From: an uncultured bacterium
GTDB taxonomy: Bacteria > Acidobacteriota > Vicinamibacteria > Vicinamibacterales > UBA8438
Assembly (NCBI GenBank): GCA_963934795.1
Contig: CAWWAF010000007.1
Span: 512 to 64,511 of the forward strand
Length of the DNA stretch: 64,000 nucleotides
Direction: 5' to 3'
The first letter of the stretch is position 1; the number at the start of each line of letters is the position of its first letter. Position numbers and translations under genes: made by a program. Below, one piece after another: positions 1-64,000 of the stretch. The notes beneath the pieces are model-generated. The model saw only the letters and a list, made by a program, of their open reading frames with translations. It had not been told where the DNA came from and searched no databases.

Positions 1-289
1 GGAATCGCGCGTCCGGGAACGGCAGGTGGGTCACGGTCGCCTGCCCGACCTGGCGTCCGGCGGCTCGAGCGCGTCGCACGCCGGCCCAGGCGCGGTCGAC
101 GCCGCGGGCCTCTCCATACCCGGCCAGGACCCCAAGATTGGTGCCTGTGCCGCAGCCACAATCCAGAATCTGCGGGTCCGTGTCGCCCGCAACCGCTCGC
201 TCGATGAGCGGCCGCACGAAGCGCCGAAGGCCTCGGAACCAGAAGTGCTGCTGTTCCGCCCGTGCGGTCGCGTCCAACAACCGGTCCAT
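1..289 (-). CDS. Class I SAM-dependent methyltransferase, N-terminal part (runs off the left edge; absent from the ORF track)
   Basis: Manual translation from ATG 289: MDRLLDATARAEQQHFWFRGLRRFVRPLIERAVAGDTDPQILDCGCGTGTNL...HLPFPDARF; SAM motif I (ILDCGCGTG) and post-II LPF motif. Confidence 0.85.
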   Translation of the reverse strand, partial: MDRLLDATARAEQQHFWFRGLRRFVRPLIERAVAGDTDPQILDCGCGTGTNLGVLAGYGEARGVDRAWAGVRRARAAGRQVGQATVTHLPFPDARF

Positions 290-356
290 GGGTCAGGCCG
301 CCCCGAGGGTACGCCATACAATCGCCGAAGACCGACGTGCAGAGCAGATAGGTAAG

Positions 357-1403
357 ATGGCTGAGAACATGATGGGCGACGACAACGCGTCATTCTACAA
401 GGGGCGACGCGTCTTGATCACGGGTGGACTCGGATTCATCGGGAGTAACCTCGCGACCCGCCTGGTGGCAGTCGGCGCCGACGTGCTCCTGGTTGACTCC
501 CTCACGCCGGACTACGGCGGCAACCTATTCAATATCGCGCCGATCCGGGACGCGGTGCGGGTCAACATCTCGGACGTCCGGGATGCCAACTCGATGCAGC
601 ATCTGGTGCAGGACCAGCAGGTCATCTTCAATCTCGCCGGTCAAGTGAGCCACGTCGACAGCATGCGAGACCCGTATACCGACCTCGAGATCAACTGCCG
701 GAGCCAGTTGTCGATTCTCGAAGCCTGTCGGCATCACAACCCGTCGGTCAAGGTCGTCTTCGCGGGCACCCGGCAGATCTACGGGAAGCCCGACGCGCTC
801 CCGGTCACCGAGGAGCATCTGGTCCGCCCCATCGATGTCAACGGCATCAACAAGGCCGCCGGCGAGTACTACCACCTGGTCTACAACAACGTGTTCGGTG
901 TGCGGTCGTGCTCGCTGCGGTTGACGAACGTGTACGGACCACGGCAACTGATGCGGCACAATCGTCAGGGGTTCATCGGCTGGTTCATCCGTCTCGCGGT
1001 GGAAGATCGGGAGATTCAGCTTTTCGGTGATGGGTCGCAACGGCGAGATTTCGTCTACGTGGACGATGCCGTAGACGCGTTTCTTCGCGCGGGCGCGTCC
1101 GACGCCTGCAACGGTGAGGTATTCAACGTCGGGGGCAGCGGACCGGTCTCCTTGGGCGAGCTGGCGACGCTGTTGGTCGAGGTGGCGGGCACCGGCCGCG
1201 TGCGCTTTGTGGACTGGCCAGCGGAGCGCCGGGCCATCGACATTGGAGACTTCTATGCCGACTCGTCCAAATTCAAACGCGCGGTGGGATGGTCTGGCAC
1301 GGTGCCCCTGCGCGACGGCTTGACCCGTACCGTCGCGTACTATCGGGACCACCTGTCAGAGTACATTGACGCACCGCTCGATACGCCGGCGGACGCACCA
1401 TGA
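357..1403 (+). CDS. NAD-dependent nucleotide-sugar epimerase/dehydratase (extended SDR)
   Basis: VLITGGLGFIGS Rossmann motif, FNLAGQVSH, NxxNK in place of YxxxK, LRLTNVYGP, RDFVYVDD; start moved from 138 to ATG 357. Confidence 0.9.
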   Translation: MAENMMGDDNASFYKGRRVLITGGLGFIGSNLATRLVAVGADVLLVDSLTPDYGGNLFNIAPIRDAVRVNISDVRDANSMQHLVQDQQVIFNLAGQVSHVDSMRDPYTDLEINCRSQLSILEACRHHNPSVKVVFAGTRQIYGKPDALPVTEEHLVRPIDVNGINKAAGEYYHLVYNNVFGVRSCSLRLTNVYGPRQLMRHNRQGFIGWFIRLAVEDREIQLFGDGSQRRDFVYVDDAVDAFLRAGASDACNGEVFNVGGSGPVSLGELATLLVEVAGTGRVRFVDWPAERRAIDIGDFYADSSKFKRAVGWSGTVPLRDGLTRTVAYYRDHLSEYIDAPLDTPADAP

Positions 1404-2515
1404 CCAACCAGCGCGTGAACTGGATCGATCTGCGTCCTCGAGAAGACGCCGAGGATGTCGCGGCGGCCATTCGGCGCGTTGTGGATCGCGGGTGGTTCGT
1501 CCTCGGCCCCGAGGTGGAGGGCTTCGAAGCAGAGTTCTCAGACGCCACGAGCAGCCAGCACACGGTCAGCCTCGCTTCCGGCACCGACGCCTTGACGCTG
1601 ACGCTCCGAGCGTTGGGCATCGGCCCAGGCGATGAGGTGATCACCACGCCGCTGTCGGCAGCCTTCACCGCACTGGCCATCATGATGGCAGGCGCACGAC
1701 CAGTGTTCGCGGACATCGACCCAGACCGTCTGACCGTGGACCCTGCCGCCGTCGAGTCCCTCATCGGGCCATCCACCGCCGCGATCATGCCGGTGCATCT
1801 GTATGGACAGCCGGCCGATATCCCGGCGCTCGCCCGGGTGGCGGACCAGCACGGGCTCGCCCTTATTGAAGACTGCTGCCAGGCACACTTGGCGACCTGC
1901 CAGGGCGTCCCTGTAGGCACGACGGGTATCGCCGCAGCCTACAGTTTCTATCCGACGAAGAACCTCGGGGCGTTCGGAGACGGCGGTGCCGTGTGCACGC
2001 GAGACGCGGCGCTCGACACCCGACTGCGGCGATTGCGCAATGGGGGCCAGACCACCCGGAACCACCACGTGGAGGCGGCCGCCCATTCGCGACTCGACGA
2101 GATGCAGGCCGCGGTCCTGCGTGCCAGGCTCCCCTATCTGGCTGGCTGGACTACCCGGCGCCGGACTCTGGCCGCCCAGTATCGAGCGGGCCTGACGGAC
2201 ACGACGGGCACAGCGGTCGTCGTTCCGCCAGCCTGTGATCCTGGCCACGTGTATCACTTATTCCCGGTCAGGACCGCCGACCGGGACGGTCTGCGAGAGC
2301 ACCTGCACGCGCGCGGCATCGACACGCTCATCCATTACCCGACCCCGCTCACGAACCAACAAGCATTCGCCGACGCGAGGCCCAATCATTGCCCGGTGGC
2401 AACCTCCGTCTGCGACGAGCTAGTCTCTGTCCCACTCTACCCGGGGCTGACGGACGCCGCCGTCACCCGGGTGGTCGGCGCGCTGACCGATAGCAGCCTC
2501 GGCGCAAGACGGTAG
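1400..2515 (+). CDS. DegT/DnrJ/EryC1/StrS family PLP-dependent sugar aminotransferase
   Basis: [35 protein letters not shown] (PLP lysine); ATGA overlap with the epimerase stop. Confidence 0.92.
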
Positions 2516-2570
2516 TACCGGATCATTGCGTAGACCACCACCCCTGGCACGCATTCACGGAAGCAGACTA

Positions 2571-2801
2571 GTGCACGGCGACGACGAAGATACGCAGACC
2601 TATCGGGTCGTGGTTAACCACGAAGAGCAATACTCGATCTGGCCCGACACCAAAGACAATCCGCCCGGCTGGCGCAACGTCGGAACAACAGGCTCAAAGG
2701 CGAAGTGCCTGGACTACATTTCCGAGGTGTGGACCGACATGCGACCGCTCAGCCTCAGGCAACAGATGGCTGCGGCCGCGGCCGCAGCGAAGAAAGGCTG
2801 A
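2571..2801 (+). CDS. mbtH: MbtH-like protein (NRPS adenylation-domain accessory protein)
   Basis: [13 protein letters not shown]...PPGW...[17 protein letters not shown] with all three conserved Trp; GTG 2571 preferred as start (76 aa). Confidence 0.93.
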
Positions 2802-2825
2802 CGACGGCGTCGCGGTTGAGGTGGG

Positions 2826-2888
2826 CGAGCCACGGTAGGATGGTCGGATAATGGGGCGGCCGAGCCACGATAGGATGGTCGCATCATG
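2826..2888 (+). repeat. Imperfect 28-bp direct repeat, period 35, containing a TAGGAT -10-like box and an ATG in each copy
   Basis: 2826-2853 cgagccacggtaggatggtcggataatg versus 2861-2888 cgagccacgataggatggtcgcatcatg (25/28 identical). Confidence 0.8.
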
Positions 2889-3644
2889 ATGCGCCCGCAC
2901 AGCGCCCCGCCGCTGACGCTGCCCGCTGGCCACGCGCACCTGTGGTGGGCGATACCGGAACATTTCACCGACGCACGTGAACTGGCGCGCTATCGCGCGG
3001 TCCTGAATGATGAGGAGCGCCAGAAGACGGATCGGTTTCGTTTCGCTCGGGACCGGCAGCTCTGTCTCCTGGCGCGCGTACTCGCGCGCACGACCTTGTC
3101 CAGGTATGACAGCGTCGGCCCGGCAGACTGGCGCTTCCGCAGCAATCGCTACGGTCGACCGGCCATCGAGACGCCGACCTCATCGCTGCACTTCAACCTC
3201 TCCCACACGAACGGCCTGGTGGTGTGTCTCGTCTGCCGCGACCGCGAGGTCGGTGTGGATGTCGAGCCACGCAATCGCTCGGGCGAATGGCTCGACCTGG
3301 CCACCCGCTTTTTCTCGCCCGGGGAGGCCGCCGCACTGCGCCGGGTTGAGGCGCATGAGCGCCCCCGCCGGTTCCTCGAGTACTGGACCCTGAAAGAGGC
3401 GTACATCAAAGCACGCGGCATGGGTCTCGCGATTCCATTGGGCGATTTTTCCTTCGACTTGCCGCCTCAGCGTCCGAACGACGTGCGGATTCGGTTTGCC
3501 GCCACCCTCGACGACACCCCTGCGCGTTGGCAATTCGGCGTGGGCCCACTGGGCGATCACCATCTCGTCGCGACAGCGGTCGAGATCGATGCCGGCACCA
3601 CAATCCACATCACCACTCGCGAAGCGGCGAGCCCGCTCCTCTAG
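2886..3644 (+). CDS. sfp: Sfp-type 4'-phosphopantetheinyl transferase
   Basis: YGRP, FNLSHT, VGVDVE and WTLKEAYIKARGMGL motifs. Confidence 0.92.
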   Translation: MMRPHSAPPLTLPAGHAHLWWAIPEHFTDARELARYRAVLNDEERQKTDRFRFARDRQLCLLARVLARTTLSRYDSVGPADWRFRSNRYGRPAIETPTSSLHFNLSHTNGLVVCLVCRDREVGVDVEPRNRSGEWLDLATRFFSPGEAAALRRVEAHERPRRFLEYWTLKEAYIKARGMGLAIPLGDFSFDLPPQRPNDVRIRFAATLDDTPARWQFGVGPLGDHHLVATAVEIDAGTTIHITTREAASPLL

Positions 3645-3645
3645 T

Positions 3646-3723
3646 GGCCCGTGGCCACGGGCCGACCAGGACCGCCGTGGCGGGGCTCCTCAGTCGTGGC
3701 GCGCCCGCCGTGCGCACCACGAC
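3646..3723. terminator. Two GC-rich inverted repeats between convergent genes, possible bidirectional terminator
   Basis: Perfect 18-bp palindrome ggcccgtggccacgggcc (3646-3663) and hairpin gtcgtgg...ccacgac (3693-3723); no U-tract. Confidence 0.4.
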
Positions 3724-3724
3724 G

Positions 3725-4573
3725 TCAGCGGTGGTACTCGGGCCCGCCCGTCTGACGAGGGGTGGCCGGTCCAGGCAGGATTTCGCGCAGGTAGCCGTCG
3801 ATCCCGCGCTCGCGGTGCCAATGCTTGGGATATCCAAGCGACACCTCCTCGAACCGAACCCCGTCAACCCAATCGGTCGCGCGAATGTGCAGGTGCCCGG
3901 ACACGACCACCCGTGCCCCGAAACGCGTGTGCCACTGCTCGGTCAGCCGCGTGCCGCACCAGGGCGAAAACCGCGGAATACGGTGCAATCGCACGAGGTC
4001 CTGTCTGAGTGGATAGTGATTCACCAGAATCGACGGCGCCGTCGCGCAGGCCTCGGCCAGCCGCGCTTCGCTGTACGCCACCCTGGCGTGGCACCAGGCC
4101 GTGCGGCTCGCATACGGATCCGGCGCCAGGCATCGCTCGTCGGCGCTACGAATGCCGTCCTCCCAGGCCCACGCCACCGCGTCCTCCGGCGCCACAACGT
4201 CCGGTCGAAATGTGTAGTCAAAGAGGACGAACAGGGGAGCAATCACACACGGCGGATCCCCGGGCCAGACCACGTACGGGTCCTCGGGGGTGAGCACGCC
4301 GAATCGGCGACACACGTCGACCGCTGCCTCGTACTTCGCGACCCCCCGGGGCCCCTCACTCCGAGCACTCCAGAGCTCGTGGTTCCCGGGCACCCAGAAC
4401 ACTTTCGCGAACCGGTCGGTCGCCGCCGTCAGACCGAGTTCCAGATGGGCCAGCGTCTCTCCGACATCGCCGGCGAGAATCAGCCAGTCGTCCGGACGCG
4501 CCGGCCAGTCGGCAAGGGCCTCCCGATTGGGTCGGTGACCCAGATGCAGGTCCGCAAGCGCGTAGAGCTTCAT
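3725..4573 (-). CDS. pptH: Calcineurin-like metallophosphoesterase of the PptH (carrier-protein phosphopantetheine hydrolase) type
   Basis: ADLHLG, DWLILAGDV, KVFWVPGNHELW, TPEDPY, LFDYTF, VNHYPL, WCGT, GHLHI, FEEVSLGYP; these follow the motif order I recall for M. tuberculosis PptH (Rv2795c); adjacent to a PPTase. Confidence 0.75.
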   Translation of the reverse strand: MKLYALADLHLGHRPNREALADWPARPDDWLILAGDVGETLAHLELGLTAATDRFAKVFWVPGNHELWSARSEGPRGVAKYEAAVDVCRRFGVLTPEDPYVVWPGDPPCVIAPLFVLFDYTFRPDVVAPEDAVAWAWEDGIRSADERCLAPDPYASRTAWCHARVAYSEARLAEACATAPSILVNHYPLRQDLVRLHRIPRFSPWCGTRLTEQWHTRFGARVVVSGHLHIRATDWVDGVRFEEVSLGYPKHWHRERGIDGYLREILPGPATPRQTGGPEYHR

Positions 4574-4597
4574 ACGAGGGGAGGCGCAGCCGACGCC

Positions 4598-5701
4598 TTA
4601 CGGATGGCAGGGACGCGGCACCGACTCGCCGACATGGTAAATCGCACACTCCAGGGCACCGGACGCGTCCACCGAGACAAGACCGAACTGATTCACGATG
4701 TCGTTCGGGGGCATGGACGCACCCTGTTACACCCCTGTCCAACCACTCAGGTCCCACCCTCTGTCCGAGAAATCCGTCAGCGGATCCGAGACCGACCGAG
4801 CCAGACGACTACCGCCGGATGTACCGGAGACATTGACGCTGAGCATGTCACGCCCCCCGCGGGTGAGACGCAGGACTTCGTAGGTGTGCGTGTGTCCGGT
4901 CAACACGACATCGACACCACCGTCGATCAGTATCTCTGGCAGTGTTCGCTCGCCGTGGGCGGCGTAGGAACCATTCCAGAGACACCGGGCGTGACCCTCG
5001 TGTTTGGAGGCCGAGAGGATCGTCGTGTGGTGAAACGCGACCACCGTAGGTCCTTCCCAGGCTTGGGCCAGCTCATCGGCAAGCCAGCTCAGTTGCTCCG
5101 CCCCGCGCGCGCCAGCCGAATATCGTTCCCGGCAGGCCCCCCGGGCTGGATACACGAGATCGTTGCTGTCCAGCACCAGTAGCCGGAGCGGCCCCACGGT
5201 CTTCGCGTAATACAGGCGTTCCTCGCGAAACTGGTCGCGACCGATGACGTCGCCGAGGAATTCCACGACGTGCCCTTTCGCCGCCGTGTCGTCATCGTCA
5301 ATCTCGTGATTGCCAACGGCCAGCAGATAGGGCAACCCGTCGACCACCGACAAAATTTTCTCCAGCTGCACGAACTGGTCGCGGAAGGTGCCGTTTTCGA
5401 CGATGTCGCCGGTGTCGAGCAAGAACAGCGGCGGCGGTTCGAGCGCGCTGACCTGGCGAAGTAGCGCGTCCCATTCACCGCTCTTGGCCAGCCCCTTCTG
5501 ATCCCCGAAGATGGCAAAGCGGAACGGCGGCTGGGTCGCCTGCGTGACGCTGTCAAAGGATGGATGGGCCAACCGAGGGACCGGCTGCGAAGAACTACGG
5601 GCCCAATAGCATCCAGTAGACAGCACCACCGCCGACAACAGGCACGCCCAACGCGCCTGCGACCACATGCACCTGACCGTCGACACCTTACGCACGCTCA
5701 T
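4598..5701 (-). pseudogene. Lipoprotein calcineurin-like metallophosphoesterase interrupted by in-frame TAA at 4727-4729
   Basis: Lipobox LSTGC; FGD, DTGDIV, GNHE, FHH, GHTH motifs; the frame continues past the TAA for 42 codons (QGASMPPNDIVNQFGLVSVDASGALECAIYHV...) to TAA 4598-4600. Confidence 0.65.
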
Positions 5702-5786
5702 ATCACCAAGCGTACACGGAACCGGCCGCGACGCGCGCCCAGACCGGACCAGACGAGGGGACGTCTCTTGTGGAAACCTGATGATC

Positions 5787-5810
5787 GAACAAATGCGGAC
5801 GCGCGGCGTA
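5787..5810 (+). promoter_or_regulatory. Possible ECF sigma promoter upstream of the ABC operon
   Basis: GAAC-N16-CGTA, 20 nt before ATG 5830; short motif that could occur by chance. Confidence 0.25.
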
Positions 5811-5829
5811 TTACTGTCGAGGCGACACG

Positions 5830-6767
5830 ATGCAGACAACCATTCCGGCGGCGATTGAGTGCCACAAGCTCGTGAAGCGGTTTGCGGACAAGATCGCGGT
5901 GAACGAACTCGACCTGACGGTGCCGACGGGCAGCATCTTCGGGCTGCTCGGGCCGAACGGGTCCGGCAAGACATCGACCATCCGCACCACCCTCGGTATC
6001 TACGTGCCAGATGGCGGCTCGGTCAGTCTTCTCGGTGCCGCTGATCCGCTTGCGGTCAGGCATCGGGTCGGCTATCTCCCGGAGGAGCGCGGACTCTACG
6101 CACGGATGCGGGTTGGAGAACAGCTGGCGTTTCTCGCATCCATTCGCGGACTGGACACCCAAGAGGCGCAACGGCGCGCCGACGATTGGCTCGAACGCGT
6201 CGGACTGTCCGCCAATGCCCAGTCGCTGACGAGCGAGCTATCCAAGGGGATGCAGCAGAAGGTGTAGTTCGCAGCCGCGGTCATCCATGACCCGGACCTG
6301 ATCGTCCTCGACGAGCCCTTCACCGGGCTCGACCCGGTCAACACGCGGTTACTGAAGGAGCTGATTTTGGAACAGCACGACCGTGGCGCCACGGTGGTGA
6401 TCTCCACGCATCGTATGGAGCAGGTGGAGGCACTGTGTGACGCGATCTGCCTCATTCACAGGGCCGGCCGGTCCTGGAGGGGAATCTTGCCGCCATCAAG
6501 GCCGGCTACGGGCGAAACACCATCGCCGTCGAGTATCACGGGAGTCGGGGAACGCTCGGTGCGCTCGCCGGCATCCGGCGCTGCGAAGACACGGGGCACG
6601 AGGCCCGTCTGGAACTCGAACCGGACACGGACCCCCAGACCGTGATGCGGGCGGTGCTAGTTCGGGTAGCGATTCAGTCGATCAAGCTGGACCACTCGCA
6701 CATCGAGGAAATCTACTTGGCAACCGTCGGACACCGAGACGCCTCCCCGGAGGGAGCCACGCGATGA
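5830..6767 (+). pseudogene. ABC-2 type exporter ATP-binding subunit, broken by TAG (6265-6267) and a 1-bp deletion in the G-run at 6461-6463
   Basis: Walker A GPNGSGKT; signature LSKGMQQKV*FAAAVIHDPDLIVLDEPF (Walker B follows the stop); adding one G restores HRGRPVLEG...EEIYL to TGA 6765-6767, which overlaps the permease ATG. Confidence 0.88.
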
Positions 6768-8041
6768 CGAATCTGACACAGATCGCGAAGATCGCCCGCC
6801 GCGAATATCTGGCTCGGGTGCGGAGCCGAGCGTTCATCTTCATGACCATTCTCGTCCCGGGTTTCATGGTGGCGTACGGCTTCGTCATGCCCGCGATCTT
6901 CTCGGGGTCCGGCACCGAGGAACTGCGGGTGGCGGTCGTCGATACCGGCACGGGATTGACGACGCCACTGGTCAATCACCTCGGCGACATCGAGCGACCG
7001 CGTGTCGTCGTCACTACTCAGGCGGCGATACCGGACGACTCGGAGACATCGCGCGCGCCGTTCACAACGGCGGTCCGTGACGAGGACATCGACGGATACC
7101 TGCTCCTTCAGGAGGACCCGGAGATCGTCGCCCGAGGCCGCTACTACGCTCGCGAGACCGGCAACCCCACTGTGCTCCGCGCGCTCGAGCGCGCCGTGGA
7201 AGCGACGGTGCTGGACGAGCTGCTCGTCGATACGGGGGTCGACGTCGATCAGGTGCGCTCACTCCAACGCGCAGACCTGGCCACCGTGACGGTCTCGGCC
7301 GACGGCGAGAATGCGGGTGGGTTCCGGGCGACGTTCGTCAGCACGTTCGTCCTCGCCATGCTCCTCTATATGGCAGTGCTCATCAACGGCCAGGGTATGG
7401 CCATGGCGATCGTGGAGGAGAAGTCATCACGGTTAATCGAGGTCATCCTCGGCGCCGTGACGGCGACAGAGTTCATGGCCGGCAAGATTCTGGGGGTCCT
7501 CGCGTCCGGGCTCACCCAGCTCGGCGTCTGGGGGCTCGCCTCACTCTTCGCGCTGCTCTACGCGATGCCGATGCTGTCCATCGGCGCAGATCTGACGGGC
7601 TTCGACTTGAGCACGGTTCTCGACGGACGCCTCCTGTTTTACTTCTCGGTGTTCTTCGCCCTGGGCTATTGCCTGTATTCGATTCTCTTCGCGACTATCG
7701 CGGCCACCTGCACCAGCACGGAGGAACTCAGCCAGTCTATGTTCGCGGCGGTCCTCCCGATGGTGCTGGCGCTCATGTCGACGTTATACGTCATCGCCAA
7801 CCCGAGCACGACAGCGGCTCGGGTCCTCAGTCTGTTCCCCCCCTTCACGCCATTGGTCATGCTGGGCCGCGTCAACGTCCTCCCACCGCCGCTCTGGGAA
7901 GTCTGGCTGAGCATCGGACTGCTCGTGCTGGGGATCGTCGCCTCCGGTTGGGTCTCGGCCAAGGTCTTTCGCTACGCGCTCCTGATGCACGGCAAACGAC
8001 CGACGCTCCCCGACCTGCTCGGGGTCATTCGCGCGTCGTAG
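6764..8041 (+). CDS. ABC-2 type exporter permease (NatB/YhaP-like)
   Basis: IARREYLARVRSRAF N-terminus, VEEKSSRLIEVIL motif, GKILG, multiple TM helices; true start is ATG 6764, not 6437. Confidence 0.9.
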   Translation: MTNLTQIAKIARREYLARVRSRAFIFMTILVPGFMVAYGFVMPAIFSGSGTEELRVAVVDTGTGLTTPLVNHLGDIERPRVVVTTQAAIPDDSETSRAPFTTAVRDEDIDGYLLLQEDPEIVARGRYYARETGNPTVLRALERAVEATVLDELLVDTGVDVDQVRSLQRADLATVTVSADGENAGGFRATFVSTFVLAMLLYMAVLINGQGMAMAIVEEKSSRLIEVILGAVTATEFMAGKILGVLASGLTQLGVWGLASLFALLYAMPMLSIGADLTGFDLSTVLDGRLLFYFSVFFALGYCLYSILFATIAATCTSTEELSQSMFAAVLPMVLALMSTLYVIANPSTTAARVLSLFPPFTPLVMLGRVNVLPPPLWEVWLSIGLLVLGIVASGWVSAKVFRYALLMHGKRPTLPDLLGVIRAS

Positions 8042-8093
8042 GGACCGACGCTCGGAGGTAGACTGGGGCCTGCGCAATCGTGCGCCGAACGGA

Positions 8094-10955
8094 GTGCGAA
8101 TGCCACAGTCACACGCTCGCTCGCTTTTGGCGACCCTGCTCTTGCCGTTGCTGGCCTGCACGACCGCCCCCCCTGCCGAGACAGACGCCGACGCCAGCCG
8201 CGAGCTGGAGCTTCCGTTTGAGGCGTTCACGCTCGACAACGGCCTCGAGGTATTGCTGCACCAGGACCATTCGGACCCGGTGGTCGCGGTGGCGGTGCTG
8301 TACCACGTCGGTTCGGCGAGGGAGAGCCCAGGGCGAACCGGGTTTGCGCACCTGTTCGAACATCTGCTCTTTCAGAACTCGGAGAACGTCGGCCCCGGGG
8401 GCTTCATCAATGGCGTCCCGGCGCTCGGTGGCACCTTCAACGGCGGCACCTCCAACGACACGACGATCTACTACGCGGTCGTGCCGCAGGACGCCCTTGA
8501 GCGTGTCTTGTGGATGGAATCAGACCGCCTCGGCTTCTTCATCAATACGGTGAACGAGCCGAGCCTCGAAAACGAAAAACAGATCGTCAAGAATGAAAAG
8601 CGGCAGAGTTACGACAACCGGCCCTACGGGCACACCGGGTTCGTGGTCGACTCGCATCTCTATCCAGAAGACCACCCCTACAGCTGGCAGATCATCGGTT
8701 CGCTCGATGATCTGCAGTCGGCGACGCTGGACGATGTCCGGCAGTTCTACGAGCGGTACTACGGTCCGCAGAACGCGACCCTGGTCGTCGCCGGCGACTT
8801 CGACTCGGAGCAGGCCCGCGAGCTGGTCGAGACCTATTTCGGCGAAATCACGCGGGGCGACGCCATTCCACGCCGAGCGCCCGCGCCCGGCGTGATTCAC
8901 CAGACCACCCGGCTGGTGCACGAAGACAACTTCGCCCAGCTCCCCATGCTGACCATGGCGTGGCCCACGGTGGAGGCATACCATCCCGATTCTTACGCGC
9001 TGGACGCCCTCAGCGCGCTGCTCGCCGACGGGCGCACGTCGCCCTTCTATCAGGTCGTCGTAGAGGAGGACATGCTCGCCCCGGACGTCAATGCGCGTCA
9101 CCCACAGCGCGAACTGGCGGGTCAGTTCCAGCTCTCGGCCCGGGCATTCCCGGACACCGAACTCGATGACGTGCTCGCCAGTTTCGACCGCGCCTTTGCG
9201 CGGTTCGAATCAGCAGGCGTGAGCGAGGCGGACCTGCAGCGGATCACGGCCGGACTCGAGACCGGGTTCTACGGCGGTATCGCGAGCGTGCTGGGCAAAT
9301 CGTTTCAACTCGCGAACTACAGCGTCCTTGCGGGCGACCCCGGATTTATCAGCGAGGACCTGCGTCGGCTACGCGCGGTCACCGCCGACGATGTGATGCG
9401 TGTGTATCGGGATTACGTGGCCGGACGACCCCACATCGCTACCAGTTTCGTGCCGCAAGGCGGCCTCGACCTGGCTCTCGACGGCTCCACGGTGGCCGAG
9501 GTGGTCGAAGAAGCCATCGTGTCAGAGGCCGAGCCGACCGCGCCCGTCGCCGCCCCCCCCTCGTTCGAGAAGACACCATCTGGTATCGACCGATCCACGC
9601 CGCCGCCCCTGGCCGAGCGCCCCCAGCTGCGGGTCCCCGGTGTCTGGTCAGCCGAACTGGCGAACGGGATGCGGGTCCACGGTATCGAGCACCGGGAGCT
9701 CCCGCTCGTGCAGTTCAGTATCCGACTCGACGGCGGTCGTCTGCTCGACACGCCCTCGCGACCCGGTGTGGCGAACCTGGTGTCCGACCTGCTGATGGAG
9801 GGCACACAGACCAGGACGCCGGAGGAACTCGAAGTGGCCATCGACACGCTGGGGGCCACCATCACCGTCAGCACGTCCAATGAAGCGGTCACCCTCCGCG
9901 CCACGACGCTGGCCCGCAACTACGGCGAGACACTGTCGCTGGCCGAAGAGATCTTGATCGCACCGCGATGGGACGCCGATGCCTTCGAGTTGGCGCGGGA
10001 TCGGACACTCAGTCAGATCCGCCAGCAAGACGCCGCCCCCACTGCCATCGCAGGCACGGTCCTGAATCGGCTGCTGTACGGTCCAGACCACATCCTCGCG
10101 CACAACGCGCTGGGCACGAACGAATCCGTGTCGGCCATCACGCTGGAAGATCTCCAGACCTTTTATCGCGACAGCTTCTCACCGTCGGTCGCCACCATGC
10201 ACGTCGCGGGCGACATCGACCAGGCAGAGGTTGTCGCGTCGTTGGCCAGCCTGGAGGCGCGCTGGCCCGCGCACGCGGTGTCCATCCCCGATTACTCCGT
10301 GCCTGACGCGGCAGAGACCCCTCGGGTGTACTTCGTCGATGTCCCGAACGCGCCGCAGTCGGTCATCAGCGTCGGCCAGATGGCGATGGCCCGTACCGAC
10401 CCCGACTACTACCCCGCCACCGTCATGAATCATCGGCTCGGCGGTGGCATCACCAGCCTGCTCTTCCAGCGACTGCGGTTGGAGCGCGGGTACAGCTACG
10501 GTGCCGGGTCCAGTTTGCGCGGGGGGCGGATTCCGGGGCCATTCGTCGCGAACACGAGTGTGCGCGCCAATGTGACCTACGAGTCGATGGACTTGATCAG
10601 AGAGATTCTCGAAGGGTACGGGTCCGAGTACACCGCCGCTGACCTTGAGGCCAGTCGCGAAGAGTTGGTGCGAGGCAACCTGCGCGCCTTCGAAACCCTG
10701 GGGGCGCTGCTGAGTATGCTCCAGAACATCAGCGCCTACGACCTCCCGACCGACTACATCAGCCAGCGGGAGTCCACGATCGCCGGTTTGACAGCAGATG
10801 ACATACGCAGCCTCGCCCGCACCCATCTGAGCCCCAACCGCATGATCTACGTCGTGGTCGGCGACGCGCGTACGCAGTTCGACCGACTGGGCGCGCTGGG
10901 CCTGGGCACCCCGATGCTCGTGGACCGCAACGCGCAACCGGTCACGGCGAACTGA
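8094..10955 (+). CDS. M16 (insulinase/pitrilysin) family zinc peptidase, lipoprotein
   Basis: GFAHLFEHLLF (HxxEH), FNGGT, duplicated M16 halves, lipobox LLAC. Confidence 0.92.
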   Translation: MRMPQSHARSLLATLLLPLLACTTAPPAETDADASRELELPFEAFTLDNGLEVLLHQDHSDPVVAVAVLYHVGSARESPGRTGFAHLFEHLLFQNSENVGPGGFINGVPALGGTFNGGTSNDTTIYYAVVPQDALERVLWMESDRLGFFINTVNEPSLENEKQIVKNEKRQSYDNRPYGHTGFVVDSHLYPEDHPYSWQIIGSLDDLQSATLDDVRQFYERYYGPQNATLVVAGDFDSEQARELVETYFGEITRGDAIPRRAPAPGVIHQTTRLVHEDNFAQLPMLTMAWPTVEAYHPDSYALDALSALLADGRTSPFYQVVVEEDMLAPDVNARHPQRELAGQFQLSARAFPDTELDDVLASFDRAFARFESAGVSEADLQRITAGLETGFYGGIASVLGKSFQLANYSVLAGDPGFISEDLRRLRAVTADDVMRVYRDYVAGRPHIATSFVPQGGLDLALDGSTVAEVVEEAIVSEAEPTAPVAAPPSFEKTPSGIDRSTPPPLAERPQLRVPGVWSAELANGMRVHGIEHRELPLVQFSIRLDGGRLLDTPSRPGVANLVSDLLMEGTQTRTPEELEVAIDTLGATITVSTSNEAVTLRATTLARNYGETLSLAEEILIAPRWDADAFELARDRTLSQIRQQDAAPTAIAGTVLNRLLYGPDHILAHNALGTNESVSAITLEDLQTFYRDSFSPSVATMHVAGDIDQAEVVASLASLEARWPAHAVSIPDYSVPDAAETPRVYFVDVPNAPQSVISVGQMAMARTDPDYYPATVMNHRLGGGITSLLFQRLRLERGYSYGAGSSLRGGRIPGPFVANTSVRANVTYESMDLIREILEGYGSEYTAADLEASREELVRGNLRAFETLGALLSMLQNISAYDLPTDYISQRESTIAGLTADDIRSLARTHLSPNRMIYVVVGDARTQFDRLGALGLGTPMLVDRNAQPVTAN

Positions 10956-11720
10956 ACGGGCTCAGGAGCCGGTCGGCTGCGGTCAGATGCCGCCGAGCGG
11001 CCTCCAGCGTGAATGTGAGTGTTTCCCGCGGGATACCGGTCACGAACGGCTTGATCAGCGCGCCAAGCATGAAGGGGATACCGCGGCTGAGGGAGACCGA
11101 CTCCCACTGCATGTAGGTGTCTGACTCGCGCTGCTCGAACGAGCAATACGTGTTCAAGCGCCACAGAAAACCGCGGTCGTTTCCAACGGGTTTCTCGCGC
11201 TCATCCGGTGTATCCGGATCGGCCACCTCGACGATCCGGGTGGCGTAATTCGGCACCCAGGCGCGTTGCGAACCAAGCCGCTGGAACTCGACGTCGTACT
11301 CGGTGTTCAGGACGACGCTCACCACCTTCTTCATATACAACTGCAACGAGGACCGGAATCGATCGCCGTCCCGGTCCAACAACGCGGAGCGGCGTACATT
11401 GGGCGTGTAGACGTCGGCGTAGCGTTCGTAGTCCTGCACAAGGGCCAACGTCGTCTCGAGCGTGACATCGGGGATGCGGACGGTTCCGACCCAGTGGTGC
11501 ACCATGCCCTTTGGAATCTTGATCGACTTCCCTGCGTCATCCCGTGTGTCCAGGCGTTCGATCACCACGCCGCCCCCTGATAGTCGGTCGTCGGCGTCAG
11601 CCCGGTCCGACGCCGACTGGCGATCGATCCAAAGAAACGGGCTGTCGCCGGCCCGCTCGTCGGCCATGCGGGCCTCTGTCTCGGCCACGTAGCGCTCGAA
11701 GGCCTCGAGGGTCCGCGGGG
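10942..11720 (-). pseudogene. Hypothetical exported-type protein, apparently lacking its 5' end
   Basis: Protein-like from PRTLEAFERYVAETEARM to the stop at 10942; upstream codons are the antisense of a plus-strand membrane-protein fragment, with no credible signal peptide. Confidence 0.5.
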
Positions 11721-11890
11721 CCGAATGGACCTTCGCCCTCGTACTGCTCGGCGCTGCGGCGGCGACTCTCAGCCAGACGGCCGTCTCGGCGACATTGCTC
11801 GTCGGCACGGCGATCGCGACACTCGTCGCGTCGCTCGTCATCGAGCCGGCGACCACGCGCGCCGCGTTTCCCCGTACAGCCCCCCCCTGA
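11720..11890 (+). pseudogene. C-terminal fragment of a membrane protein with no start codon
   Basis: WTFALVLLGAAAATLSQTAVSATLLVGTAIATLVASLVIEPATTRAAFPRTAPP* (TGG 11726 to TGA 11888-11890); GC3-rich codons, two hydrophobic helices; in-frame TAG upstream at 11690. Confidence 0.5.
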
Positions 11891-11984
11891 CGGCCCTCCT
11901 CATCGATGGCGCCTCGTTTTTCGCTTATGATGTCTTGCACCGATTTACCAACTCTGTCACCGTGAGGTATCACCCGCGGAGGTC

Positions 11985-13988
11985 ATGAGACGCATCGACA
12001 TCGACCCGAAGAGGAACGACTTCATGAAAGTGCTATCGACGCTGACTTTGAGCCTGACCAGCCTGACGGTTGCGCTGTTGGTCGCCACGGCCCCGGCCGC
12101 GGCCCAGGAGCCTTCGACCGCGAATGGCGAGTGGCCCTCCTACGGAGGCAATCTGTCACACGACCGCTATTCGCCGCTCGCCCAGATTACGGAGGACAAC
12201 TTCAGCGATCTGGAGGAGGCGTGGCGGTTTAGCACCGACAACCTCGGGCCGGAGCCGGAACAGCGGTATCAATCGACACCGCTCATGGTGAACGGAATTC
12301 TGTATGTGACTGCCGGCTCCAGACGCGCCGCGGTGGCCCTGGACCCGGCGACCGGTGAACTGCTCTGGATGCACCGTGTCGACGAGGGAGAGCGAGGCAG
12401 CACGGCACCGCGCCGACTGTCCGGCCGTGGACTCACCTACTGGAACGATGGCGACGATGGCGTCATCCTTTACGTAACGCCGGGCTACCAGTTGGTCGCC
12501 TTGCACGCACTGACCGGTACGCCGATGCCGGACTTCGGCGACAACGGCATCATCGACCTCAAACAGAACATCGACCAGGATCTGGGGCCGACCGCGGAGA
12601 TTGGTCTCCATGCGGCACCGATCGTCGCCGGCAATACCATCATCGTCGGTGCGGCGCACCTGCCAGGCGGGGCGCCACCGTCGCGGACCAACGTCAAGGG
12701 CTTCGTCCGCGGCTTCGACGCCCGAACGGGAGACCGGAAGTGGATCTTCCACACGATCCCCGACGGCGACGAATTCGGCAACGACACCTGGGGCGACGAC
12801 TCCTGGCGTACCACCGGCAACACGGGCGTCTGGGCACAGATGTCCATCGACCCGGAACTGAACATGGCGTATCTGCCGGTTGAGGCGCCCACCGGGGACT
12901 ACTACGGTGGCCATCGTCCAGGGGATAACCTGTTCTCCGGCAGTGTCGTTGCGGTCGACCTGGACACGGGCGAGCGCAAGTGGCACTACCAAACGGTCCA
13001 TCACGACATCTGGGACTGGGACCTTCCGGCGGCACCGGTGCTGCTCGACATCACGGTTGACGGACGCCCGATCAAGGCCCTCATTCAACCCACGAAGCAG
13101 AACTACATGTTCGTCCTTGACCGCGAGACCGGCGAACCGATCTGGCCCATTCCGGAAGTGCCGGTCCCGGCCGGCACCGTGCCGGGAGAATGGTACGCAC
13201 CGACGCAGCCAATTCCGACCAAACCTCCGCCAGTGGACGAAGTCGACCTGAACGAAGACCATCTGGTCGACTACACCCCTGAGCTTCGGACTCGAGCCAA
13301 GGCCATCTACGACAAGCACACCATCGGGTGGCTCTACGACCCACCGACTGTGGCGACCCCCGACATGCTGGGCACGTTGCAGCTTCCGAACTCGACCGGC
13401 GGCGTGAACTGGCCAGGTGCATCGGCCGACCCGGAAACCGGCTTCTTCTACGTCTATACCAAGACTCAGATCGGTGCGCTGGGAATGATCAACGACCCGG
13501 ATCGATCTGACATGGACTTCATCCGTGGCCGCCCCGAGGGGGTCAGCTTCCGGGATGCGGGGACAAACATCGACGGCTTCCCGATGATCAAACCGCCATG
13601 GGGTCGCATCACCGGCGTCAACATGAATACCGGTGACATCGCCTGGCAGATTCCCCACGGAGAAGCGCCGGACAACATCCAGAACCACCCGTTGCTGGAC
13701 GGCGCCGACATTGGCCGGACCGGGTGGCCGGGCCGCGTCGGCCTCCTGATCACCAAGAATCTCGTCGTGGCCGGGGAGTCAGGCTTCTACACGACCGAGA
13801 CTGGCGAGGCCGGCGCGATGCTGCGCGCCTACGACAAAGCCACTGGAGACGAAGTCGGCGCGGTGTACATGAACGCCCCGCAGACAGGGTCACCCATGAC
13901 CTATCAGGTCGACGGTGAGCAGTACATCGTGGTCGCCACGAGCGGTGGCGGCCAGTCTGGAACGCTGCTGGCATACAAGCTGCCGTAG
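11985..13988 (+). CDS. Exported PQQ-dependent dehydrogenase (quinoprotein glucose dehydrogenase-like, no N-terminal membrane domain)
   Basis: EWPSYGG, RYSPLAQI, QSTPLMVNG, HHDIWDWDLPAAP, SPMTY; RBS GGAGG before ATG 11985, alternative start 12024. Confidence 0.88.
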   Translation: MRRIDIDPKRNDFMKVLSTLTLSLTSLTVALLVATAPAAAQEPSTANGEWPSYGGNLSHDRYSPLAQITEDNFSDLEEAWRFSTDNLGPEPEQRYQSTPLMVNGILYVTAGSRRAAVALDPATGELLWMHRVDEGERGSTAPRRLSGRGLTYWNDGDDGVILYVTPGYQLVALHALTGTPMPDFGDNGIIDLKQNIDQDLGPTAEIGLHAAPIVAGNTIIVGAAHLPGGAPPSRTNVKGFVRGFDARTGDRKWIFHTIPDGDEFGNDTWGDDSWRTTGNTGVWAQMSIDPELNMAYLPVEAPTGDYYGGHRPGDNLFSGSVVAVDLDTGERKWHYQTVHHDIWDWDLPAAPVLLDITVDGRPIKALIQPTKQNYMFVLDRETGEPIWPIPEVPVPAGTVPGEWYAPTQPIPTKPPPVDEVDLNEDHLVDYTPELRTRAKAIYDKHTIGWLYDPPTVATPDMLGTLQLPNSTGGVNWPGASADPETGFFYVYTKTQIGALGMINDPDRSDMDFIRGRPEGVSFRDAGTNIDGFPMIKPPWGRITGVNMNTGDIAWQIPHGEAPDNIQNHPLLDGADIGRTGWPGRVGLLITKNLVVAGESGFYTTETGEAGAMLRAYDKATGDEVGAVYMNAPQTGSPMTYQVDGEQYIVVATSGGGQSGTLLAYKLP

Positions 13989-14019
13989 CCACCTGACGCA
14001 TCGCGGTCACCGCTTCACG

Positions 14020-14063
14020 GGCCCGACGCGCCGCCATTCAACGGCGGTGCGTCGGGCCTTTTT
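14020..14063 (+). terminator. Rho-independent terminator
   Basis: 16-bp stem ggcccgacgcgccgcc / ggcggtgcgtcgggcc (one G-U pair), 7-nt loop, followed by TTTTT. Confidence 0.85.
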
Positions 14064-14089
14064 CGCAGCCTCCCGCACGACACGGCCCA

Positions 14090-14998
14090 GTGGTGCCCTC
14101 CCCCATTCAGACGACACGATTCGTCGAAGCCAATGGTCTCCGATTCGAGGTCACGGAGTGCGGAACGGGCGACCGGCTTGCGCTCTGCCTCCATGGGTTC
14201 CCTGAGTGCGCATTCTCCTGGCGCTACCAGATGCCGATGCTCGCCCAGCTGGGATACCGAGTCTGGGCCCCGAACCTCCGCGGCTACGGCCGTTCGAGCC
14301 GGCCCGGCCGCGTCGCGGACTACCACATCGACCACCTCGTCGCCGACGTTGAAGGCCTGATCCGGGCGGCGGGCGCCCGCGAGACCCTGCTCATCGGCCA
14401 CGACTGGGGTGGCGGCGTCGCCTGGATGACCGCCCTCGCGGACCGTTGTCCGCTTGCTGGTCTTGTTGTGATCAACTGCCCACATCCGGCGCTCTTCGCC
14501 CAGGGTCTGTACCGGTGGCCGCAGCTCCGACGCTCCTGGTATGTCTTCGCCTTCCAGCTCCCGCGACTGCCGGAGTTCCTCTTGCGTCGCCGCGAGGCGC
14601 GCGCCATCGCGGGGACGTTTCTAGATATGGCGGTGGACCGGAGTCGATTTCCCGAGGACGTGCTGGATGTGTACCGGCGCCAGGCACTCGAGCCTGGCGC
14701 GCTGACCGCGATGCTCAACTACTATCGGGCAAACCGCCGCATGCCGCACACGGCGCGACCCGACCTGAAACGCCCGGTCACCACGCCGACCCTGCTGATT
14801 TGGGGCGAGGCAGACACCGCCCTCGGTAAAGAGCTTACCGTGGGCACGGACCGTCTGGTGTCCGACCTCACCGTGCGCTACCTCCCAGGCGTGTCGCACT
14901 GGGCGCAGCAAGAAGCACCTGAGGTCGTCAACGACACCATCGTGCACTGGCTCGACCGGCCCCGCCGCAATGCACCGACGCCATCAACGGATGAGTGA
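14090..14998 (+). CDS. Alpha/beta hydrolase, epoxide hydrolase-like
   Basis: LHGFPE, GHDWGG nucleophile elbow (Asp), YYRA, IWGEAD, SHW. Confidence 0.88.
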   Translation: MVPSPIQTTRFVEANGLRFEVTECGTGDRLALCLHGFPECAFSWRYQMPMLAQLGYRVWAPNLRGYGRSSRPGRVADYHIDHLVADVEGLIRAAGARETLLIGHDWGGGVAWMTALADRCPLAGLVVINCPHPALFAQGLYRWPQLRRSWYVFAFQLPRLPEFLLRRREARAIAGTFLDMAVDRSRFPEDVLDVYRRQALEPGALTAMLNYYRANRRMPHTARPDLKRPVTTPTLLIWGEADTALGKELTVGTDRLVSDLTVRYLPGVSHWAQQEAPEVVNDTIVHWLDRPRRNAPTPSTDE

Positions 14999-15029
14999 AC
15001 GGCCGACAGGACGATCCCGTGAACTCGCC

Positions 15030-17312
15030 TCAATCGGGGTCTTCGACCGTCGCAAGCTCTTCTTCGGTGCGTAGCAGGACGTCACCAGCCGCGGCGACAA
15101 GCGTGACCAGCGGTAGCTCGGGCAAGCAGGACTCGACCGGATCACCAAAGGGATCCAGCAACCGCATCCCCTCGACTCTGAATGGCAGAAACACGATCGC
15201 GGCGTCGCGCGATCTCTCGATCACAGCCTGGGCGTCGGCATCGAGCACCGGCTCCACGGTCGCCTCAATCCGGCGCTCTTCCAGCCGATACATCAGGTTG
15301 GCGGCCACTTTCTTCCCGCTATCGAGGGCGGCGGGCGCCAACACCCGTATGGCCGCGTCGTCCCACTCATCGGTCCGGGTCATCAGATAGGCCAGCAACA
15401 AGGCGAGGCGCGACGAGTCGTCCTCGAACCACCAGACGTCGATACGACGGGCGTGAGACTTGGTCTCGGCCAGCCGAGTCCAGTCCTCTGGCGCGGCGTC
15501 GAACACCACCACATGTTGCTCCAGACGCAGGGCTCGCTGTAGCAAACGCGCATACCGCAACGACGTTCCAGACGCCGGCGCGTCGTCGTGGTGCTCCAAC
15601 CAGTTGAGCGCCACTGTATTGGCGCGGATGGACCCCACGCCCCAGGTCTGCAACAACGTCGTCGACGCTTGCGCCAGGTCTGGCGCCATCACCACCAGTG
15701 GAAACGCATCTACCTTGTCTCGCTCGAGCTCCTCCCGCAGTTGTTGTTCCGCTTCGCGTCGCCGCGTCCGCGCCCCAACCGATGCGCTGTCGCCCTCGAC
15801 CAACTGGACGGCGGTTACCAACCCCGTACCTCCACTGATCCAGGATGCGAGGGCCAGCACACGTGAGCGTCGCTCTGAGGTGTCGGTAAACAGCAGAATC
15901 TGCGGCTGCCAGTCGACCGGTGACTCCGGCTGCTCGGCGAGATCGCGGATCCCGTCCTTGACCTGGCGATACCGGTAGGCCCGTCGGCTGTCTCGCCACC
16001 GCGTGGGCACCGCTGTCCAACGAAGATATTGATAGCCGGCGAACAGCAACGCCACGGCGACGGCCGTGGCCGCGGGGTCAATCGCCACCATGACGCCGCC
16101 GCAGAGAAAGGTGCCGAGCAGGCTCGCTCGCTTGTCGTAGAGTCGGAACCGCGGACGAAACGACGGGCTGGCACCGTGAGCCTCGACGTAGGTGGCGTAG
16201 TTGAGCAGGCCGTAGGAAATCAGAAAGAACATCGACACAACCGACGCGATCGCGTTCAGGTCTCCGACCGCGATGGTCACGATAGCGATAACCCCGGTCA
16301 GGGCGACGGCCCGCCTCGGATTCCCGGTCGCCGCATCGACCGTGGCGAACGGCCCCAGCCCTTTGAACAACCGGTCGGCCGCCAGTGCCTGCAAGATCCG
16401 CGGCGCGCCGAGGAAGGAGGCGAGCGCTGACGAGAGCGTCGCCGAGAGGACGCCGGCATCTATCAGCCAGGGGACGCTGGCCACCCGCCCCATCCCCTCG
16501 TAGTCGGCAGCCAGGTCCGCCAGCGGCGCGGCCCCCGCAAACATCACGATGGCCGCACCGTACACGACCGTCGACAGCCCTACCGCGAGGAACGTACCAG
16601 TCGGCAGGCTTCGCGAGGCGTCCTTGAGGTCGCCCGACATGCTCACGCCTTGCGTGAATCCGGTCACGGCCGGGAAGAAGATCGCGAACAGAATCCAGAA
16701 GGACGAGGGCGCCGCGGGGTCCGGCACGCGCTCAAGGCTGGCCCTGAGCAACTGGGGATCCCACGCGGCGTACGCGCCGACAAAGAACGACGCAAGCGCC
16801 GCGGCCAACAGGACCATAATCACGAACTGGAACCGCGTGGCCAGGTCTGAGCCGGCATAGGCGAGCCCGAACAGGGCCACGGCCGCCAGCGCCGCGGCCA
16901 CCCGCACGACCAGATCGTCGCCGCCGAAGACCGCGGCGATACCCTCACCGAACCCGACGCAGTAGAAGGCGACGGAAATCGCCTGAGCCAGGAACAACAG
17001 CACCCCGAGAGCGCCACCGTACTCGACGCCCAGGCTACGCGAAATCAGGTAGTAGTCGCCGCCGCCGCGGACCCTCCGGTTCGTCGCGATGGCCGACAGC
17101 GACACGCTGGTGTGCACCGAGATGGCGGTAGCCAGCGCCAACATCCCAAGCGCCCCGAGGAGGCCCGCCACACCCACCACGTACCCCAGCCGGCGAAAAA
17201 GGATGATGCCGAGGATGGTGAGGATACTCGGCGTGAAGACGCCCCCGAACGTGCCGAGCAACCGTCGACCGCCACTGGGTGGGTGACCCGCTGGGATGGA
17301 CGCGGCGCTCAT
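15030..17312 (-). CDS. Cation-chloride cotransporter (SLC12/CCC, APC superfamily) homologue
   Basis: LGTFGGVFTPSILTILGIILF, GGDYYLISRSLG, IFFPAVTG, GDLKD, FFLISYGLLN, then a cytoplasmic C-terminal domain; start ATG 17312 (760 aa). Confidence 0.85.
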   Translation of the reverse strand: MSAASIPAGHPPSGGRRLLGTFGGVFTPSILTILGIILFRRLGYVVGVAGLLGALGMLALATAISVHTSVSLSAIATNRRVRGGGDYYLISRSLGVEYGGALGVLLFLAQAISVAFYCVGFGEGIAAVFGGDDLVVRVAAALAAVALFGLAYAGSDLATRFQFVIMVLLAAALASFFVGAYAAWDPQLLRASLERVPDPAAPSSFWILFAIFFPAVTGFTQGVSMSGDLKDASRSLPTGTFLAVGLSTVVYGAAIVMFAGAAPLADLAADYEGMGRVASVPWLIDAGVLSATLSSALASFLGAPRILQALAADRLFKGLGPFATVDAATGNPRRAVALTGVIAIVTIAVGDLNAIASVVSMFFLISYGLLNYATYVEAHGASPSFRPRFRLYDKRASLLGTFLCGGVMVAIDPAATAVAVALLFAGYQYLRWTAVPTRWRDSRRAYRYRQVKDGIRDLAEQPESPVDWQPQILLFTDTSERRSRVLALASWISGGTGLVTAVQLVEGDSASVGARTRRREAEQQLREELERDKVDAFPLVVMAPDLAQASTTLLQTWGVGSIRANTVALNWLEHHDDAPASGTSLRYARLLQRALRLEQHVVVFDAAPEDWTRLAETKSHARRIDVWWFEDDSSRLALLLAYLMTRTDEWDDAAIRVLAPAALDSGKKVAANLMYRLEERRIEATVEPVLDADAQAVIERSRDAAIVFLPFRVEGMRLLDPFGDPVESCLPELPLVTLVAAAGDVLLRTEEELATVEDPD

Positions 17313-17391
17313 GATCGCACCGGGAGATTCGCGGCGCGCGAGTACTCCATCGTCAGTGAGAGCGCGTGGCGTCGCATACGGAAGTGTCCGG

Positions 17392-19848
17392 TCAGAAGCC
17401 GAAACCCAGCCGCAGCGCGACCGTGCTCCCGATGCTTTTTCTGAAGGAACCAAAGCCCTGGCTGGCTAGATTTGAGAGGACGTCGCGTGGGTTGTCGTGA
17501 CTCGTCAGGTTGTAGAACTGGACCCCGATGTCGACCCGCCGACCTGCGAGCTCCATGCGTTTCGTCACCGCGAGGTCCGCCGAGAAAAACGTCGAAAAAT
17601 CGGCGCTATTGCGCTGACCGACGGCGGAATAATTCTCAGCAAAGACGGTGTAGGGAAACCCGTTTCGCCACTCGATCCCGGGGGTCATGACGATGCCTCG
17701 CGACAACCGCACCACCCCCCACAGCAAGAGTCGATTGGGCACTTCGAAAGGCTGGAATGACTGCTGGTTGTCGAGAACGAGCGGGTCCCGTCGGTTGTCA
17801 TAGATCTCCCCGAAGTCGTTGAGATCGCCTTCGGCCCGTATCTTCGAAAACGACGCATAGAGGTCGCCGTGATCGTTCGCCAACGTCCATCGCAGGGTGG
17901 CATCGAACTCTCAACTGGTCAGACGCCCGGTTGACGAGAGGACCAGCGCCGGGGCCGCCACGTCGGTCACACGGTTGACGACCAACCGGTTGCTCGCACG
18001 ATTCTCGCGATAATTCACACGGAGCAGCAACGAATCGGTGAGCTGCCTATCGAACTCGACATTCCATACCTGACTCGTCGGCTCCTCAAGGCCTCCAGGC
18101 GCAATTCTGTTCTCGAACACGAGCGGGGCACTCCGAGCGGTGCCGGTCACCTCGTAGTCCTGCTCTACCCGCTGCTGAAACCGCTCGAATGCGCCAACCT
18201 TCAGAAAAGTCTGGTCGAAGAACAAGCCCCACCCTCCCTTGAGGAGCGTGCGACCGGTCCGGTCCAGCGCCAACGAGAAGGCCGTCCGTGGCGACAGGTG
18301 ACTCTCGTCAATCATCGAGCTCTTGTCGAATCGCAGCCCGAGATCCAGGGCCAGTCGCGGACTCACCTGCCAGTGGTCCTGCACATAACCCGAGGTCATC
18401 ACGTCCGAGGCGTCGATGTCGCCGGCTCCACGAAAGGTGATCCGTTTCAGCAGGCGCCCATCGCCCCCACGCACCTCGATGGGACCGCTCCGGTCGATGC
18501 CGTCAAATGAGGTCGCGAATACCTGCGCGCCGATCTTGACCAGATGCTGCTGGTCTCTCCATCTCCAGCTTTGTAACCGAGCCACCCCCAACTCCAGCTG
18601 TGTGCTGGTCCGATCGATTTCGTTGAAGTAGTTGCCGCGAAGTCCATCAGGGGTGAGCTGCGCCGGTCCGATGCCCTCGGGACGAACCGCCACGTCGAAC
18701 CCTCGGACCGCAACCTGTGTCTGCCACAGGGTATTCGCGCCGGTGGACAATTCGTCAACCAGCCCCACGTTCCAACCACCGAGCGTGGCCTCCGGGCTCG
18801 CCTCCCCATAATCTATGGAGTTCATCCCCAGGTTGTCCACATCGGACGGGAAGACCGACAGAGTCCCCGTCATTGAGTGACGGTCGCTGAGCTTGACGTC
18901 CACCTGAGTGAACATGTCGAACCCCTCGACGATCTCCTCCGTCTCGCCTGGGATGTTCTCTCTGACCTCGGAGCGGACGAATCGGTAGGCGAACGCCTGC
19001 GAAATCCAGGCACGGCCCCGCTTGAGTGGACCGCTGGCCTGCACCCGCGGTGTCGCGGTGTTGATCCCGGCGATTGTGCCACCGCGGAATCGGGGCTTCG
19101 GAATCAAGCTGCCGACGTTGACATCCCAGTGGTCGTCACCCGCGACCGTGCGAATCTCGGTGACCGCGCCGGACACGCGCCCGTATTCCGCCGAGTAGGG
19201 CACCGAGTGCACTTCCACCGTATCGATGACGCTCAACGGCAATTCGAACGCGAACTGACCGGTCACGGGATCGGTGGCGTTGGCCCCATTGACCAGCAGG
19301 GTGCTCTGGCTCGGGCGGGTGCCGTTGAAGCTGAGGCGTCCGCGCGGATCACGCACGACACCAGGCAAGAGTGGCAAGGCGTCCTGAAAACGATCGGTCG
19401 GGAGTTGGAAAATCTGGAGAAATTCTGTCTGGAATTCGTCTTTTTCGAGCGGTTGCCCCGCGCCCGTGGAGCCGTCGACGGTGACCACCTCGTCGATCGG
19501 AGCAACCTCCAGGCTCAACGGCAATTCGACCGTCTGGCCCGGGACGACGTCGACCGGCCCCACCATACCCGACGCGTATCCAGACAGCTCCGCTGCCACC
19601 ACATACGATCCAGACGGCAGCGCGGTGAACGCGAAGGTGCCCTCGGCGTCCGTCACTGTGGCATCGAGCACCGGGTCGACTGAGGGAGCGGCGTCCTCGC
19701 CGGCGTCCACACTTGCCAATGTCACGGTCACCCCCGGGAGCACATGGTTGGCAGCGTCAACGACGACCCCGACGATACTCGCGGTCTGGGCTTCGGCCCC
19801 CACCGGCGACATGGCGACAAGACACAACCCCACGCCGCAAGAGAGCAC
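17392..19848 (-). pseudogene. TonB-dependent receptor with N-terminal carboxypeptidase-regulatory-like domain, interrupted by TGA at 17911-17913
   Basis: Plug motifs (LLVNGANATDP, YSAEYGRVSG); ORFs 17911-19848 and 17392-17883 are in frame (LTS*EFDATLRWTL); ends in the typical aromatic beta-barrel terminus LRLGFGF. Confidence 0.85.
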
Positions 19849-20049
19849 CCGACCCAGCCCCCCGGAACGATATCACCGTCTTGGCTCACACGAGGTGGAC
19901 GGACGGGCATCTCCGGCCAGCGCCCCGGTCGGCTGGCCATCACGGGTCAGAGGGTTGTACGCTCGCAGCTGCGTCTGTCGCCATAACGGCGACCGCCCTT
20001 TCGCGTGGCCTGTCCCAGAGTCGGGCGTGGTGCAGGAGAGAAACACCTG

Positions 20050-20130
20050 ATGTGCGACACGATTCACGACGCAGTCGACGCCCCCGTCGCTGCGAGTGCG
20101 CTCAACCGACCGGATCGACTCAACCCGTTG
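20050..20130 (+). pseudogene. Decayed 5' remnant of an enoyl-CoA hydratase/isomerase (crotonase) gene
   Basis: RBS AGGAGAG then MCDTIHDAVDAPVAASALNRPDRLNPL, matching the crotonase N-terminal pattern VA-x-I-T-LNRPDxLNA; similarity stops after 27 codons. Confidence 0.6.
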
Positions 20131-20198
20131 ATTCACTGCCAGCGGCGCCAGAGTGGCAGCCGTCTCAGCGCGCCGACGCGAACCGTTGGGGCGTCCTT

Positions 20199-20969
20199 GT
20201 GACGATCACGCCACCGATGGACCCCGCCGACCGCGACAACCGGATCCTGCTCGAAGGGCCCCAGGGGCGCCTCAAAGATCTGTGGCTGGTCCTCAGGTCC
20301 GTCAGAGACTTCATCGCCGGGTTCCGCGGTCTGCACTTCGTAGGCCCGTGCGTCACGGTGTTCGGCTCGGCGCGGTTCAAGCCAGATCACCCCTACTACG
20401 CGCTGGGCCGCGAAGTGGGCGCCGGCCTGGCCCATCTTGGTTTCACGGTGATGACCGGTGGAGGTCCCGGACTCATGGAGGCGGCCAACCGCGGCGCGAA
20501 GGAAGCCGGCGGACGATCGGTCGCATGCAACATCCGGTTGCCGAATGAGGAGGGCGCCAATCCGTATCTGGACCACTCCGTCCAGGCCCACTACTTCTTC
20601 GTGCGGAAAGTGCTGCTCTTCAAGTACTCGTACGCATTTGTGGCGCTGCCAGGGGGCTTCGGCACCATGGACGAGCTGTTCGAGGCGTTGACCCTCGTGC
20701 AAACCGGCAAGATCCAGAGCTTTCCGATCGTCTTGATGGGCACCAGCTACTGGCGCCGGCTCCTGCATCTCATCCACCGAATGGAACGGGAGGGGACGAT
20801 CAGCGCGAACGACCTCAGCCTGTGGCTGACGACCGACGATCTGGACGAGGCGATGGCGCATATCCGCGCCCACACCGTCGACCGATTCGGATTGCTCAAG
20901 CGTCCGGAACCGAAACCGTCTCGTGTGCTCGGCGAACCACGGGTCCTGCCACGCTCAAGCCCGCGGTAG
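20199..20969 (+). CDS. LOG family (TIGR00730-type Rossmann fold) nucleotide phosphoribohydrolase
   Basis: VTVFGSARF, TGGGPGLMEAANRGA, PGGFGTMDELFE; start GTG 20199 or ATG 20217. Confidence 0.9.
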   Translation: MTITPPMDPADRDNRILLEGPQGRLKDLWLVLRSVRDFIAGFRGLHFVGPCVTVFGSARFKPDHPYYALGREVGAGLAHLGFTVMTGGGPGLMEAANRGAKEAGGRSVACNIRLPNEEGANPYLDHSVQAHYFFVRKVLLFKYSYAFVALPGGFGTMDELFEALTLVQTGKIQSFPIVLMGTSYWRRLLHLIHRMEREGTISANDLSLWLTTDDLDEAMAHIRAHTVDRFGLLKRPEPKPSRVLGEPRVLPRSSPR

Positions 20970-20987
20970 CGGGGCGGACGGGACCGC

Positions 20988-21524
20988 TCACGGCAGGCTG
21001 AACCCGTCGACAGTCAAGACGTGCGCGCCATCGTCGTTCGCCAGCGCCACTGCGCCGCGCACTTGCACCAGATCCTCGCCCGCCGCTGCGACGAGCGCTC
21101 CGACACGGGGTCCGCCCAGGGCCAGGACACGGTCGTCCGGCAACCCCAATGCGACCCGACCGTCCTCCAGGACGAGACGGCCCACCGCCGTCAGCACCAA
21201 CTCGTCCGGTGTGAAGCCTGCATTGCGGACGACATCCCACACCTCCTTCAACCCGACGGTCGTCCCGGGCGCCAACCCAAGCACCACCCGGCCCTGGTCG
21301 ACCTGGATCTCGACACGCTCCACATGTTCGAGACGAGAGAACCGTCGCTCCAGTCCCTGCGCGCACGATGGGCAGCTCAGCTCGACGGAGAGGACCACCT
21401 CGACCATCCCCGACTCGCCCGTCCCCGCACCGCCCAGCGGCTGCGCATCAACCTGCCCACCCACCCCAAATGTGCACAGTCCGATCAACAGCGCCCCGCC
21501 GAGCTCGCTGACACGTGTCGACAC
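20988..21524 (-). CDS. Exported heavy-metal-associated (HMA) domain protein with extra C-terminal domain
   Basis: Signal-like N-terminus, LSCPSCAQGLE (CxxC), VWDVVRNAGF. Confidence 0.7.
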   Translation of the reverse strand: MSTRVSELGGALLIGLCTFGVGGQVDAQPLGGAGTGESGMVEVVLSVELSCPSCAQGLERRFSRLEHVERVEIQVDQGRVVLGLAPGTTVGLKEVWDVVRNAGFTPDELVLTAVGRLVLEDGRVALGLPDDRVLALGGPRVGALVAAAGEDLVQVRGAVALANDDGAHVLTVDGFSLP

Positions 21525-21527
21525 GTT

Positions 21528-21833
21528 TTAGCCCCAGGCCGTGCCGAGAGCGTCAAGTCCGCCGCGGGCGAGATCCTCAGCGGTCATATAGGGCTCGAGC
21601 TCCACTTCCGCATCGAAGGTCAGAAACAAGGGCTCAGCCGGACTCGGAATATCGGACGGCTCGCTCACATTGACGACCAGAGTTCCGCCACGACGGCCCT
21701 TCGCGGACGTGAAGTAGGCCGCCTCCGGTTTGATCGCCTCGAGAATCCGTTGGATTTTCGGTCCAGCGCTACCGTCGCGGACAGCCGCGTTGAACGGACC
21801 GACGGGAAACCGTACGTGCATCAGCATCTTCAT
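21528..21833 (-). CDS. Small conserved hypothetical protein (GYD/DUF3303-like dimeric alpha-beta barrel)
   Basis: RBS GGAGG before ATG 21833; KPEAAYF...AEPLFLTFDAEVELEPYMTAEDL. Confidence 0.7.
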   Translation of the reverse strand: MKMLMHVRFPVGPFNAAVRDGSAGPKIQRILEAIKPEAAYFTSAKGRRGGTLVVNVSEPSDIPSPAEPLFLTFDAEVELEPYMTAEDLARGGLDALGTAWG

Positions 21834-22084
21834 TGCAGACCTCCTGAGTGACTCTGTCTCCAATAGATAGGACGCACCTAACCGCGCGGATAGGTGACAC
21901 GATCACGCAGTTTAGTCCACCGGGTGCCGCCCCGGGAGATTCTCGGCGACGTTCGCCTCGACACCAGCCCCCAGACAATGCGGATGTTCAGCTGGGCAGT
22001 GAGGGGACCGCCGCACGGGTTCGAAACGGCGCTCCGCACCGGGACACGGGTCTCAGATCGGATGGCACAACAGATTCGCTTCGA

Positions 22085-23317
22085 CTACCGCAGGTCCACC
22101 GCGACTAAGATATCGGTGTTCCGTACGTAGAAACGACCGTCCGCCAGCGCCGGGTACGCCCGAACGACGCCAGGCAGAATCTGAGCTCGGACGATCGGCG
22201 AGAAACCGTCTGGCGAGGCGTCGGCCAAGAGCAGCTCTCCGGACTCCCGCTGAATCACGAGTTTGCCGCCAGCGAGCAAGATCGATCCGGCCCCGAAGCG
22301 GTCTTCGGTCCACCGCACCTGCCCCGTGTCCAGATCAACCGCGCGCAGACTGGGGCCGTATTCCTGGCGCCCGTGATACCCGTAGAGCACGCCGTCACGC
22401 ATCACCGCCGTCGCATAGTGATTCGTCATGCTCTCGTCGCCAGCCCATTCCTCTACGAGCGTCGTCCCCTCGACCCGGAGTAACGTGGCGCCTGTCTGGT
22501 AGCTGGACGAGATAAAAATACGGTTGCCGTCCACCAGTGGCGTCGCCGCGTTGACGGAAGAGCCTGACCGGGAACGCCAGCGTTTCTCGAACAACACCTG
22601 GCCAGACGCCGGGTCGAGACCGACGAGTCCATTTCGCGTAAAGAACAGCACGTGTCGACGGCCACCGAAGGTCGCGCCCACGGGCGACGAATAGCTGGAT
22701 TCATCGGTCGTGGCGGTCCAGAGTTCATCGCCAGTTTCCGCATCGAACGCGACGATCCCTGCTCCGCCACCGCCAACGTTCGCAATCAGGCGCCCCTCTT
22801 CGACGAGCGGGGATCCCGCGGCACCAAAGAACCCCTTGCGCACCGCGTAGCGGGCGTGGGTATCAACCTGCCACAGCCCTGCCCCCGTCTCGAGGTCAAC
22901 TGTATGCAGCTGCCCCTGCGCGCCGTAGGTGTGCACCCGACCGTCAGCCACAACGGGGACCGATCGCGGCCCTTCGTCAAATCCGAAATCGTCCCGATAG
23001 GTGGTGGCGTAGACATATCGCCACATCGTCTCCCCTGACTCGGCCGCGAGCGCCTCCACCACCTCATCGCCACCGACACGATGAAACAGAATGACGCGAT
23101 CACCGACCACGGCCGGGCCGGCAAATCCGGCCCCCACCGGTCGCTCCCAAAGGCGCGTGGGTCCGTCGTCGGCCCACGCGTCAGCCAGACTCACGCCCGC
23201 ATAGGTCCCATTACGGGTCGGCCCCAAGAACTGGGGCCAATCCTGCGCGGTCACCGCGACCTCGGCGACCAGACATCCTACAGTCAGGACGAGCGCGTAT
23301 CGCGAACGTGTGTTCAT
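22085..23317 (-). CDS. Exported PQQ-binding-like beta-propeller repeat protein
   Basis: Signal peptide, DWPQFLGPTRNG, repeated A-x-D-x-x-TG-x-x-x-W motifs. Confidence 0.85.
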   Translation of the reverse strand: MNTRSRYALVLTVGCLVAEVAVTAQDWPQFLGPTRNGTYAGVSLADAWADDGPTRLWERPVGAGFAGPAVVGDRVILFHRVGGDEVVEALAAESGETMWRYVYATTYRDDFGFDEGPRSVPVVADGRVHTYGAQGQLHTVDLETGAGLWQVDTHARYAVRKGFFGAAGSPLVEEGRLIANVGGGGAGIVAFDAETGDELWTATTDESSYSSPVGATFGGRRHVLFFTRNGLVGLDPASGQVLFEKRWRSRSGSSVNAATPLVDGNRIFISSSYQTGATLLRVEGTTLVEEWAGDESMTNHYATAVMRDGVLYGYHGRQEYGPSLRAVDLDTGQVRWTEDRFGAGSILLAGGKLVIQRESGELLLADASPDGFSPIVRAQILPGVVRAYPALADGRFYVRNTDILVAVDLR

Positions 23318-23519
23318 CGGTGTGCTCTCTCCTCAAGCCAACGCTATTGGGCGAGGTCCAGCGACCGGACCGGTCCCTGGCTGCCAGTGTACACGCCGTG
23401 ATACCGCGCCCGACCGGCGCCCGGCCATCGCCCGGGCCAGCGACGACGCGTATCCGTTTTGCCAGATGCCGGCAAGATGACGTAGCCTTGTCGACATCCA
23501 CGAAGAACGGACTCGACCG

Positions 23520-24362
23520 ATGACTCTGCCACCGCGTCCTCCTCGCGCCCTCATCCTGCTCATTGTGGCGGGACTCCTGGCCGCAGTGGCGGTGACGGCC
23601 AATGCGCAACGTGGCTACTTCAGAGAAGGCCGGGCTCCGGCTCGATACCCCCCTTCCTCGATGCCGGACCGAGATTTCGCATTCTGTAAACTCGCCTACA
23701 CGAGTGTCAGGTATGAAGACCTGGGCATGGGGTGGCGGACCGACTACCCGTATGCCGGCATCAATCTGATGACCCGGTATTCGGAACTGACCACCGCACC
23801 CATCAGCACGGACAGGCGGGGCGAACCCAATCACTGGGTCGTCGAACTGACGGACAGAGAACTCTTCAATTGCCCGTTCATCATGGCGGCCGATGTCGGC
23901 ACCATCGGCTTGAGTGGCGCCGAGGCCGACGGACTCCGCACCTATCTGCTCAAAGGCGGGTTTTTGTGGGTCGATGATTTCTGGGGCACGCGTGCCTGGC
24001 AACATTGGAGTGCAGAGATCGCCAAAGTACTGCCACCAGGTCAGTACCCGATCAACGATCTGCCGCTGGATCACCCGGTGTTTCGTGCGCTGATGCACGT
24101 CGAGAAGGTGCCGCAGATCACGGCCATTCAATTCTGGGGCTGGAACGGCGGCAACACCTCTGAACGGGGCGCCGACAGCGTCGAAGCCCACCTCCGGGCG
24201 ATCACAGATGAGTCGGGGCGAATTCTGGTACTGATGTCGCACAACACGGATGTCGCCGACGCATGGGAGCGAGAGGGCGAAGACCCACGCTATTTCAAGC
24301 AGTTCTCGCCAAACGGCTACGGGCTTGGCATCAACGTGCTGCTCTACGCCATGAGTCACTAG
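23520..24362 (+). CDS. DUF4159 domain protein
   Basis: WRTDYP, LRTYLLKGGFLWVDDFWG, HNTDVADAWERE, GINVLLYAMSH. Confidence 0.8.
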   Translation: MTLPPRPPRALILLIVAGLLAAVAVTANAQRGYFREGRAPARYPPSSMPDRDFAFCKLAYTSVRYEDLGMGWRTDYPYAGINLMTRYSELTTAPISTDRRGEPNHWVVELTDRELFNCPFIMAADVGTIGLSGAEADGLRTYLLKGGFLWVDDFWGTRAWQHWSAEIAKVLPPGQYPINDLPLDHPVFRALMHVEKVPQITAIQFWGWNGGNTSERGADSVEAHLRAITDESGRILVLMSHNTDVADAWEREGEDPRYFKQFSPNGYGLGINVLLYAMSH

Positions 24363-24406
24363 CGGCGCGTGCCAGCCGCCCTCTCCGGTCACCCCAACTC
24401 GCGCCT

Positions 24407-24883
24407 ATGACTCGCCCAGACCCAGCCACCCTCCGTGAACAGCTCCTCGCGCACGCTCGCGGCGTCGCGTTCTTCGAACTCATCGGGTTGGAGGTTCTGG
24501 ACGCTGAACCAGGTCGCTCGTCCACACGACTACGAATGCGTCCTGATCTGGCGAACCCGATCGGCCTGATGCACGGCGGCATCATCGCCTCGCTCATCGA
24601 CACCGGTCTTGCCTATGCGCTGTTGTTGCGCGAGGACATACAGGATGCCCTCCACGCTGGCCGTTCGCTCGTGACCGTCGACCTGCGTGTCAAATACCTG
24701 CGGCCGGTATCCGCCGGTGCGGTGACCTGCGAATCGCGGATCATCCGGATGGGTCGACAGATCATCCACATGGAGGCGGTCGTCACCAACGACGACGGCA
24801 AAGAGGTCGCCCGCGGCGATGCGATCTACACCACAGCGACGCCGAGGACCCCGTCCCCGGACTCATCCGAGACCGCTGGATAG
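24407..24883 (+). CDS. PaaI family (hotdog) thioesterase
   Basis: NPIGLMHGGIIASLIDT, TVDLRVKYLRP. Confidence 0.88.
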   Translation: MTRPDPATLREQLLAHARGVAFFELIGLEVLDAEPGRSSTRLRMRPDLANPIGLMHGGIIASLIDTGLAYALLLREDIQDALHAGRSLVTVDLRVKYLRPVSAGAVTCESRIIRMGRQIIHMEAVVTNDDGKEVARGDAIYTTATPRTPSPDSSETAG

Positions 24884-24911
24884 CGGCGGCTGATCGCCGC
24901 ACCGGCACGCC

Positions 24912-25271
24912 ATGGATGTTCACGAGCATACGTCCCACGGTGTCCCCGTGTTGGAGCTCAGCGGCCGCCTCACGTTGGAGTCGTTCGGTCAACTGAAGGA
25001 CCGCGTGCGCCCGATCATCGACGCCGGCTCCAGCCAACTTGTCCTCGACCTGGGTGCCGTGTCCTATGTCGACAGTATCGGGGTGGCCGAGCTAATTCGT
25101 AGCCACGTCATGTTCGCGAACCGCGGCGGACGCCTCGTGCTGGCCTCGGTGCCCGACCATCTCACCCGACTGCTGCGACTGACCAGGCTGGACCAGATCG
25201 TGGAGTCGTGCGCTTCTCGGGACGACGCGGTTCACGCGTTGCGCGACGCCGAGCCAGCCCGGTCCGATTGA
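24912..25271 (+). CDS. STAS domain protein (anti-sigma factor antagonist)
   Basis: LVLDLGAVSYVDSIG phosphorylation-site motif, LLRLTRLD. Confidence 0.88.
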   Translation: MDVHEHTSHGVPVLELSGRLTLESFGQLKDRVRPIIDAGSSQLVLDLGAVSYVDSIGVAELIRSHVMFANRGGRLVLASVPDHLTRLLRLTRLDQIVESCASRDDAVHALRDAEPARSD

Positions 25272-25317
25272 TAACCAGCACGGACGGCCGGACCACGGGC
25301 GGCACAAGGCCCTGGTC

Positions 25318-26325
25318 CTAGAACGTCGCGATTGGGTTCAGCGGCGACCCGGTTCCCCCGACGACAGCCAGTGGCGCCGCCGAGAGCATGAACTCCCAGC
25401 GGTCTTGTCGCGCGGCCTCTTCTGCCAAGGCCTCAAGGTCGAGATTGTCGAAGATACGGACGCCCATGGCCACGAGCACCAATTGATGAATCGGCTGCGA
25501 CACACCGTCCACGCCAGACGGCAGCGCATCGTTCGTGTAGTCGCTCCCGATCATCGCGACATCGCGCTCCTTGAGCCACGGGCCAACCGACGCATGGAGC
25601 CCCGCCGCCAGCTGGCCGGTCGCCCAGGGGCCCACCTCGGCGCGGCGCGCCCACCGCCCCGAGCGCACCAGAAGAATGTCGCCCGGCTCGACCCGCACGC
25701 CGGCCTGCCGCTCCCACTCCTCGAGATCCTCGATGTAGATGGGGGTGCCCGGTTCCAGATATTCAACGCCTTTGAGCCGAGCGATGTCCATCAGGATTCC
25801 CTTGGTCAGGATGCCCTGCTTGACGTCGAGAATGGACAGTTTCGAGCACCCGTCTTCGGTGACGTCATCGGCCTTCGTGAACCCGTTGTACATCACCCCG
25901 TCATGCGACATATGGCAGAGCGAATCCATATGGCTGTGTGCATAGCCGTGATACGACACCGAGTACCGATCGCCGATGAACGGCCCGGTGCGGCCGACTC
26001 CGGACATCTCGTGGCTGAATGGCGACGTCGAGTCCTCTGCCTGCTCTGTCAGGTAGTTGTGCGACAGCGACACCGACACCCCCTCGCGCACGAGGCTCGC
26101 CGCCTGTTTTCGCTTGTCGTTGGTAATGAGGTTGAGTGCGCCAAGTTGGTCATCGTCGCCCCAGCGACCCCAGTTCGACAGCTCGGTCATCCAGCCATCG
26201 ACCATCGCTTCCGTCACGTTCCGATTGGCCTGGGCCTGCGTATCGCCGCCACCAGGGCCACAGGCGAGTGCCACGCCCAACACGAGCGCGCTCGCCACCA
26301 GCACACGAGGTCTTGTTATCGTCAT
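25318..26325 (-). CDS. Metal-dependent cyclase family (kynurenine formamidase-like) lipoprotein
   Basis: NWGRWGDDDQLGALN, YHGYAHSHMDSLCH metal motif, GGTGSPLNPIATF; lipobox ALAC. Confidence 0.85.
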   Translation of the reverse strand: MTITRPRVLVASALVLGVALACGPGGGDTQAQANRNVTEAMVDGWMTELSNWGRWGDDDQLGALNLITNDKRKQAASLVREGVSVSLSHNYLTEQAEDSTSPFSHEMSGVGRTGPFIGDRYSVSYHGYAHSHMDSLCHMSHDGVMYNGFTKADDVTEDGCSKLSILDVKQGILTKGILMDIARLKGVEYLEPGTPIYIEDLEEWERQAGVRVEPGDILLVRSGRWARRAEVGPWATGQLAAGLHASVGPWLKERDVAMIGSDYTNDALPSGVDGVSQPIHQLVLVAMGVRIFDNLDLEALAEEAARQDRWEFMLSAAPLAVVGGTGSPLNPIATF

Positions 26326-26372
26326 GTCTCATTCCTCCGAAGATGCCGCCAGGCACACCTTCGACACCGGAA

Positions 26373-27728
26373 CTAGTCGCCGTCGGTAATTCGATAGAGC
26401 TTCGACGCGGTCCGGATGAACAGGCTGCCCTGGGCAATGGCCGGTGTCGCCATCGAAAATTCATCGAGGGCGTTGGTGCCCAACACCTCGTAGTCGGCCC
26501 CGGCGCGAATCACGTAGGTGTCGCCCTCTTCGCTCAGTGCGAAAATCTTCCCGTCATACGCCCACGGCGACGACGTAAATGCCGCCCCCACCGCGAGGCG
26601 CTGCCGGGAGTACACTTCCTCACCCGTTCGAGCGTCGTGGGCCGTGAAGAACCCGCGATCAAGCAGCGTGTAGTAGATATCGCCGTACAGAATCGGCGAG
26701 GGATTGTACGGACTGGCCTGCCGCTGGTACCACGCGATGTAGTCGTTGCTGGTCTCACCCGGCGTCAGACTGATGTCACCCGACGCCCCCGGTCTGATCG
26801 CGAACACGGGACGGACCTGATCGCCCACGTAGCCCGAGGCGATGTATAGCAGGCCGAACTCGGCAAACGGGGTCGGGATGGTGATGGAGGACATCCCCGT
26901 CAGCTCCCAGAGCAGCCCGCCTTGGAGGTCGTACGACCGCACCTTGTCTGTGCCGGTGGTGACCAGCTCCGTTCGCCCCTCGTGCTCCCACACGAACGGG
27001 GTCGACCAGTTTGTGCCTTCGTCGCGGTCCACGCGCCACAGCTCCCCGCCAGTCTCGGCACTGAGCGCCGTCAGGTAGGACTGCTCGTCGTTGTCGTTGA
27101 CAACATACAACCGGCCGTCGTGCAACGCCGGTGAGGCGGCGGTGCCCCACCCGTAGCGGGTCGGGCGTGGCTCAAGGTCCCGGGACCACAACAGTTGTCC
27201 TCCCAGATCGAAGCAGAAAAGCCCGACGTTCCCGAATGAGACATAGAACCGTTCGCCGTCGGTGACCGGCGTCTCGGAGGCGAAGGTGTTCTTCAGATGA
27301 TGCGCGATGTCCGGCACGCCGCTGTGCACGGTACGCTGCCATCGCAACGCGCCGGTGGCCACGTCCAGCGCATAGACGTTCCAGTGGTGCACGCTCTTTG
27401 GCGCGTCCCGATCGCCGCCGAAGTAGAGCCCGCCTTGCGGGGCCTCGATGTCGCCATCGCTGACCACGGCCGTGACCAAGACCGTGTCGCCGGTCACGAT
27501 CGGCGAACTCCACCCGAGGCCTGGAATGTCGGCCACCCAGGCGACGTTGTCAGTTGTGCTCCAGCGGTCAGGGAGCCCCTCGGCGTCGTCTACGACGCCT
27601 CGCGCGCCGGCCCCTCGAAACTGCGGCCAGTCATCGCCTCCAGCCTGGCCCGCCTGGGCGTCCACACGCGCCGTCAGGGCCAGCACGCTGGCTAACATCA
27701 ACACCCATCCGCGTCGTCTCGTTCGCAT
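26373..27728 (-). CDS. Exported PQQ-binding-like beta-propeller repeat protein
   Basis: DWPQFRG, GWSSPIV, WGTAASP, NWSTP; start set to ATG 27728 before the signal peptide. Confidence 0.85.
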   Translation of the reverse strand: MRTRRRGWVLMLASVLALTARVDAQAGQAGGDDWPQFRGAGARGVVDDAEGLPDRWSTTDNVAWVADIPGLGWSSPIVTGDTVLVTAVVSDGDIEAPQGGLYFGGDRDAPKSVHHWNVYALDVATGALRWQRTVHSGVPDIAHHLKNTFASETPVTDGERFYVSFGNVGLFCFDLGGQLLWSRDLEPRPTRYGWGTAASPALHDGRLYVVNDNDEQSYLTALSAETGGELWRVDRDEGTNWSTPFVWEHEGRTELVTTGTDKVRSYDLQGGLLWELTGMSSITIPTPFAEFGLLYIASGYVGDQVRPVFAIRPGASGDISLTPGETSNDYIAWYQRQASPYNPSPILYGDIYYTLLDRGFFTAHDARTGEEVYSRQRLAVGAAFTSSPWAYDGKIFALSEEGDTYVIRAGADYEVLGTNALDEFSMATPAIAQGSLFIRTASKLYRITDGD

Positions 27729-27864
27729 TGCCGTTGCCGATGATGCCCGCCGCATCCGTTGCTGTCCAGGGAAAACGGCGCCTCTCGCCAGACTGGCGAC
27801 GTCGCATACACTTGGGGTGTTGTACACGAACAGTGTGACGGAAGACTCACGTGGAGGCACATGA

Positions 27865-28143
27865 ATGGGCGACGCAGGTGAAGGTCTGGTCGACGCGGAA
27901 GCACGAATCCAAGAACGCATGGACGAACTCGAGCGTGAACGCTCGGCCCGGCACGCGAAGCCGCCCCCCGACCCTGCCGGAGCGAGCCGTGTCGAGTCCT
28001 TGCGTTTGGCCCGGGTGGACCTCCAGCGCCAAGCCGACGCCGCCAACACACATCCCAAGCTCAAGGCTGTCCGGGCCCAGGCTCTCGCTGACCTCGACCG
28101 CCAGCTCGCCGACGCGCAGGCGGCGCTCGACAAGAAGTCCTAG
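27865..28143 (+). CDS. Small helical/coiled-coil hypothetical protein
   Basis: RBS GGAGG, GC3-rich codons, charged helical composition. Confidence 0.7.
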   Translation: MGDAGEGLVDAEARIQERMDELERERSARHAKPPPDPAGASRVESLRLARVDLQRQADAANTHPKLKAVRAQALADLDRQLADAQAALDKKS

Positions 28144-29183
28144 CAGCCCGCGGGGCGTCGCGGCGCGTCCGTGACCCACATATCTGCCTGCACGGCGCTG
28201 TTACCGGGTGAGCCACCCGCCACATACAGCTTGTCGCCGATGATGCCAGCGGCGGGCGACGAGAGCGGCATCGGAAGGGTGGCTACGACCTCCCACTGTC
28301 CTTCCCGAGTCAGCGCAAGGACGTCCGCATCGACTTGCTTCGACTCGCCCGGTGCCGTGGTGTGTCCGCCCACCATGTAGATGCGGTCGCCGTGCACGAA
28401 AGTGCCACCCTCGGCGTGCGAGTGGCCCTTCGGTAGCGACGGACCGGCCCCCCACGAATCGGTGGCGGGGTCGTAGATGTCGACCCGGGCCTGATCGAGC
28501 TGCTCGCTGTCGTGGTGGAACTGGCCACCCATCGCGTAGATCTTGCCGGCAAAGGTCACGCACGCGAACTGATTGCGCGGCACCGGCATCGGGGCAGCGT
28601 AGGTCCACTGCGCGCTCCCGTTCGCCCATGCATCCAGATCGAGCACCCAGTGGTCTGGCGAGTCGGTGTCCCGATCTACCTCAGTGCCGCCCATGAAGTG
28701 CAGCATCCGTCCGACCAGAGCAAGTCCTCCGCCCCCTCGGGTCTCCGGCAGCAAGGGCGCCGCGGTGTACCGGTCGGTGTCGATGTCATAGCTCCACACT
28801 TCGGCAATGGTGTGGCCCTTGTACCCGTCCTTGTATCCGCCGGCAAACCACACAGTTCGCCCGTCGAGCACCATGTTCATGTGGGAAATGGCGCTGGGCA
28901 AATCCTGAATCCGAGTCCAACTCCCGTCCGACGGATCGAAGATGTTTGAGACCTTGCTCGACGTGACGCCGTCGGTGTAGCCGCCAAACAAATAGAGCTT
29001 GTCGTCCAGCACCACCACGCCAGGCTCCCACTTCTCCACCGGCATATCCGGGAGCTTGGTCCACCCGTCTTGCGCGTGTGCTGCGACGCCCAACGACAGA
29101 ACGCCGACGAGGACCGTCGCGGACACCGCCACCATCTGGCACGTGCGAATCCGGTGCCGACTCGCCTCTCTGACTTCACGCAT
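28140..29183 (-). CDS. Exported Kelch-repeat protein
   Basis: Six repeats with GG doublets followed by spaced Y/W (LYLFGGY, WFAGGY, LHFMGG, IYAMGG, IYMVGG, LYVAGG); RBS GGAGG before ATG 29183. Confidence 0.85.
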   Translation of the reverse strand: MREVREASRHRIRTCQMVAVSATVLVGVLSLGVAAHAQDGWTKLPDMPVEKWEPGVVVLDDKLYLFGGYTDGVTSSKVSNIFDPSDGSWTRIQDLPSAISHMNMVLDGRTVWFAGGYKDGYKGHTIAEVWSYDIDTDRYTAAPLLPETRGGGGLALVGRMLHFMGGTEVDRDTDSPDHWVLDLDAWANGSAQWTYAAPMPVPRNQFACVTFAGKIYAMGGQFHHDSEQLDQARVDIYDPATDSWGAGPSLPKGHSHAEGGTFVHGDRIYMVGGHTTAPGESKQVDADVLALTREGQWEVVATLPMPLSSPAAGIIGDKLYVAGGSPGNSAVQADMWVTDAPRRPAGC

Positions 29184-29224
29184 GGTGTTCCTCCGAAAAA
29201 CAGACGCGCCCGACGCATGGCCGT

Positions 29225-30013
29225 TCACTGGCCTGAGGGCACGCCTAACGAATCGTTGAGGGTCCAATCGTAATCCAAGAAGCGGACACGGGTCTTGGGA
29301 GCTGCGATAGCAGCCGCGGCGGCGGGGTCATCCGTGAGGCGGGCGGCGACGAAGGTCTTCAGAGAACCGCCGTGCCGGGTAAAGTCACTCTCATACCAGT
29401 CGAGTAGCTCGGACAGCCACAGCGTACCGTCTTCATACCGGTTCCGCCGAACGTCTCGCAGGAAGACCCGCGCGTTGTCCTCAAGCTGGTCGTCCAATCG
29501 TGACGCGACATAGGCCTCAGCACGCAGAGGCGGGCACCCACTGGCCGCGCAATTTGCGGCGAATTGAATGCGGGGCTCGTCGAACTGCGCCCTGATCATT
29601 CCGTGTTCGATGTCGTCGAGGTGACGCTCCTGCCCCAGCAGTGTGAAGAAACGCTGCTTCCAGGGTGAGGAGAACCACCCCCCGAGATCCTTGATCGAGG
29701 TCACCGGATAATTGTCGACGATCAACGTCACGGTGAGCGCGTTGTATGCGTTGACCAGAAACGCCAACCGCTCCGGCTCGGACCAGGTCTCGAACTGCGC
29801 CGGTGTGACACGAGTGACCACGTCGACATAGCACTCCAACCCAGACGCCTCTGCCTGAATCGCGGCATAGTCAACCACGGTGATGCCGCCATCGTTGGCG
29901 ACGTGACGCGTGAGGATCTCGGTCCACGCCGTGTGGCCGTGGTCGAACGTCTGGGCGATGGCCCCCCCGCTCGACGCCAGAAGCACGACCACCAACACAC
30001 TGAGGCGCGTCAC
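29225..30013 (-). CDS. DUF547 domain exported protein
   Basis: LAFLVNAYNALT, LDDIEHG, PRIQFAANCAASGCPPL, FLDYDWTLN. Confidence 0.85.
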   Translation of the reverse strand: MTRLSVLVVVLLASSGGAIAQTFDHGHTAWTEILTRHVANDGGITVVDYAAIQAEASGLECYVDVVTRVTPAQFETWSEPERLAFLVNAYNALTVTLIVDNYPVTSIKDLGGWFSSPWKQRFFTLLGQERHLDDIEHGMIRAQFDEPRIQFAANCAASGCPPLRAEAYVASRLDDQLEDNARVFLRDVRRNRYEDGTLWLSELLDWYESDFTRHGGSLKTFVAARLTDDPAAAAAIAAPKTRVRFLDYDWTLNDSLGVPSGQ

Positions 30014-30738
30014 AAGGCCGACTCCGAAAAAGAGATATCTCCGAAGTGGGAGACACAGGCCGTTCCACTGTTGTCAGTGTCGGTCATGACGGCCACCCCG
30101 GCGACCGTGTCAGCCTCCCGTCCGAACAACGCCACGTAGTCCGCGCGCACATCCCGACGGTGATGGGCCCAGCCATCGTCATCGGTGGCACCGGCTCCTC
30201 GCGCCGTCACCGGCTGGACCGGCAGCACCTTGATGCGCGCATTCACATGCGAGGTCGAATCGAACGTTCGCGCTGGAACCGACTGCGGCACATAGACGAT
30301 CGAATCGCCCTGAAACCCAGGTCCGAGTCGCTTCAGACGCGAGAACATACCCCCGGTTGGCTCGAAAATCACAAACAGGCGGAGGGGGAAATCGTCGGTC
30401 TCTGGGTCGCCCCAGTCCCCCGCGTAGCAGTCAGGGTTCGTCTTCCAGGACCAGTGGATGACCGGACGACGCTCCACGTCGATAGAGACCCGCTTGAGAG
30501 CGGCAGAGGCGGACGCCTGACTGCGCGCCTCGAGGACCACGCGACCGTTCTGCGAGACCAATCCGTACTCCGTCTCCGCGGTGATACTGGGAAAACGCAT
30601 CTGTTCCCAACCCACCGGCATGCCGCCGGCCGCGAGATGCGAGAACGGACCAACCAGCAGCCTCGTCGGCTGAGCCATCACCGTGGTGGCCACCATGGCG
30701 ACGGCACCCACGCAACAGACGCGAACCAGGGGGATCAT
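30010..30738 (-). CDS. DUF3047 domain protein
   Basis: WSWK, DDFPLRLFVIF, VAVMTDTDNSG, FGDISF; GTGA overlap with the DUF547 gene. Confidence 0.8.
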   Translation of the reverse strand: MIPLVRVCCVGAVAMVATTVMAQPTRLLVGPFSHLAAGGMPVGWEQMRFPSITAETEYGLVSQNGRVVLEARSQASASAALKRVSIDVERRPVIHWSWKTNPDCYAGDWGDPETDDFPLRLFVIFEPTGGMFSRLKRLGPGFQGDSIVYVPQSVPARTFDSTSHVNARIKVLPVQPVTARGAGATDDDGWAHHRRDVRADYVALFGREADTVAGVAVMTDTDNSGTACVSHFGDISFSESAL

Positions 30739-30846
30739 GCCCGTTGCGCCTCGACTCGATCCATGTCACTCGCCATATTCATTCTGACGCGAAGCCCGGC
30801 CCCGACGGTTCGGGACCGTGACGCTCGCCCGCTATAGAATGCATCG

Positions 30847-32295
30847 GTGTCAGCCACCGAGTCGCACGCTACCGATCTCTGCGAGTGTACCGCCCGCACC
30901 CTCGTCAATCTGATCGGACGTCGGCGTGTGTCGTGTCGAGAGGTCATGACCGCCCATCTGGCTCGGGTCGAGCGTGTCAACCCGATGGTCAACGCCATCG
31001 TGACGCTGGCGGCGGACGACGCGCTGCTGGAGGCCGACGCCGCCGACGCCGCGCTGGCGCATGGTGATGCGGTTGGCCCACTGCACGGCCTACCGATCGC
31101 GCACAAAGACCTCTTTGTCACCGCGGGCTTGCGCACCACTTTCGGTTCCCGGGTGTTCGCCGACCATGTGCCTTCCGAGACGGCCGCAATCGTCGAACGG
31201 GAACGTCGGGCCGGCGCCATCACGATCGGCAAGACGAACACGCCGGAGTTCGGAGCCGGGTCCCAGACGTTCAATGAGATCTTCGGGGCCACCCGCAACC
31301 CCTTCGACCTCACCAAGACCTGCGGTGGCAGCAGCGGGGGCGCGGCCGTGGCCCTGGCGACCGGCATGGTGCCGCTTGCCGATGGCAGCGACCTGGGCGG
31401 GTCGCTGCGCAACCCGGCGAGCTTCTGCAACGTGGTCGGCCTCCGCCCGACACCGGGGCGCGTGCCCAATTGGCCAGATCCGACACCGTGGTTCCCTTTC
31501 ACTGTAGCCGGGCCCATAGCCAGAACCGTAGGCGACGTCGCCCTGCTCCTCGACGCGATCGCCGGTCCAGATCCGCGGGCCCCGCTGTCGGTGGGCATCC
31601 CCGCCGAACCCTGCGCGGGGGCGCTCGACCGCGATCTGCGTGACGTGCGCGTCGCCTGGAGCCCGGACCTTGGCGGACTTCCCGTGGAGCCGGCGGTGAC
31701 GGCCGTGCTGGAACGCCAACGCGGTGCCTTCGAATCTCTGGGTTGCTCGGTCGAAAACGACTGTCCAGACTTCTCCGGGGCGGACACCGTCTTCACCACA
31801 TGGCGCGCCTGGGCCTACGACGCAATGTTTGGCGACACGCTGGACCGACACCCCGGGATGCTGAAGGACACCGTCGTGTGGAACATCGAGGCGGGGCGCG
31901 CGCTCGCCGGCCACGACCTGGCGGACGCCGAGCGTGCGCGCGCGGCGCTGTACGACCGTGTGCGCCGCTTCATGACGGAGTACGAGTTCCTGCTGCTCCC
32001 GGTCGCTCAGGTCGTGCCATTCGATATCGACCAGCCGTATATCACCGACATCAACGGAGAGGCGCTGCCAACGTACCTCGACTGGATGAAGTCCTGCTAC
32101 CAGATCAGCGTGACCGGCTTGCCCGCCCTGTCTGTCCCGTGCGGCCATACGCCAGAGGGGCTCCCGGTCGGGCTACAAATCGTCGGTCGCCCCTTCGACG
32201 AACGCGGCGTGCTACAGCTGGCTCATGCGTTCGAGCAGGCCACCGAATGCTGGAGGCGGCGGCCGCCTCTGCTCGCGGCGTTGGCCGAACCCTGA
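30847..32295 (+). CDS. Amidase signature family enzyme
   Basis: PIAHKD, GKTNTPEFG, GGSSGG, GSDLGGSLRNPA (Lys-cisSer-Ser triad); TAGAAT 6 nt before GTG. Confidence 0.93.
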   Translation: MSATESHATDLCECTARTLVNLIGRRRVSCREVMTAHLARVERVNPMVNAIVTLAADDALLEADAADAALAHGDAVGPLHGLPIAHKDLFVTAGLRTTFGSRVFADHVPSETAAIVERERRAGAITIGKTNTPEFGAGSQTFNEIFGATRNPFDLTKTCGGSSGGAAVALATGMVPLADGSDLGGSLRNPASFCNVVGLRPTPGRVPNWPDPTPWFPFTVAGPIARTVGDVALLLDAIAGPDPRAPLSVGIPAEPCAGALDRDLRDVRVAWSPDLGGLPVEPAVTAVLERQRGAFESLGCSVENDCPDFSGADTVFTTWRAWAYDAMFGDTLDRHPGMLKDTVVWNIEAGRALAGHDLADAERARAALYDRVRRFMTEYEFLLLPVAQVVPFDIDQPYITDINGEALPTYLDWMKSCYQISVTGLPALSVPCGHTPEGLPVGLQIVGRPFDERGVLQLAHAFEQATECWRRRPPLLAALAEP

Positions 32296-32449
32296 CCGCT
32301 GGGCCCATGCACGCGGCACCTGGCTCACTGTGGCATCGGGTGGCTGGAAGTGGTACAACCGCCATCACGACTCGTCATTCCACACGGTTGTCGGCCACCA
32401 GCGCGTTTCAGATGGCGACGACTGCAGATATCGGCAGAGAGAGGCACAC

Positions 32450-34627
32450 ATGCGCATGACACTCACTCGGTGGCTCAGCGTCGTTGGCGTCGCGATCCTC
32501 ATGGCGGTTGGCCTGGCCGTGACGGGGCCAGACGTCACCGCTCAAGTCTCGGCTGATGCCGACGACATCGCGGGCACGGTCAGTGGGGCTGGCGGACCAG
32601 AAGCCGGGGTGTGGGTCATCGCGGAGACGAACGACCTGGCGACGCTGTTCCGCAAGATTGTGGTGACCGACGGTGCTGGTCGGTATGTGGTGCCCGACCT
32701 GCCGCCGGCCAACTACAACGTGTGGGTCCGCGGCTATGGCCTGAAGGACTCTGACCCGGTCTCCGGCTCCCCGGGCACCGCCCTCGACTTGCGGGTTGCG
32801 CAGGCGGCGAGTCCCCGTGAAGCGGCCCAGGTGTACCCCGCCAACTACTGGTACTCGCTGGTCGAGGTCCCCCCGTCGAGCGCCTTTCCCGGAACGGGAG
32901 ACGGCGGCAACGGTATCTCGACAGGTATGCAGAACCAGGCGCAGTGGGTCGACGGCCTCAAGCAAGGTTGCCAGCTGTGCCATCAACTGGGGAACCAGGC
33001 GACCCGGGAAGTGTTGAATCCGAGCGAGTTCGACTCCACGGAGGCCGCCTGGGCGCATCGTGTGCAAGCGGGTCAGCGCGGCGCCATGATGAGCGGTGGG
33101 CTGCGTCGTTTCGGCGAGGATCGTGTGGTGTCCATGTATGCCGACTGGACCGATCGCATCATGGCTGGTGAGGTGCCGTCGGCCCCGCCGCGTCCGCAGG
33201 GACGAGAGCGCGACGTCGTGCTCACCATGTGGGAGTGGGGCGGCCCGACCGGCTATATCCACGATGAGGTCGCGACGGACAAGCGCAACCCTCGCGTCAA
33301 TGCCGACGGCCCGATTTACGGTGTCGAGTTCGCCAGCGACCACCTGGTGTGGGTAGACCCGAACACGAACGAGGCGCGCCAGGTGAAGATCCCGGTGCGA
33401 GACACCCCGGGCGAGGGCGATTTTACCTCGTACATCTCAGACGAGATGCCAGAACCATCGATGTACTGGGGCGACGAAGTCATCTGGGACAACCCGGGGA
33501 ACCCCCACAACCCGATGATGGATGGGCAAGGTCGGGTGTGGATGACCCATCAAATTCGAGGCCCAGGCAACCCGGCCTGGTGCCAGTCTGGTTCCACCAA
33601 CCCCTACGCGCAGCACTATCCGCTACGGCGCGCGGCCCGACACATCGCCTTCTATGACCCGGCGAGTGAAGAGGTCGGCCTGATCGACACCTGTTTCAAC
33701 ACGCACCACCTACAGTTCGGCCACGAGGACAGCGAGCGCTTGTATCTGAGTTCTGTCGGTCCAGTCATCGGGTGGCTCGACGTGGAGGTGTACGAAGAAA
33801 CCGGCGACGCGCAGGCGGCCCAGGGGTGGTGCCCGATCATCGTCGACACGAACGGCGACGGCCGGATTGGCGACTGGGTCAGCCGGACCGACGAGTTGGA
33901 TCCGACCAAAGACAAGGAACTGGGGCGCGGATGGTACGGCATCGTGCCAGACCCGACCGAAGACCACGTCGTGTGGGCCGCCTCTGGCGGTGTGCCGGGA
34001 CAAATCGTGCGCCTGGAGATTGGCGACAATCCCCCTGAGACCTGCATCGCTGAGTACTACCAGCCACCGTTCGACAACGCGGACGCACCAATTCAGGGCT
34101 ACTCACCACGCGGCATCGACATCACGACCGACGGCATCATCTGGACCGCGCTCTCCGGGAGCGGCCACATGGCCAGCTTCGATCGAAGCAAATGCGCCGT
34201 GCTCAACGGCCCCACGGCGACCGGGCAGCACTGCCCGGAGGGATGGTCGCTCTTTGCCACGCCTGGTCCGCAGATGAAGGGTGTGACCGACCATGGCAGC
34301 GCCGACTTTCACTATTACAGCTGGGTCGATCAGCACGACACACTCGGGCTCGGCGACAACGTGCCGATCGCCACCGGCAGCACGTCTGACTCGTTGCTCG
34401 CCTTCCTGCCGGAGCAGGAGGAGTATGTGGTCATGCGGGTTCCGTACCCGCTGGGCTTCTACTCGCGCGGCATGGACGGGCGGATCGATGATCCGGATGC
34501 CGGATGGAAGGGACGGGCGGTCTGGGCTGACTACGGCACCAACGCTGTGTGGCACAACGAGGGCGGCAAGGGCACGCAGGGTAATTTGGTGAAGTTCCAG
34601 GTCCGACCAAATCCACTCGCACACTAG
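32450..34627 (+). CDS. Exported multidomain protein: carboxypeptidase-regulatory-like domain, CxxCH motif, probable beta-propeller
   Basis: Signal peptide; AGVWVIAET/YNVWVRGYGL N-domain; CQLCH at 32969-32983; repeated beta-strand-rich blocks. Confidence 0.7.
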   Translation: MRMTLTRWLSVVGVAILMAVGLAVTGPDVTAQVSADADDIAGTVSGAGGPEAGVWVIAETNDLATLFRKIVVTDGAGRYVVPDLPPANYNVWVRGYGLKDSDPVSGSPGTALDLRVAQAASPREAAQVYPANYWYSLVEVPPSSAFPGTGDGGNGISTGMQNQAQWVDGLKQGCQLCHQLGNQATREVLNPSEFDSTEAAWAHRVQAGQRGAMMSGGLRRFGEDRVVSMYADWTDRIMAGEVPSAPPRPQGRERDVVLTMWEWGGPTGYIHDEVATDKRNPRVNADGPIYGVEFASDHLVWVDPNTNEARQVKIPVRDTPGEGDFTSYISDEMPEPSMYWGDEVIWDNPGNPHNPMMDGQGRVWMTHQIRGPGNPAWCQSGSTNPYAQHYPLRRAARHIAFYDPASEEVGLIDTCFNTHHLQFGHEDSERLYLSSVGPVIGWLDVEVYEETGDAQAAQGWCPIIVDTNGDGRIGDWVSRTDELDPTKDKELGRGWYGIVPDPTEDHVVWAASGGVPGQIVRLEIGDNPPETCIAEYYQPPFDNADAPIQGYSPRGIDITTDGIIWTALSGSGHMASFDRSKCAVLNGPTATGQHCPEGWSLFATPGPQMKGVTDHGSADFHYYSWVDQHDTLGLGDNVPIATGSTSDSLLAFLPEQEEYVVMRVPYPLGFYSRGMDGRIDDPDAGWKGRAVWADYGTNAVWHNEGGKGTQGNLVKFQVRPNPLAH

Positions 34628-34657
34628 TACGCAGACGGAGCCATCACACGAACCTCG

Positions 34658-34697
34658 GTGGCGACAGGGCGGGGCGCGGTGCCCACTCTGTCGCCAC
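34658..34697. terminator. Imperfect GC-rich hairpin downstream of the CxxCH/propeller gene
   Basis: gtggcgacag / ctgtcgccac 10-bp perfect base with extended imperfect pairing; no U-tract. Confidence 0.45.
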
Positions 34698-34873
34698 GGT
34701 CCGCGTAGTGCCGTGACGCCACGCAGCCGGGCCGCTCCGCTCCCCATGCCCTCCGGCGCGAGTACCATTCCTGCCGCCCGCTTCGTATCTGGACGATCTG
34801 AGAGATAAGATCCCCGCGGGCCGTGCCGCCTGTGCATGAGGCCGTGCCGCTCGTCGAGCCTCCTACCGCAGAC

Positions 34874-36046
34874 ATGACCGACGCCACCCCACAGCTAGAG
34901 CCCCCCCACGACGACCTGGCGTTGGTGCTCGTCGGGGGTGGGGCGCGCGCAGCCTACCAGGTCGGGTTTCTTCGTGCACTGGTCGCCAAACACCCGACGC
35001 TGAACCTCCCGATTATCACCGGCACGTCGGCCGGTGCCATCAACGCGACCTATCTCGCTTCCCGGGTGGGCCCACTGAGCGAAGCGGTGGACGGGCTGGT
35101 AGCGCTGTGGCGAAAACAGCGAGTGGAACAGGTCTTCCGAGTTGATGGTCTCTCGCTGCTGAGTCTGGTCTTCAGGTGGGGTCTGCGCCTGGTCTCAGGT
35201 GGCGGCATCCTGGCACCCGAGGTGCGGGGCCTACTCGACACCGCCCCACTGCGCCGTTTTCTCGAACAAACGCTGGAACCGACCGCCAACGGTGAATTCG
35301 TGGGCATTGCCCGCAATATTGCCGCTCGACGGCTCCGCGCCGTGGCCATCACCACCAGCAGCTACACCACGGGCCAATCGGTAGTCTGGGTGCAGGGCGC
35401 CGACATCGAGAATTGGGAACGCGCGCACCGTCGCAGCCGAAAAACCGCCCTCACCATCGAGCATGTCATGGCGTCGGCCGCATTGCCGCTGTTTTTTCCC
35501 GCCATCAAGTTGGACGACGGCTGGTATGGCGACGGCGGCATCCGCATGCTCGCCCCGTGCTCGCCCGCCATCCACCTCGGCGCACGACGGATCCTGGCCA
35601 TCTCGAACCGCTGCCGAAGCAGTATGGAGGAGGCAGACCGGCCGGTCATTCGGCACTATCCGCCTCCGGCCCAGATTGCCGGGCAAATGATCCAGTCGAT
35701 GTTCCTGGACGATCTCGACCGCGACGCGTTCAGCCTGGAGCGATTGAACGGGCTTCTCTCGACGCTGCCTGAGACCGAGCGTCAGGGGTTACGGCCAGTC
35801 GACCTGGTCGTCATACGGCCCTCCCGAGACCTGGGACGGCTGGCCGGCGAATTCGAGCCGCAACTGCCGTGGCTGTTTCGCCACTTGACCCGCAGTCTGG
35901 GGTCGCGTGAAACCGCGAGTCCGGACCTGCTGAGCCTGCTGATGTTCCAGGAAGACTACATCGACCGCCTGATGGAGCTCGGCGCCGAAGACGCCGAGAC
36001 GCAAGGCGACCGGGTCGCCGCGCTGCTCGAGCGACGACCTCAATGA
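34874..36046 (+). CDS. Patatin-like phospholipase
   Basis: GGGARAAYQVG, GTSAG nucleophile, DGG motif. Confidence 0.9.
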   Translation: MTDATPQLEPPHDDLALVLVGGGARAAYQVGFLRALVAKHPTLNLPIITGTSAGAINATYLASRVGPLSEAVDGLVALWRKQRVEQVFRVDGLSLLSLVFRWGLRLVSGGGILAPEVRGLLDTAPLRRFLEQTLEPTANGEFVGIARNIAARRLRAVAITTSSYTTGQSVVWVQGADIENWERAHRRSRKTALTIEHVMASAALPLFFPAIKLDDGWYGDGGIRMLAPCSPAIHLGARRILAISNRCRSSMEEADRPVIRHYPPPAQIAGQMIQSMFLDDLDRDAFSLERLNGLLSTLPETERQGLRPVDLVVIRPSRDLGRLAGEFEPQLPWLFRHLTRSLGSRETASPDLLSLLMFQEDYIDRLMELGAEDAETQGDRVAALLERRPQ

Positions 36047-36071
36047 GCCGGTACCGGCTGGTGTGGCCCGG

Positions 36072-36560
36072 CTAGCGCCGCAACTCGACGCCCTGCGCGA
36101 GGAAGCTGACCTCCGTGGCGGTGCCGTCGGCGTGTCGCGTCAGCGCCACACCCTCCGCGATCAGGTGGTCCGCGTGTTTCTTCGAGAACAGGTTCGTCTC
36201 GAAGACACCCTCAAGCCGAGCGTCTGCGCCCTGCGAGTCGGTGGGCATGAAGAACGCGTAGTCCTTGAACGTCACCCGGATGCCGCGGTCGGCGCCCTTC
36301 GGGGACACCTCCATCCAGCACCCTTTGGCCTGACAGACCTTCTTCACGGCACCTTCCAAGATGACCGTCTGGTCCGTGTACGCGTCCACCGACTGCATCG
36401 CCTCCGCCAGGTCGACGGTCGGAGAGCTGCCAAGTGCGGCACCGCGGGCAATGACAGTATCTTGTGCCGCAGCCAGCGCCGGACCCGATGCGGTCAGCAC
36501 GCAGACGCCGGCCACACGGAGCGCGACTCCCAAAGCGTTTTGCATACGTGAGTAGTACAT
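36072..36560 (-). CDS. DUF4920 domain exported protein (OB-fold-like)
   Basis: VCQAKGCWM, FKDYAFFMP, HLIAEG motifs after a signal peptide. Confidence 0.8.
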   Translation of the reverse strand: MYYSRMQNALGVALRVAGVCVLTASGPALAAAQDTVIARGAALGSSPTVDLAEAMQSVDAYTDQTVILEGAVKKVCQAKGCWMEVSPKGADRGIRVTFKDYAFFMPTDSQGADARLEGVFETNLFSKKHADHLIAEGVALTRHADGTATEVSFLAQGVELRR

Positions 36561-36616
36561 TACAAACTCCTGTCTACGATGAGGTGTCGCGTCATCGTAT
36601 CAGCTCGCTCGGAACC

Positions 36617-37903
36617 ATGGTGAGATCCCACGAGACTGTCGTGTTCAGAGCCATCCCTGCGCTGGCGGCCCTCCTGGTCGCTCTGTTGCCGCACGTCAGC
36701 GCGGCCCAGCCGGTAGCGCGGCTCGCCGTGTCCCTGACACACCCCGCGATCGAGTACGGCACTCGGCCACGAACCGACCGCGTCGCTCAACTCGTCGCCC
36801 GGTTGCGCGGTGGGACGACGACACTGGCTTTCGACCGCCAGCACGGATATCTCCGAGCGTTGCTTGAGGCGCTCAATGTCCCGGTCGAATCACAGAGTCT
36901 GGTGTTCTCGAAGACCAGCCTGCAAGATGGCTTCATCACCCCCCTGACTCCGCGCGCCGTCTACTTCACCGACGACATCTCCGTGGCATGGATTCCAGGG
37001 GCACCCGTCATCGAGATCGCGGCTCACGACCCACGACAGGGGGTCATGTTCTACGTCCTCCGCCAACAGGTCATCCCGGCGCCACCCTTCGAGCGGCCAC
37101 GGACGTGTCTCGAGTGCCACATCTCCACCACGACACTCGGCGTGCCGGGGCTGGCCGTGGGCAGCACCGTCGTCGACGACGCCGGGGTCCCTTTCACGGC
37201 GATCCCGGTTGATCACCGCACCGCCATCGACCAGCGATGGGGCGGCTGGTATGTCACGGGCGACACCGGGGAGGGCCCGCATATCGGCAACACGGTGGCG
37301 ACGGACCGCACCAACCCGATACTGGAGGTCGCGCCCGGCAATCTGAATCTGCCGACGGCCGCTGGCCGCATCGATGCGGACAAATACCTCACCCCCTACA
37401 GCGACGTCGCAGCGCTGATGGTGCTCGAGCATCAGACCCACATAACGAACCTGCTCACCCTGGCCGGGTGGCAATTCCGCGTTGCGGCGGAAGACGGCGC
37501 TGCTCCTGCTGGACTCGCTGGCACTGTCGACGCGCTCGTGGACTACATGCTCTTCGTCGACGAGGCGCACTTGGACGACGCGATTCGGGGCTCGGCCGGT
37601 TTCGAGGCGGAGTTCGAGCAGCGCGGCCCCTTCGACGCGGCCGGCCGAACCCTGCGGGCACTCGATCTCGCGACACGGACCTTCCGATACCCGTGCAGCT
37701 ACATGATCTACAGCGCCGCCTTTGACGCGCTCCCGGCGCAGGCCCGCGAGGCGATCTACGCGCGGCTGTGGCAAGTGCTCTCCGGCGCAGATGCGCAGCC
37801 GCGCTACGCCCGCCTCTCGCGCGACGACCGGCAGGCGGTGGTAGAGATACTGAGAGAGACCAAACCTGGATTGCCGCGCTACTTCGCGTCGCCTCAGCAG
37901 TAA
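36617..37903 (+). CDS. Exported hypothetical protein with single CxxCH motif
   Basis: Signal peptide; LVFSKTSLQ, PRAVYF, CLECH (37106-37120), RWGGWYVTG, YPCSYMIYS. Confidence 0.7.
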   Translation: MVRSHETVVFRAIPALAALLVALLPHVSAAQPVARLAVSLTHPAIEYGTRPRTDRVAQLVARLRGGTTTLAFDRQHGYLRALLEALNVPVESQSLVFSKTSLQDGFITPLTPRAVYFTDDISVAWIPGAPVIEIAAHDPRQGVMFYVLRQQVIPAPPFERPRTCLECHISTTTLGVPGLAVGSTVVDDAGVPFTAIPVDHRTAIDQRWGGWYVTGDTGEGPHIGNTVATDRTNPILEVAPGNLNLPTAAGRIDADKYLTPYSDVAALMVLEHQTHITNLLTLAGWQFRVAAEDGAAPAGLAGTVDALVDYMLFVDEAHLDDAIRGSAGFEAEFEQRGPFDAAGRTLRALDLATRTFRYPCSYMIYSAAFDALPAQAREAIYARLWQVLSGADAQPRYARLSRDDRQAVVEILRETKPGLPRYFASPQQ

Positions 37904-38034
37904 ACCGCGTTCCGACGACCGCCGAGCGCACGATCGTCTGAACAGATTCGATCCGTCTCGGCACCCAGCATGCATAGCCGAGGCCATACAGCCCGTCGCG
38001 GACGCGTGAGGGACGTCGTGGCCACGTCGAGATG

Positions 38035-38060
38035 GGAACTTGGGACCTGCTGGATCCGTT
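38035..38060 (+). promoter_or_regulatory. Probable ECF sigma factor promoter
   Basis: GGAAC-N17-CGTT upstream of the GIN-domain gene, which has RBS GGAGG. Confidence 0.4.
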
Positions 38061-38117
38061 ATCTAGACAGACGAACCATGCCGAGCGGGCGGAGACACTC
38101 GAAACTGGAGGGACACA

Positions 38118-38846
38118 GTGCGCGTAACGACTGAACTGCAGGTAGCGGCGGTGCGCACAGCCACGATGATGTCGACTGGTTGTCTTCTCGGCTTCGCGAG
38201 CGTGGAGGGCTCGGGCACCATCGTCACGCTACAGCCTGATCTCAGCGGGTTCACCGAGGTGTCGGCGGGCAGCGGGGCTCGGGCGCGCATCGTAGCCGGC
38301 GACGACTATTCCGTCGTGGTCCGGATTGACGACAACCTGCAGGATGACGTGCAGGTCGAGGTAGAAGACGGCCGACTGCACATCGGGATGCGCTCGACAT
38401 TCAACTACCGAAACCGTCACTTCGAAGTCGACGTCACGCTGCCGGATCTCGCCGTGGTGTCTGTGAGTGGCGGGGCGCGGGCGACGCTGTCCGGGTTCGA
38501 CCTCGACCATGCCATGGATGCCCGTGTGTCTGGTGGCGCCAGGCTCGAGGGCGCGGTGGACGCGGCCCGCCTCTCCATGACCGCGTCAGGCGGTGCCCGA
38601 GCCGAGCTGGCAGACACCGCGGAGTCGGTATCCGTGCGTGGGAGCGGCGGCAGCCGTACCGACCTGTCGTCTTTCACTGCTGAGTCGGTGGACGTCTCGC
38701 TCAGCGGCGGGAGCCGTGCAGACGTCTATGCGACGCAGGAACTGACGGGGGGCGTCAGCGGTGGCGCCAGAGTGACCTACGACGGCGCGCCTGTCACTGT
38801 TGATGTCGGGCGGAGCGGCGGCGGCCGGGTCAGCGCTAGAAAATAG
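38118..38846 (+). CDS. Head GIN domain (DUF2807) beta-helix protein, probable lipoprotein
   Basis: EGSG N-terminal motif and repeated SGG(A/S)R beta-helix turns; STGC lipobox-like motif. Confidence 0.85.
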   Translation: MRVTTELQVAAVRTATMMSTGCLLGFASVEGSGTIVTLQPDLSGFTEVSAGSGARARIVAGDDYSVVVRIDDNLQDDVQVEVEDGRLHIGMRSTFNYRNRHFEVDVTLPDLAVVSVSGGARATLSGFDLDHAMDARVSGGARLEGAVDAARLSMTASGGARAELADTAESVSVRGSGGSRTDLSSFTAESVDVSLSGGSRADVYATQELTGGVSGGARVTYDGAPVTVDVGRSGGGRVSARK

Positions 38847-39909
38847 CCAGCGCGTTCACCGGAGATCCCGTCCCCGTTTCCACCGCGAGCGGCGCGGCGA
38901 CGAGCATGAATTCCCATCGATTCTGGGCCGCAGCGGTTTCCGCCAGCGCCTCGAGGTCCTGGTTGTCGAACAGATCCACCCCCATGGCGACGATCGTGAG
39001 TTGGTGCACCGGCAGTGGTACCCCCTCGATCTGCGATGGCACGACGTCGGCGGCCACGTCGCTCCCCAGGAACGACACGTCTCGGGCTTTGACCCACGGC
39101 ATCGTCGACGCGTGCAAGCCGGCCGCGCCCTGCGAGACATTCCACGGGCCCAGTTCGGCCCGGCGGGCCCACCGCCCGGTGCGGATGAAGATGGCATCGC
39201 CGGGTCGCACCGTGACGCCCGCCATCTCTTCCCAGGCCTCGAGATCTTCCTGGTAAATCGGTGTCCCCGGTTCCAGGTAGTCCACGCCCTTCAGCCGCGG
39301 AATGTCGAACAGGACGCCACGCGTGACCACGCCCCCGTGCAAGTTGATGATCGACGCGTTCGAACATCCCGCCTCGGTGACCGTCTCCTGCGACACGCCG
39401 TTGTACATCTGCCCCTTGTAGAAAATGTGGCAGAGCGAGTCGAGATGGCTGTGCGAGTAGCCGTGGTAGCTGATGGTGTAGCTGTCACTGACGCTCGCGT
39501 AGAAGACGGGCTCCGCTGTCGCTTGCGGCACATTCAAGATGCGACGCTCAAACGGTGACGACACGTCGGCCGCCGCCTCGGTCAGCAACGGATGCTCAAG
39601 TGACACGGTAATCCCCTCCGTGGCCAGCGCAATCGCCTCCAAACGCTTCGCGGGGGTGATGAGATTCGCCGCCCCGAGTTGGTCGTCCGGGCCCCAGCGC
39701 CCCCAGTTCGACAACTCCTCCATTAGCCGCTCGACGTCAGCCAGGTCGAGATCGTGCGACTCGGGTGTCACCACAGGCGGGGTATAACTCGGCGCCGTCG
39801 GGGTCGACGGTTCGGTCGTCGTCACCGGTGCCTCCGCCGCGGGGGCGCACGTGACACAGGCCAGGGCCAATCCGGTGAGGGCTCCACGAAAGAACCGACG
39901 TCGTTGCAT
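38836..39909 (-). CDS. Metal-dependent cyclase family protein, exported; paralogue of 25318-26325
   Basis: [42 protein letters not shown]; N-terminal RRRFF and Cys-containing signal. Confidence 0.85.
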
Positions 39910-40057
39910 CAGACACCTCTTCAGACACCCCCGTCAGCGAACACGGCGGCAGGACGATCTCAAGACCCAAGTCAATGACCGGGCCAAATCTCGAACAGTG
40001 CGGTACGATAACAGGTTCTCATGGAACCGCGTCATCCTATCGATATCAAGGACTGCC

Positions 40058-42289
40058 ATGTCATCTGCCAAGATCATCTGGACCAAAATCGACGAAGCGC
40101 CCGCCCTGGCCACCTATTCGCTCCTGCCGATTGTGCAGGCCTTCGCCAGCAGCGCCGGCGTCGCAATCGAAACCCGCGACATCTCACTTTCCGGACGGCT
40201 GATCGCGACGTTCCCTGAGCGGCTGACCGAAGCCCAGCGCATGCCCGACGCGCTGTCATCACTGGGTGAGCTGGCGAAGACCCCGGAGGCCAACATCGTC
40301 AAGCTCCCAAACATCAGCGCCTCGGTTCCCCAGCTCCAGGCGGCCATCAAGGAGTTGCAGGGGCAGGGATACGACATTCCGGACTATCCAGAAGAGCCCA
40401 CGAATGACGAGGAACGGGCGATCAGGGCACGCTTCGCCAAGGTGCTCGGCTCAGCCGTGAACCCGGTGCTCCGGGAAGGCAATTCAGACCGCCGCGCGGC
40501 AACGTCGGTCAAACGGTTCGCGCAGAAAAACCCACACCGCATGATGCGCGACTGGCCCGCTGAGGGCTCGGGCACCCGGGTCGCGCATATGCAGGACAAG
40601 GATTTCTTTGGCAGCGAGCGCTCCGCGACGATGGAGACGGCCACCAACGTCCGAATCGAGTTCGTTGCCGCCGACGGCACGACCACCGTGCTCAAGCAGG
40701 AGGTCGGGCTCCTCGCCGGCGAAGTCATCGACACGGCAGTCATGAACGTGACGGCGCTCCGGGCCTTCTACTCGCGCACCATCAAAGAGGCGCACGAGGA
40801 AGGGGCGCTGCTCTCGCTCCATCTGAAGGCCACCATGATGAAGGTGTCCGACCCGGTCATGTTCGGCCACTGCGTGGCGGTGTACTTCGCCGCCGCCCTG
40901 GACAAGCACGCGGAGACGCTCCGGAGTGTCGGTGCCAACGTGAACAACGGCCTAGCGGGCGTACTCGACAAGTTGTCCCTGCTGCCGGCGGACACGAAGG
41001 CCGAGGTCGAAGCGGACATCGCAGCGGTGTATCCGACTCGCCCGGCCCTCGCGATGGTCGATTCCCGCAAGGGCATCACGAACCTCCACGTGCCGAACGA
41101 CGTCATCATCGACGCCTCCATGCCGAATGTCGTGCGTGACGGCGGCCGCATGTGGAATAGCGATGACGACCTACAGGACGTCATCGCGATGGTGCCGGAC
41201 CGCTGTTACGCCACGATGTATCAGGCCATCATCGAAGACTGCCAGACCCATGGTCAGTTTGACCCGTCCACGATGGGCAGTGTGTCAAACGTCGGGCTCA
41301 TGGCGCGAAAAGCGGAAGAATACGGCTCCCACGACAAGACGTTTCTGGCGTCCGGCGCCGGAACGATCAGGGTTGTTGATGCCTCCGCCGGGACGAAGCT
41401 ACTTGAGCAGGCCGTCGAGACGGACGACATTTTCCGCATGTGCCAAACCAAGGACGAACCGATTCGCGACTGGGTCAAGTTGGCCGTCACCCGCGCACGG
41501 GCGTCAGGCGCGCCAGCGCTGTTCTGGCTCGACGCCAACCGGGCCCACGATGCCGTGCTGATTGGCAAGGTCGGCGCCTATCTCCCGGACCACGACACCG
41601 ACGGCCTGGATATCCGGATCTTGGCGCCCGTCGATGCGATGCGCGTGTCGCTCGAACGAATCCGTCAAGGAGAGGACACGATTGCCGTCACCGGCAACGT
41701 GCTGCGGGACTATCTGACCGACCTGTTCCCCATTCTCGAGCTCGGCACCAGCGCGCGGATGCTCTCGATCGTCCCACTCCTCAACGGCGGCGGTCTCTTC
41801 GAAACGGGGGCCGGCGGTTCAGCGCCCAAGCATGTGCAGCAATTGCTCAAGGAAGGCCATCTGCGGTGGGATTCGCTCGGCGAATATTGTGCGCTCGTCC
41901 CCGCGCTCGAACTGATCGCCAGGCAGACCAACAACGCCAAAGCGACGCTGTTAGCGGAGACACTCGACCACGCCATCGGGAGCTACCTCGAGCACGCCCG
42001 CTATCCCTCGCGAAAGATGCATGAGATCGACAATCGCGGTAGCACCTTCTACCTCGCCCTGTACTGGGCCCAAGCGTTGGCGACACAAGATGGGGATCAG
42101 GCGCTCAAGACCAGATTCACCGTGGTGGCCGAGGCGCTCGCGGCGAGCGAGAATCAGATCACGACGGAACTGCTGGCGGCGCAAGGCCGGCCGGTCGACA
42201 TCGGCGGATACTACCGGCCGGATGCTGACCGGGCAGAGCACACGATGCGGCCCAGCGCGACACTCAATGCCATTGTCGACAATGTGTAG
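40058..42289 (+). CDS. icd: Monomeric NADP-dependent isocitrate dehydrogenase
   Basis: [67 protein letters not shown]; 743 aa. Confidence 0.97.
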
Positions 42290-42358
42290 CGTGAGACGGG
42301 CCTCAGGGTCGACTCGGCGGCCCTCCCAGCCAGAGGGTCGGTGCGCGACAGCGTGCAC

Positions 42359-43234
42359 CTACTCGATGAATCGGACCTCGAACATCGTGGGCCACAACTT
42401 GCCGGTCAGGTAGAACGTCCTCGCCGTCGGGTCGTAGGCAATGCCGTTGAGATAATCGGTGCCGCGACGCGCCTCGTCGGAGAGGAGTCCGGAGGCATCG
42501 ATGTAGTCGGTGACCCGACCCGTCGCCGGGTCAATTCGTACCAAAAAATTCCAGGTATGCACATTGGCATACACCGCGCCGTCCACGCACTCGAGCTCGT
42601 TCAGATTGCGCAGCGGCTGTCCGCGAAGGCGGACCGTCTGATGGCCGATCACGTCGAAGGTCGTCGGGTCCCGAAATGTCAGCCGCTCGGTGCCGTCGCT
42701 CATGACCAGACGGGTCCCGTCGTAGCACAGCCCCCATCCTTCGCCGTCGTAGCGGAAGGTGTCACCAGGGCTGAACGAATCGCGGTCGTATGTCAACACC
42801 CGCCCCAACGTGTAGGTGATTTGGAACAACCGGTCGTCGACCAGGGCCAGTCCCTCCGCCCAATACTCGGGGGCCACCTCATAACGCTGTTGAACCTCTC
42901 CGGTCAGCGGATCTAGTCGCCGCAAGCTCGAGCGGTCCCGGCGGCCGGCACTCTCAAAGAGCTGGTTGTTCCACCACACCAGCCCCTGGGTGTACGCGTC
43001 CTGGTCGTGGGGCAATGTGCGCACCACCTCGACGCGAAGCGTCCGAACCACCGGCGGCGTGCCGACCCCGGTCTGCGCTGCGTGTGGAGTCGTGCCTTCC
43101 CACCCGGCCCAGACCGCACCGACCGCCAGGGCGACGAGGGCGACCGACAGAGCCCACAACTGAATTGGCCCGCGCGAGGCGACGCCCTCGCGAACCCGCC
43201 TCGGTCGGTGGCCGGTTCATTGTTTGCGCGCCAT
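42359..43234 (-). CDS. Bacterial/plant-type glutaminyl-peptide cyclotransferase; possibly interrupted by TGA at 43217-43219 (otherwise starts at TTG 43159)
   Basis: HDQDAYTQGL, EGLAL, GEGWGL, LNELE, LNGIAY; in-frame upstream ATG gives MARKQ*TGHRPRR...LWALSV. Confidence 0.85.
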
Positions 43235-43280
43235 GGTGGCTCTGGTTCGTGGAAACGTGTGGAGCGGCGGTTCGGACCGC

Positions 43281-43955
43281 CTAGGGGGCAGTAATGAGAC
43301 GGCGCAGATACGCGACGCCCTCGCTCGCTGGGCCGACGACCGGAGCCGCATGGGCGTCCGCACTCGCGGGAAGAATCCGCTCCATCGAAAATTGCGCAAA
43401 GACGATGGCGGTGTTGGCGTCGATATCCCCGATCGCCTCGAGGACCAGGGTGTCGTGCCGGGCCGGGTCCCCACCGGTCAACGCATCCAACGCGCCCCGC
43501 ACCGGGTGATTGGAGAGGTCCACCGACACACCGCGCTGGCGCGCCTCCGCGTCAATCGCTTCTGACAGCAACACAGCCGAGTCGGGCGTCGTTGAGAGGA
43601 CGTGCAACGGCTGTTCGCGGCCGAGATCGAGCGCCCGCTCGATGATGCCGTCGAACGAGGTGGCGACCGGGATCGTCACGCTATTCCGCGCCGCAATGGC
43701 GGCCTCACCGAAGAACGAACCGGTCACGATGAGGGCTTCGGTCCCGGTGGTGGCGCTGTATTGAATCAGCCGATCAATCCGCGCCGCCAGTTCGTCGTCA
43801 TCGGCGGTGCCGGCGTTCCGGTCGAGATACAGGGAGCCGTCCAGCAGGTGCGCAACATCCGCCTCCGGCCACACCCGGTCGAACGCGTTCTGCGTCGTCG
43901 GGATCGCGTTCGCCAGCGCGTGAAGTGCGCCAATTCGATAACGCCGTTGAATCAT
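43281..43955 (-). CDS. Asp/Glu/hydantoin racemase superfamily-like hypothetical protein
   Basis: HLLDGSL, IVTGSFFG, VFAQFSM pattern; the expected catalytic Cys is not evident. Confidence 0.55.
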   Translation of the reverse strand: MIQRRYRIGALHALANAIPTTQNAFDRVWPEADVAHLLDGSLYLDRNAGTADDDELAARIDRLIQYSATTGTEALIVTGSFFGEAAIAARNSVTIPVATSFDGIIERALDLGREQPLHVLSTTPDSAVLLSEAIDAEARQRGVSVDLSNHPVRGALDALTGGDPARHDTLVLEAIGDIDANTAIVFAQFSMERILPASADAHAAPVVGPASEGVAYLRRLITAP

Positions 43956-43973
43956 GGTGAGACCGCCCGCAGC

Positions 43974-44981
43974 CTACTCGTTCGACTTCTCGATTGCCCG
44001 GGCGCCGCTCAGCGTGCCTTCCATCCCGTAGTTGCCTTCATGGCAGGCATACTCGAACATCGGGAGTTCGCTGCGACGCATCGGCAGTTCGACGGTCCAC
44101 GGCGCGGTCCAGGTGGTCGAATCCGTGACCGTGAAGGTATAGACGAGCGTGTCTTCGTCCTGGCGCTGGATCCGTTCAACCAGGTGCAGGTTGTCGCTGG
44201 AGCTGCGAAAGCTGGTTTCCCGCAAGAAGTTCTTCGTCTCCACGACCAGCGTGTCGCCCTCCCAATGTCCGCGCGAGACGCCGGTCCACATCGGCACCGA
44301 GCCATGGTCACTGCCGTCGAGCGGGATGATCCGAGCGTTGTGCACCATCTCGTTCAACAACACGACATAGTCGGCGTTCTGGAAGATCTGAACGTTCATG
44401 TTGTACGCGGCCGGCAGCATGGGCGGGCCGGAGTTGAAACCGGTGATGCACCGCTCGCCGAGCGGACGGTCCTCTGGTCCCTCGGTCGCACGCTGATTGA
44501 TTCTCACGCGCTCGGCCACCCGGGCGGCACCGTCGGGGGTCAAGTCCGGGATCAGCCCCGTCGGCGGGTCGATGACCAATGAGGTCCGGCGAGTCTCGAC
44601 AACCGCCGTTCCGCGATCCCACCAGAAGTCGTTGTACGCGAGGGCCAGGTCCAGGGTCTCGCTGGTGCCATTCACCTGCCCACGATCGGTCGTCTCTTGC
44701 TTCTTCGCCTCACGGTTGAGGTCGGCGTTGCTGGACCGAACCTTCTCGGCCGCATAGGCGGCCACTTCTTCCCCGGTCAGGAAGGCTTTGTCGGCCAGCT
44801 CGGCCGGGCGTTCCAGCGGCGTGACGGTCCGAAAGTCCCAGACTCCCGTCAGATCCGGCTGACCGTCCGCGGTTCTCGGCGACGCGGTGCCGCTACTCGA
44901 CTGGGCGGTGGCGGTGACGGCGGAGCACAGCAGCGCAGACGCGGCACAGCAGGCAAGAAACGTGCGTGGTCGGATGATCAT
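43974..44981 (-). CDS. Exported conserved hypothetical protein (RTADGxPDL...FEYACHEGNY family)
   Basis: Signal peptide; RTADGQPDLTGVW, RTSLVIDPPTG, GHWEGDTLVVET, EYACHEGNY. Confidence 0.75.
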   Translation of the reverse strand: MIIRPRTFLACCAASALLCSAVTATAQSSSGTASPRTADGQPDLTGVWDFRTVTPLERPAELADKAFLTGEEVAAYAAEKVRSSNADLNREAKKQETTDRGQVNGTSETLDLALAYNDFWWDRGTAVVETRRTSLVIDPPTGLIPDLTPDGAARVAERVRINQRATEGPEDRPLGERCITGFNSGPPMLPAAYNMNVQIFQNADYVVLLNEMVHNARIIPLDGSDHGSVPMWTGVSRGHWEGDTLVVETKNFLRETSFRSSSDNLHLVERIQRQDEDTLVYTFTVTDSTTWTAPWTVELPMRRSELPMFEYACHEGNYGMEGTLSGARAIEKSNE

Positions 44982-45064
44982 GGTCTAAACCTCACTCAAT
45001 ATGTAGGTGCTGATCGTACCACGACCCCGTGTTTTGCACACGCGGAGCGGTCGCTGCTGTGCGG

Positions 45065-46432
45065 TTACTGGTAGTCAGCGGCCGCGAGCGACAGGCGCAC
45101 CACCTCTTCGTCGTTACGGACAATGACATGACGGTTGGCGAACGCAGGGTGCGCCCACAGCACGGGACGATCCCGGTATCGACCTGATATACCACCCCTG
45201 GTCCTGGTGGTTGGCGCGAGGAGCGGCGTGCGATCGATCTCCTCATACCCGCCCGGTGTGAACCGTGCCAGGATGAGTTCACCGGTGTCGTTCACAACGA
45301 AGTAGCGATCGTCGTGGCGGACGAAATAGGCGGTGGCCCACCGGTCTTGCTCGTTCATCTGCTCGGTCTGCCAGAGCCGTTCGCCGGTTGTCGCGTCGAG
45401 TCCACGCATTTCGCCGTAACTGCCGACGCCATACAGGTGGTCGCCGACGACGACGGGCGTCGAAATGATGGAATGCAACGTCTCGGTCTGGTCCGGCATT
45501 TCGCTCCGTGCCCCGCCTTGCCAGAGCACCCGCGCATCGGGCCGGTCAGGATTGAGCGCCAGCATCATCGATCCGTTGAAGAACTGGCTGACCACGAGAT
45601 ACCGGCCACTGCGCACAGGGGTCGCAATCGCCATACCGCCACCAATAGCGAAGGGCTGCTCCCAATACTGGGCGCCGGTCTCGGGATTCAGCGACGTGAT
45701 GGCGGTCGCGTGCCACGCGATCAATTGCCGTACACCGCCAGCCTCGATCACGATGGGTGCCGAGTACCCGGTTTCCGACGTGTTGTCGATGGCGCGCCAC
45801 ACCTCGGCCCCACTCACCTTGTCGAATGCCACAACCTTGGCGTCAGGGTCGCCACCCACCATCGCGATCAGCAGGTCACCCTCGACGAGTGGCGCCTGTG
45901 ATGTCCCCTGGACCGGGACGGTCGCGCCATACTCGGCTACGGTGTCGACCCGCCAGAGCAGTGCCCCCGCCTGGGTGTTGAACGCGGACAACAGGCCGGC
46001 CGCCCCAAGGACGTATACACGATCGCCATCGACCGTTGGCACAGCTCGCGGCCCGATGGCGTACTTGACCTGCAGATTGCGGTAGGTCGACGACCACTCT
46101 TGTTCCCACAGGTGGGCCCCGGTCTCTTCGTCGAACACGACCAGTCGTTCGTGCCCGTCCAGCGTACGACTGCCGGGTGTCTCCTGGTAGTCGAGCACGA
46201 AGACACGCCCGCCGGCCACCGCTGGGCCGGCGAATCCGGCCCGCACCGGAGCGCGCCAGGTCACCACGAGGCCGTCGCCCGCGAACTGCTCCACGACCCC
46301 GGTCTCGTGCCAGACCCCATCTCGAGCGATCCCCCGCCACTGTGGCCAATCTTCTGCCTGAAGATGACCGGCCGCCAGGGCGACGATTACGCCGGCGCCG
46401 AGCCACACGCAGTGATGTCTTTTCACGGCCAT
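45065..46432 (-). CDS. Exported PQQ-binding-like beta-propeller repeat protein
   Basis: EDWPQWRG, GFAGPAVA, GYSAP, LWAHPAFA. Confidence 0.85.
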   Translation of the reverse strand: MAVKRHHCVWLGAGVIVALAAGHLQAEDWPQWRGIARDGVWHETGVVEQFAGDGLVVTWRAPVRAGFAGPAVAGGRVFVLDYQETPGSRTLDGHERLVVFDEETGAHLWEQEWSSTYRNLQVKYAIGPRAVPTVDGDRVYVLGAAGLLSAFNTQAGALLWRVDTVAEYGATVPVQGTSQAPLVEGDLLIAMVGGDPDAKVVAFDKVSGAEVWRAIDNTSETGYSAPIVIEAGGVRQLIAWHATAITSLNPETGAQYWEQPFAIGGGMAIATPVRSGRYLVVSQFFNGSMMLALNPDRPDARVLWQGGARSEMPDQTETLHSIISTPVVVGDHLYGVGSYGEMRGLDATTGERLWQTEQMNEQDRWATAYFVRHDDRYFVVNDTGELILARFTPGGYEEIDRTPLLAPTTRTRGGISGRYRDRPVLWAHPAFANRHVIVRNDEEVVRLSLAAADYQ

Positions 46433-46518
46433 AGGATGGCGCGACCCCCTCGTCCTGGTCAACCCGGGGCGTGCCCGGAGCGTGCCCCGCGGGCGCCCGG
46501 CGCGCTACCATAGCGTCA

Positions 46519-47514
46519 ATGGCCGCTTTCTCCGTGCTCGATCTGTCTCCCATCCCTGAAGGGGGTGACGCCGCGGTCGCCTTGCGCAACTCTGCGGATC
46601 TGGCTCGGCACGCCGAGCAATGCGGGTATCGGCGCTTCTGGCTCGCCGAGCACCACAACATGCCCGGGATCGCCAGCGCCGCCACCGCGGTGGTCATTGG
46701 TCACGTCGCGGCCGCCACATCGACGATTCGGGTGGGAGCGGGCGGCATCATGCTGCCGAACCACGCACCCCTCGTGATCGCGGAGCAGTTCGGTACGCTG
46801 GCGACGTTGTTCCCGGGACGTATTGACCTCGGCCTGGGACGCGCGCCTGGCACAGATCAGCAAACCAGTCAGGCGCTGCGGCGCACTCTGGATGGCGACG
46901 TCCATGCGTTTCCGCGCGATGTCGTCGAGCTCCAACGCTATTTCGCCGCGGTGGAGCCCGGGCAACGCGTGCGTGCCGTGCCGGGTGCCGGCCTCGAGGT
47001 GCCTATCTGGATTCTCGGTTCCAGCTTGTTCGGTGCACAGCTGGCGGCGGCGTTGGGTCTCCCCTACGCGTTCGCCTCACACTTTGCGCCCGCCGCACTC
47101 ATGCAGGCCCTCGAGACGTATCGCTCGCAGTTCACACCGTCGACCCAATTGGCCGAACCGTATGCCATGGCTGGGCTCAATGTCTTCGCGGCCGAGACCG
47201 CGGAGGAGGCCAGGTTCCTGCGCACCTCGGTGCAGCAGTCAATCTTGCAGCTGCGGCGTGGTGCCCCCTGCCCGCTGCCTCCTCCAGTCCCTGACTTCGA
47301 TGCAGGCCTGTCGGCGGCTGAACGGCAGATGCTGGATCAGATGCAATCGTGCTCCGTGGTGGGTGGCCCCGACACGATAGGCACGGGCGTCGCCGACTTC
47401 GTCGAACAGACAGGTGTGGACGAGGTCATGATCACGGCCCACATCTTCGATCACGACGCCCGGCTGCGCTCGCTCCAGATCACGGCGGAGCAGTTGATGC
47501 TCGCTCCCGTGTGA
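46519..47514 (+). CDS. Luciferase-like (LLM class) flavin-dependent monooxygenase, YhbW-like
   Basis: [43 protein letters not shown]. Confidence 0.92.
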
Positions 47515-47542
47515 GGGGCCGTCTTGGCTGTCCGCAGGCGCC

Positions 47543-49174
47543 TCACTCTGACCTGATCAACGCCTGCGCGGCGTTCGCTCCATCCAAGGCGGCGCTCATA
47601 ATGCCCCCTGCATACCCGGCTCCCTCGCCCACCGGGTACAGGTTCGTGAAGCCCATCGCGCGATAGGTGACGCGGTCACGGGGAATACGGACCGGACCAG
47701 AGCTGCGCGACTCGAGGCCAACCAGCAATCCGGCGTCGCTCGCGAAGCCGGGGAGGCGCCGTTCAAAAGAGATCAGGGCGCGCGCGATGGCCCGTCTGGC
47801 CAGCTCGGGCAGGAGCTGGTCGAGGCGCCCGGGGACGATGCCGAAAGGCCACGTCGAGCGCCGCGCGGCGCCGGCCTTCGCCGACGGCCGGTCGCGGCCG
47901 GCCAGGAAGTCCGCGGCCGTCTGAGCCGGCGCTGTGTAGTCACTCCCTCCGGCCTCGAAAAAGCGTTGCTCCAGCGTGCGTTGGAACGCCACGCCGTCAA
48001 AGGCACCGTGGCCAAACTCGCGCGGGCCAAGCGTGGTGACCACCGCAGCGCTGGCCCAGGGAGACGAGTGCCTGGAGTTACTCATGCCGTTGGTGCACAG
48101 CAGCCCAGGCTCGTTGATGGACGCCACGATGCGGCCACCAGGGCACATGCAGAATGAGTAGCCGGCCGGAAGACCGTCACCAGCCTTGCACAGCAGGTTG
48201 TAGCTGGCTGCCCCGAGTTGCACCGCGGCGGCGCCATAACGACCGCGATCGATCAGTTCCTGGGGATGCTCGATGCGCAGACCGAGTTGGAACGGCTTTG
48301 GCTCAAACAGCACACCCTGGTCCGCCAACTTGGCCCACGTATCGCGCGCGCTGTGCCCCACGGCGAGCACCAGCGCGTCGCACCCGACCTCACCAGCGCT
48401 GGTCGCGACCGCCGTCACCTGGCCCTTGCCGAGCACGAGCGACTCGACCCTCGTGTCGAACCGGAAGACGACGCCGAGCGCCTCGAGCCGTCGTCTGAAC
48501 GCGGGCAAGATGCGGTGCAGCCGGTCGGTACCAATGTGCGCCAGACTGTCGTAGGCGATGGCGGCAGGAGCGCCGCAAGCGATGAGTTCCTCAAGCAGCG
48601 GCACCTCAAGCGGATCATCCACCCGTGTATAGATTTTGCCGTCCGAATAGGTCCCCGCCCCCCCTTCGCCGAAGAGCAGGTTGCGCTCCGGGTCGACCTC
48701 GCGCGAGCGGTGGAACCGGGCCACCGCGCGGCTCCGCTCACGCACCGCCGGACCCCGCTCGAGTAATGTCACCTGCGCACCGTTGCGAGCGAGCACGAGC
48801 GCGGCGAACAGCCCCGCCGGTCCAGCACCGACGACAACGACTCGCGACGCGTCGCCGCGACGGCGACCGAGCACCTCGATCGATCCCATCTCCGGGGCCA
48901 GTCGCGCCCGCCCCGCCTTCTCGGCCCGCGCCAACGCACCCGTGCGACGCCCAGCCTCCATCACGACGTCCACGTGGCAGACGAAACGTAGCCGCCGGGC
49001 CCCGCCGCGCTGACGCATGTCCAGCGCCTTGCGAGCGATACGAAAGCCCCGCAACTCCTCAACGTCGAGACCAACGAGTTGCGCCGCGTGCTCGCGCAGC
49101 CGTTGCTCCGGTTCGTCGAGGGCCAGTTCCAGCCCTAACAGCCGCCACGTGGCTGACGGCAACCGTTCGCTCAT
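47543..49174 (-). CDS. Uncharacterised FAD-dependent dehydrogenase (COG2509-like)
   Basis: VVGAGPAGL, FGEGGAGTYSDGK, SFCMCPGG, TNGMS, GEGAGYAGGIMSAA. Confidence 0.85.
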   Translation of the reverse strand: MSERLPSATWRLLGLELALDEPEQRLREHAAQLVGLDVEELRGFRIARKALDMRQRGGARRLRFVCHVDVVMEAGRRTGALARAEKAGRARLAPEMGSIEVLGRRRGDASRVVVVGAGPAGLFAALVLARNGAQVTLLERGPAVRERSRAVARFHRSREVDPERNLLFGEGGAGTYSDGKIYTRVDDPLEVPLLEELIACGAPAAIAYDSLAHIGTDRLHRILPAFRRRLEALGVVFRFDTRVESLVLGKGQVTAVATSAGEVGCDALVLAVGHSARDTWAKLADQGVLFEPKPFQLGLRIEHPQELIDRGRYGAAAVQLGAASYNLLCKAGDGLPAGYSFCMCPGGRIVASINEPGLLCTNGMSNSRHSSPWASAAVVTTLGPREFGHGAFDGVAFQRTLEQRFFEAGGSDYTAPAQTAADFLAGRDRPSAKAGAARRSTWPFGIVPGRLDQLLPELARRAIARALISFERRLPGFASDAGLLVGLESRSSGPVRIPRDRVTYRAMGFTNLYPVGEGAGYAGGIMSAALDGANAAQALIRSE

Positions 49175-49289
49175 GTCCACCTGTCTCGGGGCCTCCGGGT
49201 CATGACGCAATCGGTGACGCTCTTACGTATCCGCACGCCTGTCGGCGGAGTAACATGCCCCGCACGCAACCATCTCTCGAGCCGCGACC

Positions 49290-49500
49290 GTGATTGACAC
49301 CTTGCGTTCCGACCTGCGGTATACCGTGCGGGCACTCGCCAAGCACCCCAGGTTCTCGGTGCTCGTGATCGGCACGATGGCGCTCGGCATCGCGGCGACG
49401 ACCGCAGTCTACAGGGTCATCGACGGGGTTATCGTTCGCCCGCTCCCGTTTCCGGAAGGCGATCGGTTCGCCCAGCTCCTCCGACCTCGCACCGACGGGA
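49290..49500 (+). pseudogene. 5' remnant of a MacB-like/ADOP family ABC permease
   Basis: DLRYTVRALAKHPRFSVLVIGTMALGIAATTAVYRVIDGVIVRPLPF signature; similarity ends after about 65 codons and the next gene's RBS follows. Confidence 0.8.
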
Positions 49501-49558
49501 AGGGCGGAGCCGGTCAACACCGGAGCGAGGTCGTAGGGACACGTTCAGGAGGCCACAC

Positions 49559-50065
49559 ATGCGCAACGTTGTCGTAGCCATATTCTTGATTGCGGCGGCC
49601 AGCTTCCCAGCCGGGGCTCAGGAGTCCGGGGCGCCGCCGGCCATCTACAAGCCAGGGGCCGACATCATCGCCGAGTTGGACCGCGCGGCGGCCACGTCAG
49701 CCTCCGCCGGTGGGTGGTCGGTGAGCGTGTCGCCCGGGGTCTCGGTGCGCCGCCGGAGCAGCGCCGTCCCGCAGTTCGCGATCGTGCATCCGTTCAGCGT
49801 CGAGATCTACCGCATTTTGGAAGGGAGTGGGACCCTCGTGACCGGTGGTTTCCTCGAGCTCCCGCTGGCCGAATCCACCAATCCCAACCTCATCCGGACC
49901 GAACGGGGCATCCGCGATGGGTTGGCTCGACAGGTCCGAGAGGGCGACATCCTGGTGCTACAACCAGGCACACCGCACTGGTTCCGGTCGATCGACGGTG
50001 ACTCGCTGACCTATATGGAGTCCCGCATCCAGATCACCACACACCCGGTCCAGTTCCAGCCGTAA
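49559..50065 (+). CDS. Exported cupin-fold protein
   Basis: Signal peptide; EIYRILEGSGTLVTGG and GDILVLQPGTPHWF cupin motifs. Confidence 0.75.
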   Translation: MRNVVVAIFLIAAASFPAGAQESGAPPAIYKPGADIIAELDRAAATSASAGGWSVSVSPGVSVRRRSSAVPQFAIVHPFSVEIYRILEGSGTLVTGGFLELPLAESTNPNLIRTERGIRDGLARQVREGDILVLQPGTPHWFRSIDGDSLTYMESRIQITTHPVQFQP

Positions 50066-50158
50066 GGGCGGGCGCGCTAGCGACGACAGTGGTCAGAAAG
50101 CGCAGACCGGCGTTCGACAACCCATCGAACGCCATCTCCGGCTGTCCGCCACAACGTC

Positions 50159-50194
50159 AAGGGGACGACGGAGCGTGCACCCCGTCGTCCCCTT
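50159..50194. terminator. Hairpin between convergent genes, likely bidirectional terminator
   Basis: Perfect 13-bp stem aaggggacgacgg / ccgtcgtcccctt with 10-nt loop. Confidence 0.7.
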
Positions 50195-50218
50195 GCCAAG
50201 CCACGCTACACGAGTCTT

Positions 50219-51094
50219 CTACGCCAGGGCGGTGTCAAACAACGCCAGCAGCCGACTCCAAGCCCGTTCCGCCGACGCCTCGTGATACACCGCCGAATCC
50301 GGCGGGCACCAGCCGTGAATCGTCCCATCGTAGACTTCGATCTCTGCCGGGAGACTTGCGGCCGCATACGCCTCGCGCAAGGTTTCCTTCACCTCCGGGT
50401 TCCCCTCGTCGTCATTGGCCGCCACGCAGTGCAACATGTGGGCCGTGGTGTCAGGTATGAGCAGGTGGGGACTGTCCGGCGCATCTGTCGCCAATCCTCC
50501 GCCATGGAAGGTGCCGCCGGCACCCATCCGCTCGGGCACAGCAGCCACGGTGCGCATGACCATCGGGCCGCCCATGCAATAGCCAGTGGTGCCAATCTTC
50601 CGACCGGTGTCCACCGCGGACTGCTGATCCAGGAACGCCACGAACGCTCGCGCGTCGGCAAAATGGGTCTCTGGCGTCAGCGTCTGCATCAAACCGATGA
50701 CCTTCTCCCGCACCTCAGGCTGGCCGAACACCGCACCATCAGGCACCACCGGCGACCGCTCGTTGCGGTAGAACGGATTGGCCACCAGGACCGAATAGCC
50801 GGACTCGGCCAAGCGCTTGCCCATCGCCCGGAACGCGGGACGTAGTCCCAGGATGTCCGGCCAGATGATGACGCCCGGATGTTGTCCCGCCGCTGGGTGG
50901 ACGAAGTAACAGTCCGCCACGCCGTCCGGAGTCGTCACGTTGACGTCCGTCTCCGTCACCGCCTGGGCGTTGGCAACCTTGGGCAACATCATCGCCACAC
51001 CAACCGCGGCGGCCCCCTTACCAAATTCACGACGAGTCATACCTGAACGTCGCAGGTACTCGTCGACATCTGCTTGAGTATCGTTGTCACACAT
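50219..51094 (-). CDS. Dienelactone hydrolase family protein with Tat-like signal
   Basis: TRREF motif, GYCMGG nucleophile, DD acid and HGW catalytic His; RBS AGGAG. Confidence 0.9.
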   Translation of the reverse strand: MCDNDTQADVDEYLRRSGMTRREFGKGAAAVGVAMMLPKVANAQAVTETDVNVTTPDGVADCYFVHPAAGQHPGVIIWPDILGLRPAFRAMGKRLAESGYSVLVANPFYRNERSPVVPDGAVFGQPEVREKVIGLMQTLTPETHFADARAFVAFLDQQSAVDTGRKIGTTGYCMGGPMVMRTVAAVPERMGAGGTFHGGGLATDAPDSPHLLIPDTTAHMLHCVAANDDEGNPEVKETLREAYAAASLPAEIEVYDGTIHGWCPPDSAVYHEASAERAWSRLLALFDTALA

Positions 51095-51570
51095 GATGAT
51101 GTTCTCCTGGGATTAGGGGTGCGTCTCTGGCTTCGCTTTCATCAGTCCACCAGCGGTATCGTTAGAGTTCACGCCGTCGGCGGTTGGGCGTCCTGGTCGG
51201 TCCCGTGGAACCGGACGGGCGTCAACACACACCCGTCCCATGGGCTCGGCTTCCACGCCGTGGTGATCCGCGCGACACGCATGCACGCATGATACGGCGC
51301 AGACGGATGATCCGTACACAGTTTTGACTGCGCTCGAAAATCCTCGCGCGCGCAAGGTCAGCCCGCAGCGTGAAGAACCGCGCGTACCTCCGGGCGCCTC
51401 GTCCGGATTTGTTCGATATCCAGGTCCATCTGAAAGACCGTCCCCAGGGAGGAGGTTCTACGCGGTGGATGCCATGGTGTGACACGCACGACGCGACAAG
51501 CGCTCGCCCTCCCAACCAGCGACCGCCTGATATGCTAATGGCCTGACCTCAGAAAGGGACGAACCCCGAC

Positions 51571-51906
51571 ATGATCGGACTCATCATCAACGTACTCGTG
51601 ATGGCCGGGTTGCTCTACGGCTTGGCGTCGGTCCTCCCCGGAGTCCGAATCAAGTCGTTCGGCACGGCGCTAGTCGTGGCGCTGGTGTACGGCCTCCTGA
51701 ACTACTTCCTGTTCTCGCTGATCGCGTTGGTCGCGTTCATCCCGATGCTCTTGAGTTTCGGGCTGTTCGGACTGCTGATCAACGCATTCCTTCTGTGGCT
51801 GACGGACAAGCTCGTCGAGGATTTTGAGATCCCGTCGCTCTCCATGACGGCGCTGATGGCCTTGTTGCTGACGCTCGGCAAGTTCGCGCTGCGTCTACTG
51901 GTCTGA
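51571..51906 (+). CDS. Phage holin family (YvlD-like) four-TM membrane protein
   Basis: LPGVRIKSFGTALVVALVYGLLN, LLINAFLLWLTDKLVEDFEI. Confidence 0.85.
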   Translation: MIGLIINVLVMAGLLYGLASVLPGVRIKSFGTALVVALVYGLLNYFLFSLIALVAFIPMLLSFGLFGLLINAFLLWLTDKLVEDFEIPSLSMTALMALLLTLGKFALRLLV

Positions 51907-52032
51907 ACGCCATGACCGTCCGCCGGTGACAGACACTCGCGCATCCGATCGGACCAGGCCCGCCAGCGGCCCCTCACCGGCCGCCCCCGGGTCGGTCGTG
52001 ACGCGGTGTTCCTGCGCACACCCGCCGCACCA

Positions 52033-52680
52033 CTACAGCGCTCTGAAACACGCGTAGTTCTGTGCCGCCGTCGGCGAATCCAGCTCCTCCTGGAACACTT
52101 CAAGACAGTCGACCCGGGTGAAACCCGCACGACCCAGCATGGTGAGGTGGATGTCTATCTCGAACCGACCAGCCTCGTAATCCTGCACAGCACCAACCGG
52201 TTTGGTGAAATCGCCGTTGAGCAGAACACCCCGGCCGCCGAGGGCCTGCGCACAGCCGGTGTAGACAGTCTGGACGTGTACGGGGCTGCCCAGGTCGTGC
52301 AACGCCCACGTGGAGACGATGGCGTCAGGCGACAGCGTCTGGTCAGCCCACCACGAGGCGCTGACGAGATCAGCCTGTCGGTAATCAACCCGTGACACAT
52401 GATCGCAGAGCCGCTGCGCGGCGATGTCGAGCATGGCGCGAGAGAAATCGACACCGCAGTACCGAAGACGGGGCATGGCGGCGAGCAGGTGCTCGGCCAG
52501 ATAACCGGGTCCCATCCCAAGCTCCATGACCAGCCCGTCCGGCGCTACTCGGGCCTGGAGCTCGGCCAGGATGAGGTCGAAGAGCCGCAGGCGGTCGGGC
52601 GTCGGCTGAAAGCGCGCCGCCCATCCGGACGCATAGGCAGCGTCGTGAAATTCATGATCCGCGCCAATGACCTTCGCCAT
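52033..52680 (-). CDS. Class I SAM-dependent methyltransferase
   Basis: MELGMGPG, VDFSRAML, STWALHD, LLNGDF; RBS GGAGG. Confidence 0.88.
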   Translation of the reverse strand: MAKVIGADHEFHDAAYASGWAARFQPTPDRLRLFDLILAELQARVAPDGLVMELGMGPGYLAEHLLAAMPRLRYCGVDFSRAMLDIAAQRLCDHVSRVDYRQADLVSASWWADQTLSPDAIVSTWALHDLGSPVHVQTVYTGCAQALGGRGVLLNGDFTKPVGAVQDYEAGRFEIDIHLTMLGRAGFTRVDCLEVFQEELDSPTAAQNYACFRAL

Positions 52681-52741
52681 CCGCTCCTCCTTGTGCCGGA
52701 CGCGTCGCTAGCCACCCGAAATGAGGAAGTCGGACCTTAGG

Positions 52742-53902
52742 CTACCGTGCGGTGATCGGTTCCAACCGCACAACCGGGGTCGGCGCGCCGCCGCGGTCCT
52801 CGATCGCCAAGTAGAGGTACCCATCCGGTCCCTCTCGGACATCGCGCACCCGGCCAATCCCATAAGCTAGCGTTTCCTCCCGCTCGAAACGCCGTGGCTG
52901 GTCTACGCTCGGTGTCAGCCGGGCCAGCTGCTGTCCGGACAACCCGCCAACGAAGACGCTGCCCTTCCACTCAGGGAAACGGTCGCCCGAGTAGATCACC
53001 AATCCCGAGGTCGCGATCGACGGCACCCAGAAGTGCGTCGGCGGCTCGATGTCGTCGCGCAATGTGCCGCCGTGAATGGCAGACCCGGACCCGTAGTTCA
53101 CGCCGTAGCCGACGACGGGCCAGCCGTAGTTCAGCCCCGGCTGCACAAGGTTGAGTTCGTCGCCACCTTGAGGCCCATGTTCATTAATCCAGACATCGCC
53201 GGTGTCCGGATGGATAGCAAGACCCTGCGGATTACGATGGCCGTAACTCCAGATCTCGGGGAGGGCTCCCTCCTGCCCCACGAACGGATTGTCGGCAGGT
53301 ACCTGCCCGTCATCGTGCAACCGGATCATGACGCCGTGATGGTTCGACAGATCCTGCGCGGGATGCGCCGAGAGGTCCCCCGTGGAGGGCACCATCCGCT
53401 CGCCCACCGAGAGAAAGAGGAAGCCATCTCGATCCCACGCCAGCCGCCCGCCATAGTGTCCTCTGCCCGCTGTCTTTGCTTCGAACACCTCTTCGATGTC
53501 GGTCAGTTGGTCGTTCTCGAACCGTCCGCGTATGACCGCCGTGGTCGAGCCGTCCCCCTGTGGGCGCGCGTAACTCAGGTACAGGAGTCGATTCGAGGCG
53601 AAGTCCGTGTGTGGCAGCACGTCAAACAACCCACCCTGGCCCTCTGCGAAGACAGCCGGCACGCCTTGCACCGGATCGGGCAGCAGCCGTCCGTCCCGCA
53701 CAATGCGCAGACGGCCAGGCCGTTCGCCGATCAGCATGTCTCCATCGGGCAGCCAGGCCATGGACCAGGGATTGACCAGGCCCTCAGCCACGGTCGTCAC
53801 ACGATAATCGTGCAGGGCCGACCTGAAAACCTCTTGGGCTGCTGTCGGCTCTCCGGCCAACAGTACGATGCCGACCGCCGCCGCCGCGGTTACTCGAATC
53901 AT
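52742..53902 (-). CDS. Soluble PQQ-dependent aldose sugar dehydrogenase (YliI/GSDH family)
   Basis: PWSMAWLPDG, QGGLFDV, SYGHRNPQG, EHGPQGGDELN, NYGWP, RVRDV. Confidence 0.92.
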   Translation of the reverse strand: MIRVTAAAAVGIVLLAGEPTAAQEVFRSALHDYRVTTVAEGLVNPWSMAWLPDGDMLIGERPGRLRIVRDGRLLPDPVQGVPAVFAEGQGGLFDVLPHTDFASNRLLYLSYARPQGDGSTTAVIRGRFENDQLTDIEEVFEAKTAGRGHYGGRLAWDRDGFLFLSVGERMVPSTGDLSAHPAQDLSNHHGVMIRLHDDGQVPADNPFVGQEGALPEIWSYGHRNPQGLAIHPDTGDVWINEHGPQGGDELNLVQPGLNYGWPVVGYGVNYGSGSAIHGGTLRDDIEPPTHFWVPSIATSGLVIYSGDRFPEWKGSVFVGGLSGQQLARLTPSVDQPRRFEREETLAYGIGRVRDVREGPDGYLYLAIEDRGGAPTPVVRLEPITAR

Positions 53903-54028
53903 GCTCTTCCTCTCCTGCTGCCGGACGTGCGATGCAGTCCGGAGACCGACGGGGCGCGCCGACAGAGCCGCGCCCGCCTCATACGTTTCAGTATCGCACG
54001 CGTTCGTCGCACCAGCCTCCCGAGGCCG

Positions 54029-56020
54029 TCAGGGCAGTGCGAGCGCGATGAGTTCAGGCACAACGCCACCGACGGTCAGCGCAACATACTGCGTGCCCTC
54101 GTGCATATAGGTCATCGGTGTACCGATCGCACCCGCCGGGAGATCCACCGACCCGACGATGACCCCGGTCGTCTTGTCTCGCGCGACAAGGCGCGGACCG
54201 CCGTCCGCGCCACCGGCCGTGAGCGCACTGATCAGCAGCGTCTTGGTCAGGACCGGGCCACCCCGCCCTTCCCCGCCGAGGGGCGGAAGGTTCAGCCCCC
54301 GCAGCATCGGGTGCCGACGGTAGCGGTCGCCGTCGCCGTTAGGCTGCATCCAGGCGTGATCCCCGGTGTTCAGGTCGATGGCGGTCATTCGCGAGTACGG
54401 CGGTTTGAAGAGAGGAAGCCCCTGCGGCATCAGCGGCGCGGTGTCGAAACCGCCTTGCGTCAGATTTAGATTGCCTCCGTCCGCCGGGTCGGGTGTGTAG
54501 TAGTGCATCACCGAGAAGGCGTTCTCCGATGGGATATAGAGCAACCCGGTCTCCGGATCGACGGCCGACCCGTTCCAGTTTGCCCCGCCGGCAATCGCCG
54601 GGCGCTGGATGGTGCCCTGGAGGCCGTTCTCCTCAGACAGCATCGGCGGCGTGAACAGTCCGCCGAGCCGATGGTTCCGCACCGCCTCCACCGCCAAGGC
54701 CCGAATCTCGGGTGTGAAGTCAACAAGCTGGTCTATCGAGGCCCCTTGGTCTTCGAACGGGAGCGGTTTGGTGGGGAACGGCTGGGTTGGCGACAAGACG
54801 TCGCCGTCTAGATCCGTGTCGGTCTCGACACTCCGCTCCTCGATCGGCCACACCGGGTCACCCGTTGTCCGGTCGAAGACATACGTGAACCCCTGTTTGC
54901 TGATTTGCGCGATGGCCTGGATGTCGCGCCCATCGACCGTCACGTCGAGCAGATTCGGGTGCGTCGGGAAGTCATAGTCCCACACCCCGTGGTGCACGGC
55001 CTGGAAGTGCCACATACGCTGACCCGTCTCGATGTCGAGCGCGATCAGGGTCTCGGCGAACAGGTTGTCACCCAGTCGGTGACCGCCGTAGTAGTCGCTG
55101 GTCGCGGTACCGGTCGGCACGTAGATGTAGCCCAGCGCGTCGTCGACCGCGAACGTGGCCCAGGCGTTGGTATTCCCCGAATAGCGCCACGATTCGTTCT
55201 GCCAACTCTCAGCCCCAAAATCGTCCGCTTGGGGCACCGTACGAAACGTCCACTTCGTGTCGCCGGTCCGGGCGTCGATGCCCTTGATCCACCCCGGCGG
55301 CGCTTCCTTCGTGATGGCAATGTCGGAGATGACCGTCGGGGTCACGACAACATCGTGGGCGACGATGGGCGCTGACGCGACGCCGAGCCAGCTATGGCCG
55401 AGCTGGTCGGTGGTACTCCGAGGCGCACGTGGAATGCCCTCCGCGAGATCGACCCGGCCGTTGTCGCCAAAGCTGCGGACCGGTTGCCCGGTGCGCGCAT
55501 CGACGGCCAGGAGATAGCCGTCATTCGTACCGTAGAAGATGCGCGCATCGCGCCCATCGTCCTCGGCCCAGTAGGCCAGCCCGCGTCTGTTGTAGCTCAG
55601 CACACTGGCATGAGGGTAGGGAGCCGCACGATACGCCTCTGGGTCATACTGCCAGCGGACCTCACCCGTGCCGGCATCGAGCGCCGCCGACAAGGCGAGC
55701 GGAGTCGAGACATACACGACGCCGTCGATCATCAGCGGCGTGGTCTTGAAGTTACGGATCCCGATCTCAGGGTGCAGCTCGCGCAGGGCATCCAGATCGA
55801 GCGCCCCGTCGGCCGACGTCCATCGCCAGGCTATCTCAAGCGTCGAAAAATTCGTCCCATCGATCTGATCGAGCGGAGAGTACTTGGTACCACCGAGGTC
55901 ACCGGCGTAGGTGCGCCACTCGCCATTGGTCGCGCCGTATTGGGCCAGCGCCAAGCTCGGGCACAGTGCGATAGACAACGCCACCGGGCCCAGGACAGAG
56001 CCGAACAATCGACGTAGCAT
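54029..56020 (-). CDS. Exported PQQ-dependent dehydrogenase (quinoprotein glucose dehydrogenase-like)
   Basis: EWRTYAG, KYSPLDQI, KTTPLMIDG, HHGVWDYDFP, PPYSRMTAIDL, TPMTY; alternative start 56044. Confidence 0.88.
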   Translation of the reverse strand: MLRRLFGSVLGPVALSIALCPSLALAQYGATNGEWRTYAGDLGGTKYSPLDQIDGTNFSTLEIAWRWTSADGALDLDALRELHPEIGIRNFKTTPLMIDGVVYVSTPLALSAALDAGTGEVRWQYDPEAYRAAPYPHASVLSYNRRGLAYWAEDDGRDARIFYGTNDGYLLAVDARTGQPVRSFGDNGRVDLAEGIPRAPRSTTDQLGHSWLGVASAPIVAHDVVVTPTVISDIAITKEAPPGWIKGIDARTGDTKWTFRTVPQADDFGAESWQNESWRYSGNTNAWATFAVDDALGYIYVPTGTATSDYYGGHRLGDNLFAETLIALDIETGQRMWHFQAVHHGVWDYDFPTHPNLLDVTVDGRDIQAIAQISKQGFTYVFDRTTGDPVWPIEERSVETDTDLDGDVLSPTQPFPTKPLPFEDQGASIDQLVDFTPEIRALAVEAVRNHRLGGLFTPPMLSEENGLQGTIQRPAIAGGANWNGSAVDPETGLLYIPSENAFSVMHYYTPDPADGGNLNLTQGGFDTAPLMPQGLPLFKPPYSRMTAIDLNTGDHAWMQPNGDGDRYRRHPMLRGLNLPPLGGEGRGGPVLTKTLLISALTAGGADGGPRLVARDKTTGVIVGSVDLPAGAIGTPMTYMHEGTQYVALTVGGVVPELIALALP

Positions 56021-56145
56021 ACGCACCCCCCTGTGGTCGGTCATGGAACGATTGGACTCCGAGTATAGCCGCACCTGACCCACGACAACTCGGCTCGCCA
56101 CGCACCCTACGAGACATCAACGGGGCCCTGAATTAGTATCGGTCA

Positions 56146-56262
56146 GTGAATGTTCGCCCGGCGATTCTGGTCGATCTCGATCCGGGCTGGCCGCGAGCAC
56201 CCCTCCGCGAGATCGCGTCAGCACGCTCCCGCGACGCCGGTTCGACCGATAGATCTCTTTAA
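56146..56262 (+). other. Candidate leaderless leader peptide upstream of leuA
   Basis: TAGTAT -10-like box 6 nt before GTG; VNVRPAILVDL... has 6 branched-chain codons in the first 11; stops 40 nt before leuA. Confidence 0.3.
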
Positions 56263-57993
<1,731 letters not shown>

Positions 57994-58061
57994 CCAGGTT
58001 GGCCGGTGGACGTGCAGAGCCACTGCGCCTGCCCCGTTTCCCGGGGTGATAGCATCCCGCC

Positions 58062-59627
58062 GTGGCCGAGAACGAGCCCTCGGGCCGGCACGATGCGACG
58101 CGGCCAGGCGAGACCCCGCGGCGGGAACCGAGCCCACCGATCGGCCGACGCCTGATCGGGGCGATGCTGCGCGAGCGCGTGGCGGTGCTGTATGTCGCCG
58201 CCATCCTCATCATCGTCCGCACCGCGGTTTTCCTGTTCTTCGAAGGCTCCTTCAATTCCGACTAGGCCGTCACCGGGCTCATGACCACCCACCTCATCGA
58301 GAGGCGGGCCTTCCCGGTGTTCAAATATGGCCAGGACTATCAGCTGGCGGTCCAAGTGTGGATGGCCGCTCCTTTGTTCATGTTGTTCGGCCCGTCCGAG
58401 TTCCTGCTCCGACTGCCGCTCTTGGTCCAGCTGTTGCAGCGTGAGCTGCGTCTGCGCCCGTGGATGGCGCTTCTTGTCGCCACCCCGTTTCTGCTAGCGC
58501 CGCCCGGCACGTCGATGCAACTCATCGAGCCTAGCGGGGGCAACGTCGAACCGTTGCTCATGGTCCCACTCCTCTGGCTACTGCGACTGCATCCGCTGAC
58601 TTTCGGGGCGGTGCTGGCGGTGGGCTTCCTGCAGCGCGTCTTCGCGGTCTACGCCCTGGGTGCATTGCTACTCGTCGAACTGGCAGACGGCTCACTGTTC
58701 TCACGCGCCACCGCGACGCGGTATCTGCGCTCGGCGTTCGCGTTTGCCGCAGTCTGGCAGACCATCGGGCTCGTCCGCGCGGCGGCCGGGAGCGACTTCG
58801 GCCCATCAACTCCGGTCTTCACGTCCGCCGCCTCCTCGTCAAATGTGAATGAAGCGTTGGGACGTTTCTGTTGGGACCCGGGGGGACTCCCTCACCGGAT
58901 TGGCCAGCTCTTTGGCGACCATCTGGCCACGATGTTCGGTGGACGCCGCGTGCAGCTCTCGGGTCTGGGTGTGCCGAGTGCTAGCGAACAGGGTATCGAC
59001 GGGCTGTGGCTGCTGGTCGGGGGCGTCTTGCTGTGTGCGGTGGCGCGACTCCTCTGGAGGACGGCGCGGGGCCAGATACGCCCCTGGCACGGGCGACCGC
59101 AGTTCGCCCTGTATCTGTTCTTGACCGGCGTACTGACGGTCGGCGCGCTGCTGACCTCACGCTGCGGATCGCTCGACGTCCACACCCTGCGATACACCCT
59201 GCACACCCTGCTGGCCGTGATCGGACTCGTAGCCGCCTTTTTGGCCACCGAGCCGTCGCAGGGCGCTAGACGGCTGGTCGTGTCCGTGCTGGCGGTCTGG
59301 GCCCTCGCGGCGGTGTGGGGACACGGTCGTCTGCTAGCGGAGTTCGCGCGTGACCCACCGCAGGACCACAATCGGGCCCTGGCGCAGTATCTCGTTGACC
59401 ACGACATCCGGTACGGGTTTGCCGACTATTGGGACGCGTACAGCACCGTCTTCTGGGCCGATGAACAGGTAATTTTGACCTCGACGACGGTGGTGTTCAT
59501 CACGGAATACGAACGGCTGGCCCTCGAACACCTGGATGAAGCCGTCTGGATCTATCGGGAACCGTGCGACGGAGGCACGCGCGTCACCGAGATTCACTAC
59601 ATGTGCGGTCCGAAAGCACAAGAGTGA
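58062..59627 (+). pseudogene. Polytopic membrane protein, GT-C (ArnT/PMT-like) glycosyltransferase type, interrupted by TAG at 58263-58265
   Basis: ORFs 58062-58265 and 58281-59627 are in frame (FNSD*AVTGLM...YGQDY); about 11 TM segments plus a YGFADYW soluble tail. Confidence 0.7.
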
Positions 59628-59754
59628 TGGAGCGTCCGTCTCCGCAACGCAACTGATTCGGCGAAGCGCCGCGGGCCTGGGGCCGCATCGACACTCGCCG
59701 TAGCCAGACAGACCAGGGGTATTGTCAGCGACCGCTTCGGCCGAAAGGCTGGGC

Positions 59755-59982
59755 ATGACCCGACGACCGGAAGAACACGCGGACGTGGTGTGCCAACAAG
59801 TGCGCCAGGCGGGACGGGACACCTGGACGATTCGCCTGGGAAGCGACACGCACGGGGACCGACACTCTCTGGCCGAGGCCATCACGCTAGCGCGCGATGT
59901 CGCAGTCGCACACAGCCGACCGGCCTGGTTGCTGGACGAGACGGGGTATCCCCTGAAGCCCATGCTCCCGTGGGCACTGTAG
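59755..59982 (+). CDS. Small hypothetical protein (DUF2188-like pattern)
   Basis: WTIRLGSD...AEAITLARDVA...AWLLDETG. Confidence 0.45.
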   Translation: MTRRPEEHADVVCQQVRQAGRDTWTIRLGSDTHGDRHSLAEAITLARDVAVAHSRPAWLLDETGYPLKPMLPWAL

Positions 59983-60000
59983 GGTCCGCGTATCGACAGC

Positions 60001-61047
60001 CTACCGCCCGGCTTCGTCCAGGTGCCGCTCGTTTCTCAGGGCGTGCTCGATGGAGTAGTTACCTTCATGGCAGGCGAACTCATAGATGGCACCGGTGCCA
60101 GGGGCCGGACGCATGAACATGCGCGCGGTCCACGGCTGACCCCAGGTAGCCGGATCGTCCAGCGTGTACTCGTACTGCAGCATCTCCGGACCGACCCGGG
60201 TGAAGCGCTCGGTGATGCGCACATCGCGAGACGAGCCGCTGGTCCCCTGACTCAGGTTGGCGGTCTCGACCACCAGCGTGTCGTCCTCCCAGTGCCCGTA
60301 CGAGCTGCCGAGCGCGGTCTGGGGGCCTGGCCGCGGGGCGGTACCGCCGACCGGAATCAGACGCGTGTCGTGATGCATCTCGATCTGGATGGCCACGTGG
60401 GTCGCGCCCTGGAAAATCTGGTAGTTACTGTTGTAGCCCCGTCCGCTTAGGAGCGGGGCCCCACCCCGGCACCGAATCGCCGGATCCACGCTGGCGACCT
60501 CCTGCCCCAACGTCAGGCGACCATCAGGTCCCGGTTCGTTCCGGGCGGTGCGTTGCCGTGTCGCCCGAGCCTCAGCCTCGGCCGTCCGTGCTGGCAACCG
60601 CCCGTTGGGTGGATCCACAATCAGCGAGGTTCGGTTGTCGAACCAGCGGTCGATCATCCAAAACTGGTTGTAGCTCCGCGTCGACGGTCGCGCAGCGGCG
60701 CCACCGGTCTCCGCGGCCGGCGGTTCCAGAGAGGTCAGCGCCCGCAGAAACGGCGTATCCCCGAACACCGCGTCTCCCCCCGCGCGGTCGTACTCGACCG
60801 TGTAGGCCTGCATCGCCGCTACTTCTTCATCGGTCAGCGTCCCACGGTCACCGAGCGCCTCGGGCCGCTGAAACGGTGTGGCCGAGTCGTTCGCCCAGAT
60901 GCCTTGTAGATCCGGATGCCCATCCGCCGTTCTGGGCACGATCCACCCGTCCGGCGCTTCCCCACCCGGCGCTTGCCCAGCGAACGCGGGCACCACCACG
61001 AGGGACGCCGCCAGTGCCATCGTCACGACGATGCCTTGTCTGTCCAT
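60001..61047 (-). CDS. Exported conserved hypothetical protein; paralogue of 43974-44981
   Basis: RTADGHPDLQGIW, RTSLIVDPPNG, GHWEDDTLVVET, EFACHEGNY; RBS GGAGGAG. Confidence 0.75.
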   Translation of the reverse strand: MDRQGIVVTMALAASLVVVPAFAGQAPGGEAPDGWIVPRTADGHPDLQGIWANDSATPFQRPEALGDRGTLTDEEVAAMQAYTVEYDRAGGDAVFGDTPFLRALTSLEPPAAETGGAAARPSTRSYNQFWMIDRWFDNRTSLIVDPPNGRLPARTAEAEARATRQRTARNEPGPDGRLTLGQEVASVDPAIRCRGGAPLLSGRGYNSNYQIFQGATHVAIQIEMHHDTRLIPVGGTAPRPGPQTALGSSYGHWEDDTLVVETANLSQGTSGSSRDVRITERFTRVGPEMLQYEYTLDDPATWGQPWTARMFMRPAPGTGAIYEFACHEGNYSIEHALRNERHLDEAGR

Positions 61048-61179
61048 CTACTCCTCCGATTCCGCGCTACACGATGAATTCGATGCTCGATACTGGAGAC
61101 AATACGACCAGGAGACAGGTCACGCAACCCGTATCATCGACGCGTCCGACAGAATCCAGCCAACGCCGGGGAACGTGCA

Positions 61180-61416
61180 CTAGCCCGCCCCAGTCCCCGA
61201 CCGCTCGTCGTCGGCGTCATCGGCCACGGAGTAGCCCAGACAGGACACGACGGGCAGGCGGGGATACCGCGCGTACGCGGGGTCGTGCGTAGACAGCGCA
61301 CACCGCAGGAAGAGCTCCCCCTTGTCGGTCGGGACGGGGCGTACGTAACGACACGCGGCGCATAGCCCGACTCTCGCTGGCAATCTCTCCCCAGGACGTT
61401 CCGCGCGTGCGGTCAC
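61180..61416 (-). CDS. Small Cys-rich putative metal-binding protein
   Basis: GLCAACRY...RCALS...YARYPRLPVVSCLGY (four Cys); GTGA overlap with the upstream MBL gene. Confidence 0.7.
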   Translation of the reverse strand: MTARAERPGERLPARVGLCAACRYVRPVPTDKGELFLRCALSTHDPAYARYPRLPVVSCLGYSVADDADDERSGTGAG

Positions 61417-62345
61417 ACGCCCTTGTAGATGTAATTCACGATCGGGGTCACGCTGAAGGGACCATTCAGCGCCGCCGAAAAGTCGCTAAATCGCGCGGGC
61501 TTGACGTAATCGGCAATCACCTCTTCGGCGCTGCGTCCGGCGTCGATACCCCGTCGCGCGTGGTCGTACAGGTCCATGTAGAACGCCCGATAGTCCACCA
61601 GATCACTCCACGCCAGGGGAACCTCCCAGTGACCAGTGATGATCGTGTCCACGTCTTGAATGGTGTTGATCGCTCGAGTCAACGTCCGACCGAACTCGAT
61701 GGCGCTCCCGCCGTTGCCGTTCTCCGCATCGATGAACGGGAGCAGCTTGCCCAGGAACATGTCGCCGGTGTGCATCGTGCGTGCTTCCTTGAACACGATG
61801 AACGTGTCGCCGTCGGTATGTCCGCGACCAAAATAGTAGAGGTCGATCTGGTCGGGGCCACCAGCGAAGAGCGTGAGCCGGTCTGAGAACGTGGTCGCGG
61901 GAAGATACTTCGCGTTCTCGCCCTGGAAGTCGTCGCAGTTGGTCGGAATAGGCTGACAATCAGTACGCGCCATGTGGCGCCTGATGTTCTCCTGCGCCAC
62001 GAACTGCACCGTCTCCGGAAATTCGGTATTGGCCCCACTGTGGTCGTAGTGCACGTGCGAGTTGATGATGGTCGTGACGGGCTTGTCGGTGAGCCGGCGG
62101 ACGTGCTCGAGGATGTCGGGGCCGTATCCCTCGTTCTTCGTATCGACCAGGACGACGCCGTGTTCGGCGATCAGAAGCGCAATGTTGCCCCCGGTCGTTG
62201 AGCCGGACCCCAGCATGTGCAGGTTGTCGGCAATACGATGCACTTCGATGGGTGGGTGCGGTTCCTGCGCAGCCTCGAGCCCGGTGTTCCAGGCGACGAG
62301 ACCAAGCGCGAGAAGCGTGAGTGGCAACAGATAGAGGCGGTTCAT
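61413..62345 (-). CDS. Exported metallo-beta-lactamase fold hydrolase
   Basis: HVHYDHSG (HxHxDH), GHTDGD, HTGDMF, GHW. Confidence 0.88.
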   Translation of the reverse strand: MNRLYLLPLTLLALGLVAWNTGLEAAQEPHPPIEVHRIADNLHMLGSGSTTGGNIALLIAEHGVVLVDTKNEGYGPDILEHVRRLTDKPVTTIINSHVHYDHSGANTEFPETVQFVAQENIRRHMARTDCQPIPTNCDDFQGENAKYLPATTFSDRLTLFAGGPDQIDLYYFGRGHTDGDTFIVFKEARTMHTGDMFLGKLLPFIDAENGNGGSAIEFGRTLTRAINTIQDVDTIITGHWEVPLAWSDLVDYRAFYMDLYDHARRGIDAGRSAEEVIADYVKPARFSDFSAALNGPFSVTPIVNYIYKGV

Positions 62346-62472
62346 TATCAAATAACTTTCATCGGTGTGTGTTCAGACAATGGGGCGCGCGCCAGTGTCA
62401 TCCCGCGAGCCATTTCCCAGCATACCGCAGCGCATGCTCCAGTCGTTTCTGGGAACGCCACCCGGGTCTTCC

Positions 62473-63186
62473 TCAATCACCCACAAGAAGCAGATCGGAG
62501 AGATCGGCTCCGGGGTCGCGTTCCTCCGGAGCCGCATCACGCCGGAAGATGCGGGCCGCACGGGCGCCTCCGAGCCACGCCCGCCCGTTCTCGACGCGAA
62601 GCCAGGCGCCTTCTCGTATTCCAATCACCGGTGTCGTGTTCTCTTCCAAATATTCACCCAGTCGCTCCTCCCGGGTCTCACCCATGAAGGTCGAGCCTGC
62701 AGGCGGATCGATGTAGTGCGGATTGATCTGAAACGGCACCAGTCCGAGCGCATTAAGCGAGGCCGGCTGCACGATAGGCATGTCGTTGGTCGTGCGGATA
62801 GTGGGCGCGGCGATATTCGAGCCGGCGCTCGCGCCCATGTAGATGAGGCCTTCGTCCACACGGCGACGAATCGCGACCATCAGCTTGGCCTTCTGTAGCG
62901 TCGCCAGCAACCGGAAGGTGTTGCCGCCCCCGACGAACACCGCCTCAGCCCACGCCAGCGTCTCCACGCCCCCCTCGTCGGCAGTCACCATACGCGTCTC
63001 GATGCCGTCCCGCCCGAACCGCTGCCGCGCTTTCGCCGCGTAGCCGTCGCGGTCGAAGACGGCGAACGGCACGAAGGCCAGCCGCCGTCGCTCCGCGAGC
63101 AGGTCGAGCATCTCGGGCATACAGTGGTCGAGATAGCCTTGGCCGTGGTTGCTGGAATTGCTGACGAGGAGGAGACGGGCGGTCAC
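62473..63186 (-). CDS. pepE: Dipeptidase E (peptidase S51)
   Basis: LLLVSNS, VGGGNTF, GASAGSNI, TIRTTNDMPIV, QINPHY, GETREERL; start GTG 63186 or ATG 63219. Confidence 0.93.
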   Translation of the reverse strand: MTARLLLVSNSSNHGQGYLDHCMPEMLDLLAERRRLAFVPFAVFDRDGYAAKARQRFGRDGIETRMVTADEGGVETLAWAEAVFVGGGNTFRLLATLQKAKLMVAIRRRVDEGLIYMGASAGSNIAAPTIRTTNDMPIVQPASLNALGLVPFQINPHYIDPPAGSTFMGETREERLGEYLEENTTPVIGIREGAWLRVENGRAWLGGARAARIFRRDAAPEERDPGADLSDLLLVGD

Positions 63187-63543
63187 GCCGTATCTTCCCA
63201 CATGGTCAGCGAGCCTCATGCCGTCCACCCAGAGCCTCGCCGCGACGCGGCATGACAGGCTGCCCGCCCCATCATCACGTCGGCGAGACCGTCGTCAGCG
63301 GCAGACTCGATCCTGGCGCCAGAATGTGCGCACTGCCGTAGTCTCCTGAGGGGCCGCCACTGCGAGCGGCATTCCGCGAGCCTCCTGGTCCTCCTCGAAA
63401 GACACGGCGCGACACCATCCGCCGCGCCCGCAGAATCCGATACACTGGCGGACCATCTGAACCACCGGTGTGCGCTTTTCTTGAATACGGCTCGGTCAGA
63501 CAACAGAGTGCCAGTCCCACACCATCGCCAGACGAGGTCCGCG

Positions 63544-64000
63544 ATGGCGCGGCCAGGGCGAGAGGCACCAGCCGCGCGCCTCTCGCCGATGGGCTGCTGC
63601 GGTCTTGTCGCGATCCTCTCGCTGGGCCTAGGCGCGTTCGGGCTGCTGGACGGGATTCGGCAGAATCCACCATTTCGCTGGTCGTTTCTCGGGGCCTGTG
63701 TCCTGTTGCTCGTCTGGAGCGCGGTGACCTGCGGCTCGGCCTGCGCCAAAGGCCGGCGCCTGCGGATCACGGTCGGTGTTCGCCGGCAGCACCTGGTGCA
63801 GGCGCTTGCGCAGTGTGCCTTCCTTCTGTACTGGGGATGGTACTGGCGACCGGTCTACGACGCGGCCCCTCTCATCGGGGCCCAGTTGGTCTTCGCCTAC
63901 GCGTTCGACATGCTCCTCTGCTGGTCACGCCGCGACACTTACACCCTGGGGTTCGGTCCCGTTCCAGTCATTTTCAGCATCAACCTGTTCCTCTGGTTCG
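63544..64000 (+). CDS. Polytopic membrane protein of unknown function, N-terminal part (runs off the right edge; absent from the ORF track)
   Basis: Open frame from ATG 63544 (or 63589): ...QHLVQALAQCAFLLYWGWYWRPVY...FAYAFDMLLCWSRR...FSINLFLWF; several TM helices. Confidence 0.75.
   Translation, partial: MARPGREAPAARLSPMGCCGLVAILSLGLGAFGLLDGIRQNPPFRWSFLGACVLLLVWSAVTCGSACAKGRRLRITVGVRRQHLVQALAQCAFLLYWGWYWRPVYDAAPLIGAQLVFAYAFDMLLCWSRRDTYTLGFGPVPVIFSINLFLWF

Follow-up and report, generated by a model that had tools for sequence, protein, structure and literature searches.

Megasynthases are usually assisted in trans by 4'-phosphopantetheinyl transferases (PPTases) and MbtH-like proteins, and a genome holds only a few copies of PPTase genes. 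To our knowledge, experimental work on PptH, the hydrolase encoded next to the PPTase PptT, has been carried out in M. tuberculosis only. There, PptH sets the sensitivity to PptT inhibitors. The paper characterizing that enzyme reports that it acts broadly on foreign carrier proteins of FAS and NRPS origin and has generic phosphodiesterase activity toward bis-pNPP, and terms it both "unique to mycobacteria" and "limited to mycobacteria" (PMC8557913). Like the ACP phosphodiesterase AcpH, M. tuberculosis PptH is of broad specificity, non-essential and of unknown physiological role (PMC8557913). Among the papers that our literature search covered, none describes a PptH homologue outside mycobacteria. 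The DNA analyzed here (the window, 64,000 nucleotides) comes from a soil Acidobacteriota (Vicinamibacterales) genome in which the enzymes predicted to attach and to remove phosphopantetheine are encoded side by side.

Sequence and predicted fold of the hydrolase

The minus strand of the window encodes at 3725–4573 a PptH-family metallophosphoesterase of 282 aa, a putative phosphopantetheinyl hydrolase, which matches PDB entry 6UNC at E = 1.1e-75; the next solved metallophosphoesterase reaches only E = 0.26. The title of the 6UNC record names PptH of M. tuberculosis, and its sequence is found at 100% identity in 324/327-aa proteins whose nearest relatives are Mycobacterium proteins. Alignment with M. 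tuberculosis PptH (Rv2795c), which a preliminary description of this DNA had proposed as a check, gave 46% identity over 272 aa (E = 2e-81). Every hydrolase motif listed in that description is present: DLHLG (residue 8), AGDV (34), GNHE (63), VNHYP (184), WCGT (205), GHLHI (226) and FEEVSLGYP (241). The binuclear-metal motifs of the calcineurin-like fold (DxH, GD, GNH[E/D], NH and GHxH) are intact as D8/H10, G35-D36, G63-N64-H65, N185-H186 and G226-H227-L228-H229, and these are invariant across an alignment of 14 diverse family members. Two changes, C225R and H246N, are known to cause loss of function in M. tuberculosis PptH (PMC8557913). Under an inferred constant offset (chain index = native + 3) that agrees for both, these residues correspond to C206 (Cys in the WCGT motif) and H227 (first His in GHLH) of the window protein, and both are likewise invariant in the alignment of 14 members. 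When an AlphaFold2 model of the protein (pLDDT 78.6, pTM 0.83) was searched with Foldseek, the top four matches were 6UNC chains (TM 0.79–0.81, E about 1e-27), followed by GpdQ (TM 0.46, E = 1e-6), and other metallophosphoesterases gave TM values of at most 0.51. The gene is under purifying selection (dN/dS = 0.10 against the syntenic relative L091). The preliminary description was right about the resemblance to PptH, which is strong both in sequence and in predicted fold (TM of about 0.8), and the product of 3725–4573 is a true homologue of the M. tuberculosis enzyme. A second, unrelated metallophosphoesterase gene (4727–5701, start at 5701 or 5668; PF00149, 5.8e-14) lies upstream on the same minus strand; its product has a hydrophobic signal-like N-terminus, and it is restricted to the closest relatives (L001–L007, L010 and L091).

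As in M. tuberculosis, the enzyme most likely hydrolyzes the phosphodiester that joins the arm to the protein, converting holo-carrier to apo-carrier; on the strength of its homology, holo-carriers would be its substrates. An alternative is that the phosphoesterase assists the PPTase by clearing 3',5'-ADP, CoA or dephospho-CoA, and that the non-mycobacterial family does not act on holo-carriers. Adjacency by itself fits cooperation and antagonism equally, bis-pNPP is hydrolyzed generically by the M. tuberculosis enzyme (PMC8557913), and a long branch (length about 1.0) divides the non-actinobacterial members from the separate Mycobacteriales clade, so that substrate preference could differ outside it. 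We nevertheless consider such a helper role unlikely, given the 46% full-length identity, the conservation of the family motifs and of both loss-of-function positions, and the broad action of M. tuberculosis PptH on FAS and NRPS carriers that are foreign to it (PMC8557913), which means that no lineage-specific recognition would be needed.

The partner PPTase and the gene run upstream

The hydrolase gene converges, across an 80-bp spacer, on a plus-strand gene for an Sfp/HetI-type PPTase of 252 aa (2886–3644; PF22624 + PF01648). Sfp-type (family II) enzymes are pseudo-dimeric two-domain proteins of about 230–250 aa that carry (V/I)G(V/I)D and (F/W)(S/C/T)xKE(S/A)xxK motifs. The architecture, the length and both motifs recur here (VGVDVE, residue 122; WTLKEAYIKARG, residue 167), and its best solved relative is Sfp itself (1qr0, E = 6.6e-23). 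The top NCBIfam match, HetI, scores 122 bits against an equivalog cut-off of 370, and the protein is therefore an orthologue of neither HetI nor Sfp. Nor is it an orthologue of PptT, since its N-terminal domain is PF22624 whereas that of the neighboring PPTase in M. tuberculosis is PF17837; PptT structures gave no match to it even at E = 10. Upstream on the same strand, 2571–2801 encodes an MbtH-like protein of 76 aa (PF03621, 1.5e-23; 82 bits, cut-off 27) whose three signature Trp residues are all present (in SIWP, PPGW and VWTDMRP), and an mbtH gene of identical length is also called in L001 and L002. Measured against L091, both genes evolve under purifying selection (dN/dS = 0.17 for the PPTase gene and 0.27 for mbtH). 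The spacer between them is filled by a 35-nt unit that occurs twice in tandem (2817–2886, copies 83% alike) that ends on the PPTase ATG; L091 lacks the repeat and has a spacer of 15 bp. The preliminary description was thus right to call an MbtH-like protein and an Sfp-type PPTase, on the family and structure matches just given, and the three adjacent genes lie where it had placed them, with their motifs intact.

Directly after the PPTase stop codon, an 8-bp GC-rich palindromic hairpin is predicted by folding (3645–3664), which might conceivably act as a two-way terminator for the convergent genes. The 80-bp spacer that carries it has a z-score of only -1, no better than shuffled sequences, a scan for consensus terminators gave no match in this spacer, and promoter and terminator scans and Rfam found nothing at the locus.

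The PPTase gene closes a co-directional run that is opened by a gene for an NAD-dependent sugar epimerase/dehydratase (369–1403, plus strand, start codon uncertain; PF01370, 2.6e-49, and PF16363), 95% identical to its L091 homologue. The stop of this gene (1403) is overlapped by the start (1400) of a gene for a DegT/DnrJ/EryC1 sugar aminotransferase, ArnB-like (1400–2515, plus strand; PF01041, 3.3e-106), whose top NCBIfam match, a UDP-Ara4N aminotransferase, falls under the family cut-off. Because the PPTase gene runs in the same direction as these two, because its start is overlapped by the DegT stop in L010, and because a GT2 gene lies 61 bp upstream of it in L008, the PPTase could instead belong functionally to the aminosugar operon, for example by priming a carrier for envelope glycan acylation, with PptH and MbtH as bystanders. 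This reading is quite improbable: genes for a carrier protein, a ligase or an acyltransferase are absent from the operon in the window, L091 and L010, and PPTase–PptH adjacency is kept across phyla without sugar genes. The PPTase/PptH pair, which lies at the 3' end of this envelope aminosugar operon, presumably acts on clients in trans.

Genomic surroundings of the locus

That no NRPS or PKS lies nearby, as the preliminary description had noted, holds throughout the window and, by synteny with L091 and L010, for about 10 kb beyond its left edge, where neither relative has a megasynthase. The 64-kb window has no ORF longer than 953 aa, the largest being an M16 peptidase by synteny, seed searches of it for KS, AT, KR, ACP, A-domain and TEII returned no match, and the 60 kb to the right of the locus contain no PKS/NRPS-like gene. 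In L091, which shares the gene order including mbtH (PptH 92% identical, DNA about 85%), the 10 kb to the left carry genes for a methyltransferase, a GT2 protein, a DUF6311 membrane protein, FKBP, NHL, an unknown product and an amidase, and the left flanks of L010 and L008 match this pattern. Over these roughly 10 kb, L091 and L010 thus have envelope-sugar genes and no NRPS.

These flanks, together with the 60 kb to the right, largely refute the view that the trio merely flanks a conventional NRPS/PKS cluster, with the megasynthases hidden just past the left end of the window. The window does begin only 2.5 kb left of mbtH, the contigs of several relatives likewise stop near the locus, and such genes do border megasynthases in L021, L033 and L090; we regard a hidden cluster here as very improbable.

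Distribution of the PptH family and its linkage to PPTases

At a cut-off of E below 1e-10, the PptH family takes in over 7,800 database clusters, and no fewer than 564 species genomes from outside Actinobacteria encode it. Among the best 80 species loci, 30 have an Sfp-type PPTase gene less than 1 kb from the PptH gene, and these span Acidobacteriota, Alpha- and Gammaproteobacteria, Myxococcota and Chloroflexota. A further 46 of the 80 are without an adjacent PPTase, as judged with an HMM built from Sfp/HetI-like sequences, which could miss very divergent PPTases in such loci; in a Pfam tally of the immediate neighbors in unlinked loci, no PPTase family occurred in two or more among the matches listed. 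Genes that are PKS/NRPS-like lie within 10 kb of PptH in only about 7 of the 80 loci. Long ORFs beside PptH elsewhere were considered as megasynthases and rejected, those tested being RTX repeats, DUF2298 or without a Pfam match, and they are probably spurious high-GC frames.

The linked loci are divided evenly among three arrangements, with 10 convergent, 10 in the M. tuberculosis order and 10 reversed, and the convergent layout, to which the preliminary description had given special weight, is simply one of three equally common forms. It may still carry regulatory meaning. On the tree, the adjacency state changes at least 12 times and the arrangement at least 14 times, and the convergent and M. 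tuberculosis-like orders both occur within one Vicinamibacterales clade. It is hardly credible that the adjacency is meaningless, arising by chance or from the shared ancestry of a few lineages: over half of the sampled loci lack it and the tree shows it in clusters, with 12 changes versus 26 in shuffles, but it is found in 30 of 80 loci in three orientations, outlasts inversion within that single Vicinamibacterales clade, involves a different PPTase subfamily in M. tuberculosis and is approached by no other neighbor family, none of which occurs in more than four loci among the matches listed.

MbtH in related loci

The conserved unit is the PPTase–PptH pair, not the trio with MbtH. Of the three-gene synteny proposed in the preliminary description, the pair is kept in relatives, whereas close relatives such as L010 and L008 lack MbtH, and L006 and L007 encode it as an in-frame fusion with the PPTase; one relative without MbtH is 87% identical. 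The fusion is lineage-specific, and no more MbtH–PPTase fusions were found in the best 150 of 53,107 representative matches. MbtH is a recent addition to the pair and specific to this lineage. The same description knew of no account of the three-gene arrangement in an Acidobacteriota-like genome; the pair itself is spread over phyla, so the window locus is one new member of a large family and not a singular case. Our best reading is that the PPTase/PptH pair is widespread and under-described, and that the window locus is an ordinary example of it.

In L021, the genes for MbtH, a type II thioesterase, PPTase and PptH form a group next to a KS-AT-KR-ACP PKS, and in L033 they adjoin the gene of an A-domain protein; this set of four occurs at the edges of PKS/NRPS clusters in Chloroflexota and Alphaproteobacteria. 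In another Vicinamibacteria MAG, an NRPS of more than 4,100 aa has a 70%-identical MbtH, a thioesterase and a PPTase as its neighbors. Such neighborhoods, and the in-frame fusion, indicate that MbtH shares the functional sphere of PPTase and PptH; more speculatively, the natural fusion hints that MbtH might tether a PPTase to NRPS adenylation domains.

Proposed function and significance

We consider it likely that the PPTase and PptH of this locus work as antagonists, writing and erasing the phosphopantetheine of carrier proteins encoded elsewhere. The Sfp-type PPTase (2886–3644) would move 4'-phosphopantetheine from CoA onto the conserved Ser of apo acyl or peptidyl carriers, the PptH-family enzyme would reverse this step, and the most likely role of the MbtH-like protein is that of a chaperone for the adenylation domains of NRPSs whose genes lie elsewhere. 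The clients of the pair would be NRPS/PKS carriers elsewhere in the genome. A broader proposal, which we advance tentatively and think rather doubtful, is that PptH and an Sfp-type PPTase, sporadically joined by MbtH and a type II thioesterase and in one lineage found as an MbtH–PPTase fusion, form a pan-bacterial carrier-maintenance module that strips mis-primed or dead-end acyl-phosphopantetheine arms for re-priming. If true, this quality-control role would account for bacteria keeping an enzyme that reverses an essential modification.

For the window genome alone, the locus would otherwise be a matter of ordinary annotation. The size of the family and its linkage to PPTases provide a comparative-genomic handle on the purpose of phosphopantetheine removal, and PptH-family enzymes from non-pathogens are now on offer for biochemistry. 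The distribution suggests that holo/apo cycling of carriers is general in bacteria rich in secondary metabolism and not a mycobacterial oddity.

Comparison with known systems

The window shares MbtH and an Sfp-type PPTase with the accessory genes of NRPS/PKS clusters, but unlike the flank of such a cluster it has neither megasynthase nor thioesterase and has a PptH gene added. Its PPTase shares the two-domain build and motifs of Sfp (B. subtilis) and HetI (cyanobacteria). The reaction proposed for the hydrolase, removal of 4'-phosphopantetheine from holo-carrier proteins, is that of AcpH, the ACP phosphodiesterase of E. coli and Pseudomonas, although AcpH has an HD-domain fold and is non-homologous to the calcineurin-like metallophosphoesterase of the window. 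With M. tuberculosis PptH (Rv2795c, 6UNC), the window hydrolase shares the metal-ligand and family motifs and the equivalents of C225 and H246; it is about 40 aa shorter (282 versus 324 aa), and the aligned region starts at residue 3 of the window protein and residue 20 of the 6UNC chain. Like the M. tuberculosis PptH/PptT pair (Rv2795c/Rv2794c), the window pair places the hydrolase gene next to that of an Sfp-class PPTase outside a PKS/NRPS cluster. In M. tuberculosis, PptH precedes PptT with a 4-nt overlap, whereas the window genes, in a different phylum, converge on each other, without the overlap and the shared direction, and have an MbtH gene upstream. The partner is Sfp/HetI-like (PF22624) instead of PptT/EntD-like (PF17837), and since the PPTase subfamily differs, the pair is not simply an inherited M. 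tuberculosis operon.

Organization of the locus

Two enzymes of opposite known chemistry, a phosphopantetheinyl transferase (PPTase) and a PptH-like phosphoesterase, are encoded tail to tail. A co-directional run of four genes lies on the plus strand. The first, at about 369-1403, encodes a sugar epimerase/dehydratase; the second, at 1400-2515, encodes a DegT-family aminotransferase, its start overlapping the stop of the first. Genes for an MbtH-like protein (2571-2801; PF03621 at 82 bits) and an Sfp-type PPTase (2886-3644; PF22624 plus PF01648) follow. The gene for a 282-aa calcineurin-like phosphoesterase (3725-4573, minus strand), here called the window PptH, converges on the PPTase gene with 80 bp between them. 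Upstream of it, also on the minus strand, is a second metallophosphoesterase gene (4727 to about 5700), unrelated to the first, whose product has a signal-like N-terminus. The motifs listed in the preliminary description were all found where expected in these genes. Relative to L091, a homologous locus with identical gene order, dN/dS values were 0.10 (PptH), 0.17 (PPTase), 0.27 (MbtH) and 0.13 (DegT), pointing to purifying selection on all three genes of the trio, and an identical PptH protein occurs on five further independent metagenome contigs. The mbtH-PPTase spacer contains a 35-nt tandem duplication (2817-2886, 83% alike) that ends at the PPTase start codon and is lacking in L091.

The second metallophosphoesterase gene is intact in the window (4727-5700) and in the homologous loci L003 and L004; the copies in L001 (876-1977) and L002 (1328-2429) are split by a frame change close to the 3' end. 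Beyond it is a broken ABC-transporter ATPase gene (5830-6760, plus strand), with an in-frame stop (TAG, 6265-6267) at a point where the L008 homologue reads on, and a frame change near 6460. Since identical breaks are present in the independent contigs L001, L002 and L004, they are probably real in the population. The 85%-identical L091 lacks the ABC pair altogether (about 5715-8042).

Judged from the window and its relatives, the trio is not the flank of a biosynthetic cluster. The claim that no NRPS or PKS lies nearby was borne out within the 64 kb window, where the largest ORF, of 953 aa, is by synteny that of an M16 peptidase and KS-AT, KR, ACP, A-domain and type II thioesterase seeds had no match. 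Because the left edge of the window is only 2.5 kb from mbtH, the flank beyond it, where an NRPS would have made this an ordinary cluster edge, was judged from relatives. L091 (PptH 92%, PPTase 86% and MbtH 73% identical; DNA about 85%) reaches 10 kb further left, through genes for a methyltransferase, a GT2 glycosyltransferase, a 561-aa DUF6311 membrane protein, an FKBP, an NHL-repeat protein, an unknown product and an amidase; the same flank is present in L010 (PptH 87% identical) and in L008 (76%, on a 2.5-Mb contig), and no NRPS was found in it. The genes upstream of the PPTase resemble an Arn-like operon for envelope aminosugars, the 3' end of which is occupied by the PPTase. In the window (2-2515) this Arn-like locus comprises a divergent methyltransferase, the epimerase/dehydratase and the ArnB-like DegT aminotransferase; in relatives (L091 1-9930; L010 10059-17872) it adds GT2 and the DUF6311 protein.

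The phosphoesterase belongs to the PptH family

A search of all PDB sequences with the window PptH returned one entry, 6UNC (E 1.1e-75), the M. tuberculosis PptH (Rv2795c), with the next metallophosphoesterase at E 0.26. Proteins of 324/327 aa with 100% identity to the 6UNC sequence occur on genome-sized NCBI contigs (one examined, 4.35 Mb), and the nearest relatives of these proteins are from Mycobacterium. Pairwise identity to 6UNC was 46% over 272 residues (E 2e-81), and an AlphaFold2 model of the window PptH (pLDDT 78.6, pTM 0.83) matched the four 6UNC chains with TM 0.79-0.81 (E about 1e-27), as compared with TM of at most 0.51 for GpdQ, LpxH, Rv0805, Mre11, purple acid phosphatase and all other metallophosphoesterases. 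When 14 diverse family members were aligned, neither the metal-ligand motifs nor the blocks specific to the family (LF.L.DY.F, WCGT, FEEVS.GYP) showed any variation. M. tuberculosis PptH is inactivated by C225R and H246N (PMC8557913); assuming that numbering in the crystallised chain is shifted by +3 throughout, the two positions correspond to the WCGT Cys and the first GHLH His, and both are conserved in the window PptH as C206 and H227.

The proposed resemblance to PptH thus holds at the level of the family. In a tree of 90 members, the Mycobacteriales form a separate clade on a long branch and the window PptH falls inside a well-supported Vicinamibacterales clade (SH-aLRT 99), so the protein belongs to the family without being closely orthologous to the mycobacterial enzyme.

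PPTase is the recurrent partner of PptH

The PptH family is large. Of 8,000 candidates scored, more than 7,800 had E <1e-10, and a scan of one genome per species, with patterns that would miss even the M. tuberculosis sequence, identified at least 564 loci. An HMM grown by iteration from the window PPTase was used to search the ±10 kb flanks of the best 80, which come from Acidobacteriota, Chloroflexota, Myxococcota, Alpha-, Beta- and Gammaproteobacteria, Planctomycetota, SAR324 and Omnitrophota. An Sfp-type PPTase lay within 1 kb of PptH in 30 of these loci and within 5 kb in two more. The 30 linked loci were evenly divided among the convergent layout of the window, PptH followed by PPTase, and PPTase followed by PptH (10 each), and none was divergent. 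The second order is that of M. tuberculosis, where a 4-nt overlap of PptH with the downstream PptT was verified. Both convergent (window, L006, L008, L010, L016) and M. tuberculosis-like (L011-L015) layouts occur inside the clade of the window, indicating that adjacency outlived inversion; across the tree, a minimum of 12 changes in adjacency and 14 in arrangement is required.

Among the immediate neighbors at unlinked loci, no family occurred in more than four. A Peptidase_S51 gene rather than a PPTase lies directly upstream of PptH in four Thermoanaerobaculia-like loci (L017, L023, L029, L034), where start and stop either touch or are separated by 8-23 bp, and a Crp-type regulator does so in three Leptofilum/Anaerolineae loci (L042, L047, L053). 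The PPTase is therefore the sole specific, recurrent partner of PptH, which is good comparative evidence that the two act on the same thing. The window PPTase is Sfp/HetI-like and has no detectable similarity to PptT at E 10, the PptT N-domain coming from a different family; the pairing thus spans PPTase subfamilies. In three mycobacteria-like metagenome gene calls (P0157, P0236, P0239), PptH and PPTase domains are combined in one protein (Metallophos plus 4PPT_N or ACPS); these could be real fusions or read-through of overlapping pptH-pptT genes. For L055, L041, L057 and L063, the label of the MAG or record conflicts with the position in the PptH tree ('Bifidobacteriaceae' inside Vicinamibacterales, 'Comamonas' inside Myxococcus, 'Enterobacter*'), probably through mislabelling or bin contamination.

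MbtH lies outside the conserved core

Of the three-gene synteny suggested initially, the PPTase-PptH pair recurred and MbtH did not prove constant. A separate mbtH is present in the window, L001/L002 and L091 and missing from L008 and L010, in the latter of which the DegT stop overlaps the PPTase start. In L006/L007, MbtH and both PPTase domains form a natural 307-aa in-frame fusion that has lost the MbtH tail, the spacer and the first residues of the PPTase; the fusion genes (L006 10872-11795 and L007 10811-11734, minus strand) come from an 84%-identical relative, and no other such fusion was present among the best 150 of 53,107 representative hits.

Even so, MbtH is found again alongside the PPTase-PptH pair in distant phyla. 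The order in L021 (Thermoflexales) is PKS (KS-AT-KR-ACP), MbtH, PptH, type II thioesterase, PPTase, and in L033 (Alphaproteobacteria) thioesterase, MbtH, PPTase, PptH, with an ammonia-lyase/A-domain protein nearby; in these two MAGs the four genes sit at the edge of PKS/NRPS-like genes (L021 1-7363, L033 1-10819). Another Vicinamibacteria MAG carries an MbtH of 70% identity in a thioesterase-PPTase-MbtH-NRPS cluster that lacks PptH. Given this recurrence and the patchy distribution, the window MbtH is best read as a putative NRPS helper settled beside a general PPTase, which would imply NRPS clients elsewhere in the lineage.

Proposed function and relation to known systems

In the proposed mechanism, the PPTase would prime carrier proteins with CoA as donor, the PptH homologue would reset them by hydrolyzing the serine-phosphopantetheine phosphodiester at its binuclear metal center, and MbtH would support A domains. 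The convergent layout, proposed earlier to allow separate regulation, permits independent transcription, but the sequence gave no sign of regulation: no promoter consensus, terminator consensus or Rfam family was found at the locus, and the hairpin in the PPTase-PptH spacer is unremarkable. [quoted passage not shown]

PptH has been called "unique to mycobacteria" and limited "to mycobacteria" (PMC8557913), and no other paper in the searchable literature, which treats PptH as mycobacterial only, mentions homologues. That the PPTase-PptH pair is widespread is a useful observation, though one readily revealed by database search. AcpH is an analogue of PptH with a different fold, and the closest known system is PptH/PptT of M. 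tuberculosis. Compared with it, the window locus represents a known enzyme family met in a new phylum, with a partner from a different PPTase subfamily and an additional MbtH.
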